Positions 1 through 64,000 of a DNA stretch of 64,000 bases are shown here, piece after piece. This DNA comes from Eremomyces bilateralis CBS 781.70. Taxonomy: Eukaryota. The translations under genes were made by a program, and so were the position numbers. The notes beneath the pieces were generated by a model. It saw only the letters and a list, made by a program, of their open reading frames with translations, was not told the DNA's origin and did no database searches. The stretch lies in NCBI GenBank assembly GCA_010015585.1, contig ML975166.1; one strand, written 5' to 3'. The first letter of the stretch is position 1; each line of letters begins with the position of its first letter.

Positions 1-101
1 GGTAGGGTCAATCGAGTCGAAGGTAGCCCTAGCCTTGTCGTTGTTCGCATTACCGCAGTTGTATTGGAGGATGCCAGTCCCTATCATTGAGTACTAGGGA
101 T
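1..101 (-). mobile_element. Tad1-like LINE fragment: ORF1 stop overlapping the start of ORF2 (AP-endonuclease N-terminus), running off the left edge
   Basis: Minus strand from ATG at 87 reads MIGTGILQYNCGNANNDKARATFDSIDPT. ILQYNxG resembles the first strand of fungal non-LTR APE domains. An overlapping frame ends ...PSTQ-TGA across the ATG (ATGA overlap). Confidence 0.6.
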
Positions 102-340
102 AGCATTATAATAAAGTCTGAAAGTTGATAGATAGACTTTACTAGTCATTTTAAGCCTTTACTTAATTTCATAGAGCTCTGGCTATTGTAGTTGAATATA
201 TACCTAGATCCTAGGTGCTAAAACCTACTGAGACTAAGGTATATATTCAACTACAATAGCCAGAGCTCTATAAATTTCATTAAAGGCATGAAATGACTAG
301 TAAAGTCTATCTATCGACTTTTAGACTTTATTATAATGCT
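102..340. repeat. AT-rich foldback / MITE-like inverted repeat (about 103-bp arms, about 33-bp loop)
   Basis: 102-204 (AGCATTATAATAAAGTC...GAATATATACCT) is the near reverse complement of 238-340 (AGGTATATATTC...GACTTTATTATAATGCT). Some mismatches are G/A and C/T transitions. Confidence 0.9.
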
Positions 341-768
341 GTTGTTGAGATACAGGGTTATGAAATATCCCGATTTTGGTGAGATTTTGAGGTGGCTAAC
401 TCGCTGGTTTGGCTAGCTCACTGGTGGATTACGTTACTATGTAGGCTCCACTAACTGGCACAAATACAGCCTAGATATAGTTATAACCCTCTTCGTTGGA
501 AATGCTTGAAAGATTTCAAGTAACGGCAACAGGGCCCGACACTAATCTTGACCTGAGTCTTGAAAGGGACCTTGACAAGCTCTGCATTTGCATCAAAGTT
601 AACATCACTGTTAAGTCCAGTCGGTGGGGATGGAATGTGAATAGACTGCGATTCATATTCCTTGGGCCTGACTTCACAGAACCACAAACCGACGTGAATG
701 GATGATTCCTGCCCTTTAAGATGTTTCTTCCGCTCAGAAGCTGATGTATGCCCTCACATCAATTACTA

Positions 769-2479
769 TTATGTCCTCTTCTCAATAAAAACAGGCCAGG
801 AGTGGGGAACAACTGTAAAGTAAGCCTTCCACTTCCACTCCTGCTTCTCGTCTACTTGTCGGATGTTGTAATCCTTGACCAGAGTCGACGTAATCTTTGC
901 AAGCTCAATCTTTGCAACATTCTGTCCGGGACAAGAGCCGTAACCTGCTCCAAACTGCGTGATGTTGTTAGCATGTTCAGCCACCAAATGATGCCTCCAG
1001 AACATGAAACAGATCAATTGACTCACAGGAATCCAGTACTTCTCTTTCGCGGCGATGTCTCCTTCTAGCCATCGGTTTGGATTGAACTCGTCCGCATCTT
1101 CACCCCAAAGCTCTTTTGAGTAGTGAATCACCCATGGGTTGACAGAGACAATAGTGCCTTCGGGCAAGGTGCGATCGCCAATGGTCAAGCCTCCCTTGGG
1201 AGCTATTCGAGGAAGCCCCATTGGAACTGGGCCGAACATCCGCAGTGCCTCTTTCACACACGCTTGCACAAAGCTAACTCGGAGTTAGCAGGGGTGTTGT
1301 TCTCGATGAAACGGACTCAAGAAGATTACGGTAGTTGTTGGGCATCAGCGTAGGAAACCACTCGATCCTTGCATAGACCGTTCTTCACTGCTTCCTCGAC
1401 TTCGGCCTGAGCACGTCTCCACGTATCGGGGTGACGAATCATGTGATAGATGAAAGACTGAATGCCACCAGCAACAGTATCTGATCCGGCGCCAACAGCA
1501 GCAAGGGCTTGTGTGCCGATCTCTCGAATCGTGAGCTTGTCGGGATGCCGTTCATTTTGCTTGAACCAATATTGGATCGCGTCGTAGCGAGCATTGGGGT
1601 TCTTTTCGCGATCTGTTAGAACAGCTTTCGTCAAGTCGAACAAGTGGCCCATTGGCATGATGGACAACCAAGTGACCAAGGGGTTAGCCAAGAGCGCAAT
1701 GTTAATCCAACGAAAGTACCCGGCAACTGCAACGTAGGCATTGAGAGCCAGTGAGTTCCCAATAGCGTTGCCAATGTCTTTGCCTTGCTCAAGGAAACCG
1801 AACTGCTTCGAGAAGACAATCTCGCCGATAACGTCGAAGGTTGCGTATGAAATGAACTTGTTAAGGTCCATTGGCTTCTTGTCGGCTGCGTATATATCCA
1901 GCCAGTGGAGAAAAGACTCGAAAGTCCGGTCGATATGCTCCTCTGACCTCAGTATGCTAGAGACGGTGTACGCGGCGGCAATGTACTTGGACTTTTCAAC
2001 CTTCTTCTTGGGATCCGTGGTGCTCATAGGGGATTGAAAACGGTAATCCGGCAAAGCGTGGATTTTGTACCAATTACCCTCAATGCTAGTTAGACATGGA
2101 AAATCGGATGGTTGCTTTGAGCAGTTACCTTACGTAGAGGGGCGAGAAGGGTCTTTTTGATAGCATCTGGATGACTGACGCTAACCTCATCGTAGGACAT
2201 CCGAACAAAGTGGCCTACAAGACGTGTGAGCGAGTATACTCTATGTACACTTCCGTACGACATACCATGCCTCTCATGCAGTCGAATCAGTTCCAGATTC
2301 TGGTCACCCTTCAAGATTCGTTGCATGTGCCATAGCCGGGTGAACGATGCAGCAAAGGGCCCTGGGACGTCGCTGATCGCGGAGAAGTATCGGCGCCACA
2401 CCAGCAGACTCAAGAGCCCAACGACTCCCAGAGCTGTAAGGGATGACCAGCTCACGTGGAAGGTGTCAAGAAACCCCAT
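769..2479 (-). CDS. Cytochrome P450, pisatin-demethylase/CYP57-clan-like (multi-exon)
   Basis: N-terminal TM anchor followed by DVPGP, I-helix AGSDT, K-helix EALR, PNRW, and heme motif FGAGYGSCPG, spread over ORFs 2090-2506, 1326-2054 and 769-1269 with GT-AG introns. Confidence 0.9.
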
Positions 2480-3032
2480 CGTTCCCGCACAATTGTTGAG
2501 ACGCAAAAGTTTTAGATTGTACCAGGTAGCTGGCTTTGCACGGTGATCAAGCTATATATGAAGTAGGAGACAGGTGGGGCGCCCTCTGTTCCGGGTTTGG
2601 ATCACCAATCAGTGCTAGGGGTTAGGGGTAGTGGGGCTTTAGTGTCAGTCCAAATGGATCCCTAACTAGTTAATTAGCCGTTACAATGTGCACTAACTTG
2701 TGGAGGCCCCACTGACTCGCGGGTTACGAACCTGCAACAGTGAGGCCGAAAGCCCGAAACCAATATTAGGACACATGCATAATGTAATCTGTTTACGCCT
2801 GAGTGCCTGACGAGGGAAGCAGAATGAGTCTCCCGGCTGCTCGGGCACCGAGTATCGCTACCTGGGCAATCTTTGAATCATTCGACAAATTTGGCAGCAC
2901 AATCGATGTCTGGCCATAATCAGGAAGTACAGTGCCAGCACTGAAACTGATCCAATCAGCTGGGATACTCTATTCTCATTCTATTCTCATTCTGGAGACG
3001 CTAATACTGTACAATAATCACCTTGGACGTTC

Positions 3033-4507
3033 TTATCTGTCCAAGTAGCCAAGTCCGTGCTTGGGTGGTAATCTGCTCTGCGTGCTCGCGAGTGCGCGCT
3101 GCACATCCACGTTGGTCGTAACGGTAATCGCCTGGTGTCCAAAATTCCCGTCCCTTGATTTATCCTCGTCAAAGGAGTGTGACCTCGGGTTTCTAACCAC
3201 ACCCAAACGTCCTTGCCCTTTTGTCTGTTCGAAGAGCTCCTCTTCCGACTCGTTGCTCTCCAGTCCTCGCTCCAACCTTGTAATGTAGCCATTGGATGTG
3301 TTCTTCTTCGAGTCGCCTGGGTTTCCACGATCCATAGACGAGAGTTTGTGTGGTCTCTGGTAGGAAGGGTCATTGCTGTCTTCGGAACTGTTATTATTCC
3401 CTCGGACTTTGGTCCATAGCGCCTTCAGAGCGGGGAGATTGACAGCAACAATGGCGCATTGCACTTCGAATGCCGCGACGATGATCATCTTCCCCACATC
3501 TACTGAAGCGTCAGTCTTCATCGAAGTGACTGAGATCAATACGGGAAGGCGGAGAATCGCCACAGTGACGGAGACGAGACCGAAGCCAAGGACGGAGATG
3601 ATGGTGACTTTTCGCCGAAGGGTCATTTGGAGAGCCCAGATTGTGGTGATCGGAAGGCATAGGATGTAAAAATCCATCGCGATATTCTAGAGATACTGTT
3701 AGCATGCACAAGATGTCCACGAGCCATCAATCTCAAGGGTCAGGAAAAGTTCGTCAAGACATACAAGAACAGGCGGAGTGATCATGATGGTGCGCGTGTC
3801 GATGCATGTAACTTCAGGATGCAATAAGGGGTTGAGGATCTTCTCGAACGGTATGCATTGTAGGACTGTCATGAGCCTGCATATTGTCAGCCATTCGCAA
3901 CGCTCCAGAAAGGCAATAGAGGCGCAACTTACAAACTCGTGAGAAAGACAGCGGAGTCAAGTGCAAATCCAATGTATACAAAGATCCGGAACGAATGGTC
4001 GGGAGAAAGACGCAGGTAGAATAGAAGGAAAGTTGCCTTGATGACACAGTGCGCTCCATAGATGACAATTTCCTCGATAAACGCTGTCTGTATTTATAGT
4101 CAGAATATCGCTTCATTTCACTACGAGGTAGCGGAGGCTGCTCACCCGAAGAAGATCAAGGGACTGGAAACTACAATCCACATTTCCTGGCCTGTTGTAG
4201 ACAGTCAGTATCCGCAGAGCCTTTGAAAGACAAATTTGGTGAGAACTTACTTGCCACAACCTAGATTAAGAAATAGCTGCAAAACGACTTGATGGACGAT
4301 GCTGACAACCTGCTAAGGTAAGCATGGCATGAAGGATTCCTCGAATCAATTGTGACTGACCAAGACAACACATGACGCCGTGTCATCCCAACCCCATGAC
4401 TTCACGACCAGCGCGCGAGAATAAAAACGAGCGATGGACGATAGTGTGCCGATTGCGAAGGTGATGTAGGCGACGACATATGCCAACTCGAACAGGTTGG
4501 TCGCCAT
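3033..4507 (-). CDS. PTH11-like integral membrane protein (fungal rhodopsin-domain GPCR-like, no CFEM)
   Basis: Exon 1 reads MATNLFELAY...ARFYSRALVVKSWGWDD. A middle exon has IKATFLLFYLRL. The last exon has DFYILCLPITTIWALQMTLRRK...EVQCAIVAVNLPALKAL and a polar tail. Confidence 0.85.
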
Positions 4508-4766
4508 AATGCGAAGGACAAATCACCCAATTAGTATAACAACAACAAAAAACACTGATAGACGATCCGGAAACTCTTTCGGCGGGAAGGATGCATTTCG
4601 GGTGGTCGGAATATATATATAATCCCTACTCATGACTCAAGTTTTGTGCTCTCGTCTAGCGCTTTGAAGAACCGTTGAGAAGGATATTAAGATCTACGTG
4701 TGAGAGTTCGAATACGATAAAGGCCCCCTGATTAGAACTGTCCTCGCGTACTAGCGTGTAACTCGT

Positions 4767-4851
4767 ACGAACAGGCTGGCACCCCCCTGTTTCTTCTATC
4801 AACTCAACCTCCATTGTATGGCGCAGGCTGGGGGGGTGCCAGCCCGTTCGT
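4767..4851. repeat. GC-rich inverted repeat, 21-bp arms with 1 mismatch
   Basis: ACGAACAGGCTGGCACCCCCC (4767-4787) pairs with GGGGGGTGCCAGCCCGTTCGT (4831-4851). Confidence 0.8.
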
Positions 4852-7487
4852 GACCAGGGCCTGTAACTGCTGGAAGTCTGCGGGGCTGGCCCGGTACCCT
4901 AGGTGTCCCGAACTAAACCGTTCTCGGGTAGCGATCGAGCGAAGGAAAAACCAACCCGTTGAAATATGCAACTGACATAAAGATCAACGAGCTCCGATCC
5001 AAGTCGGCTAGAGGGCCGAAACCGCCACTAGGATACTACCCGGGCCGTGACGCCAACTCTGCATAGCCCCGGCTAGCTCAAAAGCCATTCCCGAGTCAGC
5101 ACTTGCGCCTGAGAACGCGAGTCAAGGTAGACACCAAACCAGAGCCCAGTTTTCGGAGCTGCAATAATTAATGCATTTACATAACTTATTTAATCCATAA
5201 CGTTACAAAAATCTGGCAGGATTAGGCCTAACTAGCAGTGTGCAACTGGGGTTTGCTCTTGGTTCTCCATTCCTGGCATTGGGACATTGGATTGTGGTGG
5301 AAGACCCATCCGAAAAGGGAGGTGGGCGTGCCAAAGCTGCACCACCAGTTCAGGGACAGTCTGAAATAATTTGACAGAATTATTTGGGTAACATTTTAAC
5401 ACCGTAACTAAGTAAGTTATGTATGTACGTATCTAAGTCATAACAATCTGTTATGGTACGAACGCAAGCAACTGTTTTCTTACTCCACCTGTTATGGTTC
5501 CAGCCTTCCAGGCCTGTTTTCCTGGAACCGTAGTGGCACTGTGGCTTGCCTTTTCACTCTGCTGCGCCGCACCAAGCACCACCAGGCAGTGAAGCAGCTT
5601 AACCATGAGCACAACCTCGTCGCAATGCCGTGGCTTCTCAATTTCTGTCTTTTCACCTGGACAGCAATCTTTCTCATGCATCGCTACGTCTACTCTTCGC
5701 GCACTACCCTAATGAATCTCGCCTTTGGCCATGCGTCCTTTGCGAATCAACGAGTACGGCGAGTTCAGCCTGACTAATGATCTGATCGACAACATTCCTC
5801 CTTATGCTATACTTTCACACACCTGGGGGGAGGATTATGGGAGGATTATGAAAAGGTCAACTTCAAGACTTGACGATAGGACCTAGGAAGACAAAATCTG
5901 GATACAAATAACTTCGCTTCTGTACACAGCAAGCGGCCCGCGATAATCTACAACATGTCTAGGTGGACACCTGCTGTATCGACAAATCGGACCATAATGA
6001 GCTTTCAGAAGCCATTAACTCTATGTTGCGCTGGTATCGCGATGCGGTAAAATGCTATGTATATCTCTCAGATGTTTCAACGAATGATCACGACGAGGTC
6101 AGCGCGTCCTTGCAGTCGTGGGAACCAGCACGTCGCAAAAGCCGATGGTTTACCCGCGGGTGGACACTTCAAGAGCTTCTTGCTCCGTCGTCGGTTGAAT
6201 TTTTCTTTTCAAACGGCAAGCAACTCGACGACAAGAGGTCCCTAGAGAGACTGCTACACGAGATTACAGGGATCGCGGTTCCAGCTCTTCAACGCGCTCC
6301 TCTCGCTGAATTCAGCATACACGAGCGAATGTCATGGGCTAAATAGCGGCAGACTAAGCGCGAGGAGGACAAGGCCTATGCTTTGCTTGGCCTTTTTGGC
6401 ATTCATATGCCGCTTATTTATGGTGAGGGGATAGAGAGTGCATTCGGCCGGCTTCATGAGGAATTTGATAAGAGAGTTCGTCCTATACAGCGTCGTGAGT
6501 ATGTAGCTATGACTATCCTCTATCACTATACTATAAACGGATTACTGATTGAAAGCGGATATGCAGCCAGTCCAGTCGATCGCCTACCATATGCTGTCGA
6601 AGCGCCCTTTAACTCCTATTTGAAGCAACATAAGCCCATTTGCCTTCCCGATACCCGCGTCGATCTCCTTAGAAAGATAAATAGCTGGGTAGACGGACAA
6701 AGTGGGCAATGTATCTTCTGGCTGAGTGGATTAGCTGGCACGGGAAAGTCAACCATCGCTCGCACCTTTGCGGGAACACAATCTCAACGCGGTGGCTTAG
6801 TGGCCAGCTCCTTCTTCTCACGAGGTGGTGGGGATGTCGACCATGCAGGCAAGTTTGTTACAAGCCTTGCATGCCAGCTTGCAAACAGTATACCCACTCT
6901 TCACCAGCATGTTTGCGATGCTATCACGGGGTATAGCGACCTTACGGATCGATCGCTCCGTGAACAGTGGCATCAGCTTGTCTTGTGTCCACTTTCAAAG
7001 CTAGAAAGTACCGGCTACCAAGCATTGTACGTTCTTGTGGTTGATGCGCTTGATTAATGCGACGACGACGACGACATCCGGATTATCCTCCGTCTCTTGG
7101 CCGAGGTTCGATCGTTAGACAAGGTGCAGCTACGGGTATTTCTGACGAGCAGGCCCGAGATCCCAATTCGACATGGGTTCTATCAGATGCCGGATGAGGA
7201 ATACCAAAGCTTTATGCTCCATAACATATCGCCGTCGACCGTTGACCACGATATCGCCATCTTCGTCGAAGACAATCTTAAGCTTATCCGACAGGAACGT
7301 TCTCTAGATGCTGGTTGGCCAGGCGAAGAGGCCCTCAGATATTTGGTCCAAGCTGCGAGCGGGCTATTCATTTGGGCCACAACCGCTTGCCGCTTTATCC
7401 GTGAAGGTAAACGACATGCTGCTCGAAGACTCGATACAATCCTTAAGAGCTGTGGCAGCGCTGGCACTGTTACAGCACCGGAAAAGC

Positions 7488-7783
7488 TAGGGTGGGTGTA
7501 AGAAACAAATGAAATAAAGAGGAGCCTGTAAATTACCGAATTAATGCAAGAAAGTAGTTTATTTCTTTCCATTATTTTCTTATCTAATTAGAAATCTCGT
7601 AGAAGCCCTTTGGCAGTTGGATTTCTCGCCCATAAACTTTCATGCCTTAGGCATCAACATACAGTGCGCTAAACAAATTGGGTTAGCGTTTTTTGCGAAA
7701 TTTACATCGTATTCTTTGTTTCTTACATAAATTTGGGGGTTTCTTCGCAACAAATGTTTATTGCATGAAATTTACCCACCCTA
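7488..7783. mobile_element. 296-bp non-autonomous hAT-type MITE
   Basis: 10-bp TIRs TAGGGTGGGT...ACCCACCCTA and 8-bp TSD GGAAAAGC (7480-7487, 7784-7791). Removing the element and one TSD restores the NACHT frame TAPEKHLDEIY. Confidence 0.9.
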
Positions 7784-8405
7784 GGAAAAGCACCTTGACG
7801 AGATCTACACCACTGTCCTTAAGAATTCTGTTTCCCCCGAATTCACAGATATAGAGAAAGAAGAGTCTTATCGTATACTAAGACAGGTACTCGGAAGCAT
7901 CATTGTACTCTTCGCACCGCTTTCTGCAGACTCCCTGAGCAGACTACTGTATGTTCCCCTAATGAACATTAATCAGACGGTAGAGGATCTACACTTTATC
8001 CTGATCGTTCCGAAGGACAAAGCTCGACCCCTTCGTCTCTACCATCCTTCATTTCGGGACTTCCACTTGGACAACAATAGGTGCCTTGAACCAAGTCTCT
8101 GGGTAGAAAAGAAGCAAGCGCATTAGATGCTAGCCGAAGATTGTATACGGCTAATGTCAGCTTTGCTAAAGCAGGATATATGTAGCATAGGCGCACCCGG
8201 TATACTTGTAGCCGACGTTGATAGCAGCCTAGTACTAGAGTGCCTCCCGCCAGCGCTCCAGTATGCATGTTTCTACTGGATCCCGCATCTTCAGCAGAGC
8301 TCCACTCAGCTTCGAGATAACGACCAAGTACACCAGTTTCTACAGAAGCATTTACTTCACTGGCTTGAGTCTCTTAGCTGGATGGGGAAGATTTCTGAAG
8401 GGATC

Positions 8406-8667
8406 TGTGAGATAAATAGCGGTTTCGCTCAATCAGGTGATTAATGCAGCGACACAGTGGGAAAACACCGTTAGATTCCAAAAGAGCGTAGATAGATTGA
8501 CCCTGATCCTGAAGAGCCGGATCCTACGAAAACAGGCTGTTCCTGCAGCTATTTTATATGGTTTACAATGGTGATCTTTTCCCTAAAAGGGGAAAGAATA
8601 GGGGTATAGAATCGAATGTGGAATGAAGCCGTGGGGAAACGCCAAGAAACATAGATATTCTGTGACA
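8406..8667. mobile_element. Solo LTR, copy 1 (262 bp)
   Basis: TGTGAG...GTGACA termini, 5-bp TSD GGATC on both sides, near-identical to 14064-14325. Confidence 0.9.
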
Positions 8668-9160
8668 GGATCTATTATCGCTTCGCTAGGGTCGTTTGCT
8701 CCTGTTAGTTTACTTCCAAACGTGGCCAAAATCATCGCTAATATTTTGGATAGTCTATGTTGAATTGTTGATTGGTTTTGACGTGTCAATCAATCACGGA
8801 AGTCATAGGGTACCCGACATAGGGAGTGAGATGCTTATTTGTGTAAGAAGTAGGATACATGTTACATGGCAGAGTAGATGTCGCACGTGATGTGCTAAAA
8901 TGGTTGGGAGTAAGGTGCTGTTGTTACAGCAGCGAAGTTGTTTGTATTGTGTGTGTTGTGTAAGTTGTGTGTTCTAGCTGAATGCCTGGTCCCCCGGCCC
9001 TACAGATATACGAGAGTCATGGCAAGATTATTAATGCAGTTTGTAGCCTTATGCTCCCATAGGCCATACACGATAGATGATATCCCGCGCCCCTGGTTCG
9101 TCAGCTGAAGCTTAGAGTACCTCATCCACACTGTGGACGCTAGATCCCTAATCTAGCGCC

Positions 9161-9910
9161 TACACTCTAAACGATAATGTCGTCTAAACGATAACTTGAT
9201 ACAGCTTCCAGTCTCCTTAAGCGGAGTTAAGCTTATTTATCCTCCGCCATTATGCCGAAAAATAATGATGCTATTGAATCTAGAATCCAGAGAGCCCTCC
9301 AATCAATCCCTCATAGCCAAATTCCCAATTTTAAGGAGTTGGAGCGTGAATTCGACGTGCCATACCAACGACTACTCGCTCGCTCAAAGGGCCGCAAGAG
9401 TCTATTCGAGCGGCCTAGTTGCACGCTGAAGCTTTCTACCACTCAAAATACTGCTCTAAAGGACTATCTCCGACGCCTCGATGACCTTGGAATCGCACCA
9501 CGGATTACGCAAGTTATTTCGTGCGCAAATACCATCCTGAAGATCGATCACACGGCTAGCGGTCAGCTTGGCCCCTCACCGACGGTAGACACTCGCTGGG
9601 CATATGCATAGTTCAAACGAGGGCCAGAGGTCTATGCACGGAAAGCACGTGTGCTTGATCTTAATCGTAAAGCTGCTCATGATATCCAGGCTCTCGGGAG
9701 ATGGTTTGAGCAGCTATACCATATTAAGATCCGATACGGAATCGCGACCGAGGACCTGTGGAATTTCGACGAGACTGGCTTCCGCGTCGGTGTAGGCAAA
9801 GACCAATGGATTATTTCGTTCTACCCGAGTAAAAAGCAGTATATTCCATCTCCAGAATGTCGAGATTCACTTACCGCTGTTGAAGCGGTAAGTGGTAATG
9901 GTAGTTACAG
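9161..9910 (+). mobile_element. Truncated pogo/Fot1-type (Tc1/mariner superfamily) DDE transposase with putative left end
   Basis: ORF from 9252 encodes an HTH/CENP-B-like region (ELEREFDVPYQRL...LKDYLRRLDDLGIAPR) and the first catalytic motif DLWNFDETGFRVG. Internal TAG at 9609-9611. Upstream TA plus a doubled TCTAAACGATAA (9166, 9183). The ORF breaks off after LTAVEAVSGNG. Confidence 0.85.
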
Positions 9911-9914
9911 TAAT

Positions 9915-11143
9915 CCGCGTCGACACTACATACTCTTTTTCATCTTCCTATTCAGGATATCAATTCTCTTGATCCCCTCCGGCCGGCTGCTCTTCAGGCC
10001 GCTCAGGCCGCTTTCCGGGGTATACGGTATCCGATTATCGACGAAAAATCTATGATCGGCCTTCGCCAGCTCTCCTATATTGACCGTCGTTGCCGCGAGA
10101 TCTTTCCCGGCGTTGATAAGTCTTTCGGTGGTCTCTACATTCTCCTCTGTGGCGATTTCTTCCAGCTTCCTCCGGTCTTGGCAACTGCTCTTTATAACCA
10201 GAAGAGGCTTCCAAATCTAGATGAGCAGCATGGGCGTAATATCTACGACCAATTCGAGCGAACAATTAAGCTTGATGAAGTTGTTCGGCAGCAAGGCAAT
10301 GACGTTGAGTCAATTTAGTTCCGCCAGGCTCTCGATCACCTGCGGATAGGCTCCGTAACTCGTGACGACTGGACACTGCTTAGTACACGAGTACAGGCCA
10401 TGCTTCCATCTGAGGAGGTGGCATCTTTCCGGGATGCTCTCCGTATCTTCGGTAAGAAAGCGCCTGTCGCCGCGTTTAACTACTGTCGTTTGCGCGATCT
10501 TCGTTCTCCTGTTATGATATGTCGAGCAATTCACGAAGGAGGGGCAAAGGCAGAAAAGGTTCCGACTAATGAGGCAGGAAACCTCCATTCTGAGATTCCG
10601 ATGGCATTGGGAACCCGTGTTATGTTGACAGAGAATCTCTGGACCGAACGAGGCCTGGTGAACGGTGCGATGGGAACAGTGCGTGATATTAGCTAGCAGG
10701 CTAGTGCTGATATCCATAAGGATCCTCCTTCCGTACTCCTCGTCCAATTCGATCGGTATGATGGACCGACGTTAGACATAGGCGGCTTTGCTTTAGTCCC
10801 AATCCTCCCATCACGCCGTGATTTCTATATCGGGAACACTTCCTACTCACGTTCACAGTTCCCGTTGACTATCGCATATGCCATCACAACGCATAAGTCG
10901 CAGGGAACGACTCTAGCACCGGCTGTGCTAGACATTTCGGAGCGGGAGTTCGCGCCTGGCCTGACCTACGTGGCAGTCTCCCGTGTAAAAAGCCTTAGAG
11001 GGATCATGTTTGAGGCTCCATTCGATTTGCAGGATTTGAACCCTCGCACGGAGAGCGAGACGATGAAGTCCCGGAAGCAGGATGCGCTTAGGAGGGAGAA
11101 CCAGCATATCACGGGAGAGGTTTGTTTACATCATTTGAATTAA
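9915..11143 (+). mobile_element. Pif1-family helicase fragment (Helitron-like), pseudogenised
   Basis: Motifs STLHTLF, IIDEKSMIG, LCGDFFQLPPV, VVRQQG, VMLTENLWTERGLVNGAMGTV, AYAITTHKSQG and YVAVSRV. TAG stops at 10316-10318 and 10694-10696. Walker A and the Rep domain are absent. Confidence 0.85.
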
Positions 11144-11930
11144 TCGCGCGGTGTTGACATAGTGTAGGATATCCGACGGGCTGTCGGATTGCCATCCTCA
11201 ATTCCGCTTCCTTCACAGGCGGCACAGTAGGGACGGAGCTCATAGCTTGGTGGCGTGGATGTGGAGGACTTCCGGAAGGCGGAGAGTGAATACTATAAAC
11301 AAAGGTGGTTATGTGGCGCGAGATCAGGATCAAAACATCACTATACGACCAGACGATCAGACGATCAGATGAGAAAAGGATATCGTTTGAATTCCTAATT
11401 AGGAAGTATGCACTGGTCGTGAAGATGCTGTTTTTGAGCGATTCAGCTATTCCTCCCATGATTAAGAATACATACTTGATTAAAAATCCTACGGGAGGGT
11501 GATTCTTATTCTAGGAAGGCAGAGATCACGTGCTAGCTACGCTCGTGATGATTTGGGGCAGAAAGGTTGCCTTTATGCACCACTGGCCTATTTTAGGTAT
11601 CATCAGTAAAGTGGAGGGAAACCCCATCACTAGAGGCAAAAGACCTAGAATTTAGGTGCGGATAGCGCGATTTGTGTAGACATAGGGGCTATCAGGTAAG
11701 ATGAAAGCGGGTAGTAGGTAGATCCTGTTCAAACACCTAAAAAGAGCACAGATTTTCCTATGACACGATTATCCAATAAAAGATTTGCCCATTCGTCAAT
11801 TTTGCTTTCCGGCTCGTGTTATTCCAATCTAGCCGTGTCTCGACCGGCTAAGCCTTGCCAATCGCGCTGCGGCCTCAGCAGGGCACATAACAGCTACACG
11901 CATCCGTTACGAGAAACTGTTCGTTAGGGC

Positions 11931-13478
11931 TTACCAAACGACTGGAAGCTTTTCGATTCCCACATCCCTATCCAGCGGCGTATACGGGAGCTCCTCCATA
12001 GGAACTGCCACTCGCAGATTCGGTAGTCTTTGGAAGAGAGTGGCTTCATGGCGTCATGAGTAACTACCCACATAAGAGTTCTCGCAAGGGTACTTACAGA
12101 ACACAATCTCGAGCTCCGCCCGAGCAAGCCACTCCGCAATACAGCGATGTGGTCCGTATCCGAAGCCTAATGCTTCCTCATCCCAGCGTTTCCGATACAT
12201 GTTGAACGTATCCGGGTCTGGGAAGACCTCCTCGTCGCGACTACCAGATTGGTTCGAGGCGATTATCCCTTCACCAGCTTTGATTTGCTTGCCGCCGAGT
12301 TCAAGGTCGACTTTCGCCACACGCCGCATGGCGAGGCCTGACCCGGTATGGTAGCGGCAGAGTTCCTCGACGAACGTCGGCGCGAGCGATGGATGTGCTT
12401 TAAGGTCGGCTAGCTGGTCGGGATGTTGAAGGAGCGTGACAACGCCCTAGAGTGACCGGTAAGTGCTTGCAGGCTGCATGCAATGCAATTCAGAGAGTAG
12501 GTCTTACAAGATTAATCATGTTGACCAGAGTGGCGTTACCAGCAACAAGCAGGAGAAATGCGATTTGAACGGCGTCCATCCGATCGATATAACCCGGTTT
12601 GATCTATACGAGTATGAGCAGAGGGTCCACAAGTCGCCAACAAAAGTTCGCAGTACCTGTTTGGTAACGAGGCTGCTGATTATATCGTCCTTCGGATCCT
12701 CCATTCGCTTATCCACCAGCTTGCCAAGATACACAAGCAGGGAGTCATTGGCAAGCTGTGCCTCCGACGCCGTAGAGCTGCCGTTTGTGCGGATTGCATT
12801 CTGATTTGTAAGATATGGGAGATCTTCGAAAGGCACGCCAAGAGCAGTATAAATGATCTAGTTAAATCAGTGGGCGACGAGCGTGCTTGGAAAACGAGAC
12901 CCACGTATGACGGCACGGGCAAGGCAAAATGCTCCACTAGGTCTACTGGCTGCTCACATCCCTTTGCAATCATTGCTTCCAAAAGCTCATCAACCGTCTT
13001 TTGGATGTAGGGACGCAGACTGTTGACATGTGTCCGAGTAAAGAGAGCTTCCACCATCCCCCTGTCATGTCACGGCTGCCGTCAGCGGAACGTTCCGTAT
13101 AATAAACGTCTAGCGATCGCTTACCTCTGTCTGCCGTGGTCTGGCGGGTCCATATCCACAAATGTCGGCTTATTCTTCGCTGCAGCCTTCCCACCAGGGC
13201 TCATCTCCGGAAATCCGGATGTGGTGCGAATCTATCAACTTCTATAAGCCATCCTGGATTGGGTTGAGCCTGCTATACTGTTGGAGATTTACCTTGGAGA
13301 GTCTATCATCGGTAGCAACCTGGCAAACATCTTTGTGCTTCACGACTAACCACGTCTGGCTGCCATCCCACAGCTTGACCCTGGAAACAGGGTCCGTAGC
13401 CCTCAATTTGGCGTACTCACAAGGCGGCTTGAGACCTGAGGCGCGCTTGAACGGGAAAGAAGGGATTTTCGGCATCAT
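11931..13478 (-). CDS. CYP55: Cytochrome P450nor (CYP55, fungal nitric oxide reductase), 7 exons, apparently intact
   Basis: Soluble P450 with no TM anchor. Motifs [86 protein letters not shown] and heme motif [13 protein letters not shown] all match the Fusarium P450nor pattern. Confidence 0.93.
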
Positions 13479-14063
13479 GTTGTGCTCGTTGCAAATTTCC
13501 GTCGACTTGCTGTTTTAATATTTAGGTTTGTTCAGAGAAGGAAATGAACCAGCATAGGAACCTCTACAGAGTTGTAGTCCTTGGATATTCCCCTTATATA
13601 TATGATTGGCTAGCCTCATATACCCAAAACAATATAAAAAAATGGCCTGACACTTACGTACAATTCCATAGCTCTAAGTAGCATCTCCGGAGTGTCAAGC
13701 CAGGTGTAACCTGGTGATGCATTACAGTATAATGTGTAAGCAGGCTCTCCTGATATGCACGGATTAGGTTAGCGCACTAAGCAGCGTAGCTCTTGAGTAG
13801 CTGGAGAGCTTCACAATGACAGCGGAAGCTTCTTTTCTCTTTTCCTGTTCTTTGGAGATTAGTTCTAGCTTACAATTAATGAATGTCACGGCACGGTAGC
13901 TGGATGCACACAACATACGCGTAACTAAAGGTATTCCAGATTGAGTTAAAGAGTAGAGGTATCTGTACCAGAGGAATCTCAATGAGGTTCCATTTTGGCG
14001 CTAGGATTGATTAGGCCTAGACTCTCAGCCTATGCCAAGTTGCCAACCTTGGGCCATGCCCAT

Positions 14064-14325
14064 TGTGAGATAAATAGCGGTTTCGCTCAATCAGGTGATT
14101 AATGCAGCGACACAGTGGGAAAACACCGTTAGATTCCAAAAGAGCGTAGATAGATTGAACTTGATCCTGAAGAGCCGGATCCTACGAAAACAGGCTGTTC
14201 CTGCAGCTATTTTATATGGTTTACAATGGTGATCTATTCCCTTAAAAAGGGAAAAATAGGGGTATAGAATCGAATGTGGAATGAAGCCGTGGAGAAACGC
14301 CAAGAAACACAGATATTCTGTGACA
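14064..14325. mobile_element. Solo LTR, copy 2 (262 bp)
   Basis: TG...CA termini, its own 5-bp TSD CCCAT (14059-14063, 14326-14330), same orientation as copy 1. Confidence 0.9.
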
Positions 14326-14965
14326 CCCATAACATACAATATCTTTCGCCTTTACGACGAATGATATGGAGCTTGCCTTGGGAACCAAGCCCAGCATGTG
14401 ACTCGTCGCTAAAACGTACCCTCCGCCAGTGATCTGCTGAGCGAACCTCCCCTGATGCAAGAAACTCAGTAGTAAGCGTGCAACAGAGAGCCAGAAACAG
14501 CAAATCTTCCCTTTTGGCTTCACCGGAATGTGGAAGTGAGCCATATTCCGAATTATCCCCCATGTCAAGTCGCGGGGGACACTGGTCTGACTGAGATTAG
14601 AGATGTGCGCACCTTCGCGTCGCTTGCCCGTTGTTTGCTTATCGTTTGTTGGTCATTGTGTAGATTTCATTTCCGACCGGAATCGGCACGGTATCAGAAA
14701 ATGTCGAATTACATTATTGAAACGCCACGAGGTTGGTTTGCCGGATCCTAATAAATGACTTGATGTCTGGCTCCGCCGTGGAGAATCTGATATACAACGC
14801 AAGTCATTCCGGCCCAGCGACTTTTTCACGCGTCAAAGTGTTGTTATGGAACAGCAAAGCCCTTCACATCTATGTATTTGCAGCTTCTCAACATCTCTCA
14901 TACAATTCTGATTCACTGCCACCCCTGTCGATTCCTTTTCGTGGATTAGCATTCAAAGTGCAGCC

Positions 14966-15175
14966 ATGCTCGGGAGCCTTGCTTCGGTGAATCTTTCCAT
15001 ATTTGGTGTACTCGCAACGCTGTTCACATTCCTTGGGTCCAGTAATGCTCAGTATATCCAGAACTGGCAATGGCTAACTACTGCTGGCGAGTTGAAGCCC
15101 CACTGGTACCCTTCTCCTGGGGTGGAGCCTTTTCGAACAGACCACATTCCACAGACAGGTATGGGGGATACCTGA
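14966..15175 (+). CDS. Candidate first exon of an orphan secreted protein (possibly degenerate)
   Basis: MLGSLASVNLSIFGVLATLFTFLGSSNA|QYIQNW looks like a signal peptide, followed by a GTATGG donor-like site. Downstream exons could not be assembled. Confidence 0.3.
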   Translation: MLGSLASVNLSIFGVLATLFTFLGSSNAQYIQNWQWLTTAGELKPHWYPSPGVEPFRTDHIPQTGMGDT

Positions 15176-16322
15176 TCCCGACCGCGACAGCACAGCTCGC
15201 TAGTTAGCCGTTCAATCTGTTTCCACAGACTTTGCGATGCTTGGAAGAGTGCGAAGGGTCCCACTCGTTATAAGAATCAAACCCATCGTAAGAAGGTCGT
15301 GTCCCTGGCTCCGATGCATTGTATTTGTTTTATTTCTGGCCCCTAGTAATGTTGACTTCCGAGTACATGTAGGAGTAGGAGATAACTTCTTTTCTCCCAC
15401 GATAACTCAATTCGGTGGCATCGATCGCTGACGAATGCATCCGGATGCTTCGTCGCCCTGCTCGGTCCAACTACGCTATAATGACATACCACAGATCACC
15501 AAATCCGGTAACGAGCCTCCGAATAGTCTTTACGACTACCGTGAGTAGTCCCCCGCTATATTGACCATGTTCTGCTGCCGTTGTGCCATAGGAGTCTGGG
15601 CAGGATTGTGAGGCGGATATCTCTCCGGCGAGGGATACAGGAGCATGTCGAGCTTCACCTGAGCTTGATGCTCGCCCTATGACGGCGGAAACCCTAGTCA
15701 GTTACGACCAACATAGACGACATCAGGGAAGACTTACTCCTCGTCTCGAGAGCTACTCCATTTGCGAACGCTCGAGTGACACCGAAATGGTAGGCATTTA
15801 CTTACCAATGAATCTTAGTACCGCTGGCAAGGTGATGTCGGAACACGCAGTTAAGGAGGGCGCATGTCATGTTGAGGTTCTCTTCGGCGCAGCTCGCATG
15901 AAGATGGACTGAAATATCATCTTGGATCATCTGCTGTCGGACATTTGGTACGAATGATATCGTCTTCTTTGGAATCGAGGTCGGTGCGTCTTATTAACCA
16001 CCTAGCTTGCTTCAAGGATGCCAATGGCGCCGGCGCGGTATTTCTCGTCGGCACTGTTCATACTACCATGGGATGGCACTGTATCGTGTCCTGGGCGTTC
16101 TAGATGGCTGGATTGATCTTTTGTTATAATACTCTTGTGTGATACGCTGTCATTTTTCAATGTCATATCACCCGAAATTATGAATGCAAGTCCAGATGTA
16201 TACAAGAAACTTCATGTGTACGCGAATAATGATAAGCCATAATACATACATACATCAAGCTCACTGTGCCTTCTCTTCATTACGCCACGTCAGCGCCGAG
16301 CACTGCGCACATGTCACAACGT

Positions 16323-17023
16323 TCACAACAAAGCAAGGAGATAGGTAAGAGCACCACCTAGAACAGCGGCGAAGCCCACGTCGGTGACGGTCTGAGGTAC
16401 AGCCGCGCCCGTGAACGTCGGGGGCTTGCTAGGAGCCGGCTTGGAGTACGTTGCGGGGTGAGAGCTGGTACCGTTCTGACTGGCGGTTCCCGAAGCGCTG
16501 CCGGACGGTTTCTGAGTAACCGTCGCGGTGGCGGTGGCGGTCGCGGTGCTCGTTTTCGGCGGCGCGCTGACGCCGAGAGAGGCGGCGCAGGACGAGGCGT
16601 CAATTCCCTGAAAGCGGAATTAGAATCGGCATTCAACATGCTTCTATATCGGAACTTACGCTCGGGCAGCAGTATGGGCTGACGAGACAGAAGGAATCCG
16701 ATGGACATGCCCACTCGCTACTGCAGCAGGTGTGGCCTTCGCTTGGATTGTAGCAGAGTCGGGGAGCTGAGGATGTCTTCTCACGGCCTGGATAGCGTTA
16801 ATGGACTGTATTCTGCCGAACGAATGGGTGACATACAAGCCTCGTAGCCTTCACCAAACGCCTCGACACAACTGGCTCCTGGAGAAGAGATGGTTCCCGG
16901 TACGAATTGCCCCGACTGACGACGAGCAAGATCGTTGGAAACGATCCGAATATTCTCCTCTGCGACGACACTCCCTACGTACCCACTCACCAGGGCAACC
17001 GCAGTGAAAATAACGGAACGCAT
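16323..17023 (-). CDS. Secreted Cys-rich, Ser/Thr-rich GPI-anchored cell-surface protein
   Basis: Signal peptide MRSVIFTAVALVSG, Cys-rich exon LCYNPSEGHTCC...CPSDSFCL...YCCP, S/T/P-rich stalk, and FTGAA plus hydrophobic C-terminus (GFAAVLGGALTYLLALL*). Confidence 0.8.
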
Positions 17024-18951
17024 CACGCAAGGTTGAACTTTGGCGGACGAGAGAATGATAAGGATAAGTAAGGAAGTGCTAACGACAGGATAATCAGCAA
17101 CGAGCGACTTCGCATACGTTGTATGCAGGTGACGAAACGAGCGGCAACACTGGGGAGAATCCAGCAGGGAAACGATGGGTTTTCAAGGAAGATGGGATCA
17201 GCGATATTGATTTAGGAGAGAAATGGCAGGACATAAATAAATTAACTTGACGACGGAAAACCCTACCGAATGAGCCGCTATATTACTCTCTTGGCTTAGG
17301 AGCCATGAAGACATGGATTGGCATGGCAATTGGCAACACACTTGCCAGACGGGAAATGAAGAATGTACGAGAAGCGTATCGGCTATCGCAGGACTGTAGA
17401 AAAGGCTCGGTGGCTATTACCAGGTCCCTCCTCTAGATAAAAAGAAATATGGCGGGCGGGTGATGAACTGAGGCATCGAGTCTTGAGTGGCTTACGTGCA
17501 GATTATCGCGAACCATTGAACAACAGTGGCAAGTATATTGCCCGTATTCCGTACTCCCATCGCTAATGTGAAAACGATGAAGCAGAAGGATGGAAGATAG
17601 TTATGAAGGGGTCTGGTCAGTTTCAGGTAGCTATCCAGGCACACGACCAATAGTAGAGCGGGCGATATAGACCCCGGTAGCGCCCACACTACCGAGACTC
17701 AATCCAATGCCAGGAACAGGGAAATTAGGAATAGAAATTGGAGATTGGAATTCGTCCTGGGAGCATTCGGATTCGACCGTGATCTTGGTCCTTGGTGTTG
17801 GCTTCCCTCCCAGCATCTGATCCGGCGTCTTGGTTGGCCGGCCAATTTATTAGCGAGTGATGAAGCGGTTGACTGCCACGCCTGCTCTCAGTGGTCGACG
17901 GGATGTGGTGCATACGGGCCACCCCTTATGAAGTCATGAATCTTATTTGCGCGTTATGAGCCCTGTGACGGCTCGATGGTCGACTAGACGGCCTGTGCAA
18001 TGTTCGCCGTGGAGAAGGCAGGAAATCTACACAGGACTAGAAATTGGCACACGACCAAGATTGTTCTCATTTCCCCGCGGTCTTGGAAGGCAGACTTTGT
18101 CTCCCGGCGCTGCGGTGAACCGCGGCCGGGATTGGGCAATGAAAAATTGTTTAAGATCCCAGGAGATCTGCCCGGGTCCTAGACCGATCAAAGGCATTGT
18201 TTCCTTGGCCAATGGCCGGCAGGCGGAAGGCATGAGACTCCGTTTTGATTGACCGACTGAAATGAGTACTCGAACTTTACGTCTTTGGCTATCGAGCGAT
18301 TGGAATCAAGACTAGCGGCGGCACAGTCAAAACGACCCTAAGACTATAAGACCGTGCAGCGTCTTATACAACTGTGCCAGAGTTGAGAAGCCGATTCTGC
18401 GACCGCCCACAACACCCAAGTAATGATATTATTACTTCATGGTCTTGGGTGACGATACTCTGAGCCGAATTCGGATCATCAACCTCTTACCTTAGGATTC
18501 GACAGTTGTGTGGCAGACTTGCCGAGTCGAGCAATGTAACGACGAAGTAACAATAATGTTTGACTTGAGATAGCAGAATACGGTAACAAATATACTCCCA
18601 AAAAGGACGCTCCAATCCAGCAATGCAAGATACTAGATGTCAAAACCAAAGCGCAAGTATGCTTCAGGATTATCGATTCTCCCGCTCTAGATGTCACCTC
18701 AGGTCAAAAGGATATCAAACGAAGCCACGTTCAGCGAACGACTGCCCGCACGCTCTGACGCGATGGAGTGTGAAACATGTCCGAACCAGATCCTCATAAA
18801 CGCCGATTACAACTACGTAGTGAAGACGGGAGGGTGGAGTAAGAAAGTCGAATTCCGCCCCAGGCTTGGCGGCCCTGCAAGTGCTCGTGTTTTTGTTAGC
18901 TGTCCATTCAGTAATGGCCCGCAATGAGTTTCCGCTCCCCAGATCGGAGCA

Positions 18952-20065
18952 CTACTGTCGCGTGACTACTACCACAGCAACGATGACGGCGATCGCGATA
19001 AGGATGAGAACTATAGTCGTCAGCATGCGCAAGGTAGAAAAAAGGGCTTAGGGGGACGCACTGCAGATGAGAAGGCACCACCACTTCTTCCTTCTCGCGC
19101 CCCGCGCTTTGATAATACCGGTGTCGAGCTCCGTATTGCCTTTCACAATGTTCTCATGCACCTCCTCGCCCTTCTGTTCGATCTGGACCACCATTTCGTC
19201 CTGCTGCATGACGACGGCGTCCAGGTCTTGGAACAGCTGCGCCAACTCGATCATCTGGCGCTCGATCTTCTGGATCTCCGCGTGCCGCTGCTGAACCGCC
19301 CCGAGGGTTCGCTGGGCTTGTCCACGACGGTCGGATTGCATGAGCTGTGATTCGCCTTCGTCAGCATCACTTCGTAATTGTAGCCATCGAGCGTTCAGAG
19401 ATACTAACCGCCTGACTGAAGATCGGCCCGCTTGGTTCCTCCACGACGGCTTGGATTTCCTCTTCGGTGGCTTCCGGCCGCACAATCTTGTATTGCCGTG
19501 CCGTCTGCTGTTGCAGCTCCTTTCGCATGTCCCGCTCCTGCGTCTGATACTTGTTGATCATCGCCTTTAGTCTCCGGTCCGCTCTTCCCACCTGTGGTGC
19601 GTTCCTTGTGGATCCGGATTCTGGGTTCGACTTGATCCGCTTCATCCGGTCGACCAGACCTCGATATGCGGTCATGATGTCTTGTGCTTTGATATCGACG
19701 GACTGGCCGCCTTGACGGAGGTCGGTATTCGTGTCGTTGAGGCGGCGTTGATGGAGCCGGTTCAGTTCCTGTAGGTCTTCTTCAAGGGACTCGATGGTGC
19801 GGTCGATGTCCTGCACGTCGTTGAGGAGGGAATTCCCTCCCATTCCGCCTTGGGGAGCGCCGAATGATGCCTGGGGAGGTCGGTTGAAAGATCCCATTTC
19901 GACGTCTCGAGCTAAGGACGTCAGTCGAGTTGGTGAGAAGTGTTGGCCAGTCTTACATCCATAGCCTGAATTTCCTTCATTTGGACGCTGATCGTACGGG
20001 TTTTGTTGGTCGAAGGAATCAATCTGGCCGTAGCCTCCTTGATTATATCCTCCGTATCGTGGCAT
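18952..20065 (-). CDS. SSO1: Plasma-membrane syntaxin (Sso1/2-like t-SNARE)
   Basis: Habc region, SNARE motif RHAEIQKIERQMIELAQLFQDL...QQDEMV, ARGARRKKWWCL, and a C-terminal TM exon. Confidence 0.92.
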
Positions 20066-20942
20066 GATCGCGGTATTGGTCGAAGGAGAGCAATGTGAAG
20101 AACAGTATATGCTCTAGAATATCAACAGTAAAATGTACAAATGATTTGAAAGTCCACCGCCGGTGAACGATATCCAGCGGCCTGAAACGCGGAGACGGCT
20201 CGAACGTTTCGCACTCCTTGACGCGCTCAACCTGAAATGGAGTCACTACCCCTGCGCAATGCTGAAATCGAGCAAGTCACCAACGATAAATACTCGGGAA
20301 AACAAAGAGCGGGCAATGGCGACGCTCCAAAGAAAAACTCCGGGTATATAGATGAAATAGAAATGAAACGATGTGGTGGAAGATGCACAGCCGGAACGAT
20401 GGAGGAGCTGAAAAAGGGACACGAGCTGCCGAGATCAGCACTTGGGGTTGCTAACTAGCTTTGGGGCTGGGCCGCGTCGGGGCCCGGGGCTGATGGATCG
20501 ACTCTCCTATGGCCTAATGCAGCCTTGAAGACGGTAGCATTGCTCGGCGCTGTAATAATGTAACGATCTGTATGGCGTATGCAGTAATATGTAATGCTGA
20601 GTATTCCATAGAACGCCTTAAAATCATAAGATACGCCACGTTGTTGGAGTGCTTACAAGAGACGCACTTTGATACGCCAAAGACACTGTTCATGCAGTAA
20701 ATTAATTAGGATTCCAACAGCGACCAACAGAGGAACCTGGGTAGAATCTGTATTGTCATATACATAATTGCCGTTTAGGGCCTTTGGACGCATTATAATA
20801 GTCGTCCTGGGCAGTCGATATGCCAATCCAAGGTCTGGTGCGCTCTTACGCCACCCTTCTTCTTCGATGCTGCGTCGCAGTCTCAGAGTCTATATAAAAC
20901 ATTCAATGAAAAATGGAGCCCAACGCTTCTCTCGGACCACAC

Positions 20943-22692
20943 CTACTTCCCCCATCGAGCGCTCTCGTCCCCGCCTACCCATTCATGCTCGACATACCCC
21001 AAGCGGCGCTTCACCTCTTTGACCGTTTCACTGTCCCCCGTGTTCTTCCCGATATTATCACTGATCTTAATCGCCGGGTTGCCCGAGGCCGAAGATATCT
21101 TGATGACAATGTTCATGGGAGTGGACTTGTGCCCGGTGGTCGTGCTCACGAAGTCGTCTGCACGTTGATGTTAGTTACTTGACGTTGCTTTGGGTATACC
21201 AGTCATACTCGTGAAGAATGTCCCGACTCCAAAGCTTGGCTGGAAGCCGCTGGCCTCGGCTGCGGCCTTGTATTTAAGGCACAGATCCGTGGTTAGAGAG
21301 TCAGAAAAGACAATGCTTTTCTGATCGGTAATCCCTTCCTGATCATAGAATTTTCGCATCGACTGAATGAACTCCAATGGATCTCCCGAGTCTTGCCGGA
21401 CGCCGGTATACGCCTGAGCGAATGTCTTCTCGGTACCGGCCGTGCTCTGCTCAATCCGCTCGTATAGACCGTGCAGTTCCGATGCTTGCGCATCGGTCAT
21501 ACTCCCACGGCGTTGCGGCAGACCGGCCAGACGATGGTCAAACATATCGGCTGGCCGGATTTTCTTCCGAAACGCTTTGAGAAATGCAGGTGTGCCAAAG
21601 GTGTCCGTCAGCATGACCGCGAGAACCTGAAGAGATTAGCTCGGGACGATTGAAGGACGTTGTTTTGGGCTCTCACCCCTTCACCGAATGTATTGATCCA
21701 ACAACGCAGACCGATTTCGTTGGCATTCTCATAGTCGTTCGTCGCCGCCGCGATTCCCATGAACCATTCGTGGGCCACGGTGCCGACCGGCTGCAGTCCC
21801 ATCGACATGGCGAAGTGGACGTTGCTGGTCCCGGTCAATTGGCCTGGCCAGCCGTTATTTTCGCCATCGTTCTTCGCCTCGATCATGCCCTGTAGGACCA
21901 ACTTCTGCGCGTGATAGTTCCGCCGCCGCCTGCTTCCGAATTCCGAGAATCGGCACCCGGCTTTTAACAGCTGCGTGCCCTTCTCTTTGGCTTTCTCGAC
22001 TTGGCCATCATAGTTCCAGTCGCGGTCGCGGAACTTGAAGTATGCCTCGCTGACCAGTGCGAGGAGTGGGATTTCGTAGAGGATGGTTTCGATCCAGCGC
22101 CCCGAGATTTTTAACTCGATGCCACCGAGCTCTTCATCGCCCTCGGAACTCTCCGCGTGAAATTTCAGTGACACTTGCTCGCTGGGTTTGAACTGGAACT
22201 GTTCCAGATATGCCAGATAGGCTTGGTTGAGGTACGGGCACGTCGCACCCAGGAACTGGAACTCGTCTGGCGTGAGACGGATGTTCGCCAGACCTTCAAA
22301 GCTGACGTGAGAATCTGTGAGCAACATGATACGCGAATCAACTTACGATCGATCTGCTTCTGTAACCATTGGACGGCGGTGCGGCTCAATTTCATATTCG
22401 GGGTTCTATTGGTCAGGTGGTACGTCGCCTCTGATTACAAGGTTAGAGCATAGCAATACTGCACTTCATATGACTGTTGCGTACCTATATCCGGAAAGTA
22501 CCTCAGGATGCATGCTGGACAAGGTAAGTTCAAGAACCGAAATGGTGGAGTTCCCACGCACCTTGCATCGTGAGCTTATAGAGATCCCTACAGATGATGA
22601 GTTTGATATGAAATCCATGCGACAAACATTACTCACGTATCCAAAATGGAGAACACCCCTTCCGGGACATCCTGTTGGTTTTGCCCTGCCAT
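20943..22692 (-). CDS. NPT1: Nicotinate phosphoribosyltransferase
   Basis: SILDT/DLYKLTM, ILYEIPLLALVSE, FSEFGSRRR, GTSNVHFAM...GTVAHEW, LTDTFGT, GVRQDSGDP, FSDSL, IKISDNIGKNTGD. Confidence 0.95.
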
Positions 22693-23220
22693 GCCACGGA
22701 TATCGGGGTGACGTAGTAGAGCTGGTTAGAAGTCGATGGATTGGGGAGAAACTTGCAACTCCAAGATCGATATCGGATGCGATGTCAGCAACATTTTCAC
22801 TTCCAGAATCAAGCCGGCTCCATGACCGGCGATCAGTTGCAATGGTTACAGAAATTCTAAGTGACCCGGAGTGGATTAATGGTGATAGGTACGTACAGTC
22901 AGAACTCAGAAGCTGTCACCCTGGTGGGATTTGCGTATCATCTGACAAGGATATTGTGTATTGTGCAGTAGTCCCCCTCAGTCTGATGGTGTAAGTAACA
23001 TAATAAACATGTCATCAATTGAGGAATAACAGCCACTTTTAAGGCGACTGCTATCTTTAGGTGTGGTTAGAGCTCCACCCTAGTCTAACATTGAGGAATT
23101 CTTCAACAAATGCGTCTGGCTATGCTACACAATTACCGTTTTGACGTTGCTTTCAGCACCTGTCCCATCGGAGTTGCCCGAATCCCTTGCGAGGTACATT
23201 CCACGTCATTCATAGCGGGA

Positions 23221-23590
23221 GCGAAATACCCGATATCGGGTATTTTGCTATGGAGCCTTCAAAATTCGAATGATTTGTACATCTATGAGGAGCAAAACTC
23301 CCGATATCGGGTATTTTGTGATGGAGTCTTAGAAAGTCGTATATCTAGTGAGGAGCGAAATACACGATATCGGGTGTTTCGCGATTGTTCGACAACCCCT
23401 TTAGTTGTACTGGGACTTCGGGAGCTAAGTACCTGATATCGCGGGTTTGGAGATAGCACCTGCGAATATCCATTTATTTCAAAACATGCATGCAGAACGA
23501 AATATCCAATATCGGGTATTTCGCGACAGAGCCTCCAACAATCCCATTGTTTGCATCGGTAGCAAAAATACCCGATATCGGGAATTTCGC
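23221..23590. repeat. Array of six 28-bp palindromic repeats with variable 35-45 bp spacers (CRISPR-like geometry, no cas genes)
   Basis: Copies start at 23221, 23292, 23355, 23424, 23497 and 23563. Consensus GCGAAATACCCGATATCGGGTATTTCGC is a perfect dyad. Mismatches to consensus: 1, 5, 2, 8, 3, 4. Confidence 0.9.
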
Positions 23591-23715
23591 GATAGAGCCT
23601 TAAAAAATCCAATTCCATGCTGACGGAGTCATGATACCCAGTCTAATTACGCCAGGCCTGAGAAACCCGCTATGATGTCGCTTTTCCACCACCATTTGCC
23701 CTCGTCACAGTTCCT

Positions 23716-24691
23716 TCACCTAAGCCCCGCCAGTCTCCGATCCTGCGTCTCGGTCAGGGCTCGGCTGCCCGACAAGAAGGCAACCACGCCCACCACGCTC
23801 ACAGCCGGCAGCACCTGGAAGAGGTTCCAGCTGGTATAGTACAAGAAGAAGACGCCCTCCAGCGCGACCACGGAGCCGAAGAACAGCACGTGGGCCACCG
23901 GCGCCTGGGAAAACGCCTTCGGGGCATGGTCCACGTTCGCTCCCAGCATCGCCCAGCCCACCAGCAATGCCGGCAACGCAGCTAGCGTCGCCAGGGTGAA
24001 GACCAACGAGATGATCTTTGGGGGACTTTGCGGGTCGGAACGGAAGATGTGGTGGATCTCAGGAAGCTTTCCATATCGAACTGGCTTCTCGGGGATCGAA
24101 ATGGGGGCCGCCAGGTCGCGGGAAATGTCGACCGTGAAGGCAGGGACATTGTATGGAGTGGACGATCCGAACGAGCCGATGATTATGGAGGCTTGAAGGG
24201 AATCCGAGGATGTGAGGAACTGGATGGGAAGGTCTTTATGTGTCTAATAAAGTCGGTCAGCAAGGGCTAGGCCGCGCATGTATGGAGTCCTTACAATTTC
24301 CACCTTGCCTTTCCCTGAATCACTGATGCTGAACGGGAAACTCTCCTCCAAGCGTGTGTCCTGATCATGGAGCACCAAAAACGCCTGATGTGGCCTTCGC
24401 CCCGTTTTCCCTTCTTTGGCCGTCAGGACTATCTTGAGCGTCTCTCCCGTCCCAAACGACAGCGGATTCACCACGGTGGAGCCTGGGACGATGCTGTCAT
24501 GACCGTTAAACACCAAACCGACAGCCCCACCCATTGACCACGACTTACCTTTCTTTCGATCGCGCGGCATTGCCCGCACCCTTCCCTTGTACGATCACGG
24601 AGGCATCGGAGAAGCTCCAGGACGATGCGGCAGATGTCAGGAAGGCATTGCCCAGGGTCAGCCAGAGGGTAGATGTGCTAAAGAACCTCAT
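23716..24691 (-). CDS. SWP1: Oligosaccharyltransferase subunit ribophorin II (Swp1)
   Basis: Signal peptide followed by SSWSFSDA, RPHQAFL, RYGKLPEIHHIFRSDPQSPPK, three TM segments, and SGSRALTETQDRRLAGLR. Confidence 0.9.
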
Positions 24692-24914
24692 CGCTACGAC
24701 GAGCGTGTGAGAGCACTGGAGAATGTGGTGGCAGGTTTGATAGAGATATCAAGCTCATGTAGTAGCTGGTAGGTTGTCTGTCCATCTGTTTGTAGACTGG
24801 AGTGAGGACACGAAATCCATACAGGGGTCGCGTCATGGGCAGGGACTCAAGTTAGTGCCTTAATGCCTGAGGACAGCAACACAAGTCCAACAAACTGTCC
24901 AAGGATTTACTTTG

Positions 24915-24935
24915 GCACGTGACCATGCACGTGAC
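24915..24935. promoter_or_regulatory. Tandem CACGTG E-boxes in the SWP1/MRPS12 divergent promoter
   Basis: GCACGTGAC occurs twice (24915-24923, 24927-24935). A bHLH (Cbf1-like) site is inferred from the motif only. Confidence 0.45.
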
Positions 24936-25104
24936 TTTGAGCATTGAAACATCCAAGGTGCTGACAATCTCCAATTAATCTCGCGATACTATGTTACGGC
25001 CATCGCAAGATCCAGAAGACAAGCAACCAGACCAGCACGGTTCCCCAGAACTCCAGGTATCCAAGGACTGACCACTGCCTTGCCAATTGGCAAGAATCCG
25101 CGCC

Positions 25105-25741
25105 ATGCGACCAACATCATGCCTGCGCCTGTTCGCCGGGCTCCGGATCTCTGAACCGTCCCTGCACCTCCGCCCGTCCTCAATCCGACCGCTCGCACTC
25201 CCTCAAACCACGCCGAAACGGACCTTCTCCCATTCCCCCGTATCGCACACGACCTACAACCAGGTCCTCCGCGGCTGCCGTGTCGCCCAGCGCGCGCGAC
25301 AGAAGCGCTCTCCGGCCCTGACCAATCGGCCGGAGATGAAGGGCGTCTGCCTACGGGTCACCACGACGAAGCCGAAGAAGCCCAATTCGGGGGACAAGAA
25401 GATTGCGAGGGTGCGGTTGAGCACGGGAAAGGAGATTACGGCGTATATTCCAGGGGAAGGTAGGGTGATTGGGCATGTGAATGGATGGACGGGGCTAATG
25501 GAGTTGCAGGACATAATATCCAGCAGCATTCGGTGGTGTTGGTGAGAGGTGGGCGGGCGCAGGATATACCCGGTGTCAGGTATAAGCTGGTTCGGGGCGC
25601 CTTTGACCTGGTACGTCAAAGCTCGATTGCACGATTGCACGGCACCTTGAACCTTGACTAACATTTCATGTCTAGGGCGGTGTTGGAAACCGGCGGGGGG
25701 CACGATCGAAATTCGGAACAAAGAAGCCCAAGACAGTATGA
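25105..25741 (+). CDS. MRPS12: Mitochondrial ribosomal protein uS12m
   Basis: Presequence, then [70 protein letters not shown]; two introns. Confidence 0.95.
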
Positions 25742-25951
25742 TGTACCTGTGCATGTATAGTAGTCTTCGAGAGCATTTGCGTGGCGTTTACGGAGGATGG
25801 AAAGCACGGGAGGTTTGACGAAACCTTGTACAATCAATGACGACTTTTAGCTCTATATAGCGTCTCTACCGGATGGATATATGAGCTCAAATACTGTAGA
25901 AGTAACACCATTTGATCGCCTCCAAACATAGATAGAATTTAGTGTTTATAG

Positions 25952-28900
25952 TCAGTCTACCTCGTCCTGCTCGGGATCCTGCTTGTCCGCCGATTTTTCC
26001 TCTTCTTTGAGCTTCGGCTGCTTCTTTTGCACCTTTGTTTCTTCGGGGAACAACTCGGCGAAAAGGTTCGGCAGGAACCGGTCTAAGCGTGTCCACGTTT
26101 CATTCCATAGCTCCTCTTGCTCCGGCTTCTCGTTGGGAGAAGCGAGATAGCCGCCACTCGACATGACCAGCAAGATATTTTTCAAACTTTCCGGAACAGC
26201 CTCTTCCTGTGTCAAGTTAGTAATTGCAAAAAAATCCGTGCGCGCAACGTACTAAGTTGTCGCCCTGGCCACTATTCATCAGCCGGTCCATGATGCTCAA
26301 GATCTTGATCCATAAATCCAACATTCCCTCCCACTCCGACAAGGCCACCAGATAGTGTAGGAAGATCTTGCATAGCATCGTGGCAGCTTGCACCCGCGTT
26401 TCGCCCATGCCCACAGGATCGGACTGGAAGACTTCCGGCTTTAGTAGTTGGTTGATGAGCGGGAAAAGCACGTCGCCGAAAATCGCCGTCCATTCCGTGT
26501 GGTCCGGAGAGGTGAGATCTTTCGATAGAAGCGTCCGCTGGAGACACGAGAGGGCGTGGTGCCGAACCTCCCGGCATGGATTCAGACACTGCATGGTCAG
26601 CGCTCGGAAAATCGGAGACCAGTACGCGTTCCATGCTTCCGTGGCTTCCAAGTGGGACTGTTCAATAAAGGTAGGGATGCGCCCCGTCACGGTGTAGATC
26701 AGATGGATCGACGTGACTCCACGAGCGACTACATCGTTTTCCTTCAGCTTCACCGGCTTCTTCCCCCGCCGGGCCGCATGATCCCGTCTCTGCTCGTCGA
26801 TCGTGCCGATGCTTCCGGCGGTTGCAAAATTGTTCAGCAGCTCGATGGCTCGTTCGTAGTTGTCGGAGCTGAGGCAACTGTGGGGTCCCGTGATGAGCTG
26901 CTCGGTGAGGGAGAACACCTTGGGTGCTTCGTCGGCGATGGCATGCAGCGAATCGAGGATAGACCAGAAGTCGGGAGACGTGACGAGCTCGTTGCGGAGA
27001 CCGGAAGGGGTTTCAATGCATTCCGACAGGCCGCGAATGAGAGGTGCTGCGGTGTTTTGTAGGAGCTCCTGATCGAAGCTGGAGATCTGATGAAGGACGA
27101 CGGGTGCTCGGATGAAGTCATGGTTCTATAAAACGTCAGAATCAAAGAGAGAAGGATCCAACATTTTTACGCACGCCGCTGGCTTTCAGAAGGCTGAAGA
27201 GGTAGAAGACTGCTCGAGAAATTACGATGTAGTGGAAGTTCGATGCATCGCGAATGACCGATTGAAGCGCCTCTGCGGCATCTTTTCCCAACGTCTCGAT
27301 CGAGGGCTCGTCCCGGAGCGTGAGTATTGTTGCGAGTTCGAGAATGAAGACGGTTCGAGAATCATATACAGCCGCAGTATTTCGGGCCTTGTGTCCATTC
27401 GGTCGGATTGGACTGGGGGGAGGCATCTCGGGTTTCACAACGATCACTCGTGGGGAGGCATCCTCGGGGAGCTGGGATAGAAGAGCCGAGACAAGAGAAT
27501 TGAGCGTGTTTAGCGGCATTTGACTTGGTTCGGTCAGTCCGTGTCCTTCACTTGAGAGGGCCCGACTTACCTGATGTTGGCAAACACCTCCTCAATGTTG
27601 CAGGTACCGATGCAATCGACCGTGCAAAGCGTGTATTCAAGCTCCTGGTCGGATGGCTCCGGCGGTTCGTCATTCGCGAAACTGGAGACATATGAGGACA
27701 ACGTCGAGAACAAGCCGCCAGCCTCGCTATTTCGCTCCCCACGGTCAATGATTTGGACCGGTGGCTGCAATGGAATGGGCGGAAGGTCGAGATTGAGTTT
27801 AATAGTCCCTCCAGGGGCAGGAATCAACGAGTTCACGAAAAGGTTGAGGAAGATCCGAACCACCTAGACGATGCGTCAGTGATGTGCCTCAACTTTGAAT
27901 CATTCAACTTACCGGTGTCCAGCCGTCCCGAATGGCTGCCTCGTTCCCATTAATCACCTTGAACAGGACGACCACAGCCAATTGCGCTCTAAAATCGCGA
28001 CCAAACCGTACCGCCGTCTCACTGACCATGACGCTCTTCTCTCCCGCCTGCACTTCCGTGTTCAGGGATGTATTCGGCGGCGTCTCGGATGCAAGGGTGC
28101 TGATGGAGCTGAGACAGAAAATGATATGATCTAGAGCTTCGTTCACATTGTACTTCGCCGCCAGCTGTGCGCATTGATGAAAGCCGGTAATCACGCGGGA
28201 GAAGACGGCGTCATCGGATGCGGACATAAATACATAGGACAGCGTGGAGACGATCGGTTTCCAGGTCGCGGCGAAAACGTCGGCATCAAAAATATTCGTG
28301 TCGCAAAGGATGAGGTCGGAGGAGGTGGAGACTTTCATGAGCAGCTCTTTCCAGCCATGGTCGTATGCATGCTTGGTATTGTGCTCTTCCGGGAGAATGA
28401 TCTCGTTGGTTTTGATGGAGTCGTAGATGTCTTGCAGAAACTGCGGATCGAAGTCATCGCCGCTATTGACTCCCCGTAAATTCCTCGAGAAGTCGAGGAT
28501 GGTCATCCGAGCTGCGGATTTCAGGTTGGGATTATGTTGATCCGTATTAAGCATGATGATTGCATATGTCAAGACAAATGCGGCATCTTTATCCGCGATG
28601 CCTTCGGGAGCCGCCATTCTGCAGTATTTCTCCGTGAATATGGTGACGATCCGTTCGATGAGAGCGGATTCGCCGGGGAGGCGGAATGTATGAAGGAGTT
28701 GTCTAAGTGCTTCGTCTATCCTTTGACCGGAAAAGTTGAAACTCTCCATGAACGCATCTAGAATCTCCTCGTTATTCCTCTTGGAGATAAAGTCTCCAAG
28801 GACCCTTTTATCGACTCGTGAAGTGGCTTTCAGGAAATGCGCGACCGAATGTGGGCTATTCGGATCGTCGATTACGCCTTGAGAGGCAAGGAAGGCGATG

Positions 28901-30920
28901 CCCCCTTTCGGGTTTTCGTTGAATTTGCTTGCACCTTTGATGATGACGGTCTTCAAGCGCCGCCGCTCGCGAAGTCTCTCCAAGTCGGGCAGCGCTCGTG
29001 GGCAATGCTCGTCATCCAATCGATCGGACATGGACTGTATTAATCCCAAGAGCGAGTCGAGACATAAAGGAGGAACATTTGTGGTACTCCAGGTTGCGGA
29101 GTCCGGAATGGCATTTCGCGATAACAGCCCCACCATGTCCATGCAGAGGTCGTTTCGATCCACGTCGCAATCGTAATTGACGAAGAGCTCCGCCATGAAA
29201 GCGGGCAAGCGAACCAGCGCACCGATGCTCTCTATCATTGCTTCCCGGGCCTCCGGCCTCCGTTGCCCCCCCTCCAGGCCAAGTTTCTGACGGTCCTTGA
29301 CCGGTACGGGTGTGGAACGGCCGCTGGAATGCCCTTGATTGTTCTGGGACGAGGGCTTAGCTAGACTCGCAGTTTGGGGGATGCCGGCATACAGCCGTGG
29401 GTCGATCCCGGGCTCGTGCGGAATCTCGACTCGTGGAAACAGGCACGTAATCAGGTACGAAAGGAAGAGCTCTTGCTGAAGCTTGAGGACCTTTCGACAT
29501 GTAGCAAGAAGCGTGCCTGCCACACGAAGGGATTCGTTAAGGATGGCCATATTTTCCGACCGAACCAGTTGGAAGAGGTGGCGGCAGAGGGTGTCTTTTG
29601 CTAGCGATGCTAGGCTGGGATGGTTTGCAATGGACGGCCCCGCAACTTCGAGGGCAACGTCCACGATCCGGAGGGCCATGATCCGCATGGTATCCGTTCG
29701 CTGTTTGTCATGCGGATCCAACAGATCCACGAGAACGCGGAGAAGCTCTCGTATGGATGGGAGGGAGTACGGCTTGATCTCGGCAGTATCCTCCGTGGCC
29801 TCTGCTTCTGACAAGTCCAGCTGACTCGCATTGAGATCTTTGGTTGTATCCTCGGTATCGCCTTCCGACGTTCTCTCCGCACTGCCATTCGAAATAGTAT
29901 CCTCATTCTTGCTCTCGGGGACCGTGAGTTCATTGCCAGCGACAGCGGAATCCATTCTCACGGACTCCATGTCATGCTTCGTTTTCTCATCCAGCGCAGT
30001 CGGCTTGTCCCCTGCCTCCAGTTCAAGGTGCTTCAAGCGCTCGAATATCACCTGACACATCGAGACCATAGATATCTCTGCCGCCCTTCTCAGGACTTCG
30101 GACAGCCGATTCTGGCTACACATGCTCAGCCCCGTCTCCATCAGCTCACAGACGCTCTCGTCACCGAGAATGTCGCCGACGGGGCCCGAGATCATCCGTT
30201 CCATGAGTTTCAATATCCTCAGGAGGACCACATCATCTGCGGCGTTATCGGAAGCTTCGAAGCGGCAGTGGGTGATTGCGGACGAGAGGAGCTGCATTGC
30301 AAGCGGTAGTCGCGGAGAAGCTTTGGAAATTATGTCATATGACAAGAATTTCGTAATGGCAATGAGCGCAAGAGATGTAATCGGTGCGGTAGTTGAGGAT
30401 GATCGAATGACTTGAAGGAAAGGGTGAAGCAGAGAGGGAGTATCGAAGGTTTTGACGTCTATCCAATACACGTTAGTATTGATGGCATCAACCCTCAGAG
30501 ATGGTGTGGCCAACCTTTACAACCCTTCAGCTCACCCCGCAGCTTTGAAAACGCGCTCATGAGGGGGTTATCTTGCAGGCTCTTCCCCTTCTTTCCCCTA
30601 AGTCCCCAGCGGCTGGCAAGAGCCTCACCCTCCGCATCCTCCTCTTTTCGCTTCAGATCGCTGGCGAGCGGCTTCGCCAAACCCGACGTAACACCTCCCC
30701 CCAGGATTGCTGATACGCTTGAATGTGCCCAGCGGGCATGTTTCCGCATGGCACTCGTGACCGTGATACACTCGGTCATAACCAGGGCGACGGGGTCGAC
30801 CGCCACTGATATCGACGAGAGTCGCATGAGGTTTGGCTGTGTTTCCGACGCAACTCGGTCGGGGGGGGGATATGGAGCGCGCCCGCTCGAGGCGACTCTG
30901 TGACTTATATCATGGTCCAT
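25952..30920 (-). CDS. GEA2: Large ARF guanine-nucleotide exchange factor (Gea1/2, GBF1 family; Sec7 domain)
   Basis: DCB motif ITHCRFEASD, HUS box FVNYDCD, Sec7 motifs FRLPGESALIERI and YAIIMLNTDQHN, and HDS domains to the C-terminus. Confidence 0.93.
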
Positions 30921-31403
30921 CGTGGGGTGAACGAGCGGTTAGGTGTAACCCTCGGTCTTCCTGTGGTGCTGTCGGAACCCTTCCTCGTAGTCCTCGATCA
31001 TTAATGGAGCTGGGCAGCATTCTGTAGGAAGGAGGACGGCAATTCCATGCTAGCAGTGTTCAACGTGAAATAGAGATTACAAGAAAGGAATCGTTTCGTC
31101 TCTGAAAGATGCAGCTCTTGTTAACTGCGAACGGGGAAATTCGGCGTGTATGGTGAGGCCACATGGGAAGTTCAATTGACTGTCAAGCTGTTGGTCGTTG
31201 ACTCCAGTAGATGCCTAACAATTGGTGCCTTAACTCCTTAAATCCATTTGCACAGAATTGATTAACATGAGTCAGCAAGTCAGCGTTGGAGCCTGGAGAA
31301 TACATCGCCCATCGGTTCTTCTATCCATCACATTCCATCAAAACGGCATCAAAGTTGAAGGTGAAATTAATTGGATCTCGTAAAGATCCTTTGAAATTTC
31401 ACC

Positions 31404-33211
31404 ATGGTACCGAAAGAATCCGCGCGTGAGAGCGCCGACACGCCTGAGCCCGTGGAGAAGGGTTTTGCGACTCTCTCGACATTGCAGTAAGTGGCACTAC
31501 ATCTATATGGTAACGTTCGATCTAACATCAACTTGTAGAGTTGGAGTGAAGGCGTTTGTTGAGAAAGTGAGTAGCGCCTTGCGTTTATGTCTTATATCAT
31601 CAGCATCTTTGGCATCTCATGCTCAACCATAACCACCCCCCTTTAATTGGGCCAGCTGGTGCTTGGGAAGCATGTCACCCCAATAGCATCGAAATTCCAC
31701 GCACTGTTATGTGTTCTTATCGTTTGAGCGTTACTAACGCAGTACTTCAGGAAGGCGAAAAACGCAAAGCCGAGATTCTTGCCATCCAAAGCAAGAAGGG
31801 GAAGCTAGCCTTCTACGTGCATTACGAGGAGTTCAACAAGCGTCTCGATGAATGGGTCCCGGAAGGTCGCATCGACCTCTCAAAAGAGGTGGAATGGCCT
31901 GCCCCAGAGAAGCCCGAAAAGAAGAAAGCCGCCCAGACCTCCAAAGCGAGCAACAAATCCAAAGCCGATGCCGCGCTTGCCCAAGCGTTACGAGACAAGA
32001 AGAACCCCAAGCGCGCACAGCAGCGCCAAGCAAGACTTGATCGCGAACTGTCTGGCACGCCGGACTCGCAGAGCATCAATCTGCCGGGTAAGGTGTCTCG
32101 AGCAAGCAAAGCCGGAGGCAAAGAAAATCGGGAGATCAAGCAAGACAAGGACTCCGTGACCGTCATCTCGGAAGTGATCGACGGCACGCCGAAAGCCGAA
32201 GATGAAGATATGGTGGATCTGATGGAGATGGCCGACGCCGCAGCGGCCGCGAAGGCGCAGGCGCCCCACGAGCCGTTCAGCCGGGAGGAGGAGATCGAGA
32301 AACTGCGCACCGGCGGCTCCATGACGCAGAACCAGACTGAGATCTCCCGCGTGCGGAATCTGAGCCACATCCAGATGGGGAAGCACGAGATCGAGCCGTG
32401 GTACTTCAGTCCGTATCCGCAGGAGTTCTCAGAGGTGGACATGGTGTACATTTGCGAGTCGTGCTTGTCGTACTTTGGCGGGCTGAAGCAATTCACGAGA
32501 CACCGGGCGAAATGCTCGCTGCTTCACCCGCCCGGCAACGAGATTTACCGGGACGAATATGTCTCGTTCTTCGAGATCGACGGCCGACGGCAGCGGACAT
32601 GGTGCCGAAACCTGTGTCTTCTATCGAAACTATTCCTCGACCACAAGACGCTGTACTACGATGTCGATCCGTTCCTCTTCTACTGCATGGCCATCCGAGA
32701 TGAGCATGGCTGCCACCTCGTCGGGTACTTCAGCAAAGAGAAAGAGAGCGTCGAGGGGTACAACGTCGCCTGTATCCTGACGCTGCCCCAGTATCAGCGC
32801 AAGGGATTCGGCAAACTCCTCATCGATTTCAGCTACGAACTATCGAAGCGGGAGGGCAAGCTCGGGAGCCCCGAGAAGCCTCTCAGTGACCTGGGGTTGC
32901 TGGGCTACCGCGCCTACTGGCAAGAGACCATCGTCGATCTCCTGATGGACGGACGGACGGACGCCAACATCGAAGAGCTGGGCGCGACGACAGCGATGAC
33001 CACCAACGACGTCTTACATACGCTGCAGAATCTGAACATGATCAAGACGTCGAAGAACCAGCACGTCATCGTCCTCACCGATGCGGTGGTCGCGCAGTGG
33101 AAGAAGCAGAAGGAGAAGGAGAAGATCAAGGGGAAAAGGACGATTGATTCGGATAAATTACAGTGGCGACCACCGGTCTTCACGGCGTCCTCTCGAACCT
33201 GGAACTGGTAA
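31404..33211 (+). CDS. ESA1: MYST histone acetyltransferase Esa1 (NuA4 catalytic subunit)
   Basis: Tudor-knot [20 protein letters not shown] motifs [64 protein letters not shown]. Confidence 0.96.
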
Positions 33212-34866
33212 TGCTAGTCCTTTTTCCACGTTATGTGGTTTGAGCAAGGACGTCATGGTAGGAGGGGGATTTCGGAATGCGGCGTTAGGATTTGTATGTT
33301 TGGTCGATACCCAGAGCGTACCTTGTATGGTTACAGCGCATTTGTTAGCAATATGAAATCAGGAAGATCCCACCCTCGAACAAGTCCATCGAGTGACGCG
33401 AAGTTAAGCAATTCGACCATCGCCTGTCCCTAGTTCATGGATATTAAATGCTACCGGGACCGGGACGCTTGTATCGGTAGCCGTGGAGAATTTGCCGGGA
33501 TTTGACGCCCGATGGCCAAGTGTTAATATAATATGCCGCATAAATAGCTATTTTCGGACATCCCAGTGCTTCCATTGAGCTTGATTTGAAGTTTGAATTC
33601 TCTAAAGTGTGAACCCTAAAGAAGTCGAGACACGGTATGATGGGAAATGGTACTATAGACTGTTACGAATCAAGGTCCAGTATACCATCATTCATAGAAT
33701 TGGGACCGTATGAACGATGAACTACGGAATAAATCATTCCGAACTATGAAGTATGAACTGAATGGTCTATAATTAGATCAGGCTCTAGCCAGATGCTAGT
33801 TGCTCCATAGCCCCGTAACTCTCGGAACTTGGCCCTGGGCTTGGATGATTGGATCATGGACCACTTACAGTCTTCACCACGTTGTCTCAAGACTCCCAGG
33901 AGGGTTTTTTTTTGTAGGGAAGTTAGGGCTTGAGCCAGGGAAGCGGGAAAGCTGGTTGCCAAACATCAGGGGCGGAAGTGCGGCGGCTGTGACGTTGTGC
34001 AACCGCTAACCAAGTGACCCAACAACTTCGATAAAATGCATCCTCTGAAAAGTTTCCGGTTCTCCGTATGGTAAGGCACAGTCAGCATCGGCCCGGAAGT
34101 CAAAGGTCGTTACAAGTCATGGGGCGAGCAGCCGATCTCGAGTTCTGGACTTCTGAGTTCTGATGCACTCTTTGGAGGCGCTGAAAGGGAGATAGTCGAA
34201 TGCCGATCCTCATTTCTCTTAAGTCTTAGACCTCCAGCGCACATTTCATAAAGACAATACCCCACGGTACGATACATACCGATATGCAGCCTGCCTCTTG
34301 TGGGCTGCAATATTCCGCACGCCATTCCGTTACAATTGTATTCTAGCGCTTAGCCTCATTAGGATTTAGGAGAGACAAGACGCGCCATTTTTGACGACGG
34401 TGACCACGCCTCCGACGAACCCGCTCTCCAGTCTTACCTTGTCACTTCACCGAGCCACAGCTCACTCATCACCACTCCCCTTGTTCCCTCGTCGACCGCC
34501 CAACCTTTCGCTCTTGATTCGGAGGATTCTTTGGATTCATTGCGTCGTTGCTGTTCCCTCATCCTGACTCCATCCGATCATGTCTTCATTGTCTTCATTT
34601 TCTTCATCGCCTTAATCACCTTCGTGACCCATACCAGCATCTTCCATCCACTGCAATCGAGGATCGGCGCCTTATTCCCAGACCCTGACCGCCCTCCCGC
34701 TTAAAGACCCTTTATGCGAACCTTATATGTGACATCGTAGCAGCACCGATTCCCTCGCAAATAGGGCCAACCGAGTTCCGTCGCTCCCTCCCTCCCTCTC
34801 GTGGGAACGTACATTAAGTTGCTTTCCCATTTCCGCGCCGTTGGCTTCCGTGGCCTCCGCCTGGCC

Positions 34867-36288
34867 ATGGCTTCCTGGTCCGACATGAAGTTCACCTCCT
34901 ACGCCTCCCTCCTCGAAGACCCACGCCTCTCCAACTCCCTCCGCCGCACCCGCACCCTCGTCCACCAGCACCAACCCTTCGTCATCTTCCTCGCCTTTTG
35001 CGCCTTCATCCTGATCTGCATACAGCTGCCCTGGGCGTCGACCGACCACATCGGCGGCTTCACCAGCAAGTTTCACAGCCAGATCACCTCGAACGGGACG
35101 ATCACGCCGGGGAATGGGACGATCGAGTTCGTGCCTACGATCCAAGATGGCGTGGCACCACAGACGGGGGGCGCGCGGGCGCGGTATGCGAAGGTCGCGG
35201 TGGCGAGCGGGTTCGAGGATATCTTGTACGAGCGGGCGATCGAGACGCATGTGCAGCATGCGTTGAGGCATGGCTACCCGCTGTACATGGCGAGAGAGCA
35301 AGCGGCGGATGGGATGTTCAACAAGGTCGCGTACATTATGAACATTTTGCTGAACGAGCTGTACAAACCAGCTGAGGAGCGAGTGGAATGGTTGTTGTAC
35401 GTCTTCTCAATCCTCCTTGGACACCTTTCCTGTCTAACCGTGTTATGCTCAGTTACTTCGACGTGGACTCAGTCGTCATGAACCGCGAGATACCCCTCGA
35501 GATTTTCGATACCCCCTCCGACTTCCACCACATCAACTGGATGGCCGGAAAAGACTGGAACGGTCTAAACGCCGGCGTCTTCCTCCTGCGCGTGTGTCCC
35601 TGGTCCCTCGAGCTGCTGACCCGCGTCATGACCCACAGGCACTACCACCCGACAGAGGACTACACCTTCGAGGAGCAGTCCATCCTGGCACGCCTCACCG
35701 AAACCGACGACAAGTTCAAAGAACACAGTATCTACGTCCCCAAGTCCTGGATCAACGCCTACTTCTACAGCCTACACGAAGTCAAGCCGGGGTTACTCCT
35801 CTCGCACTTCCCGCATCCGGACTACAAGTGGCACATCTACGAGTGGCTCAAGGTCATCGAGACCGACGCAGAGGACAACGCCAAGCCGATCTACAACAAG
35901 CCCGTGCACGAGACGGATTATCCCAAGGAAATCAAGAAGTTCTGGTCCGTCAAGCGCCGCGTGGATAAGGCGTTGAAGGGGTTCGAGCGGAACGTGGCGC
36001 GCGGAGCGGACCCGATCCAATTCGGACTGCAGCATGAGGAGACCAAGGCGCTGGCCGAGGACTTCAGAACCAAGCTGGATAAGCTGAAACACGAGGCGCG
36101 GTTCAAGACGGATAGTCCGGATGAATTGGACAACATGATTACCGAAGCAGAAGAGGTGAGCTCGAGTCTGTGGGCAAACATAATAGCTACTGTGACTGAC
36201 CACGATATAGGCCAACGCGAAACTCATCTCCGAACTCATGGCTTACTTCGAGACGCATGATGACCCACCTTCCGTTGCAGGCTTCTAG
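34867..36288 (+). CDS. Glycosyltransferase family 34 (Mnn10/Gma12-like), type II membrane protein
   Basis: TM segment, HALRHGYPLY, FNKVAYI, EWLF/YFDVDSVVMN (DxD), DWNGLNAGVFLLRV, FEEQSIL, WINAY; two introns. Confidence 0.88.
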
Positions 36289-36978
36289 AAATGATTTTGT
36301 TTTCACTCAGCGTGTCTATTTAACTAGGCGACACATCAAAGGCGACCGAAAGAACAATCGCATCGTTCCCGTAGGTGTGCCTTTTCCCCACCGCTCGCAC
36401 GGAGAGTGGCTGTTCTCCAGCCCTTCAATGGGCTACATTCCTCCGTCCGGCGTCATATTTCGCGACATCGGATCGCGAACATTATCTGTACATAAACTCT
36501 AAGGGCATTTCCGGCGTCAACCTAGAATGATAGGAAAAGGCAGGGAACGGCGTCTGGAAAATCTCTATTGCACTGGCGAAGGAAATATGAATAGCGAGGA
36601 TGGTAACTAGATGGGGATTTCGATGTGATAGTGGGACCTGGCTGGATATTTGGCGTCAATGGGGTACATATTGGATGCGCTGAGAAATGTTTCGAAAGGG
36701 AGGAATACCTTCAGATGAAAAATCAATGATCTTTTAGACAACTGCTCAACTCCATACACACTGAGTTCTCTGTGTGACTAGAATCTAGACCAGACGTTCA
36801 TCACTTCTGGACGCCAAGATTTTAGCCCGCAAGTTGCAGCGAGAGCCCTGTCCATAATAATAATTAAGTCCATCTCCGCTTGAACTTCGACCTGGATTTT
36901 ATACAAATCTAAAACATTCCCGCCTCCCGCATCTTTGTCTTCCCTCACCCACGAGTACGATAATGCACACTTGCCTCA

Positions 36979-37972
36979 ATGTCCGATAGAAGACGAATCA
37001 ACCCGCCCCCAGGCGGCACCTCCGCGCCCGTCTATGCCTCCTCCACCGCTTCCCCCCTTCCCCCCACGCGAACCCGCCGTCCCGACGAGCTGCGCAAAAT
37101 CTGTACGTGCCACAGTATCCTATTTGATCCCCAGCATGCTAACCCCTCACCCAGTCCTCAAAACCCACATCACCCCCTCCGCCACCGGCTCCGCCTACCT
37201 CGAACTCCCCCCCTCCCCCTCCCCCACCCCTTCACTCTCACACTCTCAATCCCCCTCCCTCAAGCTCACCGCCACCGCACACCTCGCCCCACTCCCCCGC
37301 TCAGCGCCCTTCACCCCGAACCTCTTAGTGTCCGTACACGTCAAGTTCGCCCCGTTCGCCAGCCCCATCCGCCGCGGCTACATCCGCGACGCCGGCGAGC
37401 GCGAGCTGAGCGTCCGCGTGGAGAACGCGCTGCGCGGCGTGATCATCGCGGAGCGGTGGCCGAAGATGGGGTTGGATCTCAGCATAGTAGTGTTGGAAGG
37501 GGAGGAGGAGGGACCGGCGGCGATACAGGTTGGGGAGAAGGACGCGGGGGGTGCGGCGAGGAAGACGGAGGCGTGGTGGGCGACGATGACGATGTTGGCG
37601 GGGTGTGTCAACGTTGCGGCAGCGGCGGTGGTGGATGCGGGGATTGATTGCGTGGATGCGGTGGCGGGGGGGGTGGCAGCGATGGTCCCTGCGAACACCG
37701 CGGGGGGGAAAGGGGGAGTGGAAGTGGTGCTAGACCCGGTGCCGAGGGAGCACGGGGATATCATTGCGGCGGCAGTAGTCGCGTATTTGCCGACGAGAGA
37801 CGAGATCACGGAGTTGTGGGTGAGAGGGGATCCGCGCGCGGCGGGGGGAGAGAAGGGGTTGGAGGATTTGGTGGACGCGGCGGCGAGTGCGGCGGTTGGG
37901 GCGCGGACGGTGATCCTCGAGGCTGCGAGGGAGGAGGTGCAAGGACGGGTGGAGGCGACGGAGGGGGTATAG
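36979..37972 (+). CDS. MTR3: Exosome RNase PH-ring subunit (Mtr3-like)
   Basis: MSDRRRINPPPGGT...RRPDELRKI, intron, then LKTHITPSATGSAYLE, VKFAPFA...RRGYIRD, WPKMGLDL, and AAVVDAGIDCVD. Confidence 0.85.
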
Positions 37973-38094
37973 AATGGGCTTTGGGCTCTACAGGGAGTGG
38001 CTCGATCAGATCTTTGCTGCATAGCGACGGCGTCATGTGTTGAAAGTCGAGACATGGTCAATGTTGACACTTATGCCTTGGTATTAGAATGGTT

Positions 38095-38671
38095 TCAAGT
38101 TCGGTCATTAGTACTGTTCGGTCCCCCGTCGCCTCGACCTTCCGTGTCCGTAGTTGACATCGAATCGCCATGCATCGCCTCGGCGAATCCAATCCATTCG
38201 TCGACTCCGCGGATGTACGTGTCCTCCACTGGGTCCGGAAGCACGTCGTGGCCCCAAACCATGAAACCATCAAATGACCCCTCTTCTCGAACTGGGTATG
38301 TCTCGCCCGCTGCGTCCTCTTCATCCGACTCTTCTCCAGCCGGTTCCTGTATCGGCTCACTCGATCGGCGAAGTATCACACCTGCTCCACAGTCAATCGC
38401 GGCATCGTTGCAACCTCAGCGAATACCGCCTACCTTTATACCCCTCAGGCACGTCGACCTTCGTCCCTTTCAACTTCCTCCCTCGGAAGTATGCCGTGTG
38501 TGTGCGCTGCTTCGATACCCCACTCGGACTAGCAGCTAGGGCGTCTTCGCGCGGGTTCCAGTGGCGCGTGGTCGCCGCGATTGCGCCATGATGGTGTACC
38601 CGGCACGGGAGAATGTGCGGTGTGCATTTCTTGGAGGGGTTTGAGGACGGTTGAAGCGCGAGGGACGGCAT
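38095..38671 (-). CDS. RNH203: Ribonuclease H2 subunit C
   Basis: TPHILPCRVHHHG, TAYFRGRKLKG...VPEGYKG, intron, then FDGFMVWGHDVLP...DTYIRGVDEWIGFAEAMH. Confidence 0.88.
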
Positions 38672-38699
38672 GGTTGGAGGTGGTGAGAAGAGATATCGG

Positions 38700-38727
38700 G
38701 ACGCGTCCGGACGCGTCGTTGCGCGTC
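38700..38727. promoter_or_regulatory. MCB-box cluster (two ACGCGT in an 18-bp palindrome, plus CGCGTC) upstream of RNH203
   Basis: GACGCGTCCGGACGCGTC (38700-38717) is a perfect palindrome about 30-45 bp upstream of the ATG. ACGCGT is the MBF G1/S element. Confidence 0.55.
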
Positions 38728-39412
38728 AAAGTGCTAAAGATGGGATGACGGGATGCGAAAGGGAATTGATGGCGGATCAATTCCGAAATGTGGTTCTATG
38801 CCAGCGTGTAAGCTCAGTTGGTGTCTGCTATATAGAATCTCCCTATCAATTGGTTGAACATGTCCTGTCTTGCTCCGTAGAGAAGAGTAGTTTCTTCCTT
38901 GCCTCGCCTGGCCAAACCCATATATTGGGGCCTTATCGCCTTAGACCTGTAATCAGAATTGTAACTCCAATAATTAGCGCTCACTGCGATCAAGTCGAAG
39001 CTGCGGAGATCGATATTTCCGGTACGTACATCGAAGTCTGCAGTGAAGATCCTATCTATTCTCTCCAATTTATAAATGCCTCAACGATAAGATCGCAGGA
39101 TTATCGGCTTTTCATCTGCACCCAGCCCCTCCTCACTTAGGAGCCACTAGTAGCCCAGCCCCCGCGCAGCATACACTCTCCGCAGGATGCCCATTAACCT
39201 TTCCTCCTATTTATGTTGACATCATGGGATATCTCATTGTACTGTCATGTCTACTCCGTACCATACGGGACAATTTGTGAATCAATACCTAATAAACGCT
39301 TCGGAACAGCCCGGTCACGAAACGTAGTACGATAGAGTCCAGCCGATTTTGTCACTTCCATTTCTCCTCCGAGTCAACCGTATCCAGACCCATCTATCCA
39401 ATTGTAACAATC

Positions 39413-40130
39413 ATGCCTCCTCGGGGTCCTCGCCGGCATGGGAATGACCTTGCCGTCCTTGTGCGAAGCGTTCCCACCCTGAAGACCCGACGCGACTGGT
39501 GTCCCTGGATGAAGGCCATAGAAACTCATGCGCGACGAGTCCATGTGTGGGATTATATCAATCCAGACGGGGATATATCACCGCCCGAGGCAACCTTCCC
39601 TACGGAAGATGCGTACAAGGCGATGTCCCAGTTCGCAAAGAAGAAGCTGGAAATCGACCGGGAGGCGGGTTAAAGCGCTGATCCGGGTGGGCGATATCAT
39701 CGCAGCTACAGTCTCTGACGAAGCTCGGGTCTATCTTCGGCCTACGGATTCCTTACGTGATATTCTGAAGAAGCTGTCGAGTCGCTTTAAACCATCGGAA
39801 TGGCAGGAAAAGAAGTTCTTGAGAGAGTCCCATGACCAACTGCTCCGGGGCCCGAAGAAGAATGGCCCCGTCGGCCTCGCCAATTGGATGGTGCAATGGT
39901 CCGATTTCCATGAAAATGCGAAAGAGACTGGGATGACCTATTTTTCAGACGATTATAATCTTGCCGCTGACCTGATCGAGGCGTGTGATCTAGCGGGTTT
40001 CAAGAGCTTTGCCACGTGCGGGAGAGGGCGCCTGTTCTCTGCCGACACGGAGGAGGAGAGAAAGGAGCTGAAATTCTCTGACTTCATCGACCTCTTTTGT
40101 TTCGTAAGTAACGAGGAGATCGTTCGATGA
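39413..40130 (+). pseudogene. Lone retrotransposon gag-like ORF (copia-like), split by a +1 frameshift
   Basis: LKTRRDWCPWMKAIETHARRVHVWDYINP and IIAATVS...LRDILKKLSSRFKP...NWMVQW resemble fungal copia Gag N-termini. Frame change near 39660-39673. No pol or LTR seen. Confidence 0.55.
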
Positions 40131-40700
40131 GTTGCTGTGTCTGTTTGAGAGGTCGGAGACGGAATCAGAGGAATACACAGTTTATCCCTCGGGCTTAGTA
40201 GTGGCAATTGACAAGACTTGAATATCAGTTCCATATCGCAAGCAAGATCACATCTTTTAACCATAACCAGAATCCAGCCGTCCCCCTTTCGTTCAGTTGG
40301 TACCAGTGGACACAGAGTGAACATGTCATAGAGGAAATGAACGAGTCGTTCCCACGATCACTGTTCTTTCGAGCAGACAGATCAGTGGGGTGTAGTCTGT
40401 TCGTCGCGTTGTCACTTTGCCCCTCTAGGACCGTATTCAATGTGGTCAGTCGATAGAGCAGATGAGAAGGGGAAGACGCGGGAATGCAGACATTGATCGC
40501 ACTGGCGGCATCTTAACGAATATGGGAGCGTTTTTGCAGTTTCAGGGGCAGTGTATTATTCTCAGAATTGTTCATTTGGTCCGCTATGCTGAAGATAATG
40601 CTGGGGTATCAATCCTCATGATCATGGGCTTAATCGACTGTTTAGAGTACAAAACTCCTTCCTCCGCAGCGTGATGAATGCCGATGGATGACCTGAATCA

Positions 40701-41933
40701 CTAGGCCCGCTTGGTGCGCTTCTTAGCCTTCTTCTTCTTCTTTCTTCGAGGCTTAGCCGCACGTCGAACTGTTGTCTCGCCGGTATTCAATGCAACCCCA
40801 CCATCCTGGTCAGCATCACTGTCGTCCGTGTCGTCCACTTCGAAATCAGAGTCGTCAATCGAGCCCATATCATCCTCATCCCCATTGCTCGCCTTCGCCC
40901 TATGACCTTTTGCGCCATTGGCGGTCACTGGCAGATCCAGCTCCGCATGGAGTCCGAAGTCCCTCTTCGACATCTCCCGATCCATCCCCTCCTTCTCTAA
41001 CTTATACAACTGCATCGTCATCCTCGAGTCCTCCACACTGTCATGGACGCCGTCGTGGACTTTCCCACTCTCCGTGCGGCCGGTGTCTCTGGGATCCTCT
41101 TGTATCTTCGTCCCCCGCATCTCTACGCCCAGAACGTCTCTCACTAGGTTTCTCAACGCCGGGGTTCGGCCACCAGCCATGTCTCGAAATCGTCGATATC
41201 GACACGTGTCGCGGACGCCTTTGACCAGCTGTCCGCGGCGAACTTCGGAGTCCAGAGACAGGACGATCAGATCGTTATGGATCGCGTGTCCCACGAGCAC
41301 TCGTCCCCGTAATATATCCCGCACCAACTTCTTCACGTCTTTGAGGGGTAATGCGCCTGATTCCGGCGTGAGATGGTGGGGTAGGATTCCGGATACATGT
41401 GTGCGGTAGTCGGTCACTGGTACGGTCGGGAGAACGTAGACGTCTAGGAGGACGTGAAGGTGGTAGTTGACGATGGACACCCGCGCGGGAATGGAGATCG
41501 TATTGGGTGGTGGACCGGTGCCGACCATTTCGCAGTCGAGCGACACATATTTTCCAGGGGCAAGTTCTTTCGGGTTCGGTAGAGGTATAGAAGGGGATAC
41601 TGGTTGCGATTTGCCCGTTTCTGACTGGCTTGACGTGCCGTTTTGCCTCGTGATATTGCCCTTCTCCTTCTGCACGACCTTCGCAGTTGATGAAGTGGAG
41701 GTCATGTCTGTTCGATGCTTGGATATTTTATGGCTGACAGTAAATGCTGAAGCATGGCCATTCGTTTTAACCACGCGGTTCTTCTTTATGGGCGGTTTCC
41801 CTTGCCCGACATGCCCTTCATCCTCTGCCTTGCGCTTTGGTGTCTGAGACTGGGACGGGGAACGGTCAGGCTTCTTGCTTTGGAGCTTCTCTTGAAGCCT
41901 TTTCCAATTGGATGACAAATTCGGTTGCGCCAT
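40701..41933 (-). CDS. REX4: RNA exonuclease 4 (DEDDh)
   Basis: LSSNWKRLQ N-terminus, YVSLDCEMVG, ARVSIVNY, VTDYRTHVSGI, LVGHAIHNDL, RDT, HDSVEDSR, and a basic tail. Confidence 0.92.
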   Translation of the reverse strand: MAQPNLSSNWKRLQEKLQSKKPDRSPSQSQTPKRKAEDEGHVGQGKPPIKKNRVVKTNGHASAFTVSHKISKHRTDMTSTSSTAKVVQKEKGNITRQNGTSSQSETGKSQPVSPSIPLPNPKELAPGKYVSLDCEMVGTGPPPNTISIPARVSIVNYHLHVLLDVYVLPTVPVTDYRTHVSGILPHHLTPESGALPLKDVKKLVRDILRGRVLVGHAIHNDLIVLSLDSEVRRGQLVKGVRDTCRYRRFRDMAGGRTPALRNLVRDVLGVEMRGTKIQEDPRDTGRTESGKVHDGVHDSVEDSRMTMQLYKLEKEGMDREMSKRDFGLHAELDLPVTANGAKGHRAKASNGDEDDMGSIDDSDFEVDDTDDSDADQDGGVALNTGETTVRRAAKPRRKKKKKAKKRTKRA

Positions 41934-42082
41934 TGTATTCAAAGGTCGACTTTGACCTGCGTCAACTGGTTCAAAGACATGGTCTGTTTTTTCATGTGTC
42001 TGGAAATGTTTCGGAGGTTGCGGGGAATTTTTTGGCCTCTTCATGAAAACCTCCATCACGTGGTCTGTGCGCAGAGGCCAAT

Positions 42083-42210
42083 ATCTCTTATTCTCTTTAT
42101 TTATTCTCTTAATCTCTAATTCTCTATTCTCTAATTCTCTATTCTCTCAGCTCTCTCAATATCTCAGCTCTACTCTAATTCCCTATTCTCTAATCTCATC
42201 TCTGATCTCA
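42083..42210. repeat. Low-complexity CT-rich tract (TCTCTAAT/TCTCTAT units)
   Basis: Degenerate tandem units between the REX4 start and the CYP504 3' end. Confidence 0.7.
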
Positions 42211-42293
42211 CTGCTGATGACCACAACAACGTCACATCCTTGGGTGAAGGTATTATTCTTGTTTACAATTTCTATACCGTACACAATGAACTT

Positions 42294-43978
42294 TCATAGT
42301 TTCTCCTTCATCATCACCCTGAGCGCTTCCGTGTTCCTGGGTTGAAATACGACCTTATACGGTCTGCACATCGTCACCAGACACGTGGGATCGATGCTTC
42401 CCCGAACCGGGTGGACATCCACCGCTTTCTCGCCTTCTTTCCATCCTGGCAACAGTTTGAAGCAGCTCAACATCCTCATGAATGTGAGGTAAAGCTCCCG
42501 ATTAGCGAGGAGACTGCCAGCACACATCCGGTACCCTATCCCGTACGTGAACAGCGAAGCCTCTGGATGTTCAAGCCATCTCTCCGGTCTGAATACCTCT
42601 GGATCTTGCCATATTTCTGGATCTTATTCAGAAGTCAGTGTATGGTTACTAAAAGACGCGAGTTATCTGTGGAGGGTACCCATGTTACACGCCCAAGCGT
42701 TCAGGAAGATTGTAGTGCCGGCTGGGATCAATTTCCCTTCATAGGATATATCCCTTATGCTGGCTCGAGGTAGAACTAGACGAAGGACGGTGTAGTATCG
42801 GAGGCACTCCTTTACCAGCGCCGCCACGTACTCGCATTTTTGGTCGTCCTCAACATCACACATGATTCCAATCTCATCGCCCGGAAACATCTGACGAATG
42901 GCCTCGTGTGCTTTGTCTTGAACTTCCGGGCGCTGGGCAAGCAATGCGATGCTCCACTGTACCAGCGTCGTGATCGTGTCAAGTCCGCCAGATAGCATCG
43001 TCAACGATATCGATGTTAGCTCTTCCTTGTTCAGTTGAGCTTCCTTATCCATGATGACATTGGCTTGAATGCACGGCGTTTGTGTCCCTGCCTCCATCCT
43101 TTCGTCCAAGTCATTGTTTAACTTCTTCAAATACACATCTCTTCTGTCTCGCACTTCTCGGGCCGTTGCCGAACTCCCGTTGAACGGGTTCAGTCGAAGC
43201 AGTGGGACGTAATCCTGCAGATTACCGGTCGTGCTGCGGAACTTGCTAATGGCTTCCTCCACCTCGGTGATCTCATGGAAGAGCGGGTCATCTCGGCTTC
43301 CCATGCGGATGCCCCAATTCAGAGTCAGGGCCAGCGACAAGCTGAGGCGTTGGATCATCGGCATGGGGTCGATGGCCTTGGCTCCATATTCGCCGTACTC
43401 CAATCCTTCCGATATGAAGGCGCGAGTCTCAATGTCTAGATGAGGGATGTAGGTTGCGATGGCTGGCTTATTTAGTGCTGATGCGGCTCCTTTGCGGCGC
43501 CGTTTGAGGGAATCTGAGTAGGGCGAAGTCCCGATCGTGGTTCCGGCGGTATTTGACAGGACCTGTCATCATTAGCCTGGCTTTGCACAATTGACCAGCA
43601 CCAGCAGGTTACTTTGTGGAAGGTATAGAAGACTGGCCTCGAACTCAAGGCTTGGGAGTTATGCCCAAAGATCGTCTTGGCCGCCTTCGCACTGTTCACC
43701 ACAAGGACTGGGACGTCGCCCAGCATGATCTGGTAAACATCTCCATGCTTTTTCGACCAGATCCGATACTGCTCCGCTGCGTTGTATCGGATATGTGGCA
43801 AATTCCCAACGATGGGCCATCCTCTCGGCCCCGAGAATGCGGTTATTCGTCTCCTCTGCCGTACTAGTTCAGCAAATATCAGGTAGGTTGAAGGGATGAG
43901 AAGAAGTGCTGAGACAATGGAGAGGACGGGATGGTCTCCAATGGTTTGAACCAAGATATCATACGCAAATGTAATCAT
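42294..43978 (-). CDS. Cytochrome P450 CYP504B-like (3-hydroxyphenylacetate 6-hydroxylase, PhacB-like)
   Basis: GPRGWPIVGNL, LSSRPVFYTFHKV, GTTIGTSPYSDSLKRRRKGAASALN, MLSGGLDT, ECLRYYTVLRL, and heme motif YGIGYRMCAG. Confidence 0.88.
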
Positions 43979-44707
43979 TGCTTTCCTTTCACTAGTTTCT
44001 TCACTGCTTCTTTCGTACAGCCGGCCTGTATTCAAACAAAATATCTCTTGACTTCTGGTCCTTAAAGCCAAATTCACCGGTCCACTCGGTTCATATCAGT
44101 CGGTCCGAGTCAAACATTCCAGTCCCTGTATACCCCGCAGTGTAGACAACAGCGTGCGGAATTCTGCCGCACTCTTCAGCAGATGTTTACCCGTGACGTT
44201 GAATTCGATGCAGTGTTTACATAAAAAAAACGCGAGACCCAGGATGTGCCAGTTCGATCGATGTTAAGCGCAGGGCTTTGGAAGCAACTTCACATGCCAC
44301 TGTCTATGCCAAGTTGACATATCGCAGTGCCAAGCCATCTGCTCTCTTGCATCACTGCACCCACCCAGGGTATCAGATTTGATCTCAATAACAACAAGTT
44401 GTCCCTCTATAACAGAAACTCAAGGGCAGCTTTGAACGTGTTATATCATAAATTTACTTCATGTGCATCTACAGTGAGATCTTCCTAGAATTTAGATTGA
44501 GGCAATAGGCGGCCGGGGCTGCTTTGCCGTCCAGTAATTATGTAGCTCCACGATATCACCTTGGTGTGACCTGTCATGTCGAATCCAGTTTCCAGTGATC
44601 CCATTGTTTATCAACTCTCTAGAACCATTTTCATGTTCTATGAGTATGACTGGAGGTTTCTTCTCAGTTCATCCATTCACAACCTCCATATTCAACACTT
44701 CGATCAA

Positions 44708-44766
44708 CTCTCCACTCCACTCCACACTCTCCACTCTCCACTCTCCACTCTCCACTCTCCACTCTC
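44708..44766. repeat. Heptamer microsatellite (CTCTCCA)n
   Basis: About 5-6 perfect units plus degenerate flanking units. Confidence 0.85.
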
Positions 44767-45116
44767 AATCCCCCTTCCACATCTACGCATCTTCATACCA
44801 CTAAGCAGGTACGTGCATAATTTCACAATTTCTCCCATTATCACTGAATGGGACCATATCACCGCCTTTGCGACTATAAATCGGGATATAAGACTCGATC
44901 TTCACATGGTTTACCACTAGCGCACTGCTTTGACTGACCATCTCACTCCACCCTATGTGCCATCACTCGCAGCTCGAGAACACATCATACAATTCTCATA
45001 TCCGAATGTCTTTCACTGCACTCAGGAATATGAAGATCTATGCCTCGAATTATTGCATAATCTAACTAGAGGTTTGTAGAAACTCAGACACTCCGAAGCA
45101 AATCTATCTAATCACC

Positions 45117-45692
45117 ATGGCGTCGAAAGCCCTCCAGGACAAGAACGTCGTGTTCCTGCTCCAGTGCTTCAAATATGCGAAGACCGAAGTCTCGGTAAGT
45201 CACATCCAGTTTATTTTATCCTAGCTAATCGTAGCCCTGCCTGTCAATATTAAAAATCATCGTGCTGATGTCCGAAACTATAGATCGACTGGTCCACCAT
45301 GGCAGCTGAACTGGGAGTGAATCACCACACCGCCTACTGCCGCTTCCGTGACCTGAAGATGGCCTTGGAGAAGCAAGGGGAGGGTGTCAATGGTGCCGAT
45401 GCTTCACCCTCCTCAAAGAAGAAGGCCTCGGGTGTCAAACCCAACACCCGGACCAACGCCAAAGGGGGGGTGAAGAAGACCGGAGGGACACCGAAGAAAA
45501 CCAAAGCAAACCACCCTCTAAGCGACGGTCTTGCGACGTCCGATATGCTATTGGAGGAGCTGGAGGATGGCACTGAGCAGCCCGTGGCTCCGACCTTTCC
45601 TGTGAATTCCCTGGCAAACTCTTAACGCTCTGTACTTGGTTACTGATAATTCACTAAACCAGAACGCATACGAAGCTACCACCGAGGTCTAG
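45117..45692 (+). CDS. Small basic protein with fungal Myb-like DNA-binding domain
   Basis: Exon 1 MASKALQDKNVVFLLQCFKY, GTAAGT intron, then IDWSTMAAELGVNHHTAYCRFRDLK and a Lys-rich tail. 3' end uncertain (45625 or 45692). Confidence 0.7.
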
Positions 45693-46275
45693 GCGTTGAG
45701 TGGGACCTTAGAGGCGGACAGTTAGTGAAGGATTCAGGAATGATGCTGGAGGGATTACATGCACTCCCATATTGGGTCATCAGATATTAAGCAGCAGATC
45801 ATTATGGTGGAGATTTTCCTCTGGTCAAAGCAGAGCTACGGCGGTGCGTTGATCAATAGCTTTCCAAACGGTGCAACATTCCGATTCCTATCTCCAATGA
45901 GCCCCATGTACCCGATGAACGCCTTGATCGCCGTGATCGCCCAGTCCAGCTGAGTCCCAATGTCAGACGGGACAGACTCCTCAGCGACCCCCGATGAAAG
46001 CTGCTGGATGAAACCAAACCCACGACATGATATGCACATTCAGTGCTTTCCTTTGTTACGCCGTTTTGCAGTGCTGTCTAAATAATGGATATTCGGCGAA
46101 ACAAACGGTTCGGATGCAGTCCAGGCGACCGGATGATTGTGAACCCGGGATATGCATCATGAGAACAGTAAATATTACCTGTGATACGGAATCAGCGCTA
46201 TGCTCCTGCAAACCGCGAGAAGTCAGGAACCTACATTCCAAAGGAATCCTAGTCCTTCTCTTCTACCACGTTTCC

Positions 46276-48016
46276 TCAACCCGATCCCGGCTTTTCCAGC
46301 TCGTTCGATGCATCGTCCTGACCATCATCATTATCCTCTGGCCCTGCCGCGGCTCCCGGCTGGTTTGAGCGCCTTTTCCCCGGCAACTTCTCCGCCTCGC
46401 GCGTCTCCGATTCCTCGCGGACCGCCTTTGCCTTCTGAGCGTCCTCCTTTGCCTTCTGAGCGTTTTCCTCCTCCCTCTGCACTTCTTTAATGACTGCCAT
46501 GTCTGCTTTCCATTGCCCGTCCGAGGTCTCGAACTGATCTTGGATCTTTTCAATCCGTTCTTTCTCCTCCTGCTCTTTCTTCCGCTCCTCTTCAAGCTCG
46601 GCCTTCATCTCTTCCATATGCCGAATATCATCGACGGAGGGCTCATAGAGATGCCAGATGGTATAGTGCGGAAGCCCCACGACGCTGTATTTCATGCGCT
46701 TGGCCATCTGATGCCATCGTCAGTTAGTGTGTTATGGTAGAATATGGAGTGCTCGGGCCTACCTTTCCAAACCCTTCGGTTTCTGCATGTCGCTCGAAGC
46801 TGAACGCGGGAAAGTGGACTCCGGTTCTAAAGACGCGAGCCTTTGCAAGGATGCTGACACCCCCAACTCCATCCAGGTCCATCTCCATGTCGGGATCGCC
46901 ATATGGGTCTCGGAGGTAGGCCAAATGGGGTCGCCATGTCGCATACTCCGCGTATCCTTCGACAATGACAGCATCTTCATCCAACGTCTTAGCAAGCTCC
47001 AACGCCGTATCCGATTCTTGCCAAGAGTTCAGATCGTATGGTTGCTCGCCGCCTAGCCAGTCGGGGAGGGGTCGCCAAACATCTGGAGAGTGTCAGATTA
47101 CTCAAGTCGAAATGAAGAGCGGAGATCCTTACTGGGGACAATCACATCCTTATTGTGACGCATTAGATCTTCTAGGATCGTAAACGGCGCCGTCTCCACA
47201 TCCACATCTCTCCAGTACACCCAGCTATGAACGGGCCTCAGCGCCGCACTCAGCAACCAATTCCGTGCCTGCGCCATACTCTTCCGTCGACCCGCTTGCG
47301 CCGCAAATCCGTGTCGGGACTCGACATCTTGATCCACTTTCTGGCCGAAATCTTTCTCCATGATGCTGATCTCGCCGAACGTTTGCTTCGGGTCTGGGTC
47401 GTCCTGTAACCCCTCCAACAATTCCGTAAGCAAGTCCATAGTGTTGTCTTTCGAGTCGCCCACGAGGAAGGCGAGGTCGATCAACTTGTGCGGGTACGTC
47501 AAGTTTCGGAGGTGGCTGAAGAACATGGGGAGGTGAGGTGCTGCGTCACGAAGCGGTGCACACAGGAGGATGCGCTCCTCGCGCTCCCATCCTCGCGCGC
47601 TGCCTTGAACGTTGCTCAAGTCGTAATATCGTACGGTTTCCAGCTGGAGGTCAGGGGTGCCGGAAAACAGGCCGAGCGAAACGGCGGGAAGGAGGGTGTA
47701 TCGAAGCGAGGGGAATATCAGGAGGAGGAGGAGGAAGCCCAACGAGGCGAGGGCGGCGAGTCGTATCAAGAAACCGCGTCTTCTCCGTAAAGCTGTGTGC
47801 GATCGAGGCTGGAATCTAGAGGGAGGAGCGGGTTAGCGGTGCCATGACAACTGTTGCGCAGGGTAGAGAACGGGTTGACGCGGAGAAAGTGAGGACGTAC
47901 CTATTTGGATGAATGGAAAAGGATTTGCCTCCCATGGGGTAGGCACCCGTGTGGCCATTGGTATACGGGTACCGCTCCATCTTGCCTTTGGACGAGAACG
48001 AGTGTATCGGAAGCAT
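46276..48016 (-). CDS. ANP1: Mannan polymerase subunit Anp1 (GT62)
   Basis: TM segment, ILLCAPLRDA, LTYPHKLIDLAFLV, ARNWLLSAAL, WRDVDVE, LDGVGGVSIL, HAETEGFGK, GLPHYTIWH. Start codon choice uncertain. Confidence 0.9.
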
Positions 48017-48596
48017 TTGGGATGGTAATCGTGGCGAAAGGGATGGTCTCCTGACGATGTGAGAAACGGGGTGGCTTCATGCAACAACACCCACAGAGGC
48101 CACGGCCTCCGGCCCTCTGCAATCGTGTGCCAAACCCGCTATGGCCGACGACTGAAGCTGAGTATCCACGGATAGTCAAGTGTAAGACCTGATCTAGGGA
48201 GTCCCCGACGAGAAACTGTTTGGAATTGGAGATAGGATGAGATCCGCGTAGCGCGAATGGAGTAGAGCGGTCGCGTGGTATCCGGGGCGTCAGAGGTGGG
48301 AACGGGTGATGGCGCCGTTGAACATAAGAATGATAAGAAAGGAGAGGATGGAGGAGAATAACTGGGAGGCCAGCTGGTGATGTCGAATCGGCATGGGCGA
48401 TGTAACTTGTAACAGTTCTGTTGGTCACAGTTCTGAGTTCCGGGCTACAGCCGCTTCACTCAATCGGGTTTAGTGTTTACATCAGACTAGGTATCAGAAT
48501 AATTCAGAAATTAACTAGATCTTGAATTTCGGCTTAATCAAGTTTAGCCAAACGCCACTACTGAGATCGATACGTGGGTATCAAATGAATAATTGA

Positions 48597-49400
48597 TTAC
48601 TTGATCTCAAAATTTTCCGAAATACATGTTGAATTTACTATTTGCTCTACAGAGGTCAGGCGCTGCGAGCCTGCAACAGAGCCCCAAACTATATCCTTAC
48701 CCCTGGCGAAACAATTGAAGCCGAGTGATGCAACACCAAGGTGGTACCGATCCCCCGAGTCCGTGAGGTACATGTAGTACCCGACCAGGTACGCAATGTC
48801 CGTTATGGGAGTAGAGCCTGCTTCTGCTTGATCGGTCAGCGCGAGATCTTCGAAAATACTCGTAGTTCCAGCAATTTGACTGTTGGTGAGATCAGGAAAA
48901 GCCGATGAACCCATATCCCACTTCCGGCCACAGTGCCATCCAACCCAGGACGAGCAGAACGACACCACAGCACTGGACCCAGAATGACATGCAAGCAAAA
49001 CTCCACAACCAATCATCCCCGACAAGTCGAGTCCGGTGCGGGAGGGTGGATTGGAAGTAAGGAATCGTAGAATGGATAGACTAGGTATCATCATTCAAGA
49101 TGGATGACGAAGAAAAGGTGCAACTCACGTTAATGCTTCCTGGCGATATCATCAGGTATTCCGGAGTTCCTAAGCCTGCATCTCATAAGCCAATGTTCAA
49201 CAGAAGCAGTGGAAGAAACAAGTGTAATTAATAACATCAGATATATGTAACGTTGGTTCAGTCTCTTTCATGGGTATTCAGAAGCAGAACTGTAAAAATG
49301 AACGATATCATCATGAAAGGGAGATCGAAATAGAAAGCGGCAAGACTTACGTTAGAAAACTCTATCCATTCACTCTGGCTCCCTAGGAATAGATGTCAGC
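48597..49400 (-). CDS. Hypothetical multi-exon protein (unrecognised)
   Basis: 165-codon open frame 48597-49094 plus upstream GTGAGT/GTAAGT donor-like sites near 49128 and 49351. No motif recognised. Confidence 0.3.
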
Positions 49401-49980
49401 AGGGGACTAGACATCAAGACCGTGTTTATTGATGTTATATGAGGTGTAAATCATCAGATGGTAGTGCATGTTGTTCAATGCTCATGGGAGATCGCAGGAA
49501 CTGTGGTGAAAAGTTTTCTTCATAGAAAAAATGGGCTAGAGGGGAGGAGGTAGGAAGCTCTTACATCAGAGGATACTGAAGAGCAAACAGTGAAAACTTT
49601 CATACTGCCTTCTCATGGGAATGAACAAGCATCACATATATGCTCAAGGCTCCAGGTGCAGGAACCATTCTGATGTTCGTGATGAGAAAAAGACAAAATT
49701 GAAAGGTTGAAGCTCAAGGGAAGTTTTGTAGTGCTGCAGCGCACGTGCACGCGAAGCTTGGGTCACGTGGTGTGTATACCTTGAGATGCCTGAGGCATAT
49801 AGTTAGAGCTCCAGCCACAGCAAACAAATCTGCGCCACAGTTTGATCATCAATCGCATCGCGTTAGGATTGAAGATTCAGGAAACCTTTGGATCAGCCTC
49901 TCATCGCTACCTCGCTGTAACAGGCAGCCAAACCATTGAACAAGCCAGTACCAAGGGCAAAGTCGAGGCGCTCAAATAAT

Positions 49981-52900
49981 ATGGATGACCTCGAGAATCT
50001 CGAGTACCTTTCCTTGGTCTCCAAGGTCACATCCGAGATCAACAACCATATGGGTTTGAGCGACAAGACGTTGGCAGAGTTCGTGATTGACCAACATGCG
50101 CAATGCAACTCCCTTCCAGAGTTCAAGAAAACACTCTCTGGGCTTGGCGCCGACTTCCCGAACAGCTTAATCGAGAGCATCGACCGGCTCATCCTGACTT
50201 TACACCCGAAACATAAGAAATCTGCGGCGGCAAATCGATCAAGAGGCGATGAAGATGGCGGAGCGAACAAGAAGTCGCGAGTGTTCAAAGGCTTGGCTAT
50301 CCCCGACAAGGAGATCTCTTGGGAGAATAAGAATCAGGGGAACGACAAGAAAACAAAGTCGTCAGGGCTGGATGAGTTGGATGATACATTCGCCCAACTT
50401 GAAAGTCTTGCTGGGGAAAGGAAGACTAAGCACCCGGAACCTTCTTCGAAACGTCGCAGTCCTTCGCCAAAGCCAGACTATGATTATACCTTCGATATCT
50501 TGGAAGGCCTGGAAGCAAAAGCTCGGAAAGGTCACAATGGAGGTTCAAGAAAACGAAGCGTCAGCCCAGAGCGGGAAGACCGCGACAAAAGGAGCAGCAA
50601 GCGGTACCGGCAACGGTCCAGGTCAAGAAGCCGAAGTCCTCGTGGTTCTAAATATGCGCGAGACGGACCCGGATACGTCGATGAATTTGGAAGGACAAGG
50701 AAGGAGAGCGGGCGACATACGGACCGAAATGGAAGACGAAGACACCGTGACGACAGTGAGGACCGCTTTACAAAGCCACCACCGCCCGAGATCGACGACA
50801 GTCCTACCCTATACAAAATCTACACAGGCCGCGTTACTGGTATGAAAGAGTTTGGAGTGTTCGTCAACCTCCAAGGCGTCAAAGGACGGGTTGATGGTCT
50901 TGTCCATGTGTCCGCAATGCAAGAAGGTGCTAGAGTCAACGACCCGGCCGATCTTGTGTCGCGGAACCAGGAGGTCAAAGTCAAGGTTATGAAGATTGAG
51001 GGCAACCGGATCAGCCTATCCATGAAGGAGGTTGACCAGGTCACAGGCCGTGATCTTGCACCAGGGAAGCGGCTTGCGTCCGGTGCAAATATGGAGGGTT
51101 TGGGTGGTATGGACAGCAATTCGGGCAGATATGGCAACCTTGCGTCCGAAATCCCAATCGTCGATGATAACATGAACGGCAAACCCAATCGGCAAAGGAA
51201 ACGGATGACCTCCCCAGAGCGGTGGGAGATCAGGCAATTGATCGCATCTGGCGTAATCAAAGCGGAGGACTATCCCGACCTCGATGAAGACTACAACGCG
51301 GCCTTTAACGGGGAGATCGAAGAGGAGGAAGACATCGATATTGAAGTAAAGGAAGAGGAGCCTCCGTTCTTAGCGGGTCAAACGAAGCTTTCGTTGGAGC
51401 TATCGCCGATCCGCATTGTCAAAGCCCCCGAAGGCTCGATGAATCGAGCAGCCATACAAGGAGATGTCTTGGCCCGAGAACGAAAAGATCTGCGTCAACA
51501 GGAAGCACAAGACACTGCTGCCCAGCGAGCGTCCCAAGTAGACTTGAATGCGCAGTGGCAGGACCCGATGGTCTCCTCAGCGGAACGAAAGTTTGCGAGC
51601 GACTTGAGGTCCGCTGCCCCGCGACCGACGAACGAGCCGTTGCCCGAATGGAAACGCATCACGCAAGACAAAGAACAGTCCTTTGGCAAACGAACCTCGA
51701 TGACGATCAAGGAACAGAGGGAAACATTGCCGGTGTTTAAATTTAGGAAGCAACTTCTTGAAGCGGTGAAGCAACATCAGTTGTTGATTGTCGTCGGTGA
51801 TACCGGGTCGGGGAAGACGACCCAGCTCCCGCAATACCTCGCCGAAGGTGGATATGCTAATGAAGGCGTGATTGGATGCACTCAGCCGCGCCGCGTCGCC
51901 GCCATGTCTGTTGCCCAGCGTGTCTCCGATGAAGTCGGATGCAAGGTAGGGCAGGAAGTGGGATACACAATTCGATTCGAAGACTGCACAAGCCCCGAAA
52001 CCCGCATCAAATACATGACGGATGGTATCATGCAAAGAGAGATCTTGTTGGATCCCCTACTGAGCAAATACTCCGTGATCATGCTGGACGAGGCGCACGA
52101 GCGGACGATCGCGACCGACGTGCTGTTTGGATTGTTGAAGAAGACGTTAAAGAAAAGGCCTGACTTGAAGTTGATTGTCACGTCCGCCACTCTTGACGCA
52201 GACAAGTTTTCGGAGTATTTTAACAAATGTCCGATCTTCTCCATTCCCGGACGAACCTATCCGGTTGAAATTATGTACTCGAGGGAGCCCGAGTCGGATT
52301 ATCTCGATTCTGCATTGACAACCGTCCTCCACATCCACCTTTCCGAAGACGCCGGAGACATTCTTCTTTTCTTGACCGGTAAAGAGGAGATCGATACAAG
52401 TTGCGAGATCCTGTACGAGCGGATGAAAGCGCTGGGTCCCAGTGTGCCGGAGCTGTTGATTCTCCCAATCTACGGCGCATTACCAGGCGAAGTGGCCAGC
52501 CGTATATTTGACCCGGCTCCGCCCGGTACTCGCAAGGTCGTCATTGCGACGAACATCGCCGAAACGTCTATCACTATCGACGGCATTTTCTATGTCGTGG
52601 ATCCTGGTTTCGTCAAACAAACCGCCTACGATCCAAAGCTGGGAATGGACCGACTGCAAGTCACCCCCATCTCCCAGGCACAGGCGAAACAACGCTCGGG
52701 GCGAGCTGGACGGACTGGACCTGGGAAATGTTTCCGTCTATATACCGAAGCCGCATTCCAATCGGAGATGATCCCGACCACGATCCCAGAAATCCAACGG
52801 CAAAACTTGAGCAACACGATTCTGATGTTAAAGGCGATGGGGATCAACGACCTGTTGCACTTCGATTTCATGGACCCTCCACCCACGAACACCATGTTGA

Positions 52901-53724
52901 CGGCTTTGGAAGAGCTCTATGCGCTGTCTGCATTGGATGATGAAGGCTTGTTGACGAGGCTCGGGAGGCAAATGGCGGATTTCCCTATGGATCCCGGCCT
53001 GGCGAAAACGCTGATCATCTCCGCCGACATGGACTGTTCAGACGAGATGCTCACCATCGTGTCCATGATCTCCGCCGTCCAAACCGTCTTCCACCGCCCC
53101 AAGGAAAAGCAACAACAGGCTGATCAGAAGAAATCCAAATTCCACGACCCCCACGGCGATCACTTGACCCTCCTCAACGTCTACAATGGCTGGAAACTTT
53201 CGAAGTTCTCCCAAGCGTGGTGCTTCGAGAATTTCATCCAACCGCGTTCGATGCGCCGGGTCCAGGACGTTCGCCAACAGCTCGTCACCATCCTCGACCG
53301 CCACCGGCTCCGTATCATCTCGTGCGGCCGTAACTCCATCAAGGTGCGGCAAGCCCTCTGCGCGGGCTTCTTCCGCAACTCTGCGCGCAAGGACCCGCAG
53401 GAGGGGTACAAGACGCTCGTGGAGGGCACGCCCGTCTACATGCACCCGTCGTCCGCGCTGTTCGGGAAGCCCGCCGAACACGTCGTGTATCACATGCTGG
53501 TTGAGACGACGAAGGAGTACATGCACCACGTCACGGCCATCGAGCCGAAGTGGCTGGTCGAGGCGGCGCCGACATTCTTCAAGGTCGCGCCGACGGATCG
53601 GCTGAGCAAGCGGAAAAAGGCAGAGAGGATCCAGCCGTTGCATAATCGGTTTGCGGGGGAGGATGATTGGCGGTTGTCGGCGCAGAGAAGACAAGGGAGA
53701 GGCGGTGGTGGTACTTGGGGATAG
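49981..53724 (+). CDS. PRP22: Pre-mRNA splicing DEAH-box helicase Prp22
   Basis: MDDLENLEYLSLVSKV, RS-rich region, S1 domain, GDTGSGKTTQ, DEAH, SAT, QRSGRAGR, HA2/OB-fold. Single 1247-codon exon. Confidence 0.97.
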   Translation: MDDLENLEYLSLVSKVTSEINNHMGLSDKTLAEFVIDQHAQCNSLPEFKKTLSGLGADFPNSLIESIDRLILTLHPKHKKSAAANRSRGDEDGGANKKSRVFKGLAIPDKEISWENKNQGNDKKTKSSGLDELDDTFAQLESLAGERKTKHPEPSSKRRSPSPKPDYDYTFDILEGLEAKARKGHNGGSRKRSVSPEREDRDKRSSKRYRQRSRSRSRSPRGSKYARDGPGYVDEFGRTRKESGRHTDRNGRRRHRDDSEDRFTKPPPPEIDDSPTLYKIYTGRVTGMKEFGVFVNLQGVKGRVDGLVHVSAMQEGARVNDPADLVSRNQEVKVKVMKIEGNRISLSMKEVDQVTGRDLAPGKRLASGANMEGLGGMDSNSGRYGNLASEIPIVDDNMNGKPNRQRKRMTSPERWEIRQLIASGVIKAEDYPDLDEDYNAAFNGEIEEEEDIDIEVKEEEPPFLAGQTKLSLELSPIRIVKAPEGSMNRAAIQGDVLARERKDLRQQEAQDTAAQRASQVDLNAQWQDPMVSSAERKFASDLRSAAPRPTNEPLPEWKRITQDKEQSFGKRTSMTIKEQRETLPVFKFRKQLLEAVKQHQLLIVVGDTGSGKTTQLPQYLAEGGYANEGVIGCTQPRRVAAMSVAQRVSDEVGCKVGQEVGYTIRFEDCTSPETRIKYMTDGIMQREILLDPLLSKYSVIMLDEAHERTIATDVLFGLLKKTLKKRPDLKLIVTSATLDADKFSEYFNKCPIFSIPGRTYPVEIMYSREPESDYLDSALTTVLHIHLSEDAGDILLFLTGKEEIDTSCEILYERMKALGPSVPELLILPIYGALPGEVASRIFDPAPPGTRKVVIATNIAETSITIDGIFYVVDPGFVKQTAYDPKLGMDRLQVTPISQAQAKQRSGRAGRTGPGKCFRLYTEAAFQSEMIPTTIPEIQRQNLSNTILMLKAMGINDLLHFDFMDPPPTNTMLTALEELYALSALDDEGLLTRLGRQMADFPMDPGLAKTLIISADMDCSDEMLTIVSMISAVQTVFHRPKEKQQQADQKKSKFHDPHGDHLTLLNVYNGWKLSKFSQAWCFENFIQPRSMRRVQDVRQQLVTILDRHRLRIISCGRNSIKVRQALCAGFFRNSARKDPQEGYKTLVEGTPVYMHPSSALFGKPAEHVVYHMLVETTKEYMHHVTAIEPKWLVEAAPTFFKVAPTDRLSKRKKAERIQPLHNRFAGEDDWRLSAQRRQGRGGGGTWG

Positions 53725-54342
53725 ACCAGCAGTTGATTGGAATGAAGAGGGCATATATTAGTACAATTTCTGGAGACCTTGCGGTTCAGAAAGAGGGCGT
53801 AGTCGTCCGAAGCGTTCATCTCATAGTGCTTCTTGTCAGGGGAACAGAGTCCTGGCACTGCAAATCTCATTGGCTGAAATTCCAGGTCTCCAATACTCTT
53901 CTCCAATACTTGTCTTCATAGAGGGCAAGGCTAAGATGTCACTTCTCAGTCTGCATGAATCAATCTATGAAAGTCTGCCAATAGCATTCAGTGGCCTTCG
54001 CTTAATATGGTCGCCGCATTTAAAGCTGTTTGGGTAGAGAAGAATCCGAAGTGCGTTCTGCTTTCCATCTTGCTTTCCTACTAACTAACTACTAGTATTT
54101 ACAAAGTAGTGTTTTAGGTAAGAATCTGAGACAGATCTATTATGAAGCCCCGCATTGATATAACTACGCCAAATTTGACTCGGGATTGATGTATGTGGTC
54201 GTCTGTTTCCATCCGTGTAGCTGATATACAGCAGTGTGTTCCGTAAATGCAGTGACTTGATATCTCATGGGTTTACCCCACTACGCTCCTTCACACATCT
54301 ACATCCCACAGCATCAACACCTCTATATATCCTACTGATATC

Positions 54343-55158
54343 ATGTCTTCAGCCATGAATTACACCGACCCCGTCACTAATCGTCCTCTCCCCCCTGAAA
54401 CGATCCAACGCGTCCTATACATCGCCAACGCCGTGCACGTCTACCAAATCCCCCCCATCACCTCCGCCTCTGGTTTCAAAGCCGCCTCGTGGACCAGCAA
54501 CCCGAAATCCCACATCTTCACCGCCCGCCTCCGCATCATCGAAAACTCCGTCCCCGCCACCGCCCGCGCCCCCGAAAAGGTTGCCATCTACGCACTCCTC
54601 GAAGACGCCAAGGAGGCCACCCTCTTCGCCGCGTGCCCGTATCTCCACCCCAGCAGCATCGAGCAGGCGCAGGACAGCTCGCGGTTCTTCGCGGTGCGTG
54701 TTGTGGGCGATGGGGGGATGAAGGCGACGTTGGGGATCGGGTTCGAGGAACGGCCCGAGGCGTTCGATTTCAGCGTGGCGTTGCAGGACGTGAGACGGCA
54801 GTTAGACATGGACGTAGCACAGGGTCCCGGAGCCCGAGGTAAGGCCAGTGGACGCGCCGCGCCGTCAACGGCTGCGGAGGAAAAGAAGGATTTCAGTCTG
54901 AAAGAGGGTGAGACCATCACCATAAATCTAGGGAACAAGACCCGGACCTCGAGCGGGCAGGGGTTTGGCTCCGCCGACGCGGTTCAAGAGCAGCGAGCGT
55001 TGTTTTCCCTTGCACCTCCACCTACGGGAGGGGTCAATACCGGTACTCAGAGGTCGAGTTGGGGCCCATCGAGCTTTCCATCGCCACCGAAAGCTCCGGA
55101 CAAGAAAGAGGCCGAGGAGTTTGGGTTTGATGATGGGGAATTTGGAGAGTTCCAGTGA
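54343..55158 (+). CDS. NECAP-like adaptin ear-binding protein (DUF1681)
   Basis: VHVYQIPP...GFKAASW, FAACPY, DSSRFFAVRV, LGIGFEERPEAFDFSVALQD, DFSLKEGETITINL, and C-terminal FDDGEFGEFQ. Confidence 0.9.
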   Translation: MSSAMNYTDPVTNRPLPPETIQRVLYIANAVHVYQIPPITSASGFKAASWTSNPKSHIFTARLRIIENSVPATARAPEKVAIYALLEDAKEATLFAACPYLHPSSIEQAQDSSRFFAVRVVGDGGMKATLGIGFEERPEAFDFSVALQDVRRQLDMDVAQGPGARGKASGRAAPSTAAEEKKDFSLKEGETITINLGNKTRTSSGQGFGSADAVQEQRALFSLAPPPTGGVNTGTQRSSWGPSSFPSPPKAPDKKEAEEFGFDDGEFGEFQ

Positions 55159-56001
55159 TGTTGCTGAGAAGGTTCTCCTCTATCTCAACGGAGTGGTTGA
55201 GAGCCATTCCGGATTTTGGCGTTTTTCAAGACTTCAATTGGGTCGATGATACCTGCCTGCATTGATCTAACTCCATGGAGTACTGAATATGGTCCTTGAT
55301 TTTTACACTACCACTTAATCCTTCCCCATCCCACGGAATTGATGCGTCCAAGTATGTACAGAAAACTGTAGACTGATGACTGGCTATAAGAAACCATATA
55401 TCATGCTTGCCAGATGCTCTTCACATAGAGTACAAATCCAAAGGCTCCTCAGAAGTTATACTTCCAAACACTCAAGCAATAGTTCCCGATGGTTGTCCTT
55501 TCCCGTCAAATCGGACTCCCCTAGCAGCATATAGTCAAGGCCCTACGGACAACATCTAGGGACACATCCAATGGCTGACCAGGCTATTGAAAGCCAAGAT
55601 ACCTATCTCGGGGGTGCTGGTTATAATCGATGCATACTGAGAGATAGAATTCCTCCATGGTTTCAGACAATGGTTGACAGTTTATGTTCCGTGTCCAACT
55701 AGATGACGGGATTGTATCCTCCATCTCCCAATTAGTATCATAGAATCAATCAAAATGCAGCACTCATGACGATGCAGACTAATTGTTAACCAATTGTGAG
55801 GCTTCATATATATTAAAAGGGCATGCTGATTGGACGAATTAACTGATATATTCCAGGACAATGGCATCTGGATTGGCGATGATTGGACTGGTGTCACATA
55901 GAGACAGCTACTGAGAAGTAATCTAGAAGGCATTATTGATGATGATTGCTTCCGCCTTTGTAAATGTGCATCAAACTCTTCTGTGGTCAGACATCACGAA
56001 A

Positions 56002-56782
56002 ATGAAGGCGTCCTGGATCGTGTTTCTACCGTCTTTGGTATCTGCGCACTGTACGTCTGAAATACTGGGTAACGAGAGGCATGCTCACTGGTAACAGACA
56101 CATTCCCGGTCTTGAACAAGACGCCAGACTGGTCTCATGTCCGGCAAACAGCCAACGATGGCTCCGCTGGGAACTTCCCCATCACCGATCTGGACTCCCC
56201 AATGATGAGATGCTTCGAGAAGAGCGGCCATGAGCCTGCAAGTACGCTTGACGTGCAAGCTGGTCGGACACTGACCTTCACGGCATCGAATGGACTCGGA
56301 CACCCAGGGCCGTTCTTGCTGTATATGGCAAAAGTCCCTTCAGGCCAAAAAGCAAGCTCGTGGGATCCGAGTGGGAATGTGTGGTTCAAGATCCAGGAAT
56401 ATGGTCCGAAGGTCACGGCCCAGGGCTATCAATGGGAGATCAATGGATCAACCAGAGACGTGCCGGTGACGATCCCGAAGGACGTACCGTCAGGAGAGTA
56501 CCTGCTCCGGGTAGAACATATCGCGATCCATATTCCGGAGACACCGCAGATATACATCTCGTGTGGCCAGATCAATGTTCAAGGCGGTGGAAACGGCCAG
56601 CCTAAACCATTGGTAGCCTTTCCCGGGGCGTATTCAAAGAATGACCCTGGAATTGCCGTATACAGGCAATGGGACAGCGTGTGAGTTGTATCCAATGGCC
56701 GAGAAACCCAGACATGCTGAATGAGTACAATAGGCCGTCGGAGAACGTTCCGATGCCTGGACCACCAGTGTGGAAGGGTTAG
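56002..56782 (+). CDS. AA9 lytic polysaccharide monooxygenase
   Basis: Signal peptide ending VSA|H (His1), HPGP, WFKI, PSGEYLLRVEHIAIH, QIYISCGQI, FPGAY..DPG, PMPGPPVW. Confidence 0.92.
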
Positions 56783-57590
56783 TACCTGAAGGTTGGAATC
56801 TAGCAGCGAAAAATACCAATTCCAGAGACATTTAAAGGCAAGAAACCTGAGCAAAAGCAATGGAATGGGCAGGAGAAAGAGCATCTCGATTCATGTTTGT
56901 ATAAAGCATCCATCAGGTCATCGTGGCTAGTCGGAGCATGTTGCATGGCGGACCCGTGTGCTGCGTCGACGTAAAAGGAATCGACTGAACACCTGAAATT
57001 AGCATTGTCATTGCTTCTGTATAAGCCATCTGGTGGTGGAATATAACTCAAAGCAATTGGGCTATCCGACATTGAACTTTTGATTGACGACAGGCAGTCT
57101 GAACTCTGAACTCTGAAGATGAGTGTGGATCGGACTCCACATAATGATTGCTAACACGTGACCGGAGTAGAGCTCTACTCTACCCCAGATGCCGGAAACC
57201 GGAGATGATAGTCCGGGGTTGAGAACCAGTTCGGTTGCTTTCCCCAGAGCAACCATTCGATCCCTTGATTCCGTCTCGTCCATCTGGCTCCCGCTGTGGA
57301 ATTCGCAATTCATGCTCTGTCGCCTCCCTATTGTACCTGGGTGTACCTATAAAGGCCGAAATGCCCGCAAAACTACTCCGTAGGCCGATCCAGTAACCCG
57401 TCACATCGATGTGAATCGCAGCCTGTGGGGCGTCTCCCGCTGGACCTCGCGGATACCCTCGGCTTTCGTCGTCCGTCGGTTTAGCGCGAATGGTATCTTG
57501 ATCGGAAAATCGACGTTTGGGATCCTGAACAACAATTTACCATTTAGGTGATATATTCGCAAAACGGTTTGGAGGTTGTCAGTAATCGGT

Positions 57591-58867
57591 ATGGCAGCAG
57601 TATGCAGGGCGTTACGCCCATTACGGTCAGAGCTACCTCGATCCGTTTTCAAGCCCCAGCCTTCCTCAAGAGCCTTCTCGAACTCGAGGGACCTGAAAAC
57701 ATCATGGGGATTCATTGGTCTGGGAAGAATGGGTAATTAACAGTGTCTTATATCATCTTTCGAGCCAGTCACTGACGAGTTCGTAGGATATGCCATGGCC
57801 AAGAATCTCCGAGCCAGGATTCCGGCTGAGGACGTGTTGATCATCCAAGATATCAACACGGCTGCAACCAAGCAATTTGTGGAAGAGGCGGGAATCCAGA
57901 AGATTAAAGTTGCAGACACCGTACGGCAGGTTGCTGAAGAAGCTGTAAGTTGAGATCGTGCTATTCATGCCGCGTCAAGCGCTCCATTTCCCCTGCTTTC
58001 CTAGTCATTTGGCTACGCTGGGGCGCAAGCCCCTCACATGATAACAACCTTGTTTAACCAATCTTCTGAATTGAATCCCTCTATCATGCTTTCGACATTA
58101 TATATAACTCCCGCCTGACGTGATCCTAGGAAACTATCATCACGGCACTCCCTGAACCGCAGCATGTCAAGGCCGTCTATTCCGCAATGCTGGATCCGCC
58201 CACTCTTCTCACTAGTACCTCTATTCAATCTCCTCGTCTGTTCATTGATAGCTCTACTATCGACATCACGACCTCCGCCGAGGTCGCCGCGCTTGCCCAG
58301 GGAAGCAAGCAAGGCATCTTTATCGACGCCCCGATGTCGGGCGGCGTAGTCGGAGCGCAAGCCGGCACCCTCTCATTCATGGTCGGATGTGAACCGGAGC
58401 ATCTGGAGCGCGCCAGCGCAGTCTTGATGATGATGGGAAAGCGCGTGCTCCACCTCGGCCGTCAAGGGGCCGGGTTGAAGGGGAAGTTAGCGAACAACTA
58501 CCTCCTTGCGTTGAACAATCTCGCGACTGCCGAAGCCATGAACATGGGCGTCCAGTGGGGATTGGAGCCGAAGGCGTTGGCGAACATGATCAATCTTTCC
58601 ACCGGCAAGTGCTGGCCGAGTGAGGTGAACAATCCGGTTCCCGGAGTGGTTGAAGCCGCGCCATCCAGTCGAGGCTATGAGGGCGGATTTGGAGTTGGGT
58701 TAGCCAACAAGGACCTGAAATTAGCGTTGAAAGATGCCCATGAAGCCGGAGTCAAGATCGTGCTGGGCGATGTCGCAAAGCAACTCTATGACGCTGTTGA
58801 GAAGGATGAGAAGTGCAAAGGCAGGGATTTCTCGGTCGTTTATAGGTATCTCGGCGGAAAGGAATAA
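57591..58867 (+). CDS. Mitochondrial 3-hydroxyisobutyrate dehydrogenase
   Basis: Presequence, WGFIGLGRMG, intron, YAMAKNL, FIDSSTID, DAPMSGGVVGA..GTLSFMVG, KLANNYLL, NNPVPG, KDL. Confidence 0.93.
57960..58075 (+). ncRNA. Candidate intronic box C/D-like snoRNA
   Basis: Lies in a 185-nt intron (57945-58129). GGGGC-GCAA-GCCCC GNRA hairpin (58020-58033), C'-like ATGATA (58038), D-box CTGA (58066-58069). No canonical C box found. Confidence 0.35.
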
Positions 58868-59153
58868 GCTGTATAGCACAAAAATGAATGTACTCTTTTC
58901 CAGCAGCATTCTTCTGTTAATATTAGAAGCAAATCAGGCAATAACATAAATCAACCTTCATAATCCGAACTTGAATGTTCATGTGGATGTCAACCGCAGA
59001 ACGCCACCGACAAGGATGTGGGGTCGATCAGCTTCATCGCCAGTTCAAGATTAAAACCTTCAGCGTCTATAGTAAACAAATCCAACGACCACCCCAATCC
59101 CCCGAAAGGAATTCAAAATACCCACGTCCTTAGATGGTACATGCAAAACGATC

Positions 59154-60252
59154 ATGAGCAATCAATGCGAACTTCCCGATGCGCCGTCGGACGCCATATC
59201 TGCGGTCAGATTCTCTCCCTCGTCCACCAAGCTGCTCGTTTCGTCATGGGACAAACACGTCTATCTTTATGATGTGTCGAAGGAAGCTGGAGACAGTCCT
59301 CGACTGATACAGAAGTTCGAGCATCGTGCGCCTGTCCTCGATGTCTGCTGGGGGAAGGATGATTCGGAAGCATATAGCGGAGGGCTGGACTGGGATGTCC
59401 GAAGGTAAAATGAATGCGCGCCATCTATGCGGTATGGATCTAACGTTCTTCCACTACAGAATCGACCTGAAGTCAAGCGAACAGACCGTACTCTCTTCCC
59501 ATTCCTCCGCCGCCAAGTCCCTAGCCTTCTCCGCTTCCCATAACATCCTCGTCTCCGCATCATGGGACTGCACCCTCCACATCCACCACATCGGCACCAC
59601 CACCACCCCCGCCACGATCCCCCTCCCACACAAGCCCTTCTCTCTCTCCCTTTCCCCCACCCGCCTCGTCGTCGCCATGGCCTCCCGCCAGCTCCACATC
59701 TACGACCTCCCCGCCCTCTCCGCCCTCTCTGCGCAAGCCTCCCAAGCCCCGCCCAACACCCTCGAGCTCGAGCCGTGGCAGCGCCGCGAAAGCAGCCTGA
59801 AGTTCATGACGCGGGCCGTCGCGTGCATGCCGAACGATGAGGGGTATGCGTCGAGCAGCATCGAGGGGCGTGTGGCGGTGGAGTGGTTCGACCCGTCAGT
59901 GGAGTCGCAGGCGCGGAAGTACGCCTTCAAGTGCCATCGGCAGACGGTGGATGGCGTGGATGTGGTGTATCCAGTGAATGCGCTGTCGTATCATCCGGTG
60001 TATGGCACGTTTGCGAGCGGGGGTGGGGATGGGGTCGTGGCATTGTGGGATGGGGTGGCGAAGCGGAGGATTAAGCAATATCAGAAGTACTCGGCGAGTG
60101 TGGTGGCGTTGGCGTGGAATGGGGATGGGACGCGGTTGGCAGTGGGGGTCAGTCCAGGATTTGAGGATGGCAAGGAGGTGGAGGAGGGTGTCATCAAGAT
60201 CTACATCAGGGAGGTCGCGGAAGGCGAGGCGAAGGGGAAGGGAGGGAAATAA
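59154..60252 (+). CDS. BUB3: Spindle checkpoint WD40 protein Bub3
   Basis: PSDAISAVRFSP..LLVSSWD, RESSLKFMTR, SSIEGRVAVEWFD, YAFKCHR, VYPVNAL, GTFASGGGDG. Confidence 0.92.
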
Positions 60253-60653
60253 TACTGGGGTTGCGTTCACACACAGCATGGATGGACAGAGGCGTTTCGT
60301 GAATGCATTCAATGATACCAGATGACCAAGGATATTTCTCTCCTATACAAGCTGGCGCGTTCCATCGGCAGGGCAAGGACATTCGATTTGCTTCAACTTC
60401 GAAACTTCTTCGTGTTTGGCTCGCGTGAACTCGGGCCTCCAGTCTTCTAGTCTCCCGGCAATCAGCATTCTCTAAAGCCAAATCTTGCTCTCTCTGTCGT
60501 GATCCGTATGAGGATACATCGTTCAGAGGTCATCCGCTGAGGCATACTGTTTTTCAGTCGGGCCGCCTTCCCCCAGGCGCCTTGTCTCTTGCTGGCACGG
60601 CTTAGGGGCTCATAGCCATAGAATCGTAACTCGGATCAAGTAGCGGATGCCAA

Positions 60654-61260
60654 TCACCCTCCATCGCCCAGGTCTTCGTCATCCTCTTCATCATCGTCAT
60701 CATCATCAACATTCAACCCCTCCCCACCCCTCCCCACCTCCTTCCCCAGTCCCAAAACCCCCATCACCACATCATCCCCCTCCACCCCCGTCGCCCGCCC
60801 CACGATCTTCTTCGCCCGCCTCACTACCTCCTCCTCCGCCTTCCGGATCGTCCCGCTCACCCGCACCACCCGCACCACGACGCTGCCCCGCACGGGTGCT
60901 GGTAACGACGTCGTGCACGTCAACGCCGCCCAGACGAGGCGAAACGCATGGCGCGGACAGCGGACGATGGCGGTGCTGGTGGCGGTGCTGAGGTATTTGA
61001 CTGCGCCGGGGTCAGTGATCCTCGTGGTGTGGAGGACGTCAGGGGTGGTTACCAGCTAATGTGTTCCCTACTTGGCCGAGGCCGATCTGGCCGAATAGCC
61101 CTTCGATGGCGTTGCGGATTGATTTGGATAGCAGTCCGGGCGTCAGGAAGTCGGAGGTCGGCCCATGGAATGCGAGCGCGGCTGGGAGGGCTCCGAGGGT
61201 TGGGTTGGAGGTGGGATAGAGGAACTCGACCACGAGATATCGGTTCTTGACTCGGACCAT
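60654..61260 (-). CDS. POP5: RNase P/MRP subunit Pop5
   Basis: MVRVKNRYL, exon 2 VKYLSTATSTAIVRCPRHA, VVRVVRVSGTIRKAEEE, and an acidic tail. Confidence 0.9.
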
Positions 61261-61584
61261 GGTGATAGGAATTTCAGTCTCCCCGGTTAATGATCACTAC
61301 ACATGATTGCTAGTGCATCGAAGTAAGAGTAGTATCTTCATAAACGATCTCAATGAAGTGCAACCTAAACGCTGTGTACATGCATGGATATCAACTTTAA
61401 AGTGGGTCGAGGTTTAATGCTGGACAACTTCCGACTCTGGCTTACTGTCCTGTCTGGTGATGTTGAATTTGAAAGTATACCAGTCAATTCAGTTCCTTAT
61501 AAGAATCTCGGAACTAGTGAATCACGGTTTAGGACCGAACTTCAGAAATCCGCAATTCTTATCTCCATCACATTTGGTTGCGTC

Positions 61585-62058
61585 ATGTCAAGCCGCGAGG
61601 GCGCGGCGAACGCGTCAACAGGCTCCCAAGGGGCGGCAAATGGAGGATCGCCTTCCACATACTTTGAGCAACAGAGAGCGATACTCGTTGGGGAGATATC
61701 TCAGGTACAGTGTTTAAGCCAAGTGATCGTTGGAACCTGGCGGTCCCCTAGCTGTAGTGTATCTAACGCCTGTGAAGAGTTTGGAACATACCCTACAGAA
61801 CCTGAACAAACTGAACCTCAGTCTGGAGAGCGTTATCCAGGTACGTCGTGTCTCACCTTGGGATATTATACGGGAGTCAAACCAGCTAACCGTAAGATAC
61901 AGGTTGGTAACGAGCTTGGATCGGTGGAAGCGCTATGGAGCCAGTTTGAGAACTTCATGGGCAAGGAGGAGCAGCGGGAGGACCAGGCAGATGAGACGGC
62001 CGTGAAAGAGGAAGAGGAGGAGGCTGGGCGGGATACGACCGAGGCGACATCTCAATGA
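61585..62058 (+). CDS. DAD1: DASH complex subunit Dad1
   Basis: YFEQQRAILVGEISQ / SLEHTLQNLNKLNLSLESVIQ / VGNELGSVEALWSQFEN; two introns. Confidence 0.9.
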   Translation: MSSREGAANASTGSQGAANGGSPSTYFEQQRAILVGEISQVQCLSQVIVGTWRSPSCSVSNACEEFGTYPTEPEQTEPQSGERYPGTSCLTLGYYTGVKPANRKIQVGNELGSVEALWSQFENFMGKEEQREDQADETAVKEEEEEAGRDTTEATSQ

Positions 62059-62473
62059 AGGCTGCGTTGCTTACGAAATGATACCCCCGAGGCGTGTTCA
62101 TGGATCGTCCGATCGCGACGACGGTACGGGCCGGCGTTCTGGTTTGAAAGATTTTGTATCGATTGATGATATGTACGACAGAAACCCATAGTCGTCAGTT
62201 CGCATGTCATCCATCCCCAGTCTTACACAGATGCGCCGATGTGACGCCGATAAATATGCACCGCCGAACTGCCCATCCATCCAAACCGCCCGATCATCGA
62301 ATGGTCATGCCATCCTCGCACACTGGCCGTCATCGAACTCGTTGGCCATATCCACGTAAACTACGTAAACCAATCGGGTGACTCACCAGGCTCCAACATG
62401 GCTGATTAAACTTCCTCCATCAAGGATGAAGCAGCGTGGGAAAGTGTCCAACACTATAACCCAAAGAGGTCGC

Positions 62474-63454
62474 TCAAAGAATCGTGCACCGCTTGATCTC
62501 CCTTCTCCTCCGTCCGCTCGGCCGAACCAACCCTCCCCGCGCCCTATCCCCCGTCTCCCGATCCACATCTCGCTCCGGCCCGCCCGCGTCCTCCTCGCCT
62601 ACCGCCAGGCGGACGGCGACGTCGAAGATCTCGGCGACGCCGGTCATCTCCTTGCTGGAGCACTCCATGTAGGTGGCGCCCATCTTCGCGGCGACGGCGC
62701 GGCCCTGTTCGGGAGTCACAGGGGTGAGGCCTTGGGTTTTGAGGAGGTCAATGCAGGTTTTCTTGTGGCGAAGATCGGATTTGAGACCGACGAGGATGAT
62801 GGGCGTGTGGGGGAGGAAGTGCATGACTTCGGGGTACCACTGGCAAAAGATTTGTTAGTGGTTGGTGATAGGAGGGCGAAGTGCGGTGACGTACCTTGTC
62901 CATGACATTCTCGAGACTGTTGGGGCAGTCGATGGCGAAGCAGACAAAGGCGAGGTCCGTCTCTGGGTATGAGAGCGGGCGGAGCCGGTCGTATTCTTCC
63001 TGGCCTGCAGTGTCCCACAGTGCTAACTCGACTGTCTTGCCGGTCGTCGGATGTGGAGTGTGCGTGATATAGTTCTCGAACACAGTCGGAACATATTTCT
63101 GTTGTCATTAGCTCTATGAGCAGTGACGGCAGGATAGTTTCTGTGACGTCTCACCTCTGGGAAGATTCCCGCGCTGTAGCTGATCAACAAGCACGTCTTG
63201 CCGCATCCTCCATCGCCAACCACCACTAGCTTCTTGGAATAAACAGGAGGTTCCGTCAATGAAGTTGTATGGGTAGCGGCAGTATTCGCGGTCGAGGTGG
63301 TGATGGACGAGCTGACCGTCCCGTTGCTCACTCGCTCGCTCGGCGGCCGAACGGGTTTACGGGTAACATTGTTCGAGTCGCCATGGGAAAGGTTGATGCG
63401 CTCGGAGTTCTTCCGCCGCAGATAGTCGTAGTTTTGTGTTCCTTCGACGGACAT
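62474..63454 (-). CDS. RHO4: Rho-family GTPase Rho4
   Basis: N-terminal extension, [66 protein letters not shown]. Confidence 0.9.
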
Positions 63455-64000
63455 GGCGGAGAGTGCCCGGCCGCTCGATGGGATTAGTGATGATGGAAAT
63501 GGCACGTTCTGGGAGAAGAGATGCAGTAATAATCCAATTAATATGGGGGACGGCGTTCAATGGTGGAGGGGTGTCCCAGAAGTGTGCGGAGATGGTGGTG
63601 GTCAGATGGAGACAGTGAAGTGGAATGGTGGAAAGGCAGTGACACCGAAGGTCGCCCGCCCAATAATGGATGTTAGATGACTTGACGCTGGAGTTGCAAG
63701 AGCGACGTGGCTCTCAAGTGTGCGGGATGGAAATTTGGAAAGCGATTCTTAAAGACCAAGAGGTCTGTGCAAATTGAATGTGATAGAGTGAACGGTGAAG
63801 ATGTTCTCGATGTTGACAGCGAAGACCGGAATTGACCAACTGGGGGTCCATCAACATCCCCATAGCAACGGTTGGGGCCTCGTGGGGGGGACGTGGGCCC
63901 CGTAGGATTGCACCAATAACTGGGTGGTATAGGCGCTATAGACGCCATAGACGCGGGGCTTCCATCGCCAAGGCGCTGGGTACGTCGGGGCCCAACCGCC

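Follow-up and report, generated by a model that had tools for sequence, protein, structure and literature searches.

What put a row of long palindromes between two core genes of a fungal genome, and what has kept them recognizable? The locus lies in a 64,000-nucleotide stretch of DNA (the window) from Eremomyces bilateralis, a Dothideomycete, and consists of six 28-bp palindromes located past the stop of SWP1 and ahead of the start of NPT1. A preliminary description of this sequence pointed to its CRISPR-like layout and offered three explanations: (a) an operator array of the host, (b) a precursor of small RNAs, and (c) a binding-site array of a mobile element. We found no account of the SWP1-NPT1 array in the literature searched, which consisted mostly of open papers.

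The array is real. Recomputed palindrome starts (Table 1) reproduce the six copies at periods of 71, 63, 69, 73, and 66 bp, with intervening spacers of 43, 35, 41, 45, and 38 bp, and the majority consensus of the six copies is a perfect 28-bp dyad, both as first described. The palindrome is centred on GATATC, and its core has CGATA on both strands. A search for the palindrome with up to three mismatches returned 3 matches against 0 in 100 shuffles and chance is therefore ruled out, while unit 4, at eight mismatches, has to be regarded as a weak copy. Tandem Repeats Finder did not detect the array, the units of which are too diverged, and the profile built from the six units has no further copies elsewhere in the 64-kb window.

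Table 1. Coordinates of the array, its candidate borders, and the adjoining coding exons in the window
Feature	Position	Strand	Remarks
NPT1 (nicotinate phosphoribosyltransferase), first coding exon	22636..22692	-	ATG at 22692; NAPRTase match
Left arm of 10-bp perfect inverted repeat	23210..23219	+	Abuts unit 1; weak candidate for a decayed (sub)terminal repeat
Full tandem array	23217..23625	+	Six ~68-bp units head-to-tail in one orientation; unit-unit identity 49–71%
Palindrome, unit 1	23221..23248		1 mismatch to the dyad consensus
Palindrome, unit 2	23292..23319		5 mismatches; sole symmetric Watson-Crick change
Palindrome, unit 3	23355..23382		2 mismatches to the dyad consensus
Palindrome, unit 4	23424..23451		8 mismatches; most decayed
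AATAAA hexamer	23473..23478	-	The only one between SWP1 stop and NPT1 start; candidate SWP1 poly(A) signal
Palindrome, unit 5	23497..23524		3 mismatches to the dyad consensus
Palindrome, unit 6	23563..23590		4 mismatches, ungapped
Candidate seventh, decayed unit	23626..23670	+	By-eye alignment; z 1.2, p 0.13, non-significant
Right arm of 10-bp perfect inverted repeat	23666..23675	-	Pairs with 23210–23219
SWP1 (ribophorin II), last coding exon	23716..24243	-	Stop at 23716–23718; Ribophorin_II_C match

SWP1 and NPT1 are both encoded on the minus strand, and the protein sequence of the last SWP1 exon shows 100% identity to an Eremomyces bilateralis protein. The array lies 125 bp past the SWP1 stop and 529–898 bp upstream of the NPT1 ATG, confirming its placement among core genes (about 125 bp and about 530–900 bp in the preliminary description). 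Pfam was run on the 88 window ORFs of at least 130 aa, a set from which short exons are left out, and gave matches to core genes, to P450s, and to a single PIF1 helicase fragment; among these 88 ORFs there are no Cas or transposase families, in line with the earlier statement that the window has no cas gene. The PIF1 fragment is the nearest mobile relic to the array, 13 kb off. It occupies 9914–10315 on the plus strand, is a probable Helitron relic, and adjoins a NACHT-type fragment at 6347–7054.

Several other features of the window were considered. A stop-free frame of 227 codons (22311–22994, plus strand) runs antisense to the first NPT1 exons and has no Pfam match, and pyrimidine-rich short-period repeats occur at 42084–42210 and 44707–44766. 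A 22-nt match between 23170–23191 and 32798–32819 was set aside as chance, the latter segment being located within the coding sequence of an ESA1-type acetyltransferase. A tRNA cluster was rejected (0 tRNA genes). A coding repeat, called unlikely earlier because of the periods, was rejected: the two ORFs over the array have no Pfam match, and a perfect dyad in each unit is not expected from coding sequence.

The origin of the array follows from its spacers. All six units align over their full length, spacers included. To remove the edges, 11–15 bases were trimmed from the start and 5–6 from the end of each spacer, and the summed alignment score of the remaining cores still exceeds three nulls (mononucleotide shuffles, dinucleotide shuffles, and GC-matched window segments, 2000 draws each) at z 3.1–4.2 and p≤0.002. 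Five of the 15 trimmed spacer pairs reach p<0.05 in forward orientation, compared to 1 of 15 when one partner is reverse-complemented. The spacers are thus homologous through their cores, and the earlier statement that they share just short edges does not hold. Because the trimmed spacers are homologous, the array is very probably the product of one ~68-bp unit, containing the 28-bp palindrome, which was duplicated head-to-tail into six copies that then diverged. We are close to certain of this origin as a tandem repeat, which makes the array a degenerate minisatellite.

Within the units, divergence of the palindrome is about half that of the remainder. In the palindromes, 23 of 168 cells depart from the majority base of their column, compared to 32 of 113 in the spacer cores (Fisher p=0.003; p=0.013 by column permutation), bearing out the claim that the palindromes are better kept than the spacers. 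The contrast against the spacer core persists when any one unit is dropped (p 0.0008–0.043), while against the whole spacer p rises to 0.08–0.10 upon removal of unit 1, 2, or 3. We consider this conservation contrast to be of moderate strength, since the tests treat related units as independent. Mean identity falls with distance from the palindrome: it is 76% in the palindrome itself (pairwise range 61–89%), 71% over the 11 columns that follow, 55% for the core, and 49% for the tail. The central octamer CGATATCG carries 2 changes in 48 cells, and the spacer cores have 33–34% GC with base runs. The preliminary description had named equal divergence of palindromes and end-to-end alignable spacers as the mark of an ordinary decayed minisatellite: the spacers do align end to end, but they are about twice as diverged as the palindromes.

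What is preserved is the sequence and not merely its symmetry. Hairpin covariation does not exceed that of shuffles (152 of 500 shuffles reach the score), and a symmetric Watson-Crick swap is found in just one of the 21 changed pairs. Methylation was suggested earlier as the cause of several CpG mismatches, yet C>T/G>A changes affect 7 of 54 CpG cells versus 2 of 30 non-CpG C/G cells (p=0.48), and this decay signature was not recovered. Likewise, the RIP indices of the array equal the window average and give no RIP signature. Since the palindrome appears, with the moderate strength stated above, to have diverged at about half the rate of its surroundings and without symmetric compensation, its most likely reader would have been a dimeric DNA-binding protein that recognized this specific sequence in double-stranded form.

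Where such a reader came from is best explained, in our tentative view, by a mobile element. The repeat would most likely stem from a non-autonomous DNA transposon, as its internal or subterminal repeat array, and a protein of that transposon would have docked on the CGATA-cored palindromes while the family was active; one copy would then have inserted between SWP1 and NPT1, where it is probably now decaying and not needed by the host. For this whole account, a decayed tandem repeat that was the docking array of a non-autonomous DNA transposon, the support is indirect, and we put its probability slightly under one half. It nevertheless makes the third of the initial explanations the best reading, with a weak inverted repeat and core-like metagenome arrays on its side and the lack of a second copy seen against it.

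The inverted repeat consists of the two 10-bp arms listed in Table 1, which qualifies the previous remark that no terminal inverted repeat was seen. The pair was found post hoc and arises in 1.3–5.3% of random placements, depending on the flank searched. Candidate target duplications measure just 2–4 bp, for example TA around 23215–23670, and within 85 nt behind either arm there is no perfect stem of at least 5 bp that would represent a HINE-type 3′ hairpin. Contigs matching the array at ≥80% number 1 of 130,522 in run X1 and 3 of 683,345 in run X2, all from this locus, in a comparison that is insensitive to short diverged matches and in which X1 and X2 may be the source of the window; run X4 gave 0 contigs, a count that carries no weight. 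Indeed, this matching missed a 33-nt record lying over unit 1 on unit 6, where the two are ~87% alike. Second young copies in the genome are unlikely; old copies are possible. Over the array, runs X1 to X3 are identical to one another and possibly represent one strain.

Known elements offer a partial parallel. The MITE DTC84 contains tandem core repeats in which a palindrome occupies the less variable segment of each repeat (PMC3879986), and tandem-repeat MITE and HINE families are described there and in PMC4067079 as high in copy number, with 11–15-bp subterminal repeats, a 3′ stem-loop, TT/AA flanks, and often a microsatellite. DTC84 of Donax trunculus and the HINE/DINE-1 (Helentron) elements share with our locus the short, non-coding tandem array of ~0.5 kb between short inverted repeats, with a palindrome in the most conserved part of each repeat. 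In contrast, the fungal array has been seen in one copy, has a weak 10-bp inverted repeat, and lacks a 3′ stem-loop, and its units measure ~68 bp compared to ~156 bp in DTC84. HINE/Helentron ends are defined by a stem-loop behind the 3′ subterminal repeat and by TT flanks; with no such stem-loop found behind either arm, the array does not qualify as a HINE. A possible class of reader is indicated by BED-finger proteins related to hAT transposases, which bind CGATA according to PMC7471704. The BEAF-32 and DREF sites have CGATA in common with our core, a likeness in sequence that may bear on the reader; they are 5–10-bp sites, in contrast to the 28-bp dyad.

Arrays of similar cores exist in other DNA. 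A metagenome scan for two cores 44–70 bases apart returned at least 122 loci, and among the matches listed 29 of 122 contain at least five core-like copies; among these 29 loci, as listed, 8 have a common sharp end and 3 hold the array in long inverted arms. In two of the loci listed, a 67-bp tandem repeat adjoins a fragmented gene, and at least one locus (L023) is bacterial. None of the loci examined contains a homologue of the unit outside the core. As the loci were picked by the core and do not match outside it, the metagenome arrays are analogues only: palindromes of this kind are evidently common in repeat- or element-like DNA, and kinship to the fungal array does not follow.

Individual metagenome loci have features of their own. 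The sharp-ended repeat family (L022:1482–1866, L030, L068, L077, L080, L105, L128, L140; also L088 and L141) measures 0.35–0.4 kb where both ends are seen and contains 9–15 CCCGATATCGGG-like palindromes; on the opposite side, the common sequence extends past a matching hexamer, and no target duplication was seen. L039, L059, and L079 are foldback-like: a central array of GATATC-cored repeats, phased at 8 bp, is enclosed by long inverted arms. The 67-bp tandem repeat of L083 (1501–1855) and L062 has a CCGATATCGG core and lies beside a fragmented minus-strand gene with just sub-threshold helix-turn-helix matches, one fragment of which presumably resembles eukaryotic DNA transposases. In the bacterial contig L023 (1088–1235), a 27-bp tandem repeat with the same core is located between two genes.

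Among prokaryote genomes, the inner 22-mer of the palindrome was found at 8 loci, each a lone intergenic palindrome, with 1–2 sites per genome in four of the five genomes searched; a pattern of two units gave 1 locus. Judging by their names, the 7 records that carry one, from 6 organisms, all belong to Bacteroidota. Bacteroidota sites of the inner 22 bp comprise L001–L008, L019, L150, and L153, and L019 has two of them, 66 bp apart. Both upstream genes scanned beside the 22-mer encode LuxR-family regulators, with the site directly behind. Judged from sequence, the lone Bacteroidota palindrome is a candidate operator, and we assume that its 7-2-7 layout is akin to NarL boxes. We take the presence of the inner 22-mer in Bacteroidota as convergence, and a bacterial source of the array was rejected on account of the lone sites and the lack of any match outside the core. 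A viral source was likewise rejected, as four scans of viral contigs gave 0, 10, 2, and 6 loci and no related array.

Could the array have arisen without any protein reader? In a neutral minisatellite, hairpin slippage would have driven the duplication, palindrome-initiated breaks and gene conversion would have kept the palindromes uniform, and the AT-rich, homopolymer-bearing spacers would mutate faster. The smooth fall of identity away from the palindrome, the low GC content and base runs of the spacer cores, and the fact that neither a second copy nor clear element ends were seen all agree with this explanation, and hairpin-driven expansion models are cited in PMC3879986. However, correction from arm to arm predicts symmetric changes, of which the 21 changed pairs contain the single case given above, and the origin of the perfect 28-bp dyad is left unexplained. 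Further, the units are just 49–71% alike, so that any conversion must have stopped long ago. We regard neutral expansion as unlikely, if still a serious contender.

The second rival keeps the protein reader and assigns it to the host. Here, a dimeric transcription or boundary factor would bind the palindromes now, so that the array would act as an NPT1 enhancer or a SWP1-NPT1 insulator in the manner of baculovirus hr elements. Its position upstream of the NPT1 ATG and the better preservation of the palindromes fit such a role, and the core conforms in 3 of 6 units to CCGN4CGG, the site bound by Aspergillus LeuB according to PMC6221358. A CCG triplet is lost in the other three, however, and one mutated triplet abolishes LeuB binding as reported in the same paper. 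Moreover, changes affect 4 of 36 cells in the triplets and 8 of 72 in neighbouring positions, so that the triplets are not better preserved; a 10-bp site does not account for a 28-bp dyad, the window contains 16 other CCGN4CGG sites, and the palindrome centres are without helical phasing (resultant 0.13–0.47). The Leu3-type site noted in the preliminary description is thus present in the consensus, intact in half of the copies, and not specially conserved. The likeness to Leu3/LeuB sites lies in the shared CCGN4CGG; those are 5–10-bp sites, and the motif is broken in three of the fungal units. We consider a host array of this kind, the operator array of the first explanation, possible but fairly improbable.

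The host reading draws further on layout, which closely resembles that of hr enhancers. As described in bioRxiv 10.64898/2026.05.26.727872 and PMC6368282, baculovirus hrs are ~75-bp repeats, each with a 28–30-bp imperfect palindrome that has a restriction-site hexamer at its centre and is bound by an IE1 dimer. Among the systems compared, this is the closest layout to the fungal array with its 63–73-bp repeats and 28-bp palindromes centred on GATATC. Repeat and palindrome sizes agree; a viral context, multiple hrs, and an IE1-like reader were not found. According to these papers, hrs occur at several sites per viral genome and depend on IE1, whereas the fungal array sits in a chromosome among core genes, and the likeness is one of layout only. 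No hr-like element of such kind is described for fungi in the literature searched. By analogy, the array could be a working, host-kept docking array of the hr type that lies between SWP1 and NPT1, a gene of NAD salvage, serves there as a boundary or an enhancer, and is read by a candidate dimeric, perhaps transposase-derived CGATA-binding protein; this specific version we hold to be improbable.

A third rival places the function in RNA, either as hairpins in a long SWP1 3′ UTR or as a small-RNA precursor. In the RNA run X3, an unspliced 897-nt contig covers 22768–23664 without differences from the window and spans the array, while six introns of SWP1 and NPT1 are skipped; in two intron bins checked, depth was as expected for zero intron cover. 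This contig hints weakly at transcription of the array, as X3 is one run and contigs give neither strand nor level nor ends. It crosses the array without a joint, and a chain of micro-introns was therefore rejected. If the minus-strand AATAAA at 23478 is used as the SWP1 poly(A) signal, the SWP1 3′ UTR would include units 5 and 6. On either strand the fold is stronger than in shuffles (z −3.5 and −4.7), yet fold strength is a trivial consequence of the palindromes, and covariation does not exceed that of shuffles. Changed pairs that still pair amount to 5 of 21 on the minus (SWP1) strand versus 9 of 21 on the plus strand, and Rfam gives 7 miRNA-type matches, all far below the gathering score. 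Of the small-RNA precursor proposed initially, the contig across the array speaks in favour, the lack of covariation and of an Rfam match at gathering score against; we judge an RNA element very improbable.

Finally, a CRISPR-like memory array that takes up unrelated spacers has practically no probability left: its repeat and spacer lengths lie within the CRISPR range, the spacer lengths vary, and partly palindromic repeats are a further likeness to CRISPR arrays (compare PMC3072357), but the spacers descend from one ancestral unit, which removes this reading, the repeats are far more degenerate at 76% identity, no Cas domain occurs in the 88 window ORFs, no protospacer-like match was found among 50,697 records of phages and 72,556 of plasmids, and no CRISPR repeat family is among the 7 Rfam matches. 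The resemblance in lengths that was first noted stands.

A false lead is thereby removed, as the SWP1-NPT1 array is not a fungal CRISPR-like locus. It represents instead a clean, small case of a long palindrome outlasting the spacers in a tandem repeat. Dispersed copies, if they exist, would identify it as the array by which an undescribed fungal DNA transposon is recognized; conservation and binding in relatives would instead make it an hr-like cis element in control of a core NAD gene.
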